A stretch of DNA of 64,000 bases, taken from positions 9,052,001 to 9,116,000 of the forward strand of contig NW_027361711.1 of assembly GCF_039654945.1 (NCBI RefSeq), read 5' to 3'. This document shows, in pieces, positions 1-64,000 of this stretch (position 1 is the stretch's first letter; every line of letters begins with the position of its first letter). Below the pieces are notes generated by a model. The model was not told the DNA's origin and did no database searches. It saw nothing but the letters and a program-made list of their open reading frames with translations. Both the position numbers and the translations under genes were made by a program. The DNA is from Dendrobates tinctorius. Its lineage: Eukaryota.

Positions 1-1924
1 TTTAGAGGAGCAGGAATTCAGACTGGTCTCCAAGGATCCCACAGAGAAATCACCCGCAGGGCAGAAGGGCGTCGGCAGCCTTATATCCAGTCAGTAACTC
101 CACTCAGCCAGTCATCATCATCAGCCTCAGGTGTTTGATAATCAGGCTCACTACCTTTCTTTACCAGAAGAGGGAGTTCCTCGGGCCTCAGTAGTGAAGG
201 GGAAAATGAACTCACAACAGCTAGAGTTAGGGCTGAGATTAGGGTTAGGGGTGTGTTGGGGTTAGGATTGGAGTTAGAATTGGGGGGTTTCCACTGTTTG
301 GGCACATCAGGTGCTCTCCAAACGCAACATGGCGTCTGATCTCAATTCCAGACAATTATGCGTTGAAAAAGTCAAATGGTGCTCCTTCCCTTCCAAGCTC
401 TGCCATGTGCCCAAACAGTGTTTTACCCCCACATATTGGGTATCAGCCTACTCAGGACTAATTTCAAAACAACTTTTGGGGTCCAATTTCTCCTGTTACC
501 CTTAGGAAAATAAAAAATTGGGGGCAAAAATATCATTTTTGTGGAAAAAAATCAGATTTTTTTATTTTCACGCCCGGGCGTTATAAACTTCTGTGAAGAA
601 CTTGGGGGTTCAAAGTGCTCACCACACATCTAGATAAGTTCCTTAGGGGGTCTAGTTTCCAAAATGGGGTCACTTGTGGGGGGTTTCCACTGTTTAGGTA
701 CATCAGGGGCTCGCCAAAGGCAACTTGACACCCGCAGACCATTCCATCAAAGTCTGCATTCCAAAACATCACTACTTCCCTTCCGACCCCCGACGTGTGC
801 CCATACAGTAGTTTTCTCCCACATATGGGGTATCACCGTACTCAAGGAAAATTGGACAACAACTTTTGGGGTCCAATTTCTCCTGTTACCCTTGGAAAAA
901 TAAAAAAATTGGGGACTAAAAGATCATGTTTGTGGAAAAAATACGATTTTTTTTATTTTCACGCCCGGGCGTTATAAACTTTTTTGAAGCACTGGGGGGT
1001 TCAAAGTGCTCACCACACATCTAGATAAGTTCCTTAGGGGGTCTAGTTTCCTTAATGGGGTCACTTGTGGGGAGTTTCCACTGCTTAGGTACATCAGGGG
1101 CTCTGCAAAGGCAACATGACACCCGCAGACCATTCTATCAAATTCTGCATTCCAAAACGTCACTACTTCCTTTCCGAGCCCTGACGTGTGCCCATACAGT
1201 AGTTTTCTCCCACATATGGGGTATCAGCGTACTCAGAACAAATTGGACAACAACTTTTGGGGTCCAATTTCTCCTGTTACCATTGGGAAAATAAAAAAAT
1301 TGGGGACTAAAAGATCATGTTTGTGGAAAAAATATGATTTTTTTATTTTCATGCCCGGGCATTATAAACTTCTGTGAAGCCCTTGGGGGTTCAAAGTGCT
1401 CCCCACACATCTAGATAAGTTACTTGGAGTGTCTAGTTTCCAAATTGGTGTCATTTGTGGGGGGTTTCCACTGTTTAGGCACATCAGGGGCTTTCCAAAT
1501 GCGGCATGGCGTCCAATCCCAATTTCAATGGCGGTGCTCCCCTTCCGAGCTCTGCCATGCGCCCAAAGAGTGGTTTTCTCCCACATATGGGGTATCAGCA
1601 TACTCAGGACAAATTGCACAATAATAATAATGGGAATTTCCCACGCAGCAATGGCATAAAGTGAGACTAGGGACTTTTTTTTTTTAAAGTGGTGGAGGAA
1701 TACAGTGCGGAAGGATACCTACCTTCCGTCATTGTATTCCTGGAGCTGGTAGAGAACGGTAGCATCAGCTGATGCTGCTGTTCTCCAAGCAAGATGGACG
1801 TGGGACCCTCGTGGACTTCTGCGGATCGGGGTAAGTATATTGGTGTTTTTTTATTTTGATATTTATTCCTCAGGCAACAATGGCTTCGGGGATCAAAGTG
1901 ACAAGTGACGGTGAGTATGTACTC

Positions 1925-2870
1925 TATGTTATATGTACTGTATGTCTATATGTATGTATTGTATGTAGTATATATGTATGTTGCATGCATGTAGTATATA
2001 TGCAGTATATATGTAGTATGCATGTTGCATGCATGTGGTATATATGTAGTATGTATGTTGCATGCATGTAGTGTATGTATGTAGTATGTATGTAGCATGT
2101 ATGTAGTATGTATGTAGTATGCATGTAGTATATATGTAGTATGTATGTTACATGTAGTATATATAGTATATATGTAGTATGCATGTTGCATGCATGTAGT
2201 ATATATGTTGTATGTATGTTGCATGCATGTAGTATATATGTATTATGTATGTAGCATGTATGTAGTATGTATGTAGTATGCATGTAGTATATATGTAGTA
2301 TGTATGTTACATGTAGTATATATAGTATATATATAGTATGCATGTTGCATGCATGTAGTATATATGTTGTATGTATGTTGCATGCATGTAGTATATATGT
2401 ATTATGTATGTAGTATGTATGTAGCATGTATGTAGTATGTAGCATGCATGTAGTATGTAGCATGTATGTAGTATGTATGTTACATGTAGTATATATGTAG
2501 TATGCATGTTGTATGTATGTAGCATGTATGTAGTATGTATGTTACATGTAGTATATATGTATTATGTATGTAGTAAGTATGTAGCATGTATGTAGTATGT
2601 ATGTAGTATGCATGTAGTATATATGTAGTATGTATGTTACATGTAGTATATATAGTATATATATAGTATGCATGTTGCATTCATGTAGTATATATGTTGT
2701 ATGTATGTTGCATGCATGTAGTATATATGTATTATGTATGTAGTATGTATGTAGAATGTATGTAGTATGTAGCATGCATGTAGTATGTAGCATGTATGTA
2801 TTATGTATGTTGCATGTAGTATATATGTAGTATGCATGTTGTATGTATGTAGCATGTATGAAGCATGTAA
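1925..2870. repeat. Complex (TATG/TAGTA/GCAT)n micro/minisatellite
   Basis: ~950 bp of TATG/CATG/TAGT units with higher-order repetition. Confidence 0.95.
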
Positions 2871-3004
2871 ATTTTTTTTTTTTTTTTACATTCAACACAT
2901 TAGCCGGATGATGGGACTACTACTGTCCCATCATTGGCTAATGTGTCAATCACTGTCATGGTAGCAGGCATCGCCCGATGGGACTTGTAGTCCCATTGGA
3001 CAAT

Positions 3005-3250
3005 GCCTGCACAGACTACCGGAGCCTGCACAGACCACCGGCAGGCCGGCACAGCCCCCCCGGCAGGCCGGCACAGCCCCCGGAGCCTGCACAGACCACC
3101 GGCAGGCCGGCACAGACCACCGGAGCATGCACAGACCACCGGCAGGCCGGCACAGCCCCCCAGCAGGCCGGCACAGACCACCGGAGCCTGCACAGACCCC
3201 CTGGCAGGCCGGCACAGCCCCCCGAAAGGCCCGTACAGACCCCAGAGAGG
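3005..3250. repeat. GC-rich minisatellite (GCACAGACCACCGGCAGGCCG variants)
   Basis: Tandem 16-21 bp units visible directly. Confidence 0.9.
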
Positions 3251-5143
3251 CTGTACAAGGCAAAATAGGGTTTTTCTTATTCCGATACCGGAAGTCCCAT
3301 AGACTTGAATGGGACTTCCGGTATCGGAATCGGCGATATCCGATATTTTTTTTAGATCGGCCGATACCATCCGATCCGATACTTTTAAGTATCGGACGGT
3401 ATCGCTCAACACTACTCACCACACATCTAGATAAGTTCCTAGGGGGGTCTAGTTTCCAAAATGGGGTTACTTGTGGGGGGTTTCCACTGTTTAGGTACAT
3501 CAGGGCTCTCCAAACGTGACATGGCATCCGATCTGAATTCCAACCAATTTTGCATTGAAAAAGTCAAACGGCGCTCCTTCCCTTCTGAGCTCTGCCATGC
3601 GCCGAAACAGTGGTTCCCCCCCACATATCAGGTATCAGCGTACTCAGGAGAAATTACACAATAACTTTTGCAGTCCAATTTCTCCAGTTACCCTTGGTAA
3701 AATAAAAAAAACTTGGACCTGAAGTAATTTTTTTGTGAAAAAAAGTTAAATGATCATTTTTTTTAAACATTCAAAAAATTCCTGTGAAGCACCTGAAGGG
3801 TTAATAAACTTCTTGAATATGGTTTTGAGCACCTTGAGGGGTGAAGTTTTTAGAATGATGTCACTTTTGGGTATTTTCTATCATATAGACCCCTCAAAGT
3901 GACTTCAAATGTGATGTGGTCCATAAAAATAAAATGGTGTTGCAAAAATGAGAAATTGCTGGTCAATTTTTAACCCTTATAACTTCCTAACAAAAAAAAA
4001 TTTTGGTTCCAAAATTGTGCTGATGTAAAGCAAACATAAAAAATGTTATTTATTAAGTTTTTTGTGTGCCATATCTTTGTGATTTAAGGGCATAAAAATT
4101 CAAAGTTGGAAAATTGCAAAATTTTCAAAATTTTCGACAAATTTCCATTTCTTTCACAAATAAACGCAAGTTATTTGAATGAAGTTTTACCACTAACATG
4201 AAGTACAATATGTCACAATAAAACAGTGTCAGAATCACTGGGATCCATGGAAGCGTTTCAGAGTTATTACCTCATAAAGGGACAGTGGTCAGAATTGTAA
4301 AAATTGGCCCAGTCATGAACGTGCAAACCACCCTTGTGGGTTAAGGGGTTAAATTTCTCCAGATCTTAGTTCATCCTTGGATGTTCTTCCATTGGGGCCC
4401 TCAGATATCAGATGTCATTTACAAGCAAACCTGGCAGAAAATGGTTATTCTCAGTCCACTAGCCACCATGAATGGCTTAAGAAAGATTCATATATGAAGA
4501 ACTCTCTCATTGAACTAAAAGAAGTGATGATTCCAGGAGACCTTAATTCATCCTAAAACAAAGATGAGAAGACACCCATAGTCAATATTGACCAACGCTG
4601 ACAACTTCAGCTACACAGTTGTGAGCCGCACATCGTGTACCAGCTGGGGCTGCCAATAGTTTAAAGATTGTAAATAAGGAAATTGCAGCAACCATATCTA
4701 ATTTTTAATTGCTAGGAAAATAACTGATATAAAGCCATATTACCAGTTGTTTATTGAGTAGTTTAAGGATATTTGTCTTGTCAAGCTAAAAAATTCAGAC
4801 TTAATAGTATAATTGTTATTAATAGAAATAATTTGCTTAAAAACACATCCTGTCATTTTTATTGTAACTGCCTCCCAGGATATGTCCTAAATATCGAGAA
4901 ACCACTCCCTATCATTCAGCAAACCAACAATATAGGTGTGCCTAGGGAATAGGTGGTGATGTATGTGTGTGACCACCCCGAAGCCCATGTATGGTAAGGA
5001 GAATACCAGCAAGCAAATGTAACTATTTTTGCAACCCGTATGGACTTTAGTGTATGAGGACAACTCTCATCTCCCTACATCTCTTCTATTATGAGCAAAA
5101 AATCAAAGAGATATGCGAACTGTGCTAAGAAATTAATGTAGAC

Positions 5144-5289
5144 TAGAGTTGAGCGACTTTGGTCGGATCGGGTTTCATGAAACAAAATTTGTTTCAGATG
5201 AAACTGGTCCGACTAGGGCAAAAAAAAGTCGGAGTTTCGTCCGAAACCCGACCCCATTGCAAGTTAATGGGGAATAAAAGTCGGCATTT
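5144..5289 (+). mobile_element. Half copy of hAT-like MITE (TAGAGTTGAGCGA family)
   Basis: Near-identical to one arm of the complete copy at 48371-48656. Confidence 0.8.
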
Positions 5290-5766
5290 TCTTTTTTTTA
5301 AAATGGACTGTAGTGCCATCAGTGATACATTGGGATGCTTGGACTTTTGAACTATAATAGGAAAAATTGGACAATAGTGCTATTCTTTAATCACACAGGT
5401 AGGAACCACCGTATCACTCATTGGCAATTAATTTCTGAACGTTCTCTACAGTCTTATGTACGAGTATCTATTTCCATTAGTATCTTCAATACACAATAGC
5501 ACAGTTCACAATTTTTTTATTTTTTGTCTAAATTTCACGTGCATGCTATGCAGGTAGTGTGCTGATAACTGCAGCTGCGGATATCAGGATGTAGGCGCTG
5601 GTGTAGTTATACATATTTCTTTTAATAAGAGGATGCCCCTTGAAAGTTTTGGCTTCTCTCAATGGGGTTAGGGTACCCCAAGTCTTCCAATAACTAGGAA
5701 TCTCCTAAGCAAACATAATTGTAGAACTTCTTATGAACGAACCTTTGTAAATGACATCTGATTTAA

Positions 5767-6410
5767 AGCAAACCTGTCAGCTGATTGGGCCGCTATAAGT
5801 TTCCGCCATCCGCCTTTCAGGGCTTATCTACAGCATTCTATAATGCTGTAGATAAGCCCCCGATCTGACCTGCAAGATAACAAAAATAAGTTTTATTATA
5901 ATCACCCGGGGGCGGTTCGATCCAATGGGTGTCACAGGTCCGGCGTCTCCCATCTTCTTGCGACGACGCCCTCCTGCTTGCTTCACTGGCTCCCCGGCAT
6001 CGCGCTCCTGCGCAGGCATACTTCTCTGCCCTGTTGAGGTCAGACCAAAGTACTACAGTGCGCAGGCGCCAGGAAAGGTCAGAGATACCCAATGCCTGCG
6101 CACTGCAGGAATCTGCTCTGCCCTCAACAGGGCAGAGGAGTACACCTATGTAGGAGAGTGATGCCCCGGGGAGCTATGAATCAAGCAGGAGGGTGGCGTC
6201 GAAAGAAGATATGAGGTGCTGGACCCAAACCTGCGACACCCATAGGACCGGATAGCACCGGACCGCTCCCCTGGGTGAGTATAATAAAACTTATTTTTCT
6301 TATCTTGCAGGTTGGATCAGGGCCTTATCTACAGCATTATAGAATGCTGTAGATAAGCCCTGAAAGGCGGTGGCCGCATCTTATACAAAACAGCTAACAG
6401 GTTTCCCCCT
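5767..6410. mobile_element. Kolobok/T2-like palindromic MITE
   Basis: TTAA at both ends (5763-66, 6411-14). AG(G/C)AAACCTGT termini. Arms are long inverted repeats, each with the hairpin GGGCTTATCTACAGCATT..AATGCTGTAGATAAGCCC. Confidence 0.85.
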
Positions 6411-7651
6411 TTAAGCTTTATTTAAAAAAAAACTTTGGACATTTCATATTGTACTTATAGCTAAATATTAATGTTGGTAACATATCAAAAGGCTCAAATT
6501 TACAATAATTTATTGGATTTTTAGAAATAAAATTACTTTCCAAAATGCTTTAGTTTTTAAATGTTCTTAATGATTTCAACTGCAAAAATGTAAATGTTTT
6601 TGTAAACGCTCATTGACGTAAAATATCTGGGCGTGCCACATATTTATCTGCAATGATGAGAAAGCAGCTGCAGGAGCATGAAGGCAGCTATTAGAATAAG
6701 CCATACTCCTCATAGAGAAGACAGAGATTGTTTATGACCATCTTTACCTTCCTGATAACTACATACACAATACTGAGCATATAGCACAGGAAGCACTAAC
6801 AACGGTTCCTCCTTCAGTCATCTGATCATCAGGTGCTGGGAGCTTATAGATTGAGATCCACCCTGCAATTCATCCAGGAGGCTGAATTTACCCTGTAACT
6901 GGAGTTAAGATATCAATCTCAGTTCCAGGGGAAATCATATGTGTAAGTATGGTGTCCCTATTGAGAGGCGCAATGTGTGAAATAAATAAAAATAAAAATA
7001 AATTTAAAATAAAATAATAACAAATAAGCCACTACCAATTTGAATCATAATTGCTAATATCCCCCCCTTTCCATTGAAAAAAAAGTGTGTCAGACATCTA
7101 AAAATAGTTGTTATGGATAGGGGAACAAAGATCACATTTAAAATGTATTTTAGTGGTCTATTGTGGTTATTAAAACAAAATTAAAATGTTAAAAACAAAC
7201 ATGAATTTCTATTTTTGTCCCCCCGAAATTTGCTCAATATTGGAAAAAAAATAATACAAAAGTAAAATATAAATTCAGCCCAACACATCAGGAAAAAAAA
7301 ATGAAAAAATATTTGAATATCCAAATAAGAACACATTTTAGAGCAAAATAGCCAGATCTTGATACTGATTATGATATGTCAATATATTAATCTCAGACGG
7401 CCCCTTTAAAGACATTATAACGAGAAAATGATCTCTGCAGATAAGTAGTACATTCTCAGAAATTGTACATTACCAGTGTGCAATTCATCTTATCTGCTGA
7501 GCCATATTCGGGAGTGGTGGTAATTTTGCAGAAGATAAGGACAATGCGTGAAATGTATTATTTTATAGAATAAACTGTTTAGTAAGCATTGCATCATGAA
7601 ATATATCCACCAACAGTGACACTGAGGTCTTGAGGTTGAAAAACAGCCTTA

Positions 7652-8030
7652 GGCCTGTTTCACATTTCCGTCTTTTAAGGTCAGTCAAAATCGGTCAGGC
7701 GGTTAAAAAACGGATCCGTCTCTGTCATGATCCAAACTGATGCCACTGGATCCGTTATGTATACGGATCCGCTGCAGCCGGGAAGAGGGTGAAATTTAAA
7801 GCAACCGCGGCCTGGAAAAACAAGAGAGAGAGAGAGAGATTTGTTTCTCCCCCACGGCCTTACCGGAACGCTATTCAGGGTTAAAATCCCTGCCACAGTA
7901 AGGCCTGTTTCACATTTCCGTTTTTTGACGTCAGTCAAAATCCGCCACTTTTAGAAAAAAATGGATCCGCCCCTTTTTTGGCAGACTTACTGTGGCAGGG
8001 ATTTTAACCCTGAATAGCGTTCTGGTAAGG
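7652..8030. mobile_element. Rearranged Harbinger-like MITE (GGCCTGTTTCACA family): two left termini plus an inverted duplication
   Basis: TTA|GGCCTGTTTCACA at 7652 and TAA|GGCCTGTTTCACA at ~7902; 7858-7902 is repeated in inverted form at 7986-8030. Confidence 0.7.
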
Positions 8031-8703
8031 TCTTGAAATATAGAGTGGCGCTATTATTTATAGCTTACACCAACAAAGAAATGAAAATACTACCAGTGTT
8101 TTCAATACTCAATAGTAGTTACTTCTAGGCACTGACCCCTTGTTCAGGTTTCCTTTACATTTACAGGTAGACCTTATGTTTTTTTCATAGCAAATATATA
8201 TTAGGTGGAGAATGACAAAGCTTTCCTTATCACTTGGATATACAAATCTATGGCCCCAGGGCCACATTCATAGATTAGACTACATAAGGAGTCACAGTAT
8301 CATATTCATTAAATTTACACCACAAAAGAAGAACATAGCTAAAGCAAAGTTGAGTGAATTCTAGGGATTGTCTGGGTGCAAACTGTATAGCTTGCTAGGG
8401 AATTCAGAATTTACAGAGAAGGGTCCTCTGTTCAGGATTCTCATCTCTTGGCCAAAAAGTGGTACTAAAGAGAGTTTCTTGAACTGAAATTCAAGACAAA
8501 TCTTTTGATTTCATTGAGCACTGCATAATGTTTAACATGACCCTGTCATCAGATTCAAGCTGTCTGAAACATTGGCAGCATGAATTAATAATGCTCCAGC
8601 ATTTCAGAGAAAACATACGTTGATCAGTTGGTCGGGGGCTATGAATCTCGGATGAGTAGTCTGAGTCAGATCCCTGCTCCGCTCATCCAGAATGTCAGAT
8701 TTA

Positions 8704-8916
8704 GGGCTCATACTCACTTGCGAGAGACTCGCACGATTCTCGTTCGAGTCTCTCGCATAACCTGGCACTGCCGCCGGCACTGGGACCGGAGTGTGCGGCT
8801 GCATAGAAATACATGTAGCTGCACGCTCCGGTCCGAGTGCCGGTGGCAGTGCCAGGTTTTCATGCGAGAGACTCGAACGAAAATTGTACGAATCTCTCGC
8901 AAGTGAGTATGAGCCC
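8704..8916. mobile_element. Harbinger-like palindromic MITE
   Basis: TTA TSD on both sides; TIR GGGCTCATACTCACTTGCGAGAGA; almost wholly palindromic. Confidence 0.9.
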
Positions 8917-9737
8917 TTATTCTTATACACGCACATATAGGGATAGACATGTCAATCTAAGGGAGTGGAGAATCTTCCTTGGATTTGTCTTCGAGGTACA
9001 GAATGTTTTATTTAAGTATGTTTTTTTCTGAAACATCACCAAATAATACATAAAATAACTCAACCAATGTCTGTTCATGTGACCTGTGGTTCAAGCAGCA
9101 TGAATCTGCTGTCAGGAGACACACAGACAGACATTGTTTTGACAGAGGTGAACACTGGGCAGCTTGTAAAGATGTTACAGACACTGCAGATTCAGCAGAC
9201 TTATTAACGCTAGATTCTCCGACAGCGAGGACAGATACGTGGGACAGTGATCATAACCATTGTAGGAGTTTTCTCCAGCTTGTTTCTTCAGTTTTGACAA
9301 ACCAACCTATCCTACCATACTACTTTACATATTTAGGGAGCTACTCACTAGCGCAGCCTATTGGGCTAAACATGGGATCTGCCAAATTATACCAGACAAT
9401 CCAAGATGTGCCATGCTGATAGGCTCCTACCCAAAAAGACTGAATGCTGTCATAAATACAAACGCTACCTCCACCAAGTATTAGTTTAAATGTGTGCATA
9501 TTTTTGCAATCACATTATTTTGGAAAAGATTTCAGTTTATCTCTCAATTGAATTCTACAGTTTATTGGCGACAAAGGTGGAAAAGATTCTGAAATTATTC
9601 TTGTTGATGTTTTTTTTTCAAACAACAAAAAAAATGGCATTTCAAGATGAGCATGTAGACTTTTATATATCCACTGTATAGTACAGATATACAAAATGAC
9701 TATTCGCTTGTCAGTAGTATTGACCCTGAGAAGTTTT

Positions 9738-10113
9738 GGCCCTGATTCATCAAGATCGGAGAGTTTCTTGATGGTCTCGTTGAGGGGGCGAGGTGAAGTC
9801 AGATGTTCCTGATTCATGAAGAGATGCGAGCTTCTTCATGAATCAGAAGAGTACGATGAATGGTGTGTGCCTTCTTGTGCAATTTCAGACATCTGGAGTA
9901 AGTGACTGGAATAAGATTTCTGGTATATGGAACATCACAGCTTGTCTTGTATTAGACGAGAGGGGACATCATGCAACCGCAGCATTCCTATGTCACTCCA
10001 GCTCTGCCCATTTTGGCTGGGAAGAACCGGCCAAAAGTTGAAACAAAATTGCAATAAACTGTTGCAACTTTTTAGAAGGTATTCTGGTGAAATTTCTTTG
10101 ATAAATTGGGGTC
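9738..10113. mobile_element. MITE (GGCCCTGATTCATCAA family)
   Basis: Imperfect TIRs GGCCCTGATTCATCAAGA / TCTTTGATAAATTGGGGTC; related copy at ~41665-42016. Confidence 0.6.
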
Positions 10114-10923
10114 TTTGTGTGTGGAACCTTACAAGGTCCATGCTAACAACATGACATACATAAAATATTGCCACCACTATTAACTATTACATTCCTTCTT
10201 AAGTTAACAATGCTTTATTCATAGATAACCATTAGAAACAAAATTATTTTTTTCAAAACTGCTTTGCATAAAATATTGGGTCATTTTATAATAAGCACTT
10301 CCCTTGCATACTTTTCCAAAATAAATTGCTCCAGCAAGCTTCCTAAGAAATTCCAATAAGCTAATTTTACATTTTCACGTTTGTGTCAGTAATAATTTAG
10401 TAATATTAATTAATGCAAATATCATTATAAGTAAAATGCTGAAAAACTTTTATTAAATATATATGGTAAAAAAAAACCCTAACACAATAAGCGCAGAATT
10501 GAAACACTTAATAAAGTTTATAACACATCATTCACAAAACACTAATTTACAAACATTTGGTCTATAGCACTAAAGAAAAGTACAACTAGTACTGAAAAAA
10601 ACAAAACCTCATTTAAAAAGAAGGATATGACCAGAATAATGTCGAGAGAAAAAAAACAATATTTTGGTTCTTTTAGCTCAAACTGTTCTAGTCCTCAACT
10701 GGTTTGACAGTAGTAAATGTATAACATGTCAATCATAAATCACTAACATTAATTTAACCACATTGGTAAAATAAGAGTAAATGTATGAGGCTGCCTGGTA
10801 ATTAGCATGAAGTTATGTGTATGTAAGTCAAAGTTTGGGTTTTGGCAATACTTTATACTGATAACTCAAAAATTTCTCCATTGTGAAGTGAATGTAGCTG
10901 TGGTCATAACAGTTGACTCGTAA

Positions 10924-11536
10924 AGGGAATCTGCCACCCCTTTTTTCGAATATGATTCTGCAGGCACCGCCATCAGGGGCTTATCTACAGCATTATGTAA
11001 AGCTGTAGATAAGCCCCCGATGTACCCTGAAAGATAAGAAAAAAGAGTTATATTATACTCACCCAGGGCGTTCCGGGTCCGGTTCGGGTCCGGAGGGAGT
11101 TGCGGTCCGGTCCGGCGCCTCCCATCTTGCAGCAATGACGTCCTCTTCATTCCTGCCTGTCGCAGCTCCGGCGTAGGCGCACTGCTCTGCCCTGTTGAGG
11201 GCAGAGCAGAATACTGCAGTGCGCAGGCACCGGACCTCTCCCGGCGCCTGCGCACTGCAGGACTCTGCTCTGCCCTTCACAGGACAGAGCAGTGCACCTG
11301 CGCAGGAGCCACGACAGGAAGGAAGAGGACGGCATCGTATGAAGATGGGAGGCTCCGGACCGGACTGCGACACCCATCGGACCGGACTGAACGCCGGTGT
11401 GAGTATAATCTAACTCTTTTTTCTTATCTTTCTGGTTACGTCGGGGGCTTATCTACAGCATTACAGAATGCTGTAGATAAGCCCCTGATGGCGGTGCCGG
11501 CAGCTCATATTCGAAAAAAGGGGTGACAGATTCCCT
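10924..11536. mobile_element. Kolobok/T2-like palindromic MITE (same family as 5767-6410)
   Basis: AGGGAATCTG(C/T)CACCC termini; TTAA at 11537-40; long inverted arms with the same hairpin. Confidence 0.9.
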
Positions 11537-11760
11537 TTAACAACTGGAAGTCTAATGTTTGTCATGAATGACACCCGACAAAAGGGCAAAAGCTTAAAAT
11601 AAATCAAATATATAATTTTATGAAAATCTGACTTCACAACGTATTTCCCATGGTCTTTCTCAACACTAACATACAACAGTACATACTGTAGTTGTTTCCC
11701 ATTTTTGCCTATAAAAGTTATTAAAATTTGGAATCTTTAATCGAAAGCTAACTGACTCCC

Positions 11761-11996
11761 TAGAGTTGAGCAAATTTGTTCGGATTAGGTCGTCGATTCT
11801 GAATTTGCCATATTCGTGCCATATTGGTACCCTATTCGTGCCGAAATTATGTCTGATGATCGTTTCCGAACATATTCGTTCATTTATTCTCCTATTGACT
11901 CCAATGATGTTCGGCTATGTTCCGTGAATATTGCAAAAACAATATTCGCCGCTGATCGTAGTCGGAACATAATTTTGAAAAATTCGGTCAACTCTA
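11761..11996. mobile_element. hAT-like MITE (TAGAGTTGA termini)
   Basis: TAGAGTTGAGC ... GGTCAACTCTA inverted termini; TSD not clean. Confidence 0.7.
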
Positions 11997-12650
11997 CTCC
12001 TAACTTGCCTCTTAAAGGAACTCTGTTAGCACAGGATGACTGCTGAAACCATGGACATCTTCCGATTTGCTTGTTTTTCCTCCATCTACACCCTTATTCT
12101 TTGAATGACGGCTTTGGTTTCACAGAGCCAGAGAAGGGCGGAGACCGATGGAAACAAGCAGATGGCCACGCCATGATGCATCAGGTGCCTGTAGTTGGTT
12201 TGAAAAGTCATTCTGTGTTGACAGAGACCCTTTATAGGGATTCTGTAAGTAACATTTGCTGAAAACTAGGCTCACAAGTGTAAGGGCATATCAGTCCTTG
12301 GTTCCTCGTCGGTCTGCAGGCGCCGCCTTCCAATACATGATTAGCAGCATAGACAGAAGCTTCGCTCAAGATGTCAACCAAGCAGCAGAGGGTGGCACTG
12401 GTGGGGGAAGCTAAGAAGAGATGAGGATTGCAAGTGCACTGATACATCTACACGTGCACTTAAAGCCTAATTTGACTATGAATAAAATATTAATTTCTGC
12501 ACAATGTGGTACTAGATAGTGTCACAATAGGTATCCACAGATGTGTTTTATACTGCTCTATAATATACTGACCTTCATTTCTTAAAATAATGATGGCCAC
12601 TCGTTTTTCTTTACTTAGCTGCTTTTTTCTTGCCATAATACAAATTCTAA

Positions 12651-13045
12651 AGGTCCCGTTACATTTAGCGATGCACCAGCGATCCCGACAACGATACGAC
12701 CCGGTCAGGATCGCTGGTGCATCGCTAAATGGTCGCTAGTGAGCTGCCAAACAGGCAGATCTCACAAGAGATGCAGCAGCGGTCGGCGGTCGTCACTTAC
12801 CTGTCACACGCAGTGAGGGTGACGTCTTCCGCCCGCATCCATGGAGTCGCTTGTCGGCGCCAGCAGGAAGCCGACAACGAGAAATGGACCAGGACAATCT
12901 CGCGCTATCAGCGATATCCAACGGGGAACCGGGTCGGAGGTAAGTGTCACATGTAGCGAGATCGCTAGTGATATCGCTATTGCGTCACAAAATCGGTGAC
13001 GCTTTAGCGATATCGCTAGCGATCTCGCTATGTGTGAAGGGGGAT
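12651..13045. mobile_element. Harbinger-like MITE (AGG(T/C)CCCGTTACA family)
   Basis: TAA TSD; AGCGAT-rich inverted arms; relatives at 26105, 37926, 58381, 60993. Confidence 0.85.
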
Positions 13046-13362
13046 TAACAGTCTATTCAGTAGGACTATCAGCTGTGTATCCACCAGACTTCTGCACAAC
13101 ACAACTGATGGTCCCAACCCCATTTATAAGGCAAGAAATCCCACTTAGTAAACCTGACATGGCACACCTGTGAAGTGAAAACCATTTCCGGTGACTACCT
13201 CTTGAAGCTCATCAAGAGAATGCCAAGAGTGTGCAAAGCAGTAATCAAAGCAAAAGGTGGCTACTTTAAAGAACCTAGAATATAAGAAATAATTTCAGTT
13301 GCTTCACACTTTTTTGTTAATTATATAATTCCACATGTGGTAATTCATAGTTTTGATGCCTT

Positions 13363-13503
13363 AATAATAATAATAATAATAATCTTTATTTTTATATAGC
13401 GCTAACATATTCCGCAGCGCTTTACAGTTTTGCACACATTTTTCATCACTGTCCCCGATGGGGCTCACAATCTATATTCCCTATCAGTATGTCTTTGGAG
13501 TGT

Positions 13504-13534
<31 letters not shown>

Positions 13535-13628
13535 ACGCAAACACGGGGAGAACATACAAACTCCTTGCAGATGTTGTCCTTGGTGGGATTCGAACCCAGG
13601 ACGCTAACCACTGAGCCACCGTGCTGCC
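13363..13628 (-). mobile_element. tRNA-derived SINE (V-SINE-like) with L2-type 3' tail
   Basis: Minus strand GGCAGCACGGTGGCTCAGTGG (A box) and GGTTCGAATCCC (B box). Central TTCTCCCCGTGTTTGCGTGGGTTTCCTCCGGG core. 3' end TGTAAAGCGCTGCGGAATATGTTAGCGCTATA(TTA)n matches the L2 tails. Confidence 0.9.
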
Positions 13629-13729
13629 TTCAGAGTGAATCTACAATTTTCATAGTCATGAAAATAAAGAAAACTCTTTGAATGAGAAGGTGTGTCCAAA
13701 CTTTTGGTCTGTACTTTAATTCTAGCTTA

Positions 13730-14363
13730 GGCCTGTTTCACACTACCGTTTTCAGGCGTCAGTCACAATCCGCTGTTTGGGGAAAAACGGATCTGATGGA
13801 TTTGCCTGGCTTATCTGTTTTTTTCCCACATAGGCTTGTATTGGCAGCGGATTGTGATGGATGGCCTTCCGTTGGTCCGTCGTGCGGCAGATTCATCATA
13901 AAATTGGGTTCCGTCAGGTAAAAAAACGTCCATAAGAACGTTTTTTTGTCTGTGGCGGACAGTGACGGATCCGTCGCTGTCCGTCGTCTGGTAGAATGGA
14001 TGCCTATGGGAGACGGATCCGTCCCCGTCCGTCACATGACAGAATCAGTTGATGGATTCCGTTTCTTTAAACTGAGTATGCTCAGAAGAATTTCCTTTCA
14101 TGAAATATAACCCCAAAACCCGTGTGGTCCTTTATATTCCAAAATCTGCAGTTTCGATGGATCCATCAGAAAAACGAATGAAAAAACGGATGCAACTGAT
14201 TAAACTGATCCGTTTTTTCGGCGGATCCGCTAGACGGACCAGTCGAAAAAACTGATCGTTTTCATCCGTTTGCATCCGTTTTTCACTAATTTCGATGGAT
14301 CCGTCATTCCGTCAAAACGGCGGATTTTGACTGACGCCAGAAAACTGAAGTGTGAAACAGGCC
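13730..14363. mobile_element. Harbinger-like MITE (GGCCTGTTTCACAC family)
   Basis: TIR GGCCTGTTTCACACT; flanks TTA/TTT; ACGGATCCGT-rich interior. Confidence 0.85.
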
Positions 14364-14829
14364 TTTGGGAAAATATTACTGACAGATTACTTTTAAGTGC
14401 AAAGTTGTGTACTCTGGAATAACTTTTGAAACTGGTTTAAGATGTTAATCTGTTGAGCCCTGAGCATGTCCACAGGGAGCAACAACCTGCTTTTTGCATG
14501 ATGTAAGGGTAAAGTATAAATATATCTCCACCTAGGAGAGGCATTCTGAAATATCAAGAAATGTATCCTAGCAAAAATGGGAACCTAGACCAAACTCCTA
14601 AATTTATTCAGACCCCAGGCCAACTAAACTATTTTTAGGCTTCAAAGTCTCTAGATCAGACCCCTATACTAATACCACACCCCAGGACAGTCTCCTGTTT
14701 TATTATCAGAACCACTACATATATTCAGAATTCTAGACCCCTATATGAATTTCATACTCCAAGCCAGCAGTCCAACTTCATTCAGATCACAAATCAGGCA
14801 AAACAACCTTCAGTCTCCAGACCAAACTA

Positions 14830-15121
14830 CATTCCTTAACAATGAAATTGCAACTCCAAAAAGTAGAATCTTTCATGATATGCATACTCAAGTGCCTTCA
14901 ATGTGGCATGCAAAACATTTCTCTGATGACCATTAATAACTTCATTGATAGCATACCAAGGCATTATGTCATGCTTGATGCTGAATAAATTGAGATGTTT
15001 TTTAATATTTAGTTTTCATTTCTCCCTCATTTACATACCATTAATATATATATCTATCCTGTGATTTCCATAATATCACGACGTTTCCTTCTTGGTGTTG
15101 CATTTTCAATGTTGAGGAGTG
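14830..15121. mobile_element. Tc1/mariner-type MITE
   Basis: TA TSD; ~30-bp imperfect TIRs CATTCCTTAACAATGAAATTGCAAC / GTTGCATTTTCAATGTTGAGGAGTG. Confidence 0.7.
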
Positions 15122-15228
15122 TATTTAACTGCCCTATTTACTTCTGGGCCTAACTCAAATCCAGGTGCCAATGCATTGGGTCCTGACACTGGCCTGCCTA
15201 CTGTCCTTGAGAAGGTCATTGAGACCAT

Positions 15229-15849
15229 TGAGACGTGGTTTGTGGAACCACTGTGCCTCGGACCGCGGAGATCTTGGAGGGGCATGACTAAGTGAGCACA
15301 GGACTGTTCACTAGAGCCTGTGATGGTGAGGTTAGACTTGGCTCCCAATGAATGCCAGGTGCCACTCCAGGACAGACCAACAGACTCTCAGCAGCTGGAC
15401 CCAGAAGGATATACTGGATTGTGCAGCAGGCACAGTTCGTATTAGAGTGCAGCAGGCAGAGTTCGTGTCAGAATGCAGCAGGCAGGATCTGCACAAGAGT
15501 GCAGCAGGCAGGATCTGCACCAGAGTGCAGCAGGCAGAATCTGCACCAGAGTGCAGAAAGGACTGGTATGCAACCTTACACAACTTAGACTGCAGAACAG
15601 GAAGGTTGCTCAGGCACCTCCCCAGTGAGGAGGACGCTATATACATAATGCCCCACAGCTATTGGCCGGGGGAGGGAAATAGCAAGTGCACGTGCTGGCC
15701 CTTTAAGAGGGCGGGAGCGTGCGTGCTCTAAGGACATGGCTGGAGGCCCAGCTGGAAGCTCTGCTGGAAGCATGCAGATCATGTGGAAGGGAAGAACCAA
15801 CCGCAGCGCGGTTGAGTGGAGTGACACACCGGAGACCCTGCATGTCACA
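15229..15849. mobile_element. Probable solo LTR with internal 26-bp tandem repeat
   Basis: TGAGAC...GTCACA termini; near TSD CCAT/CCAA; tandem CAGAGTGCAGCAGGCAGGATCTGCAC at ~15423-15557. Confidence 0.45.
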
Positions 15850-16405
15850 CCAAGGATCCGTGCTAAGAGTTTAAGACCCAGTGCAACAGCACTCAGAGCT
15901 GAATAAGTGCAGGAAAACCCAGTCAATATACAGACTGCTCTCTAATGGATTATACCAAATAATAATGGCTATAATTTTAGTTTCTTTTTAAAGGAACTAC
16001 AAAATAACTGTTCATCTATTAGCCATCATGAAAATCTTAGTTTCCAAATCTGTTTCTTTAGGCAAACATGTTAGTGATGTGATTGGTACACATTCTTTGG
16101 AGTAATGAGCATTTCAGTGCACCTTCTCAACTACTTATTTCCCATCTATATGAGCCCTTCTCTGGCTCCTGTACTGTAAATCTAGAGCTGTCAATCAAGG
16201 AAGACGAGGTTGTAATAGATGGAAAACATATATTCTCAAATCACAGATTGTTTTGACAAATGAGGTTGCCCAATCATGCCATGATACATTACAAATTAAA
16301 CTATTATTAGGGGCAGTGCTATCTGAACACAATTTATCAGAACTGATTATTTTATAATTCCCTCTTTTCCCATCCTCCACCAGTGGGATCAAAACATATG
16401 ACATA

Positions 16406-18176
16406 ATAATAATAATAATAATAATAATAAATTTTATTTTTATAGCGCCGACATATTCCACAGCACTTTACATTTCAGAGGGGATTTGTACAGACAATAG
16501 ACATTACAGCATAACAATAATCACATACAGTAGATTATAACAAATACCAAGAGGAGTGAGGGCCCTGCTCGCAAGCTTACAGTCTATGAGGAAAGAGGTA
16601 GACACGAAAGGTGGGTGGTAACAGTTGCCCTGATTGTACGGACCAGCCATAATGTTAAGTGTGTAACAGTACAGACACAGAGGGCTAATGGATGCATAAA
16701 GCATGTGGGAACATGATGCTGGGAACCTGGTTATGGTAAAATTTTTGGCTCTGCCACACAGGGATAGGTTAGGTTAATGTGTTGAGGCGATAGGCCAGTC
16801 TGAATAAATGCGTTTTCAGGACACGCTTAAAATTGTGGGGACTGGGGACTAATCGTATTGACCTGGGAAGTGCATTCCAAAGAATTGGCGCGGCACGTGT
16901 AAAGTCTTGGAGACGGGAGTGGGAGGTTCTGACTATTGAGGATACTAACCTCAGGTCATCAGCAGAACGGAGGGCGCGGGTAGGGTGGTATACTGAAACA
17001 AGGGAGGAGATGTAGGGTGGTGCTGAGCCATGGAGGGCTTTGTGGGTGAGGGTAATAAGTTTATACTGAATTCTGGAGTGGATGGGTAGCCAGTGTAATG
17101 ACTGGCACAAGGTAGAGGCATCGGTGTAACGATTGGTGAGGAATATGATCCTGGCTGCAGCATTCAAGACAGATTGGAGAGGGGAGAGTTTTGTAAGAGG
17201 GAGACCGATTAGAAGAGAGTTACAATAGTCGAGACGAGAATGAATAAGAGAAACAGTAAGAGTTTTTGCAGAGTCAAAAGTAAGAAAAGGTCGAATTCTA
17301 GAAATGTTTTTGAGGTGCAGATGACAAGAGCGAGCCAGTGATCGAATGTGGGGGGCAAAGGAAAGCTCGGAATCAAGTATGACCCCAAGACAGCGGGCAT
17401 GTTGCTGGGGAGTAATAGTGGAACCACAGAGGGAAATGGCAATGTCGGGTGTAGGTACATTAGTAGCGGGAGGAAACACAAGGAGTTCAGTCTTTGATAG
17501 GTTCAGTTTCAGATATAGTGAGGACATGATATTAGACACAGCGTTTAGACAATCGCCAGTGTTTTCTAGAAAGGCTGGCGTGATGTCAGGAGAAGAAGCG
17601 TATAATTGGGTGTCATCAGCATAGAGATGGTACTGGAAACCAAATCTACTGATTGTTTGACCAATAGGGGCAGTGTACAAGGAGAAGAGGAGGGGGCCTA
17701 GAACCGATCCTTGAGGAACCCCAACAGTAAGAGGAAGGTGAGAGGAGGAGGAACCGGCAAAAGAAACAGTAAAGGAGCGGTCGGAGAGATAGGAGGAGAA
17801 CCAGGAGAGAACGGTGTCCTTGAGGCCAATGGAACGGAGCATAGTGAGGAGGAGCTGATGATCCACAGTGTCGAATGCTGCAGAGAGATCCAAGAGAATT
17901 AGCATGGAGTAATGACCATTTGATTTAGCTGTTAGCAGATCATTAGAGACTTTAGTGAGGGCAGTTTCAGTGGAGTGTAAAGAGCGGAAACCGGATTGGA
18001 GAGGGTCGAGAACAGAGTTTTCTGAGAGATAGCGGATAAGACGGGAGTGGACCAGGCATTCCAGGAGTTTAGAGATGAAGGGAAGATTAGAGACAGGTCT
18101 ATAGTTAGCGGCACAATTTTGGTCGAGGGATGGTTTTTTAAGTAGTGGATGTATGATGGCATGCTTAAATGAGGAG
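16406..18176 (-). mobile_element. 5'-truncated L2 (CR1-group) LINE
   Basis: 9-bp TSD TATGACATA (16397-16405, 18177-18185); (TTA)n tail; open RT frame. Confidence 0.93.
16769..18176 (-). pseudogene. L2 ORF2 reverse transcriptase (C-terminal part, uninterrupted frame, 5' truncated)
   Basis: Motifs [43 protein letters not shown]; the first ~7 codons of the listed ORF come from flanking DNA. Confidence 0.93.
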
Positions 18177-18508
18177 TATGACATACTATTGGCCACGTCT
18201 AACCTTCAAACGACATAAACCACACTTAATATTTCATGATGGATCAGATGTATCCCCACTCTGAATCCAGAGCATCAATGTATCAATGCCTATCTGATCA
18301 AAGTGCTACTTGTGGATTATGGTGACATTCTGCTTTAGGAGTTACAGAACTATGAAATAATGATATCGGAACCTCTCCAACAGGAGTCCTGCTAAAAGAA
18401 TGAAGTTTCAGATTAAGAAGATGTGGACTAGTGTTCCAGGTAAAATATATTCTACTTGCTTAGCATCTCCAACATTCTCTTGTTAAAATATTTCCTTACA
18501 AACACTGA

Positions 18509-18961
18509 AGGGAACCTACACACGTGGTCAAAATTGCTGGTACCCCTCGTTTAATGACAGAAAAACCCACAATGGTGACAGAAATAACTTGAATCTGACG
18601 AAAGTAATAATAAATCAAAAATCTATGAAAATGAACAAATGAAAGTCAGACATTGTTTTTCAACCATGCTTCCACAGAATTTATTAAAAAATAAAACTCA
18701 TGAGTACCAACAATTTTGACCACGTGTGTATTACTCGATTCATGCTGCCAAAACCATTGGCAGCATAAATCAGAGCTTGGCTGCACAATTACAAACAGGT
18801 ATCCCAGAGCGTTTCAGAAATAATTTGAAGATTTGGCAAAATAGGTAAAGACAAGACTTTCCAGTTCTGCACCTGGTCGTCTTCTCCCCACACTGCACTT
18901 TGTGATTGACAGGTCTATTTTATGTGTGTTTGGGCAGAATAAATCGAGTGACAGATTCCCT
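18509..18961. mobile_element. T2-like MITE interrupted by a Tc1 MITE
   Basis: AGGGAACC ... GACAGATTCCCT|TTAA termini. Confidence 0.55.
18519..18728. mobile_element. Tc1-type MITE / internally deleted Tc1
   Basis: TA TSD; 25-bp TIR CACACGTGGTCAAAATTG(C/T)TGGTAC. Confidence 0.85.
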
Positions 18962-19589
18962 TTAATAGTAATGATGTAACTGAATGTCCCGTACATTCCA
19001 TTCTGTATTGTCTTACTGGTAATAATTAACAGACATAAGTGAATAAATGCCATATTTTCAAGTTATCTAAGAATCAGAAGTATAGCCTATTGTTCCTCCA
19101 TCAGGCAGTATGAGTGTAACAGCTGCCTCAATATGATGCAATCCCACTACCGGCTGCTGAATATCTTTTTTTTTTTTTTTAAAGAGGACCTGTTACCAGA
19201 TTTAACAATACAAACTACATACATGATCTTTTGGGCCTGAAGTAACCAATGTACTTACTTTGAAAACCATGTTAGAATGACCATGAAATCCTGATATCAA
19301 GATAAGCATTTTATAAGCCCAGTTATAGAATGAATTTGCTCATAAGTCCAAGTGCATAAAGTCTGTGCTCTTCTTTGCTAACAGTTGCAGCTTGTACTGA
19401 GCAGTGTGAGATCTCGGCAGCTTGAAGGAGGAAGGACAGTGAAGATCTGAGAATCAGGTTAGGAGCATGAAGATTTTCAACCCCCAAATAGTAATACATA
19501 GCCCATTTTAACCCCTAGATAGTAGATTGTCCTATACTGTACTGTATAAGTTTCTAATTCATTAAATCTGTGTATATGTATGTGCATGT

Positions 19590-19930
19590 AATATAGTGTG
19601 CGTGTGTTAATATACTCACCTACCGCCGCTCTCTCCGGTATCCAGCACTGTTCTGCTCCTCTTCTCAGTGATGTCACCACGCTTCAGACTCTCCTGGTCA
19701 CACTGCACTCTGCTTGACCTAGAAGTGTCTATTACAACGTAAGTCTATGGAGAAACAGAACAAAGCCCTATAGATTTACATTGTAAAAGAGACAACCGGC
19801 TCACACATAGAGCAGAGAGTGAGCCGGAGAGCTGCAATTGCGGTGACATCACTGAGAAGAGCAGCACAGCGTTGGATACCGGAGAGAGCGGTGGTAGGTG
19901 AGTATATTAGCACACGGACACTACATTGCA
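19590..19930. mobile_element. Fold-back MITE core (~80-bp inverted arms)
   Basis: ATATACTCACCTACCGCCGCTCTCTCCGGTATCCA...GTGATGTCACC mirrored at ~19840-19910. Confidence 0.7.
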
Positions 19931-21142
19931 TGCATATAATATAATAATAATAAATATAAATACATAAATAATGTAATAATATATGATAATATAATATATT
20001 AATATAATAATAATATAATATAATAATATATGCACATTTGATCAAGTAAAAACTTAGTGGGAGTGCTTGCTTATAACGGGAAACTATTTTACATATAATT
20101 ATATTTTACATGGTTGACATATTAAACGGATATCATACAGATGTCATATGAGTATAAATATCAGACATGTAAATAGCATATAAATGAAAATAAGGAGGAA
20201 AATTGTGTGTCATCCAAAAAAAATACATTTTCTTATGCTTCTTTGAACTTGGCCTTATAGCAAATGCTATAATTTTATTTTGCGTATTATTCACCTCACA
20301 TCAGCAGATTCTCTACAAGTTTCAAAAATAGCTTCAAACGGAGATAGCCTTTATCAAATCGTGCCTTCATCAATTCCTATAAAATTATCTTATCACTTAT
20401 ATTATTGATTTTAAGCCTGTTTTGAATTCTTCCATATTATTTTCCGTATTTATATACAGTATGTAGAAATGCTCTAAACTTTGATAGATAAAAACAAACA
20501 TGATTTTCTCTATATTTTGCTGTTAGATGTGTGACGTTACAATCATGGTTTCCATGTGTAAGAGGGTGAGCAGTACTCAAGAAGACACCGTGGCAAGAGA
20601 CAGTTATATTGTATAGAAGTATAATATGGTTACATGTACGATATATATAAAAGTGTATTTTATCCTTATTGCCGCTATGTGGTTAAGTTTTCTGAAGGTT
20701 TTATCTCAAGGCCGTCCCCGGAAAATGGAGAGGGCTGTCATTAGGGGAATAAGTGGAAGTTTATAGGGATATATTTCAGGTTAAATGTTTGGGAATAGCC
20801 CATAAACTGGGAGGGGTTAGAGCAGATAAGAAGAGGAATCACTTCCTGAGAGAGTGGCTAGTCTTCAAACAAAGTGTTTGCAAGATTCAAGGTCAAGTTC
20901 AAGTACAAGCTTTAGGACATGATATATAGGTATGAAAAGGAACGCGCTTTATTGGATTATACCTCTTAAAATCAAATATGGTTGATTTTTAGCTGTATGA
21001 TAAAACTCACACTCTATCAGTATAACATAGCACTTGATAGAAAGTGAAAGGTAGATGGCTGTCGGAACTCTCCTGGTGTTTTTACCAGACAAAGGAGGCA
21101 GTTTGTTCCTGAAATGTGATGTTTGTCCTCCTTAACACTGAA

Positions 21143-21551
21143 AGCACTACTCCAGCGGGATTTTTTTCATCGCTGGAGTGGCGCTTCAAATGTAAGTCCC
21201 ATGCTCCCGGTCATATACTCGCCTTCCAACGTCTTCACCGTTTTTCCGTGCTGCTCCGGTCCCGCAGTGCCATCTTGTTAGTGCAGTGTCTGACTGGCCA
21301 GAAGCTCTGAATGCAAATCTATGAGAGCCAGAAGGAGGCTCCAAGACTCTCATAGATTTGCATTGAAAAGTGACCTCCGTGCAGCTCCATGAAACACCGG
21401 AGCTCCCGACAGCTCATTTTTCACCAGAGACCGACGGGAGAGACGCTGTAAAATGATGAAAGCGGCGGCAGGTGAGTATGAGACAGGGGGCAAGGGAATT
21501 ACATTTCATGCACCACTCCAACACTGCAATAAAAAAAAAAAGAGTGGTGCT
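21143..21551. mobile_element. T2-like MITE (AGCACCACTCCAGC family)
   Basis: AGCACTACTCC / GAGTGGTGCT|TTAA termini with internal inverted repeats. Confidence 0.65.
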
Positions 21552-21765
21552 TTAACAGTAATGTTTTCACGTCAATCCTAGGTTTTCTTCTTTGGACAAC
21601 CAGGAGATACTTATTTTTATTTATCTTTGTGTGTTATTTATGTAACACCTAACCCTAGTCTGGTGATCAGTGAGCAGAGGTCCATCCACCTTCCACTTTA
21701 GACCAGATGCTCACAGGTGTCATGCAGGGATCTTCCCTCTATGGTATCTATATACAGTACTTTAA

Positions 21766-23702
21766 CCTCTTTACCCCCAAGGGTGGTTTGCACGTTAATG
21801 ACCGGGCAAATTTTTACAATTCTGACCACTGTCGCTTTATGAGGTAATAACTCTGGAACGCTTCCATGGATCCTGGTGATTCTGACATTCTTTTCTCGTG
21901 ACATATTGTACTTCATGTTAGTGGTAAAATTTCATTCATATAACTTGTGTTTATTTGTGAAAAAAAAACAGAAATTTGGTGAAAATTTGGAACATTTTGC
22001 AATTTTCCAACTTTGAATTTTCATGCCCTTAAATCACAGAGATACGGCACACAAAATACTTAATAAGTAACATTTAAAAAATGTTTACTTTACATCAGCA
22101 CAATTTTGGAACAATTTTTTTCTTTGTTAGGAAGTTATAAGGGTTAAAAGTTGACCTGTGATTTCTCATTTTTACAACACCATTTTATTTTTAGGGACCA
22201 CATCACATTTGAAGTCACTTTGAGGGATCTATATGATTGAAAATACCCACAAGTGACACCATTCTAAAAACTGCACCCCTCAAGGTGCTCAATACCACAT
22301 TCAAAAAGTTTATTAACGCTTCAGGTGCTTCACAGGAATTTTTTGAATGTTTAAAAAAAAATGAACATTTAACTTTTCTTCACAAAAAACTTAATTCGGG
22401 TCCATTTTTTTTATTTTACCAAGGGTAACAGGAGAAATTGGACCCCAAAGGTTATTGTGCAATTTGTCCTGAGTACGCTCATACCTGATATGTGGGGGGG
22501 GGACCACTGTTTCGGCGCATGGCAGAGCACGGAAGGGAAGGAGTGCCGTTTGACTTTTTCAACGCAAAATTGGCTGGAATTGAGATTGGATGCCATGACG
22601 CGTTTGGAGAGCCCCTGATGTGCCTAAACAGTGGAAACCCCCCACAGGTGACCCCCATTTTGGAAACTAGGTCCCCCAAGGAACTTACCTAGGTGAGTGG
22701 TGAACACTTTGAACCCCCAAGTGCTTCACAGAAGTTTGTAACGCCCAGGCGTGAAAATAAAAAAATCATATTTTTTTCACAAACATGATTTTTAGTCCCC
22801 TATTTTTTATTTTCCCAACGGTAACAGTAGAAATTGGACCACAAAAGTTGTTGTCCAATTTGTCCTGAGCATGCCAACACCCCATACGTTGGATAAAACT
22901 ACTGTATGGGCACACGTCGGGGCTCGGAAGGGAAGTGATGTTTTTGGAATGCAGACTTTGATAGAATGGTCTGCGGGTGTCATGTCACTTTGGAGAGCCT
23001 GTAATGTGCCTAAACAGTGGAAACCCCCCACAAGTGACCCCATATTGGAAACTAGACTTATCTAGATGTGTGGTGAGCACTTTGAACCCCCAAGTGCTTC
23101 ACAGAAATTTATAACGTAGAGCCATAAAAATAAAAAAGTCATATTTTTTTTCCACAAAAATGATCTTTTAGTCCCCAATATTTTATTTTTCCAAGGGTAA
23201 CAGGAGAAATTGGACCCCAAAAGTTGTTGTGCAATTTGCCCTGAGTATTTGACTTTTTCAACGCAGAATTGGCTGGAATTGAGATCAGATGCCATGTCGA
23301 GTTTGGAGAGCTCCTGATGTGCCTGAACAGTGGAAATGCCCCCAATTCTAACTCCAACCCTAACCCCAACACACCCCTAACTCTAATCCCAGCCTAAGCC
23401 ATAACACTAACCATAAACCTAACCTTAACACACCTCTAACCCTAATCCCAACCCTAACCCTTACCCTAGCCGAAACCCTAATGGGAAAATGGATATAAGT
23501 ACAATATTTTTTAATTTTATTATTTTTCCCTAACTAAGGGGGTGATAAAGGGGGGTTTGATTTACTATTTATAGTGGGTTTTTATGTTTGGCAGCTGTCA
23601 CAAAAAAAAGACGATTTTTATTGCAAAAAATAGTTTTTGCATCACCACATTTTGAGAGCTATAATTTTTCCATATTTTGGCCGACAGAGGCATGTGAGGT
23701 CT
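21766..23702 (+). mobile_element. piggyBac-like non-autonomous element (3' truncated) with tandem units and CCCTAA-like tract
   Basis: TTAA|CCTCTT start; reverse complement of the 215-4348 family; telomere-like repeats at ~23341-23480. Confidence 0.8.
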
Positions 23703-23707
23703 TCCAC

Positions 23708-24756
23708 TGTATTGTGTATGATGTTAAAAAAATATTTGTATAATTATAAGTGTATAACTGTATAATATGTTTACTGCTGCACAATATATATTATAGGGAG
23801 AGTGCAGCATTATTAGTTGGCCACTAGATGGAGATAGAGATTTAGCAACTCTGTAAATAATTAACGCAGGAGGGGCACGGTGGTTAAGCTAGAAGGATTT
23901 CCTTATTTTGGTCAGTCGGGGCCAGGGTGCCCGTAGGCTCAGGTGGGCAGTTTAGCCCTGAGCAACGCCGTGTCAAGTAATGTTTGACAAAGTGAGGAAC
24001 TCAGCCATTCTACAGCAACAGGCTAGGAAGGCAGCAAGGCAGAATTATAGTGGGTTACAGAAGTGTGACACAGAAGCTGTAGGAAAGGCCAGGAGAGCAC
24101 AGGGACGCAGTGGATTCCATAATGTGGCAACTTAATGCAAGAGCTGAAGCCCTCAGAACCAGGGCGAAATGGCTGAGGGAACACCCAACTGCAGTGAGTA
24201 AAAACAGAAGGGACACTGCATTATCGTTAAAGGTGGTAGGTCCCCGTAATGTGCAAGAGACCACAGGAAGCACCACAGGAACACATACAGCAATAAAGGT
24301 GGGCAGGTCACTGGCCAGGTGGCAACTGGCTTCGGAGGCTGAAACACTCTTGTTTGGAGAGAAACTGACTAGGGAAGGTCTAACTGTGGCAGAGCTAAAC
24401 TGGGAGGACACTGAGGAACTGTGTGAGATGGTCCGACCCGGGTACATGCTGTGTGTCAGAGAGAGTACAGGGAAAGAGGAAGAAATGTGCAGAATGAAGC
24501 CTGTTGTTAATACTGTGAAGAACATGGATGAGCTGTGTAAAGACATCAGTAAAGTTATACAGTTTGAAGTTAACATGAACTGTGTCTGAATTTATGCCAA
24601 ACTGACTATTGTGAGCCCACAGTAACACAGAGAGGTCCCTGATGGTGAGAGAAATGAAGCAACAGGTACACTGACAGAAAGCTGTCATGTCTATATGAGG
24701 GGAAGCCAGAACACCGTTATCCCGGAGTCCTTGGCCACGACTAGCTGAACCTTACA
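23708..24756 (+). mobile_element. Possible degenerate solo LTR
   Basis: TGT...ACA bounded purine-rich block with AGTAAA followed by a U5-like segment; no TSD found. Confidence 0.3.
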
Positions 24757-26104
24757 ACCTCTCTGCAGAACTGAATCATCTGTAGGTTGATGTAATTGCT
24801 TCAGCTTCCATCTCAGAGGCAGCCAGTGTTGCGATAGAGCAGAGCTGTGAGAGCTACAGCTCCAGTCCTAACGTGTTTGTAAGAAGACAAAGTTCAGTTG
24901 TACTGTACTGTGTTAGTTACATGTCTCAAGCTGTTAATCCCACCTTTTATTAAAAATAAGCTCAGGAGGCAGATTCTCTTGTAGATCTGTGTTCGGCCTA
25001 TTCATCATATCAGCTCATTTACGTATTAAAAAAATGTGGATTTCTCTAATAAGGCATTGGATCGCAGATCTCAAAGTATCATTTTATTCAGCTTCCTATA
25101 ACCCATGTATGCATGTACACAGTTTAGCAGGGTTGATCCTATTGAAAGATTCCCTTTATTGGATATTTTCTAAATTCCTGGTACATTGTGTCTTAAACAT
25201 CAAATTATGAATATATATAGGCATACTGTCAAAAGGACCTCTTCATTTGACATCTGGTTCCTGTGAGATCACAATATTAAACAAAAATTATCTTTTTAAT
25301 ACACTTATCTTTAAATTTAAACACCATCCCATGTTGATATGCTTGCTGGCTGCAGCGATCATGCACCACTTTGGATAACATCTCATCCTTGCCTCATCAA
25401 ATGGTAAAGATATGTAAATACTAAAGTGTTTTTTTTAACATCTATTTTGAAGTAATTTTTAGGAGTTGGACAACTGATTTGTAGAGAATCTTACAGATTG
25501 CACAATTAATATTTAATGAGTATTGCATCAGTGATACATGTCACCATCCCCATCCAAATCAAACAGCCACGTACAGCTACCAAGCAAACAATGGTCTAGA
25601 GTTCAGTGAACTTTCACACACAAAAAAATTGATTATGCTGCATCACAATTACAATGTCAAAGAGAATAATGTACCCAGGCGTCATGTACAAGTGACCAAA
25701 CTGCAACCACACATGCACAGTCAGCGAGAAAAACTAAATTACCAGTACTTCCCTGTAGAGTAATATGTGTGAACATAAGAGGAAGATTTCCGAATAACCT
25801 CAGACTGATCTTCTGATTTTTATCTGTGAGAACATCAGTCACTGGCCAACATTTCAGTTGCACGAGCATAAAACAAGACTCTAGGTGATGGAAAAAAAAT
25901 TGTAAAAGTGTGTAATAAACAGCATTTTTCTAACATGACTGAAAATTCTGAAATATTAATGCTACTTTTAATTCCTTTGTAAATAGTCTTATCATTTCTA
26001 CTATTGATTTAAATCCTACTGATTTCTTCCCCCCTCCGAATTTATATTCTCGCAAACTTTCTAAACTCGGACGGTTGCTATTAAAAAGACAGCACTTTCT
26101 CTTA

Positions 26105-26510
26105 AGGCCCCGTTACATGCTTCAATGTCCCAGCGATCCCACCAACGATCCGACGTGGATGGGATCGCTGGGACATAGTTATCTGATCGCTGGTGAGCTG
26201 TCACATAGACAGCCCCTCCAGCGAACAGGACCAGCGAGTAAGCTGGAATCCAAGGTAAATAGCGGGTAACTAAGAGCCGTGCGGCACTTAGATACCCGCT
26301 GTTTACCTTGGAAACCAGCTCCCAGCGTCGTTGATCGTTGGTCTCTCGCTGTCACACGCAGTGATGCGTGCTGGCGAGCGGGAGAACAACGATCAAAAAA
26401 CGGCCTAGGACGTTCGAGTGCGATCAGCGATACCTGACAGGGGGGCCGGTCGCTGATACATGTCACACACAGCGATATCGCTGGTGATCTCGCTGTGTGT
26501 GATGGGGCCT
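26105..26510. mobile_element. Harbinger-like MITE
   Basis: TTA TSD on both sides; TIR AGGCCCC(G/A)T(T/C)ACA. Confidence 0.88.
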
Positions 26511-38604: not shown

Positions 38605-41219
38605 CCCCTTTATCCCCGAGGGTGATTTGCACTTTAATGACCGGGCCAATTTTTACGATTCTGACCACTGTTGCTTTATGAGGTAATAACTCTGGAACGC
38701 TTCCATGGATCCTGGTTATTCTGACACTGTTTTCTCGAGACATATTGTACTTCATGTTAGTGGTAAAATTTCATTCCTATAACTTGCGTTTATTTGTTAA
38801 AAAAATGGAAATTTGGCGAAAATTTTGAAAATTTTGCAATTTTCCAACTTTGAATTTTTATGCCCTTAAATCACAGAGATATGGCACTCAAAAAAGTTAA
38901 TAAATAACATTTCCCACATTTTTACTTTACATCAGCACAATTTGGAACCAAAATTTTTTTTTGTTAGGAAGTTATAAGGGTTAAAAGTTGACCAGCGATT
39001 TCTCATTTTTACAACACCATTTTATTTTTAGGGACCACATCACATTTGAAGCCACTTTGAGGGGTCTATATGATAGAAAATACCCAAAAGTGACACCATT
39101 CTAAAAACTGCACCCCTCAAGGTGCTAAAAACCAGATTCAAGAAGTTTATTAACCCTTCAGGTGCTTCACAGGAATTTTTTGAATGTTTAAAAAAAATGA
39201 ACATTTAACTTTTTTCACCAAAAAATTACTTCAGGTCCAATTTTTTTTATTTTACCAAGGGTAACAGGAGAAATTGGACTGCAAAAGTTATTGTGCAGTT
39301 TGTCCTGAGTACGCTGATTCCTGATATGTGGGGGGAACCAGTGTTTTGGCGCAAGGCAGAGCTCAGAAGGGAAGGCGCGCCATTTGACTTTTTCAACCCA
39401 AAATTGACTGGTATTCAGATCGGACGCCATGTCACGTTTGGAGAGCCCCTGATGTGCCTAAACAGTGGAAACCCCCCACAAGTGACCACATTTTGGAAAC
39501 TAGACCCCCCCAAGGAACTTATCTAGATATGTGGTGAGAACTTTGAACCCCCAAGGGCTTCACAGAAGTTTATAACGTACAGCCGTACAATTAAAAAATC
39601 ATATTTTTTCCACAAAGATGATCTTTTCACCCCCAATTTGTATTTTCCCAAGGGTAACAGGACCCCAAAAGTAATTGTGCAATTTGTCCTGAGTACGCTG
39701 ATACCCCATATGTGGGAGTAAACGACTATATGGTCACATGGCAGAGCTCGGAAGGTAAGCAGCGCCATTTGACTTTTTTGGCTAGAATTGAGATCGGACA
39801 TCATGTCGCATTTGGAGAGCCCTTGATGTGTCAAAACAGTGGAAACCCCCCACAAATGACACTATTTTGGAAACTAGACCCCCGAAGGAACTTATCTAGA
39901 TGTGTGGTGAGCACTTTGAACCCCCAACAGCTTCACAGAAGTTTATAACGCCCTGGTGTGAAAATAAAAAAATCATATTTTTTCCACAAACTTGATCTTT
40001 TAGTCCCCAATTTTTTTATTTTACCAAGGGTAACAGGAGAAATTAGACCCCAAAAGTTGTTGTCCAATTTGTCCTGAGTACGCTGATATCCCATATGTGG
40101 GAGAAAACTACTGTATGGGCACAAGACGGGGCTCGGAAGGGAAGTAGTGATGTTTTGGAATGCAGACTTTGATGGAATGGTTTGCGGGTGTCATGTCACG
40201 TTTGGAGAGCTCCTGATGTGCCTAAACTGTGGAAACCCCCCACATGTGACCCCATTTTGGAAATTAGACACCCCAAGGAACTTATCTAGATGTGTGGTGA
40301 GCACTTTGAACCCCCAAGTGCTTCACAGAAGGTTATAACGTAGAGCCATAAAAATAAAAAATCATATTTTTATCCACAAAAAATGATATTTTTGCCCCCA
40401 ATTTTTTTCCCAAGGGTAACAGGAGAAATTGTACCCCAAAAGTTGTTGGGCAATTTGTCCTGAGTAGGCTGATACCCCATATGTAGGGGTAAACCACTGT
40501 TTGGGCGCATGGCAGAGCTTGGAAGGGGAGGAGCACCGTTTGACTTTTTGAACGCAGAATTGGCTGGAATTGAGATCAGGCGCCATGTTGCATTTGGAGA
40601 GCTCCTGATGTGCACAAACAGTGGAAACCCCCCAATTCTAACTCCAACTCTAACCCCAACATACCCCTAACCACAATCTCAGCCCTAACCCTAGCCCTAA
40701 CCCCAAGGGCAGTCTCACACGTCCAGATAATTCTGGTCCGTGTGTCCGTGTGGATACGTAGGCCATCCGTGTGCTGTCCGTGTGTCACGTCCGTGTGGTG
40801 TCCGTGTGCTGTCTGTGTCACAAAGCTATTGACGCACATGGATCACACACGGACTGCACACGGACGTGATCCGTGTGCGGTACGTGTTTACACGCACCCA
40901 TTGACTTGTATGGGTCCGTGTGATCCGTGCTGTCACACAAAAACGGACATGTCAGCGTATTTTGCACACGGACACACGGTCCATGAAAACACGCTGATAT
41001 GTGCATAGACCCATTTTTGCAATTTCACCGCACTTGGAATTTTTCTTCCGTTTTCGAGTACACGACGTGGTAAAATGCATGGTGTCGTTCAAAAGTACAA
41101 CTCGTCCCACAAAACATAAGCCCTCACATGGCTATATTGACGGAAAAATAAAAAAGTTATGGCTCTCGAAAGAAGGGAAGCAAAAAAAAAAATCGAAAAA
41201 AGCTCTGGTCATGAAAGGA
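38605..41219 (+). mobile_element. piggyBac-like non-autonomous element with ~370-390-bp tandem units
   Basis: ATAA|CCCCTT start, degenerate AAGGA|TTGA end; about 4 repeat units; CCCTAA tract at 40630-40705; nested partial MITE at ~40706-41010. Confidence 0.8.
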
Positions 41220-43361
41220 TTGAGTAAAAAACGAAAGTTTTCCCCACAAATACACAACGGCACAGACAATGGTAGACAGACTGTAATACAAGTCATGTGC
41301 TATATCCTTCATGACACTGCTATGTGATTGTGGCCTCAGGCCACGTTCACTCAAACATTCAAACTTATATTAAATGATTCTTGCAAACGCAATATCCGGA
41401 TCATCTGTAAGTCTGCTGACCCAAATTAAATGCTTCATAGGCATGTAAGTCAGGAGACCCTCAGTTGTTCAGGATATTGTGGTCCGTACATGAACCATGT
41501 AATGCATTAGTGCGAAGAAAGCCAAAGCTACACTCACACATCCATTTTTCCCCATCCATGTGTTTTCAGTTTTCAACAGTACATTTATTTCTTTTTCTCA
41601 CTTATAAAGCGCCATTAATTCCACAGCACTTTTCACACATCATTGGCACTGCATTAACACATAGTTTCCCATTCATCAAAGTTTTTACATCCAAAAAATG
41701 ACGTAAAAGCTGCTAAAGTTTGTCGCAACTTGGAACTGCCCCCAAATTTTGCAACTTTTGCCATTTTCATGCCAGTTTCTCCCAGCTTTGCCACAGTTTG
41801 TATATTTTTCATGACATGCTGTGGCATTCACACCGCCAGAAATCTCACTCCAGTCCCTGACTGGAGTAAAATTTCTGGCATGACGCCCAACACACAAGTC
41901 ACCGATCAAGCGCTCCAGTTTGATGAAGAAGTGTGCAGCTATTCACAAATCAGGAGCATCTGACTCCACCACATCAAGACCGATGAGAAAATCGCCAATC
42001 TTGATTAATGGAGGCCATAAGAGCTTATCTAACAGATCTCTGTGTCTATTCCATTAAAAGGTGCAAAAAAACCCAGAAGATATCAATTTTCCATCCAATT
42101 TTAAGTGCTCTATTGCTATGTGGCAAAAAAAAAAAAAATAGAGATTATCACCTCCAGATTTTAAAAACAGATGAAAAAAACATGGAAGCAAAATGGAAGT
42201 GTGACACCCCAGAGAGCGGTTGCCACAGTGACATTACCTCCCTCTAATGGGTAAAGTCATGCTTGGAGGCAGAAAGGGACCCCCATGCCAGGTAATAGAA
42301 AAAAATCACAATTTCCTGCTGCAGGTCAGAAAAGGGAGCTGCCTTATAAATTCTGGCCAGCAGAGGGGGTTGGTGAGTCAGCTAGAAATCAGCTGAGGGG
42401 GTTGTCATGGAAACGAAGCAGCTGTGAGCTGTGAGGAGAAATGATGACAGTTTAAACGTGAGGACGTGAGGTAAAGCGATCTTTCTGGAAGATCCTGTCA
42501 GATGAAGACAGGGAGCGGATCTGTGAAGAGGGAAAGGACAAGAGCAGAGATTGAGAGACTCTAGGGAAGCTAAAATACTGCATATAGCAGACCCCTGAGT
42601 GAAGCGCTAATAAAGAGAAAAGGGACATCAGAGTCCTAGGCTGACAGGAGCTGTAAGTCCTGATAGCCGAATCTGAAAGTTCAGGGGATTGTGAATTCCT
42701 GTGCATATTAATCACCTGAGGGCACATCAGCAGATAAGGAGCCCGGGGCCGACGGTGAAGAGAACGGCCCCGGGGTCGACGGTGAAGAGAACGGTACTCG
42801 TGGAGTAGGCTCATGCTGACAGCCGTACAGGTTAGTGAAACCATCACGAATAGAGGGTCACCAGTGGCGGATTAAGTGGACTATGGGCCCGGGGCTGTTC
42901 ATAAAACCTGGGCCCCTGTACCCCACTTCCCAGGAAAACATTTTCTGTCAAAATTTTGTGGCTCTTCTCACAAAAACACTGCATATGCTGATTTTTAGGT
43001 ATACAAATTGTAACATTTATTAGACCATAAAAACAAAGAAAAATTACTTTTTTCTCACAAGAAATTGTATTGTATGGTCAAACAATATAAATAATATTAA
43101 ATCGGCTGTTCCCGAATTTGGCGCCCCCCCGGGCGGTGAATGGCCTGCTCGGATGCGGGGTCTGGAAAGGAATAAAATGGCCGCGCTTGGGAGGGGGTAC
43201 CGGCCTGGCCAGCTACTGGTTAGGGATGTTAATGATTAATCACACAGTCACAGACAGACATTCATTTCTGACACACTGCCAGCGACAGTGCTCCCAGGCA
43301 GCACAGACAGTAATGTGCAGGCTCAGCTCCGCCTCCTCTGCCCCTGGCCGCAGTATAAGTT

Positions 43362-43365
<4 letters not shown>

Positions 43366-43419
<54 letters not shown>

Positions 43420-43982
43420 ATACCAAATGGAACAATTCGCAATGTACCCCAGGCGAGTCACCATTTGTAAAATTATGACTCAAAGGGGATCGATAATGGA
43501 CACTCCCACATAACATGTTAACACAAAAAAATGGAGTGAAAGTCCAAAATATTTTAGAAACGTAAGAAATTTATTATACATAAAAATCGTACTGACAATT
43601 ATAAACAACATCTACAATGAAGGAATCGGGTAATATCAGCTGCTAATTGTCCTGTCCATATAATATTAAGTGAAAAGGAGCCAAGTGCTTCTTGTAATGA
43701 TGGGCCATAAAACCGGGACACAAAGTGTAGGGAAGAACCCAGGTGCGCACCCTGAGGAACAACCCCGATATCCCATGCTAAAGTGCTTACCCATCATGTG
43801 CTCCAGTCTCCAGGACAAGTGCAGCTCCGCCACGCTGCACTTGCGCTGGTGGTGGCGCTGCACTTGTCCTGGAGCACATGATGGGTAAGCACTTTAGCAC
43901 GGGATAACGGGGTTGTTCCTCAAATAAATTTCTTACGTTTCTAAAATATTTTGGACTTTCACTCCATTTTTTTGTGTTAACA
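43366..43982. mobile_element. Insertion with (AT)n head and nested inverted repeats (Penelope-like?)
   Basis: 12-bp direct repeat TATAAGTTACAC at 43354-65 and 43983-94; inverted pairs 43515-43575/43923-43983 and 43753-43825/43857-43922. Confidence 0.55.
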
Positions 43983-43997
43983 TATAAGTTACACTTA

Positions 43998-44241
43998 GGC
44001 TGTGTGCACACGCTATGGATTAGGTGCGGATTCATCCGCGCGGATTTTGTAAAATCCGCAGGTGAAACCGCAGGTCAAAATACCTGCGGTTTTACCTGCG
44101 GATTGCTCTGCGGTTTTGCCCTGCGGTTTTTCATCTCCTCAATAGAGGAGATGGCAAACCGCAGGAGAATCCGCAGAAAGAATTGACATGTCAAAAACCG
44201 CTGCGGAACCGCAGCAAAATCCGCAGTGTGTGCACACAGCC
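43998..44241. mobile_element. Harbinger-like MITE
   Basis: TTA TSD; TIR GGCTGTGTGCACAC. Confidence 0.9.
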
Positions 44242-45251
44242 TTACACAGGCTGCCTGCGACGGCCTGGCTGCTGTGTGTGTGAGTGTGAGTGACTCTGTG
44301 TGACACTGAGGAAGGAAGCCGCCCGCAGGGAGAGCTCAGCAGCTGACTGAGCATGGAGGGAGGCTGGGGAGAGGCAGAGAGCATCCTCCTCCCAAATGGT
44401 GAGTGACCTGTGACCCACCTGCGCTAGCCGCTGCCAAAATCTCCTGCTAATACTCAGTCTTCTTCTCTCCTCACTGTGACTCGGCCGGCCGCCTCCACGC
44501 TTCTCTCCCGAGTCCCACAGCACAGAGAGGAGGAATTTCTGCTCCTGCCGTGCTGCGCCGCCCCCACACACGTGCCGCCTGGGGCGGCCCGCCCCCCCCG
44601 CAACCCCCTTCCCACGCCACTGGGCGGCGGCGGCTCACACAGATGCCGACCGGATTGGCCCCTACCCTGGGCCCCCAAAAAACCTTGGGCCCGGGGTGAC
44701 CGCCCCATCCGCCCCTATTAAGATCCGCCACTGAGGGTCACAGCATAGTTATATACAGCGGAGACCCACACACAAATCGCAGAAAGGAAGGTCCTAAATC
44801 CCCACCTGGCAAGGTGGATCCCCTGAATGCCTCCAGGCGAGCCGGACTCATTCCATCACCTGTATGTGGTACTCCGGATTACAACCAATTACCAGTAAAA
44901 ACATAAAGAAACTGCACCTCTCTGTGCCTTTCTCTCATTTATCTGCACCCCAACGGTAACAGCCACTTTTACTATTTATTTAACATCTTTGCCCTGGGAC
45001 TACAGCCCTACCTGTGGAGGGCTACAACATCATCGCTGCGCCCAACATCCATCCCAGAGAAGCAACACCGCAGCGCTGGTCACCTCTGACTAGAATACCA
45101 CAGGTGGCGTCACGTATTTCACCATCTAATAACTTTATTTTCATTTTTACCACATAAATACCACACAACTTTCCCCTATTTTATTGCTGGACTCCATGGA
45201 AGTCGACGGGCCGGGTACCGAGTACCCCCAGGCCCTGCGGGGTGCTCCAAC

Positions 45252-45270
45252 TGGCGTCACAAACAGGATT
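45252..45270 (+). promoter_or_regulatory. Primer binding site, tRNA-Ser(CGA)-like
   Basis: TGGCGTCACAAACAGGATT 2 nt after the LTR end; 18/19 match to the complement of the vertebrate tRNA-Ser(CGA) 3' end as recalled. Confidence 0.75.
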
Positions 45271-45452
45271 TAGCGAGCCTAGCAAAGCTGGGTACTGTGT
45301 GCCATAGACTTTATTAAATTGAGTGCTAAAGATTTAACTGAGCTTTCAAGTAACCGCCAAAACTGCGTCACACAGTGTGTGCGAGCAGAGAGGGGCATGC
45401 CAGTGAAGCTGGAGTTGCGCTCTATTGAGAGCAGGTAAAAAGCAGGAAGAAA

Positions 45453-46385
45453 ATGCCCAACGAGGGTGAAGATTCAGCGGCGTTCGCAGCCGCAGCCTCC
45501 ATATTGCCGCTATCAATGCCATATATACCAGGAGCAGCCTGGTTACCACAGTACTCAGGGGAGTCGCACACCCTGAGCGATTTTAAAGAAAGACTGCAGT
45601 TTGTTCAAAGTGTACCCCCTGTCAGAAAGCCAAAAAGTCATTATCCTCATTGGCCAGTTAACTGGTGCGGCCGAGAGGGAGGTAAAGTCCTGGCCGGACA
45701 CTGATAAAAGAACTGTCAAACAAATCTTAGCCAGGCTGAAAGACACTTTTGATACCTATACTGCAACAGAGATAAAAATGAGATTTTTTTGGGTGCAAAC
45801 AGAGAGTGCAGGACAGTATATGGGACTATGCCCTTAATCTTCAGGAGGCACTACGGGCTGTAAAGCAGGTTGATCCTGAGAGCGTGCAAGATGAAGAAAG
45901 ATTATTAACAGAGCAGTTCATAGAGGGACTCCAGTCTAACAACCAAAGGACACAGCTGCGCATAATGGCCCTACAAAATCCTGAATTGGACTTTGCACAC
46001 TTTAAGGATAGAGCCATCAGAGTGCTGCGTGAACCGAATCCTAGCAGCACAGAGCCCTCTAAGCATCCAGCAATTACATACCAGCAGGAGGCAGCATCCT
46101 TCAAAAGACCTCTATTGAGACTGACAAGCCGTCCCAAGATGATGATTCTGCTGCAGACTTACGTCTCGAAGTCAAGGAACTAACCAAAAGTGTGGCTACA
46201 CTCACAAAAACTGTGCAGTCCCTGCAAGTGACTCCAAAGAAGAAGATCCAGCTGGCCTCCAGTCCAGAAGACGTCCCATGGCGACTGCAGAAGAGGATCC
46301 CACCGACCAGAGGGAGAGACAGCGATCGTTACAATGAGGACGGACAGCCCATCTGTTGCCGCTGCAACAAGGCGGGACACCTCAC
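45453..46385 (+). pseudogene. gag: Gypsy gag (PNMA-like capsid + truncated zinc knuckle), frameshifted
   Basis: LIGQLTGAAEREVK, DYALNLQEAL, LTEQFIEGL, ICCRCNKAGH across 4 frames downstream of LTR/PBS; element truncated after the knuckle. Confidence 0.82.
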
Positions 46386-46586
46386 ATTTTCTCCAACACA
46401 TCCAGGAATAATGCAGTTATAGAAAAAGAGGTGCATGAGATGGATCAGCATAGTGGATATGTTGGACTCCATATTTTTAATGACTAAATTACATCAATAC
46501 ATCTCCCATGTTGTGTACAGAGGATTGCATAAAGCCTAATTCTCACCAATGTCGTCTGCGATTTTCAAACTTGACAAACCTGACAG

Positions 46587-47820
46587 TAGTGATGTGCGAA
46601 CATGCTCAGATAAGATGATATCATATCTGAGCATGCTCGCGTGTTAACTGAGTGACTTTGATGTGCACGAAAAATATGTTTCTGTCCCCACAGCTGCTTG
46701 TCTCGCGGCTGTAAATCCGGTTTCACATGAAAAAAAGTGGTTCCTGGAGATGACAGTGTCCATGTGTCTATGTGTGTAATACCTGCGGCACATGTGTGAC
46801 AACCGTGTGACACTTCAGTACAACATGGATGGGCACCAGGGAAGAAGCAGTACGGTAAGCGCTGTTCCCAGGCTCCAAGTGCTGAAGACAGCTCTCATAA
46901 TTCTCCCATGCTCTGCCAGTAATCAGAGCAAGCAGGGGAGAATGATGAGAGTTATATTATATTGATAACAATGACAGCAAGCGACAGCTGATGGGACTAT
47001 TACTCCTATCAGCCTACACCTGCTGCCGCTAATATCAGTGAGAGCAGGAGCGGCTGATGGGCGTATTCCTCACCCGTCGCCTGCGCTTTAAATAAATAAA
47101 AAACGGCATGGGTTCCCCTGTGTTTTCTATAACCAGCCAGGCAAAACTCAAAGCTGGGGGCTACAACACTTATCTGTCAGCTTCAGCAAGGCTGGTTATC
47201 AAGCATTGAGGGGAACCCATACAGGTTTTTTCTTTTATTTATTTATTTATACCGCAGGTGGCAGGTGATGAATACTCCCATCAGCTGCTCCTGCTGTCAC
47301 TGTTATTAGCAGCAGCAGGTGTAGGCTGATGGGAGTAATAGTCCAATCAGACGCCGCCTAATGTCATTGTTCTCCCTTGAATATAACTCTCATCATTCTC
47401 CCCTGCTCGTGCTGATTGCCGGTAGAGTAGGGGAGAATGATGAGAACCATCTTCAGCACCCGCCGGGGAATAACGCTTACTGTACCACTTCTCAGGTGCT
47501 GGGACGTGTCACACAGATGACATCTCAGTGTGTTTTGCAGCCTTTGCTGCCGGTAAAAATTGGACATGTCTATATGTGGGTCACACGGACACACGGTCTG
47601 TGGAAACACATGGAAATGTGCACATTTCATGTGTCTACGTGCGTCAGTGTCTCCGGCACGTTTTAAAACTGCCACCACACGTACTGAAGACACGGATGTG
47701 TGAAAGAGCCCTTAGACAGCTGCAACATATGCAAACATTATTTGAGCATGCCGAAGTCACTCGGTTAGCACACGAGCATGCTCGGATAACACCTTATCTG
47801 AGCACGCTCGCTCATCACTA
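46587..47820. mobile_element. hAT-like MITE containing a nested Harbinger-like element (~46715-47711)
   Basis: TAGTGATG(T/A)GCGA termini; 8-bp TSD CCTGACAG (46579-86, 47821-28). Confidence 0.88.
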
Positions 47821-47899
47821 CCTGACAGCGGATACACGCTGCTGATCCACAGGCAGCATGTATCAGCCACTAACTGTATGATCTCAGATAGGTAAGTTT

Positions 47900-48161
47900 T
47901 AGTGATGAGCGAATATATTTGGCACTATTCGTTACTCGAACGAAGAGTACGGTATTCGGGCTATTCGCTACTTGGCGAGTAATTAGGTATTTGCAACAGT
48001 ATATTCAAGTGACCTTCCCAGCATGTATGTCGCTTTATTTGCAGCCAATGAACATGCTGGGCTGGCTTGCCAGTCACAGTAATGCCACCGCCATCTATGG
48101 TGTGGAAATTATTTGTGCCGATTTTCACAAATCCGAATATTTCACTATTTGATCATCACTA
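47900..48161. mobile_element. hAT-like MITE
   Basis: TAGTGATGA termini; 8-bp TSD GTAAGTTT. Confidence 0.88.
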
Positions 48162-48277
48162 GTAAGTTTTACTCTGAAACAGTGTGACTTTTCAGGGAAA
48201 AACAAATACCTGCCTGGTACCAAGCCATGCTGTAGACTAGTTGGACAGGCGGGTCTCAGCAGCTTCTCACATGAGTG

Positions 48278-49898
48278 TGTGGCGCCCCTGAGGCTCAGTC
48301 GCCACAGAGGTACTGCACCTCCTCCTGAGGTGTGGTGCCCCACCATCCAGGTAAGGTGGGAACTCCTGACTAGAGTTGAGCGAATTTGGTTGGATCGGGT
48401 TTCATGAAACCAAATTTGTTTCAGATGAAACTAGTCCGACTAGGGCAAAAAAAAAGTCAGAGTTTCGTCCGAAACCCAACCCCAGTGCAAGTCGATGAAT
48501 GTCATCCACTCAATGCCGACTTTTATTTCCCATTGCCTTGCATTGGGGTTGGGTTTCGGCCGAAACTCCAACTTTTTTTTGCCCTAGTCGGACTAGTTTC
48601 ATCTGAAACAATTTTTGTTTCATGAAACCCAATCCGACCAAAGTCGCTCAACTCTACTCCTGACCACGCTCCAACACTCGCATCCCACACAACACATTAG
48701 TTCAGCAAAGCCATATTGCGGCTCCCTTCTTGGAGTGTAGCAGAGCACCTTTGGTGGCTCCCTGCTTGGAACACTAAACATGCTGGGAGGCGGGTGGAGC
48801 TAGAATACATAAAAGAGCAGGAAGGTATAGGATGTCAGGTCAGTCAGTCAGTCAGAGAGTCACTCAGAGAGGAGTGAGGAGAGAGGATCCCTGAGAGAGG
48901 GATGGAGGAAGGAGTGCTGCAGCTGCCTCAGTGATCTGAGCCAGCTGGCACAGGAAAGGAAAGAAGGAGAAAGCCATTAAACAGAAACCTGATCTTCCAT
49001 AAAAAGGAAAGACAAGTGCAGAACGTAGGAGTAAAAAGGAACAGAGGACGTGGGTTAGAGGAAGAACCCTGCCTAGAAGTTCTAAGCGCAAGGCCGGGTC
49101 CACGTCCCCGAGGTTGTATGGACACTAATGGTTCTGCAGCAGACACCGGTGGAGTATTGGGCTGTAAATGCACTACTCCCATCTAAGACTTGGGGCACAA
49201 CAGCAACATTGATAGTGAGCCAGGACTCAGGAGTAAGGAGTCCCCAAAGCAGGCTACAGCTGTCTGCCGTACAAGTAGAGTTCTTGGGAACATCTGTTAG
49301 GAGGCACTCCAGTGTAACTCAGTACTAGGAGTACTTCACACCTAAAGGCGCTATAAGAGGAGACGTTCAGAAAGGCACATGTTGGCGGAGTGTTGGAAGG
49401 GAGCCTTCCATCTGGCCTGGAGGTTGATTGAGTCCCTGACCGGGAGGACACAGCACGGAGGCAGGCATCGGTGTGTACCACAGACTGTGAGTAAAGCTTT
49501 GGAACTACAAGCCCTGGTGTCCTCCATTCATTCCTGCGCCAACACCCCTGGTACCGCTACATCTGGGTACCAGCTTCTACACTGTCTGCACCTCTCCTCT
49601 ACCCCTACATCTATACTGCCGTGGAGCCGCAGCTCCACCTGTGGGGAGCTTCACCATCTTGGCTGCAACACACCACCAGCCGCAGAGGATCTGCATGCAG
49701 CGTCGGCTTAACATCTCACTTGCCGAACATCACAGGTGGCGTCACAAACTATTCATTTAACTACATTCCACTATTGCAATCCCCCCTGTTTGCCATGGAG
49801 CCCCAGGGCCATGGGCTGGGTCACAGCTTCCATGACAACTCCCATTGAAATCAACAGGCCCGGTACCGAGTACCCCGCTAGCCCTGGCGGGCGCTCCA
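48278..49898 (+). mobile_element. Solo LTR (Gypsy-type)
   Basis: TGTGGCGCCC ... GGGCGCTCCA termini; homologous over its length to 51129-52391 (inverted). Confidence 0.85.
48371..48656. mobile_element. hAT-like palindromic MITE inserted in the solo LTR
   Basis: TIR TAGAGTTGAGCGA; 8-bp TSD CTCCTGAC; absent from the sister LTR. Confidence 0.93.
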
Positions 49899-49938
49899 TT
49901 CGGCTGAAATCAAGCAGGATAATCTGATACATGCTGCC

Positions 49939-50756
49939 CATTTGACTTTTTGAATGTAAAATTTGATGAAATAATTAGCGGACTCAATGTCGCGTTTGAA
50001 GAGCCCCTGATGCACCTAAACAGTGGAAACCCCCCACAAGTGACCCCATTTTGGAAACTAAACCCCTTATGGAACTTATCTAGATATGTATTGAGCACCT
50101 TGAACCCACAGGTGCTTCACAGAAGTTTATAGCGTACAGCCGTGGAAATAAAAAAATCATATTTTTCCCAAATAAATCTTTTTTAGCTCCATATTTTGCA
50201 TTTTCATGAGGGTAACAGGAGAAATTGCTTCATACAACTTGTTGTGCGATTTCTCCTGAGTATGCCGATACCCCATATATGGGGGAAAACCACTGTTTCT
50301 GCGCATGGCAGGGCTTTTCAGTGCAAAAACAGAATGAGCAAAAACCAGCAATTCAGGAATTGTTTTTTTTTTATACCGTTCCGCATGTGGTAAAATTGGT
50401 ATGGCAGCTTTATTCTTCAGGTTATTACGATTACAGCAATACCCCATTTATATAATTTTTTTCTGTTTTGACACTTTTGCATAATAAAAACTATTCTATA
50501 GAAAAAAAAATATTTTTGCATTGCTTTATTCTGAGAGCAAAAACTTTTTTATTTTTCTGCTGATGGAGCTGTATGCCTAGCACAGATCGTGGACGTTGCT
50601 GCGGGGTGTCAGCTGTCACATACACCTGACACCCACACCCGATCGCCGTGGCGCTCAGCGTGAGGCCGCGGTGATCGTGCCACCCTACTAGTACTGCTGC
50701 AGGCAGAAATGCAGTTCCCACAGAGCAGTACTAGTACTGCGAGAGTCGTGAAGGGG
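49939..50756 (+). mobile_element. piggyBac-like element 3' fragment
   Basis: One repeat unit of the same family; ends AAGGGG|TTAA. Confidence 0.7.
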
Positions 50757-51128
50757 TTAATCTCCCTGTGAGGAATTTATACTCTGTTAAATTAAATTGT
50801 TAAACTTGTCAACCCTTGCTCTGTCTCCTGTCCGTCACCGCATCCCGCAATATGCTTACATCCATTCAAGAGTTATCAAAAGAAACGATTCGGAAAGCAC
50901 AATGGGAAGATTAAGTGATTAGCAGAATTCTACCTTATGTGGAACAAAATTGGATTCTGAGTAAGTGAGAGAGCGTTACGGAGTGAACAGTAGTAACTGT
51001 CTTATTTAAAGAATGGGCGAAGCTCTATTTCAGCATAGATGGTTTCCTGCATCGCAAAAGAGGACAGAAACGACAGTTAGAATACCTGGAATATATGATC
51101 GGATGGTCCTCAAAGAACTCCATAAATA

Positions 51129-52391
51129 TGGATCGCCCTCACCCAGGGCCGTGGAGTACTCGGTACCGGGCCCGTTGATTTCAATGGGAGTTGTCACGGT
51201 AGCGGTGACCCGGTCCGTGGCCCTGGGCGTCCATTGTAAAAGGAGAATGTTGAGTGATGGAATAAAGTTTATTAATAAATGTTTCATGACACCACCTGTG
51301 GTATTCGGCAATGAAGATGTTAAGCCGACGCTGCAGACAGAACCTCTTGGAAAGATGTTGTGGTGCAGCAATGATGGTGTAGCCCTCCACAGGCAGGGCT
51401 GTTGTCCCAGGGCAGTGTAGATGAAGAGAGAGGGGAGAGACGTGGATGGTGCAGGGCTGGGAACAAGGATGTAGCAGTGCTGGGTGTGCTGAAGCAGGAA
51501 TAAGTGGAGGACACCAGGGCATGTAGTTCCAAAGCTTTACTCACAGTCTGTTGCAGGTACAGGTGCCCGCCTCGGTGCCGTGTCCTCCGGGTCAGGGGCT
51601 CAGCCAACCTCCAGGCAAGATGAACTACTCCTTTCCAACACTCCGCCAACATATGTGCCTTTTCTGAACGTCTCCCTTTTGCGCCTATAGTGAAGTACTC
51701 ACAGTACTGAGTTACACTGGAGTTCCTCCTGTCAGATGTTCCTATGAACTCTACTTGTACGGCAGACAGCTGTAGCCTGCTTCGGGGACTCCTTGCTACT
51801 AAGTCCCGGCTCACTCACGTTGCTGTTGTGCCCCCAAGTCTTGTGTGGGAATAAAGTGGTGACAACTTCTATTCCTCCGGTGTCTGCTGCAGGACCATTA
51901 TTATCCATACGACCTCGGGGACCGGACCCCGGCCTTGCGCTGTGAACTTGGGAAGGGTTCTGCTCTAACCCTAATCCTTAGTCCTCCTCTCCTCACGTTC
52001 CATACTAATCCTTCTTTCTTATGGAGAGAGTCAGGCTTTCTATCAATGTTCCTTTCCTGTGCCAGCGGACCCAGGTCACTGAGGTCGGCTGCAGCATTTC
52101 CTTCATCCATCCCACTCAGGGGATCCTCTCTCCTCCTCTGACTCTGTCAGACTGACCAAATCCTAAACTCTTCCCGCTCTTTTGATGCTAACTAAACTCC
52201 ACCCGCCTCCCAGCACGCTTCGTGTTCCAAGCAGGGAGCCACCAAAGGGTGCTTTGCTACACTACTGTATTGTGTGGGATGCAGGTGTTGGAGTGTGGTC
52301 AGGTGTCTCCACCTTACCTGAATGGTGGTTCACCACACCTCAGGAGGAGGTGCAGTACCTCTGTGGTGACTGAACCCTCAGGGGCGCCACA
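51129..52391 (-). mobile_element. Solo LTR inserted in the Gypsy pol relic
   Basis: TG...CA termini; 4-bp TSD AATA (51125-28, 52392-95). Confidence 0.9.
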
Positions 52392-53837
52392 AATACATGG
52401 GACATCTAGGAGTACAAAGGACTTCAAACTTGGTTCATGAATGTTTCTTCTGGCCATACATGCAAAGGGTTATCAAGAGGTTTGTGACCAGAGAGTGTGA
52501 TTTTTGAAAGACAAGCATTCTAACACACCAACCCAAGCACCTATGGGCAACAAACGACCAACCTATTTGAGATGATTTCAATAGATTTTCTGCATTTAGA
52601 GATGTGCAAAGGTGGATATGAATACATCTTAGTGTTGATGGACCATTTTACTTGATTTTCTCAAAGCAAAGAATATTATGATCAAAAATGTCATTGCGTG
52701 TAAGTGATACCTGGAAGTTATGTCAGGGGCGGACATACCGCATGTGCAGCTGGTGCATCTGCATTGGGGCCCAGAGGTGGAGGTGGCCCTTGCAGGATGG
52801 CTAATAATGAGGGCAATCTGGCCTGTGTATCTGGCCCCGAGGCTCCGGGGGGCCCCTGGCCAGATTGCCCTCATGTGCGGCGGGAAGGGAGAGATCCCTG
52901 AAGCTCCACTGCCTGCAAGAGAAAATGGCAGTGGAGCGGAGCTGCAGCGATCCATCCTGCCGGCGCTTCTTATCTCTCACACAGTTAGCAGCACGGCTGG
53001 ATGATGTTGTAGGGAGGAGGACCCCCACAGAGTGTTCGGGCCGGAACCAAGGGGACCGCCATCTGAGTTCCTAAGGAAACAGTACCCAGGGAGCAGAGGA
53101 GGAGAGTGGACTGTTGAGAGTGACAGTACAGCAAGGGGAGGGGCGAGTATAAAAGGGACAGGGAGCGCGCGGAGGAGTCAGTTGGTGATACGTCAGACAC
53201 GGAGCAGGAGACGGAGGGGGCATGAGAGAACGGGAAGGACACTGACAGTTCAGAGAGGAGACCAGCAGCAGAGGGTAGATACACAGTGGCCCTCAGGAAA
53301 GAGGCACCAAGCTTACCGACAGGGGACTGCCTCTTCACCCCAATCCCAGGTTACGATCTGCCCCTGGTCATCCTCTGCCATTACCGCTGAGCTCGAGCCC
53401 TCCGCGGCCTATCTGCTCTCTCTCCCGATCGCTACCATCTCCCTTCAGCCCGCGGTTGCGGTCTGCCCGCTGCCACCTGCGGACGCTGCCGTTTCACTTC
53501 AGCCCGTGATTGCGGCCTGTCTATCACCGCTCACAGCCGCCTTCACCCCGCTGCAGTCGGCAGTTGGAGCCTGTTCCTTGTCAACAGAGACACTCTGCAC
53601 ACAGCCCCAGGCTGTGCGCATGGCCAGTAAACCGCCACTCTTGAACACTGCGACGCAACCCTGCTTGGGGACAGGAGTCCCATTGAACTCGCTAACAAGT
53701 GCAACCCCGCTGTTACAACAGGGGGTTACTTCATCTCATGACTCCATCAGGGCCTGTTGTGCCCCAATTCCTCCTGGGCGCTGGGGTGCCCAAAGACTAC
53801 TCCAAATCTTCAGCAGCTGGGCCCAGCGGCTGCGACA

Positions 53838-53923
53838 CCAAGGCAGCCTCATCAAAGACGCCAAAGCAGCCTCATCAAAGATGCCAAAGCAGCCTCATCA
53901 AAGACGCCAAAGCAGCTTCATCA
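53838..53923. repeat. 23-bp tandem repeat (~3.7 copies)
   Basis: CCAAAGCAGCCTCATCAAAGACG units. Confidence 0.9.
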
Positions 53924-54274
53924 GCAATGAAGCTTCCGCAGAGACGCCGAGGGACGTCAGGACGGATAAGTGACATTATAGAGTATAAGGACCCACAGAC
54001 GGCCATACCCTAGCGGCTTTAATTTATAAGTTTGCTTTTCAAAGTTCAACCAGTCTCGCGTCTCGTCACTGCATCCTGCGAACCTGCTGTTACCTACAAC
54101 GTCATCATTCAGCGCCGTGGCTGTGCGACAGAGAGGAAGCTGTCAGTGATGGTGATTTTGCGAAAGATCGTGCGAAGAGGTGAGCGGTGCAGAGAGGTGT
54201 GTGTATGTGTCGCTGCAGGGGAACGTTCAGAGAGGTGAAAGGTGCTGTGTGTAGGTGGATGAGAGGGCAGCGAT

Positions 54275-54960
54275 AGGGGAGAAGGCAATGATGGGGAAAA
54301 AGCAATGACGGTGGCAGATGAAAGGACAATGATGGGGTGGTGTGGGAGGAGGAAATGATGGAGGTGGTGGAATGGGCAATGATGGGGTAGTGGGGGAGAA
54401 AACAGTGATGGTGGAAGTTGAAAGGACAATGATGGGGGTGGTGGGGGAGGAGGAAATGATGCAGATGGTGGAATGGGCAATGATGGAGGTGGTGGGGGAG
54501 AAGGCAATGATGGTGGTAGTGGAAAAGACAATGATGGGGATGGTTGGAAAGGAGGTAATGATGGAGGTGGTGGAAAGGGCAATGATGGAGTGGTAGGGGA
54601 GAAGGCAATGATAGGGGTGATAGAGAGGGCAATGATGAGGGTGGTGGGGGAGAAAGCAATGATGGAAGTGGTGGAAAGGACAATGATGGGGTGGGGGAGA
54701 AAGCAATGATGGAGGTGGTGGAGAAAATGCAATGTTGGTGGTGGTGGAAAGGACAATGATGGTCGTGGTGGAAATGGCAATAATGGAGGTGGTGGAATGG
54801 GCAATGATGGGGTGGTAGAGGAAAGGACATTGTTGGTCAAAAGGGCAATGATGGGGGTGGTGGGGAGAAGGGAATGATGGAGGTGGTAGGGGAGAAAGCA
54901 ATGATGGAGGTGGTGAAGAGGGCAATGATTGGACTGGGGGAGAGGGCAATAATGGGATGC
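54275..54960. repeat. Purine-rich minisatellite (GCAATGATGGAGGTGGTGGA.., 21-24 bp units)
   Basis: About 30 tandem degenerate units. Confidence 0.95.
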
Positions 54961-55995
54961 GGGCGGAGGAGTACAATGAGGGGTGTGGGAGATTGGGATG
55001 GTATGAAGGGGGATTTATAATGGATTTAGGAAGAGGGGAAGGTGGAGGAATATGTTATTATAGCTTATTAGTTATTATGTCTAACACAGTCCCTTAGTAT
55101 ATAGTGTACTCGCTTATTATGTATAATGCCATCCCTCAGTATATAGTGTAGTCAATTTTTAACATGCCATCCTTTATTATATAGCTTCCTCTGTTGTTAT
55201 GCACAGTGCTGTCTCTTACATAGTGTATTCTTCTTATTTTTGTTATTCACAGCACCTTTTTATCACATAGTCCTCTCTCTTGTTAGATATAAAATGACTG
55301 CTGATGGAGGAGCCGGTGAACAGACTACCAGTTCATCAGCTCCTCCATTAGAAAAGAATTTTTCCCATGCTCCATAAGCCATCATTGCATTATACAGCTA
55401 GCAAGACAGGACGTTATGTAATAAAAAACAGGGCTTTATATAATCCAATATGTAAGGGATGGTGCTGTATATAACAAGAGAGGACACTGTATAATAAGGG
55501 ATGGCAATATACATGCTTGCTACCTGATTCAGCCGCTTGCCATCTGCCAAGTTCTCCGCTACCTGCAACATCTGCCTGTCCACCTGTTCTGCTGGGTCAG
55601 CATCCACGTGTCCGGGTTCTAACTGGAGGTAGCACCTGCGTCCCTCATTCATTCCAATCTGATCCTGTTTGAGGGGTCTTACTACGGATGTCTGGGGCTC
55701 GCATAGTAACACCCCCTTTGGAGCCCCCCGGTCAGTGGTCCTGTGGTTCCACAATATTGCAATAAATGAATGTACACTGCAACATCTGTGCCTCCAGTTC
55801 AATTCTTTACACTTTATATATATATATATATATATTTATATTTAGCTTTGTCACCATAGGAGAGGGACCCAGACACATTTGTTGCACAGGGGCCTCAAGC
55901 TGTCAGTGTCTGCCCCTGAGTCATGTGCTAGTCAAAAGCATACGTGAGAAAGCTGGTCCTGGAAAACGTTGTTCATACTGTGAAGACAATATGTA

Positions 55996-57602
55996 CAGTG
56001 GGGCAAAAAAGTATTTAGTTAGTCAGCAATAGTGCAAGTTCCACCACTTAAAAAGATGAGAGGCGTCTGTAATTTACATCATAGGTAGACCTCAACTATG
56101 GGAGACAAACTGAGAAAAAAAAATCCAGAAAATCACATTGTCTGTTTTTTTTTTCATTTTATTTGCATATTATGGTGGAAAATAAGTATTTGGTCAGAAA
56201 CAAGCAATCAAGATTTCTGGCTCTCACAGACCTGTAACTTCTTCTTTAAGAGTCTCCTCTTTCCTCCACTCATTACCTGTAGTAATGGCACCTGTTTCAA
56301 CTTGTTATCAGTATAAAAAGACACCTGTGCACACCCTCAAACAGTCTGACTCCAAACTCCACTATGGTGAAGACCAAAGAGCTGTCAAAGGACACCAGAA
56401 ACAAAATTGTAGCCCTGCACCAGGCTGGGAAGACTGAATCTGCAATAGCCAACCAGCTTGGAGTGAAGAAATCAACTGTGGGAGCAATAATTAGAAAATG
56501 GAAGACATACAAGACCACTGATAATCTCCCTCGATCTGGTGCTCCACGCAAAATCCCACCCCGTGGGGTCAGAATGATCACAAGAACAGTGAGCAAAAAT
56601 CCCAGAACCACGCGGGGGGACCTAGTGAATGAACTGCAGAGAGCTGGGACCAATGTAACAAGGCCTACCATAAGTAACACACTACACCACCATGGACTCA
56701 GATCCTGCAGTGCCAGACGTGTCCCACTGCTTAAGCCTGTACATGTCCGGGCCCGTCTGAAGTTTGCTAGAGAGCATTTGGATGATCCAGAGGAGTTTTG
56801 GGAGAATGTCCTATGGTCTGATGAAACCAAACTGGAACTGTTTGGTAGAAACACAACTTGTCGTGTTTGGAGGAAAAAGAATACTGAGTTGCATCCATCA
56901 AACACCATACCTACTGTAAAGCATGGTGGTGGAAACATCATGCTTTGGGGCTGTTTCTCTGCAAAGGGGCCAGGACGACTGATCCGGGTACATGAAAGAA
57001 TGAATGGGGCCATGTATCGTGAGATTTTGAGTGCAAACCTCCTTCCATCAGCAAGGGCATTGAATATGAAACGTGGCAGGGTCTTTCAACATGACAATGA
57101 TCCAAAGCACACCGCCAGGGCAACGAAGGAGTGACTTTGTAAGAAGCATTTCAAGGTCCTGGAGTGGCCTAGCCAGTCTCCAGATCTCAACCCTATAGAA
57201 AACCTTTGGAGGGAGTTGAAAGTCCGTGTTGCCAAGCGAAAATCCAAAAACATCACTGCTCTAGAGGAGATCTGCAAGGAGGAATGGGCCAACATACCAA
57301 CAACAGTGTGTGGCAACCTTGTGAAGACTTACAGAAAACGTTTGACCTCTGTCATTGCCAACAAAGGATATATCACAAAGTATTGAGATGAAATTTTGTT
57401 TCTGACCAAATACTTATTTTCCACCATAATATGCAAATAAAATGAAAAAAAACCAGACAATGTGATTTTCTGGATTTTTTTTTCTCAGTTTGTCTCCCAT
57501 AGTTGAGGTCTACCTATGATGTAAATTACAGACGCCTCTCATCTTTTTAAGTGGTGGAACTTGCACTATTGCTGACTGACTAAATACTTTTTTGCCCCAC
57601 TG
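55996..57602 (+). mobile_element. Full-length Tc1 DD34E transposon (1607 bp)
   Basis: TA TSD; ~205-bp nearly identical TIRs starting CAGTGGGGCAAAAAAGTATTTAGT. Confidence 0.97.
56364..57386 (+). pseudogene. Tc1 transposase, 340 codons with one in-frame TGA at 57132-57134
   Basis: [16 protein letters not shown].., [33 protein letters not shown], ..NKGYITKY; 1023 nt with no frameshift. Confidence 0.95.
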
Positions 57603-58380
57603 TATGTAGTCATCAAAAGGAAGTCCGATGACAGCCCAGTTTATGAATTCAGGCTGGAAATGGGAGACAACAAAACAAGAATAGTACATCTGAACTTGCT
57701 ACTTCCCTGTGGTTACCTCAACTACATTGAGACTTCCCGGAAGTGGATCAACGTCAACCAAAACCAACTGAGAGACTACCACAGACTGAAGGTTCTGAGG
57801 TAGAGAGTGACCTTGAGAGCACAGAAGAAGAAAACCAGAAGTTTGTACTTTGCATACTGACAAGTGAAAATTACCATCCTCATGATAGTGACCTAAGCCC
57901 TGAAGCTCCAGATTTCGTACCAGGAATCACAACAAAGGTTGTTTTCAGATTTGATGATCAAACACCAGTTATTGAAGATCAATAGGAACCTAGGGTAAAA
58001 GGAATCATCAGCCAATACAGAAATGGATGATCTGACAGAAGAACAAGAAGTATTAGAGGAAGTACTGGAAATGAACGCGGGGGAAGTAACCCCCGTAATG
58101 GAAAAATCTGCAATATTAGAGCAACAACCCAGCAGGAGGACTTCGACTCAAAAAGTAAGAAGACCAGTGATGCTGACCTACAATACATTATGTGAACCAA
58201 GTAGAGTACCAAGTGCTGTCAAGTTGAAACAGGTATTGTTACCTATGGATCAGGTAAGCCAACCTGAGTGGTATCTCCCAATGATGCACTTTACAAAAGA
58301 CTTTACCTGAGTGAATAGACTGTTTGGCTTATCTTAAACTTAAAGACTTTGTAATAACAAAGAATGAAAAAAGTACTCAA

Positions 58381-58734
58381 AGGGCCTTTCACACATAGCG
58401 AGATCGCTAGCGATCTCGCTTTTTGTGACACGTACCTGCGACCGGCCCCCCTCTGGATATCGCTGAACACGCTCGAAGTGCCTGGGCCATTTTTTCCTCG
58501 TTGGCGTCCCGCTGGCGCCGACTAGCAACGTATGGACGCAGGCGGAAATCACCATCTTCGCGGCGGTGTAACAGGTAAGAGCGACCACCGACGGATCGCT
58601 TGTCGCTGCTGCGTCGCTGGTGAGATCTGCCTGTTTGTCAGCTCCCTAGCGACCATTTAGCGATGCACCAGCGATCCTGACCAGGTCGTATCGTTGTCGG
58701 GATTGCTGGTGCATCGTTAAATGTAACGGGACCC
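58381..58734. mobile_element. Harbinger-like MITE (inverted relative to the 12651 copy)
   Basis: 3-bp CAA duplication; arm is the reverse complement of 12651-12760. Confidence 0.85.
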
Positions 58735-59566
58735 CAAGACTAGCTGGTTGAAAACAGACAAAAAGCTCCATCGGAAGAGATGCTGATTGTTTAAGTTGTT
58801 TTATTGCTCAGTGTTACATGACTTTCACCACCTAAGGACAGTTAAAGGAGATTAACTCCTAGGGGTTGGTTAGACCAACTAGAAAAAAAAACAAATGTTG
58901 AGGATGACGTTAAATTAGGATTGAAGAGTGTGAGAATAGAAGCATGGGATACTGGGAAACTTGTTATTGTGTCCTGGACATCTAAAAGTAAGGAGTATGC
59001 TAGAGAGTCTCCTGTCAGACTAAAATCAGACAAGTTGTATAGACCAGTTCTTCCTGTGAAGCAATTGCTGTAATCATAGAAGCAGTCAGTACAGCAAGGA
59101 GCATCTTTATTACCTCAAAATAGATGTGAGAGAGCTACAGCACTGAACTCATCCCCCTCACCCCACCTCACTGCATGAGCAAGGTACAGTTCTGTTTAGG
59201 TTAAGACTGCTTGTGAAGAGAAGTTATCTATGAAGACTGAAGAGACTTTCATATGTTGATGAAGCATTGCATAAAGAAAAGTAATTCTGTGTGATGAAAA
59301 GAAGCTTGAATGAAAGCCCTGTGATCAACTTCACCACAGAACTGTGTCATAACTGTGTGCCTGTAAACCGTTACCTCCCCTCTACTGTGAAGAATTATAA
59401 TTAATGGTCGCCCTGAATAAGATTTCCACAGGATTTCAAAATGAACAAGTTTCCATTGTATCGCCTTCATATACTGAGTGGTGTGCATGCAACATATATT
59501 GTACTAATGCGTCAGTCTGGTATATTTTGCCACAGAGGAGCCAATGTTGTGCAGATTTTTTTTTAA

Positions 59567-59750
59567 GGCCGGGGTCATACTTGCAAGGAACTCTCACGAG
59601 TCTTGAATCTCAATACGCCGGCACTCAGACGGGAGCGCTCAGCTGCATAGAAATACATGCAGCCGCACACTCCGGTCCCGATTGCCGGCGGCAGTGACGG
59701 GTGTTGAGACGCAAGACTCGTGCGAGTTTCTTGCAAGTGTGATCCCGGCC
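59567..59750. mobile_element. Harbinger-like palindromic MITE
   Basis: GGCCGGG(G/A)TCA(T/C)ACTTGCAAG termini; core shared with 8704-8916. Confidence 0.8.
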
Positions 59751-59960
59751 TATTTCTGAATTTGGGTTATAAAATAGTTCTCTTAAATGTTTTCATGTCT
59801 CCTGCAGTGGCCTCCAGAAGGACTTTGGAGTTGAATAAACTGAAGTGAACTCCAGTTGGTTTAAAGTAATCAGTGTGAAGGCCGACCAAAGGTATCAATG
59901 TGAACAAAAAGTTAGAGTACACAAAAGAGAAATAAAGTGGACACACACAGGTCATATTTA

Positions 59961-60313
59961 CGACTCGCTCACACTAGTGTATAAATCAGACGAGTGCAAT
60001 GTGAGAAAAAATGGGATTGCTTTCAGACCAATGTTATTCAATAGGGCAGTGCAGATCTGTGTATTTTTTTTTAGATGCATTCAGCATGAGTAAAAAATCT
60101 GAAATCTGATGGGTGTGACAAAAATAGTGCATGCTATACAGAGCAATTTTTACAGATACTTTATTTTTCTGCAGTATAGGAAACTGCAAATGGTCCAGTA
60201 AAATATAATAGCTGCTGGGTAAAAAAACAGATTGCACACGGATGAGAAAAAATCCTTCCACGCTCTTGGATTAGAATGAGACAGATTATTTCTACACTAG
60301 TGTGAGCAAATCC
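59961..60313. mobile_element. Degenerate Harbinger-like MITE
   Basis: GCTCACACTAGTGTA inverted subterminal repeats; TTA/TAA flanks. Confidence 0.6.
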
Positions 60314-60401
60314 TAAATAAAAGGTAGCAGTGACCATACATCCAATATAGTTATAGAGCTATAGTTATAGTTATTATTCACATGGCAGTATTTTACATTA
60401 A

Positions 60402-60710
60402 CCCCTTCACCACATTCGCCATACGGCACAAGTCAGAAGTGGGTGTATAGAACGGGCTCACATGGCAAGCCCGACTCTCACCTAGCAGTTGATTCCTGTA
60501 TATTACAGCCAGGACCTACTGTTAACAATTCCAGGCAAAGCAGTGCTTTGCCCATGATTGTTAACTTGTTAAATGCCGCTGTCAGTTTCATACACCGGCA
60601 TTTAACACGTGCCAGCATGTGTGCACATTATTCTCTCCACCCATCAGTGACGTGATTATGTTTTATAGATAAGTTATCATGATAGCAGGGGTCAGCTGAT
60701 GACCCCAGTG
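60402..60710 (+). mobile_element. piggyBac-like element terminal fragment
   Basis: TTAA|CCCCTTCAC start. Confidence 0.5.
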
Positions 60711-60992
60711 CCTTATATTGCGGCGCTATGGAAAAAAAAGCCATCCAATCTAGGGATTCCAACGTAGTCCACCGAATCCGAAGTAGTCTACAAATGGAAA
60801 CCTGAAAGACATAAAGGAAAGGTGAAGAAATAAAAACTATAAACAGTTCCTTATTCACCAATTTATTATTCAAAAATAATCCCCACTACTCCAACGATAC
60901 ATGTAACCTGATGCCGCGTCGGCGGTACCTGATCCTATTTCTGAGACCCGTTTTTCAGAACAAGAACCTATCCCTGAATTCCACGTCTATTA

Positions 60993-61348
60993 AGGCCCCT
61001 TTACATTTAGCGATGCACCAGCGATCCGACCCGGTCAGGATCGCTGGTGCATCGCTAGATGATCGCTAGTGAGCTGCCACATAGGCAGACCTCACAGCGA
61101 TGCAGCAGCGATACAGCGGACGATACTTACCATTCACACACAGCGATCCTGACATCCTCCCGCCCGCCTCCACGCGTCGCTCGTCGTCACAGCAGGAAGC
61201 CCAGCCGGACATTCTCACGCGATCAGCGATGGACAGCGGGGGAGCCGGTCGGAGGTAAGTATCACACATAGCGATATTGCTAGCGATATCGCTATAACGT
61301 CACAAAATCGGTGACATTATAGCGATATCGCTATGTGTAAAACCCCCT
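60993..61348. mobile_element. Harbinger-like MITE
   Basis: TTA flanks; homologous to 12651-13045. Confidence 0.82.
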
Positions 61349-62487
61349 TTAGTCTCCAAATCCTGCCAGTCAGTGACTCCGGTTCCTTGTCCCCATCCAG
61401 CAAACTTGAGCCCCGGGGTTGGCAGCTGCGATACAGGCCTTAAAACTCTCCTTAGATAAGGTTTTCCATCATGAGAAAAACAAACTATTCCTTAGGATTC
61501 GCGCACCCTGGAGTATAATATGGAGGAATGCAATGCGAGAAATCATCCCATTGCACTCTGACTAAAGTTAGTAAATGACTCTGTGCTTATCTGCAAATTT
61601 TTTCTCAGCTCGGATCAGACTGAGAAATAAACACACAAAAGTTCTTTCTTTGTAAAACGCACACCCTGACAAATTCCCTTTTTAACAATTTATTGCAAAA
61701 AATAATAATCCACAGGGTCTACCGTAATTCCAAATGGAGGTCCTACAATGATCCTTGTCTTCTTTGTCCAGTGTATGGGGTCCCATTCAGAGAACAAAGC
61801 TCCATAGACAGGAGCAGCATCAGCCAATGCCACAGTTCAGCAGCTGTGACCAGTGGTAAACTTTTGTGTGTGTGTGATAATTTCTTTTGACCACAGGGTT
61901 AGTAATGGGGGTGTCTTACAGATGGGGCTCCATTGCTATCCCCTGGGCTACTCAACTGACATCAACACCAAAACCATCACTCCAATTGCCAAATCACCAG
62001 GGCAATGGTGAAGAGCCAAGGCTAATTGCCAAAATTGGTGCATCTAATGGATGAACCATTTCTGGGGCTGCTCACGGCTGGTCTTATTATGCTGGGGAGG
62101 GGCCAATATCCATGGACCTTTCCAGCCTATTAACATCACTCTGCAGGTGTCTGCTTAGACATTACTGGTTATTAAAATAGGGGGAATCCATCATCATTTT
62201 TTTAAGGTCCCCCGTTTTTAATAACTAGTAAAGGCTAGGCAGAGAGCTGTGAGCTGATATTAATAGGCTGGGGTGGTCCATGTTTATTGTCCCATTTCCA
62301 GACTAATAACACCAACTCACAGCTGTTTGTTTTCAATTAGCTGGTTATTAAAAATAGAGAGGACCCCACAGCATTTTTTTTCATGTATTTATTTACTTAT
62401 TAGCTAAATAGAAGTACAGAAAACTACGCAAGCAAAGCACTGATTATATATCTCACTGACATATTTCTTTTATCTGTATATCTACTG

Positions 62488-62535
<48 letters not shown>

Positions 62536-62581
62536 AATCTATCTATCTATCTATCTCATATCTATTATCTAACTATCTACA

Positions 62582-62631
<50 letters not shown>

Positions 62632-62632
62632 A
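62488..62632. repeat. (TATC)n / GATA microsatellite, inside a probable degenerate Harbinger-like element (~61495-62891)
   Basis: Tandem TATC units. Confidence 0.95.
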
Positions 62633-62892
62633 TCTGTATATAAGATTGCATTATTAGTTAAAAAAACTAGCTTGAAATTACATAGAGATTACATTATGTA
62701 AAAGATAATGTTACAAACGCATTGCATACGGATTGCATATGAATGTCATACACATGCTAGGTGATGGAAAAAATCACACACTCACGTAGCACTCACATGA
62801 CATAAGTTGAAACAGACAGATTCTACACATCCATCTTTTCAAGAGCAACATCAGAGCTATTTTTTTTTTACACGCTAATATGAGTGAGCCCT

Positions 62893-64000
62893 TATTCACC
62901 CTTCCGGTTCGAGCGCAGAGTCTGTGCCATTGCTCATGGCGTCTGTGTAATAACCTGCGGGTACGTGAAGATGCAGTCACGCACAGGGAGGCAGAGCAAG
63001 AGTTAAGCAGGATTTATTTACAGGGATGTTCACTCCACGCAGGAAGGAGCAATAGGGGGGAATTGCAACAAATAAACGGTAATACGGTATTTGAGGTAAT
63101 AAACGAAAGCAGAATAAACTTATCTGGCTGAAGAAGGCTTGATTGAAGGGTCTAATTCTCCAACGTTGGCACCGTCAACAGCGGCACATGCAGTCTCTCA
63201 AGTCTCTGCCCAGGATGAAGAAACGGCCTACTGGGAAAACAACATGATGCTGGGTGGTGAGAGGGGTCCTGCTCTCATCACTCTTATTCACAAGTCCACA
63301 CTCAGAACGTGTCACCGCAGGCATGATGCTGTGCTCCTCGGCCAGTCCACTTACTACTCTCAGGGGCTCAGGTCTGTCACTATGCACGTAGTGCCTGTAG
63401 GCACTAGCATCTGTCTCAGACTTGTCAGGGGAGTCTCCTCCGGTCACGGAGGCTGGCGGGTCCATGCTCACACAAAGGGCGCTCACTGTGTGCTGTTTGT
63501 CTGTCTCAGGCCTCAGCCTGAGGGCTCTTTCGAGTATGCGGTCACTCTGGGGCAGAGCGGGTGCAGCAATTATGGTCTCACAGTGTACGGCACCTGGCTT
63601 AACTTCGCTCACTTCGCTCTGCTGACACGGCTCCGCACGCTTCGCTCTGCTGAGATGGCTAATTCCCCCAGCACCACAGCTCCTATTCCGGGCAGCAGCA
63701 GCACGGCCTGTCACAGGGCCAGCACTCTCTGGAGGGGGAAGCAGAGCGTGTTCTCCTCTGCTCTGCGAGCTGCACTTACTTGGCGCCCACCTCTCCTGCA
63801 GCGCGCGCTTTTCCTTGCTCTCCCCCTGTGTCAGTGTGCTCTCTTTAGGCTCTCTCCGCCCCCTTCTCTCAGCAGGAAACTCCATCTCTCCTCTCCTTCC
63901 CTCCTACAGCAAGGGAAGGTCTGCCTCCCTCAGGCTTCCCCCCTGGAAACAGAGGATGCAGCCCTCTCAGTTCTGGACCAGGCATGCAGGTACCCACGGT
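62893..64000 (-). mobile_element. Possible LTR or other retroelement segment running off the window
   Basis: Abrupt GC-rich block with minus-strand AATAAA (TTTATT at ~63013); no recognisable protein motif. Confidence 0.3.

Follow-up and report, generated by a model that had tools for sequence, protein, structure and literature searches.

Two palindromic elements in the window (the whole 64,000-nucleotide stretch of frog DNA analysed here) have CpG-rich centres with NRF1-like motifs, followed outward by YY1-like motifs and splice-donor-like sites. An earlier note on this DNA read them as portable bidirectional promoters with a first exon on each arm. Are they such promoters, or copies of a transposon whose internal modules have another origin? 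We favor the second answer and, with a probability of about 70%, regard the elements as two old, fixed and partly decayed copies, from two subfamilies, of a very abundant non-autonomous T2-type DNA transposon that is probably inert.

Two T2-like palindromic MITEs

The two elements and their flanking target sites are as follows.

5767..6410, unstranded: copy 1, a T2-type fold-back MITE of 644 bp, with TTAA at 5763-5766 and 6411-6414
10924..11536, unstranded: copy 2, of the other subfamily, 613 bp, with GTAA at 10920-10923 and TTAA at 11537-11540

The target sites place the element limits exactly where they had been drawn before, and contigs from other loci depart from the copy 2 element precisely after 11540. 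Assignment to the T2-like palindromic MITEs, also proposed by the earlier note, is supported by the sequence, whose TTAA target and AGGRR ends match the definition of the T2 family, which is attributed to Kolobok transposons (PMC6004289). Copy 1 is flanked by TTAA on both sides, and copy 2 by TTAA on the right and GTAA on the left. Copy 2, whose end sequence is AGGGAATCTG..., has AGGGA at both ends. The right terminus of copy 1 (...CCCCCT, reverse complement AGGGGG) gives a fitting AGGGG and the left (AGCAA...) has one mismatch; the family-majority end for this copy, read from contig loose ends at 6385, is AGGGAACCTGTCACCTG. In other copies the majority ends are AGGGAACCTGTCACC and AGGGAATCTGTCACC (loose ends at 6385 and 11509). 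Both elements are short (613 and 644 bp) and non-coding, with chance ORFs of at most 129 amino acids and no database relatives, and the whole of each element forms an inverted repeat, a near-palindrome throughout. Another TTAA-inserting superfamily, piggyBac, was considered and rejected: ends of a piggyBac-type MITE presumably begin CCC...GGG next to TTAA, and the actual ends are TTAA/AGG... and ...CCT/TTAA.

The T2-type element inserts at TTAA and would be moved in trans by a Kolobok-superfamily transposase (DDE + THAP + H2CH), encoded by an autonomous element with the same ends. We saw no autonomous partner or transposase in the window, so the putative link to Kolobok comes from the family rule. 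Transposons make up most of the window, and the ORFs scanned in it are reverse transcriptases and a Tc1/Sleeping Beauty-type HTH.

Depth for the family was 50,000-560,000 in run X2, against about 10-25 for unique DNA, although depth is not copy number. Contigs of related organism B span from unique flanking DNA into both elements, indicating that both insertions are common to B. Because this relative is 3.5-5% diverged in unique DNA, both insertions are old.

A mirrored arm with conserved internal blocks

Copies 1 and 2 are near-palindromic from end to end, with arm complementarity of 92-93% over the outermost ~105 nt and 81-86% centrally. RNA of copy 2 is predicted to fold into a single hairpin of ~300 bp (-497 kcal/mol, z = -41.5). 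This fold raises the idea that the element gives rise to double-stranded RNA, in which a read-through hairpin would be diced to small RNAs that silence the family or a host gene. Sub-threshold matches to generic microRNA hairpin models agree with it, and Xenopus embryos do produce small RNAs from intronic transposon remnants (PMC3875865). However, those small RNAs derive from other element types and are mostly antisense to the remnants, not hairpin-derived (PMC3875865), the Rfam matches fall far under gathering scores (~40 bits vs 78-94), and the ordered motifs are left unexplained. We consider a role of this kind distinctly improbable.

One arm spans ~310 nt. Each element is a fold-back in which this arm is repeated as its mirror image, giving outward-facing doubles of each feature. 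From the outside in, the arm begins with the end, an 18-bp local hairpin and a 36-nt cassette of donor, pyrimidine tract and AG. After a GC spacer that varies come the AAGATGG block, one GCGCAGGCGC site, the second local hairpin (CTGCCC-N6-GGGCAG) and, at the centre, another GCGCAGGCGC. The elements are palindromic and mutually homologous, and thus the four arms are one ancestral arm seen four times rather than independent occurrences. The palindrome likewise accounts for motif pairing "on each arm," and each family therefore counts as one independent observation.

The local hairpins are located as follows.

5820..5859, unstranded: outer local hairpin, GGGCTTATCTACAGCATT / AATGCTGTAGATAAGCCC, in the copy 1 left arm; mirror at 6321-6360
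10971..11022, unstranded: outer local hairpin in the copy 2 left arm; mirror at 11441-11488
6026..6043, unstranded: inner local hairpin CTGCCC-N6-GGGCAG; also at 6118-6135, 11187-11204 and 11270-11287

A 17-mer of the outer hairpin has 8 matches in the window (0.18 expected), and this hairpin in the copy 1 left arm is the best-kept island between the copies (0.87). The inner hairpin has 4 matches, against 0.27 expected, and is 0.84 conserved between copies. Arms are 81-85% identical within one element and 72-76% identical between elements, and the two subfamilies differ by about 27%. Shared states within both arms of one element were found in 24 columns, compared with 5 cross columns, so renewal of the mirror symmetry postdates the divergence of the subfamilies. 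Between subfamilies, conservation is 0.83-0.87 in the internal islands, 0.57 at the ends and 0.43-0.61 in the spacers. It is unusual for a MITE to keep interior islands better than its ends, and this pattern, which speaks against simple inertness, suggests that the interior matters.

These islands could serve the transposon itself rather than host transcription, either as transposase-binding or structural signals or in formation and renewal of the fold-back. The best-kept blocks are the hairpins, and the renewed symmetry fits such a role. Kolobok transposases carry a DNA-binding THAP domain (PMC6004289), and the inner hairpin contains inverted GGGCAG half-sites, one of which reads TGAGGGCA and fits the THAP1 core, TxxxGGCA (PMC2879526). 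But different THAP domains recognise different sequences, so the THAP1 motif is not simply transferable (PMC2879526). Moreover, some 260 nt separate the inner hairpin from the ends, a long distance for a transposase site, and the donor-like cassette is left unexplained; binding is putative. We see a service to the transposon as conceivable but somewhat unlikely. In the preferred explanation, an old and probably inert T2-type element, the modules would be traits of the transposon lineage, and could be structures or protein-binding sites for mobilisation or be a legacy of the sequence from which the fold-back arose.

NRF1-like and YY1-like motifs in CpG-rich centres

Based on motif matches only, the family could be a mobile bidirectional promoter resembling a CpG island, flanked on either side by a short first exon. 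Central NRF1-type sites would drive divergent transcription, AAGATGG would lie just past the start site, and a GG/GTGAGTAT donor would splice the transcript into the DNA flanking the insertion. The sites concerned are listed here.

6059..6102, unstranded: symmetry centre of copy 1, with facing TGCGCAGGCGC (6059-6069) and TGCCTGCGCA (6093-6102)
11220..11254, unstranded: symmetry centre of copy 2, with TGCGCAGGCAC (11220-11230) and GCGCCTGCGCA (11244-11254)
6009..6018, + strand: second NRF1-like site of copy 1 (family form GCGCAGGCGC), reading TGCGCAGGCA
6143-6152, - strand: copy 1 mirror of the second site, reading TACATAGGTG
11170-11179: second NRF1-like site of copy 2, GGCGTAGGCG, with family majority C at 11174
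11295-11304, - strand: copy 2 mirror of the second site, reading TGCGCAGGTG
11342..11348, + strand: AAGATGG, a YY1-like core and Kozak-like ATG; mirrors at 11122-11128 (-) and 5950-5956 (-)
6205-6211, + strand: AAGATAT, the degenerate YY1-like core of the copy 1 right arm

On re-check, all coordinates given by the earlier note for NRF1-like and YY1-like motifs were exact, and the degeneracy it reported in the right arm of the first copy was confirmed. In the window, CTGCAGTGCGCAGGC has 4 matches against 0.04 expected. The central NRF1-like 11-mer is intact in two of the four arms, the second NRF1-like site in none and the YY1-like core in three, so that loss ranges from 1 to 4 of 4 arms across the motifs.

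Several features favor the promoter interpretation. The motif order is identical in all arms, and the blocks coincide with the islands conserved between subfamilies. Family-majority letters restore GCGCAGGCGC at 11229 (G in the copy 2 centre) and 11174, and also supply the donor -1 G at 11398. The centres are CpG-rich, as had been claimed, and this despite their age: over 362 and 336 nt in copies 1 and 2, GC is 0.60 and 0.66 and CpG o/e is 0.65 and 0.83, compared with a window-wide o/e of 0.51. Both exceed CpG-island thresholds (GC above 0.5, o/e above 0.6, length > 200 bp). In addition, the ATG of AAGATGG is in phase with the donor, at distances of 66, 48, 54 and 63 nt, all divisible by 3, and three of the four arms have an open frame.

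Other observations count against it. Pairing of motifs is automatic in any palindrome, NRF1-like palindromes are expected within a GC-rich one, and the motifs were picked after the sequence was viewed, from a choice of factor motifs that runs into the hundreds. The match to YY1 is limited to the core: the element reads AAGATGGGAGGC, without the 3′ half of the consensus AAGATGGCGGC.

Between subfamilies, the motif blocks stand out as islands. Since insertion, the motif positions of copies 1 and 2 have decayed about as fast as neighbouring ones, with 5.6% changed versus 8.5% of all other positions (p = 0.26) and 11.4% of other interior positions (p = 0.054); the motif figure becomes ~10% if 2:2 columns are counted as changes. 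CpGs decayed faster than other sites in the four arms (17.6% vs 8.7% changed, Fisher p = 0.003); of their 23 changes, 13 were CpG transitions. Germ-line hypomethylation predicts no excess of CpG decay, and an excess was found, which at only 2-fold and in four arms is a weak sign of methylation. NRF1 is not known to bind methylated sites, which we also count against promoter function. Overall, we think it very unlikely that the family is a mobile promoter.

The donor-like cassette and putative RNA contigs

The donor-like sites belong to a cassette found in all four arms.

6275..6310, + strand: 36-nt cassette of donor, pyrimidine tract and CAG (GTGAGTATAAT...TTGCAG) in the copy 1 right arm, facing outward
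5905-5870, - strand: mirror cassette in the copy 1 left arm, donor decayed to GTGATT (5905-5900)
11399..11434, + strand: cassette in the copy 2 right arm, GTGAGT intact, acceptor AG lost (ends CTG)
11027..11062, - strand: cassette in the copy 2 left arm, donor (11062-11057) and CAG both intact

An outward GTGAGT on each arm had been proposed, and it is present in three arms (6275, 11399 and 11062-11057), while the fourth has GTGATT. The family majority in the copy 2 right arm (11398 T>G) gives GG/GTGAGT. Taken by itself, the donor is compatible with chance: 20% of random 310-nt segments of the window contain, on a given strand, a U1-like site as strong (P = 0.20), a further point against reading the arms as first exons. 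Paired outward GTGAGTAT motifs also occur close to the ends of two palindromic MITEs in the window that are unrelated to this family, with a chance of 1-2% each, which agrees with the first-exon reading.

We compared the donors at 6274/6275, 11398/11399, 5906 and 11063 with the listed joints and loose ends of Logan contigs from guessed-RNA runs, and none of those listed lies at a donor. This comparison has almost no power, as it uses assembled contigs, in which starts are not visible, and guessed library types.

Alternatively, the U1-type site, with or without the pyrimidine tract and AG, could be an RNA-processing module acting on read-through host transcripts. By recruiting U1 to suppress premature cleavage or the creation of exons, for example, it would make genic insertions less harmful, and these would survive more often. 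Consistent with this, the entire 36-nt cassette is kept between subfamilies (0.83), not the donor alone, and the sites in the unrelated MITE families fit as well. However, one arm is without the acceptor and another without the donor, nothing places copies 1 and 2 inside a gene in this transposon-rich window, and 36 nt falls below the intron length that vertebrates are known to splice. We find such a module quite doubtful.

A broader scenario is that several unrelated MITE families of the frog genome, the T2-type family among them, came by convergence or exchange to carry one kind of portable module, a centre resembling a CpG island with U1-type donors facing outward. The T2-type family would add a phase-0 ATG in Kozak context. 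Young unmethylated copies would then be two-way promoter and first-exon traps that seed spliced transcripts, even new N-termini. If the promoter reading were right, ready-made bidirectional promoters with first exons would be spread through a vertebrate genome by a family of thousands of copies, a transcript-creating mechanism known for retrotransposons but not for MITEs. We give the broader scenario little chance. In the preferred explanation, copies 1 and 2 themselves are probably inert and methylated as other repeats are, without working promoters or first exons; promoter activity may occur in younger or unmethylated copies.

Comparison with known systems

The T2 MITEs of Xenopus, which include Xmix/T2-A1 and T2-C, are attributed to the Kolobok superfamily (PMC6004289). 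Like them, the present elements have a TTAA target and AGGRR ends, are non-coding and a few hundred bp long, and occur as old insertions in a frog genome, where their copy number is very high. In contrast to them, copy 1 has degenerate ends (left AGCAA), the present element is wholly fold-back with conserved internal islands, and no partner transposase was seen; the comparison is by description.

Kolobok-N2_XT of X. tropicalis is 496 bp long with palindromic internal repeats (PMC12676858), and a Kolobok MITE of X. laevis is 650 bp long with 195-bp inverted ends (PMC5655803). Both resemble the present elements in being palindromic, Kolobok-type, similar in size and equipped with transcription-factor motifs. 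Some copies of these Xenopus elements coincide with open chromatin or p300 peaks and have more highly expressed genes nearby (PMC12676858, PMC5655803). However, they are distal enhancers whose motifs are of KLF/GATA/RUNX or T-box/Six type, described without a promoter, start site or splice donor (PMC12676858, PMC5655803). The family is thus a known kind of frog transposon, to which a well-built fold-back member is added here; its structure, end rule, abundance, presence of both insertions in a relative and module conservation between subfamilies were observed directly.

The LINE-1 antisense promoter and LTR promoters are transposon-borne promoters with a downstream donor that produce chimeric transcripts. 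The logic proposed for the present family would be the same, with a promoter, a short leader and a donor within a repeat reading into host DNA. LINE-1 and LTR elements are retrotransposons for which start sites and junctions have been demonstrated, whereas here there are motifs in a DNA transposon. Unlike those promoters, the motifs here face both directions because the element is a palindrome.

Architecture of the two copies

The limits that the earlier note gave for copy 1 (5767-6410, 644 bp) and copy 2 (10924-11536, 613 bp) proved exact when checked on the sequence, and its description of them as palindromes is borne out, as both copies are inverted repeats from end to end. Copy 1 has TTAA on either side, and copy 2 has GTAA on one side and TTAA on the other. 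The arms are complementary at 92-93% of positions over the outermost ~105 nt and at 81-86% near the centre. As a single strand, copy 2 is predicted to fold into one long hairpin (-497 kcal/mol, z = -41.5). These two are the only family members within the window, and their arms share one order of features.

Features of an arm, from the end inward
1: outer 18-bp local hairpin, GGGCTTATCTACAGCATT / AATGCTGTAGATAAGCCC
2: 36-nt cassette reading outward, GTGAGTATAAT...pyrimidines...CAG, with a branch-like CTTAT between donor and pyrimidine tract; 6275-6310, 5905-5870 (-), 11062-11027 (-), 11399-11434
3: variable GC spacer of GGTCC-type repeats
4: AAGATGG block
5: first GCGCAGGCGC-type site
6: second, inner local hairpin, CTGCCC-N6-GGGCAG; 6026-6043, 6118-6135, 11187-11204, 11270-11287
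7: central motif, CTGCAGTGCGCAGGCGC

The cassette is conserved in all arms, with the donor gone in one arm and the AG gone in another. Its 36 nt are below vertebrate intron length. AATAAA lies directly 3′ of the donor in the copy 1 cassette and is absent from that of copy 2.

Element class and abundance

The T2 MITE family is defined by a TTAA target and AGGRR termini, features that also link T2 to Kolobok transposons (PMC6004289). Both termini of copy 2 are AGGGA; copy 1 pairs an AGGGG end with a degenerate AGCAA one. In contigs of other loci with 90% likeness, the majority ends are AGGGAACCTGTCACC and AGGGAATCTGTCACC, and contigs from other loci exit the element exactly past the TTAA at 11540. 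The family ends can be written AGGGAAYCTGTCACC. The T2-like class proposed previously is thus supported by the TTAA target and AGGRR-type ends, and on these features we assign the object to the T2/Kolobok-type fold-back MITEs, a known kind of element. The element ends do not match piggyBac termini, and a piggyBac assignment is rejected on that ground.

No autonomous partner was found within the window, whose content is mainly transposons and in which no host exons were recognised. The larger ORFs scanned encode reverse transcriptases and a Tc1/Sleeping Beauty-type helix-turn-helix (HTH).

Larger ORFs of the window
16769-18196 (-): reverse transcriptase (RVT_1), E = 3e-35
31063-32262 (-): reverse transcriptase (RVT_1), E = 2e-19
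56364-57134 (+): Tc1/Sleeping Beauty-type transposase HTH

The T2-type family is very abundant: in run X2, a DNA-like sequencing run from a related organism, summed contig depth is 50,000-560,000 over the elements vs about 10-25 over unique DNA, a figure that is not a copy number. Elsewhere, the exact 32-base hairpin pattern had zero matches in metagenome contigs, and a 16-mer had only single chance hits among metagenome, prokaryote-genome and viral contigs. When both copies were compared by BLAST with 269 loci, no genuine copy came up, and an ORF inside copy 2, tried as a route to copies in public assemblies, had no homologues. In Rfam, the sole matches were to generic microRNA hairpins and fell below threshold, at about 40 bits vs gathering scores of 78-94. 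A tRNA scan was run on account of a B-box-like GGTTCGATCC, present in a single arm and absent from the rest, and found no tRNA. A bacterial promoter and terminator scan, irrelevant to this element, was empty.

Age and subfamily history

Contigs of run X2 pass from unique flank into both elements, and thus both insertions are older than the split from that organism, whose unique DNA is 3.5-5% divergent. Within an element the arms share 81% and 85% identity; between elements they share 72-76%, and by these values copies 1 and 2 are assigned to different subfamilies. In 24 alignment columns the two arms of an element agree with each other and differ from the other element, vs five cross columns. 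Mirror symmetry was therefore restored or preserved once the subfamilies had diverged, and palindromy is a family trait.

Tests of the promoter and first-exon reading

The earlier note had read the MITE as a mirror-duplicated bidirectional promoter plus exon 1, with an NRF1-like centre, a YY1-like AAGATGG and an outward GTGAGT donor on each arm. Its motif coordinates are all exact, but the left-arm donor of copy 1 is GTGATT, so not every arm carries the donor. Because a palindrome mirrors every arm motif in the opposite orientation, the occurrence of a donor in both arms and the pairing of NRF1 motifs add no weight, and the four arms of two homologous elements are one ancestral arm.

When compared with the 11-nt sequence complementary to the U1 5′ end, the T2 donors have 8/11 matches, and 20% of random 310-nt window segments carry an equal or better site on a given strand. 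TGCGCAGGCGC fits the NRF1 consensus YGCGCAYGCGCR (database matrix GCGCCTGCGCA), and a GC-rich palindrome will readily hold such a self-complementary NRF1-like site. Of the YY1-like site, the AAGATGG core stands and the CGGC that follows it in the YY1 consensus is absent.

The central 11-mer is intact in two of the four arms, AAGATGG in three and the donor in three. The second NRF1-like site is intact in none, with CpG-to-TpG/CpA changes in three. Private changes affect 5.6% of motif positions (about 10% with 2:2 columns counted), vs 8.5% of other positions (p = 0.26) and 11.4% of the other interior (p = 0.054), neither difference being significant. Consensus CpG positions are changed in 17.6% of cases vs 8.7% for the rest (p = 0.003), with CpG transitions making up 13 of 23 CpG changes. 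This decay matches the pattern of methylated repeats, weakly, as a twofold excess drawn from four arms.

A search of sequencing runs returned none recorded as RNA. The RNA comparison drew on assembled contigs from four runs, three with RNA as the guessed type and the fourth of unknown type; contig depth cannot rank the parts of a stretch, so ratios of guessed-RNA to DNA depth along the element were left aside. The joints and loose ends listed are subfamily mosaics and exits at element ends. No donor junction occurs among those listed, a weak negative from material that cannot show transcript starts. Promoter and first-exon function appears unlikely for these two decayed copies.

Signs of a conserved interior

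Identity between the subfamilies is 0.87 in the outer hairpin, 0.83 in the cassette, 0.84 in the inner hairpin, 0.86 in the central motif and 0.75 in the AAGATGG block; elsewhere it is 0.57 at the ends and 0.43-0.61 in the spacers. Family-majority letters restore GCGCAGGCGC at 11229 and 11174 and place a G at donor position -1 (11398). The element centres have a GC content of 0.60-0.66 and a CpG o/e of 0.65-0.83, vs 0.51 for the window. From these islands, majority letters and CpG-rich centres we infer that some constraint acts on the interior at the transposon-lineage level.

The window as a whole has its CpG o/e of 0.51 at a GC content of 0.44, and many 500-nt stretches exceed 1.0 (e.g., 13801-14400, 12501-13100 and 60701-61500), so CpG richness alone is a weak promoter marker in this genome.

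The ATG of AAGATGG is Kozak-like (A at -3, G at +4) and lies 66, 48, 54 and 63 nt from the donor, a multiple of three in each of the four arms. Three arms keep an open frame; the right arm of copy 1 has an ATA start and then TGA.

Stretches from ATG to donor
6205-6274
5956-5906 (-)
11345-11398
11125-11063 (-)

A coding role for these stretches was rejected, as the arms lack a conserved peptide and differ by internal frameshifts. The shared phase either is coincidental or reflects a constraint on phase alone (post hoc p about 0.01-0.04).

Part of the conserved interior may instead be a site for the THAP domain of a Kolobok transposase. Kolobok transposases have a THAP DNA-binding domain (PMC6004289), and the THAP1 core is TxxxGGCA (PMC2879526). 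The conserved inner hairpin is an inverted pair of GGGCAG half-sites, and one half, TGAGGGCA, fits this core. However, THAP domains vary in specificity, so the candidate is only a lead, and it shows how easily several factor names attach to one GC-rich palindrome. For the family-level promoter and first-exon reading, we put the probability at roughly one in ten.

Other palindromes and known systems

Two unrelated palindromic MITEs in the window have paired outward GTGAGTAT sites with 9/11 U1 matches; the chance for each is 1-2%.

Other palindromic repeats of the window
8697-8923: TTA-flanked MITE, outward CAA/GTGAGTAT at 8903 (+) and 8717 (-), slash marking the putative splice point
19579-19938: outward TAG/GTGAGTAT at 19898 (+) and 19619 (-)
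7853-8035, 12947-13037, 13729-14364: without outward GTRAGT

In the MITE at 8697-8923, which is very abundant in sequencing-run contigs, the outward sites lie within the inverted ends themselves and a hairpin of 46 bp (8759-8858) makes up the GC-rich centre. Close to the middle of the element at 19579-19938 there is a single inward GTAAGT (19739). The stretch 7867-8063 is likewise highly repeated in the contigs, and 34658-35066 consists of 409 N, an assembly gap or mask.

In the literature we found no vertebrate MITE described as supplying a promoter and spliced first exon. Xenopus has palindromic Kolobok MITEs of similar size, some copies of which act as or overlap enhancers (PMC12676858, PMC5655803). 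Among them, Kolobok-N2_XT is a palindromic Kolobok MITE like the present elements (PMC12676858), and a 650-bp Xenopus element, which has p300 peaks and inverted ends of 195 bp, is comparable in size to both copies (PMC5655803).
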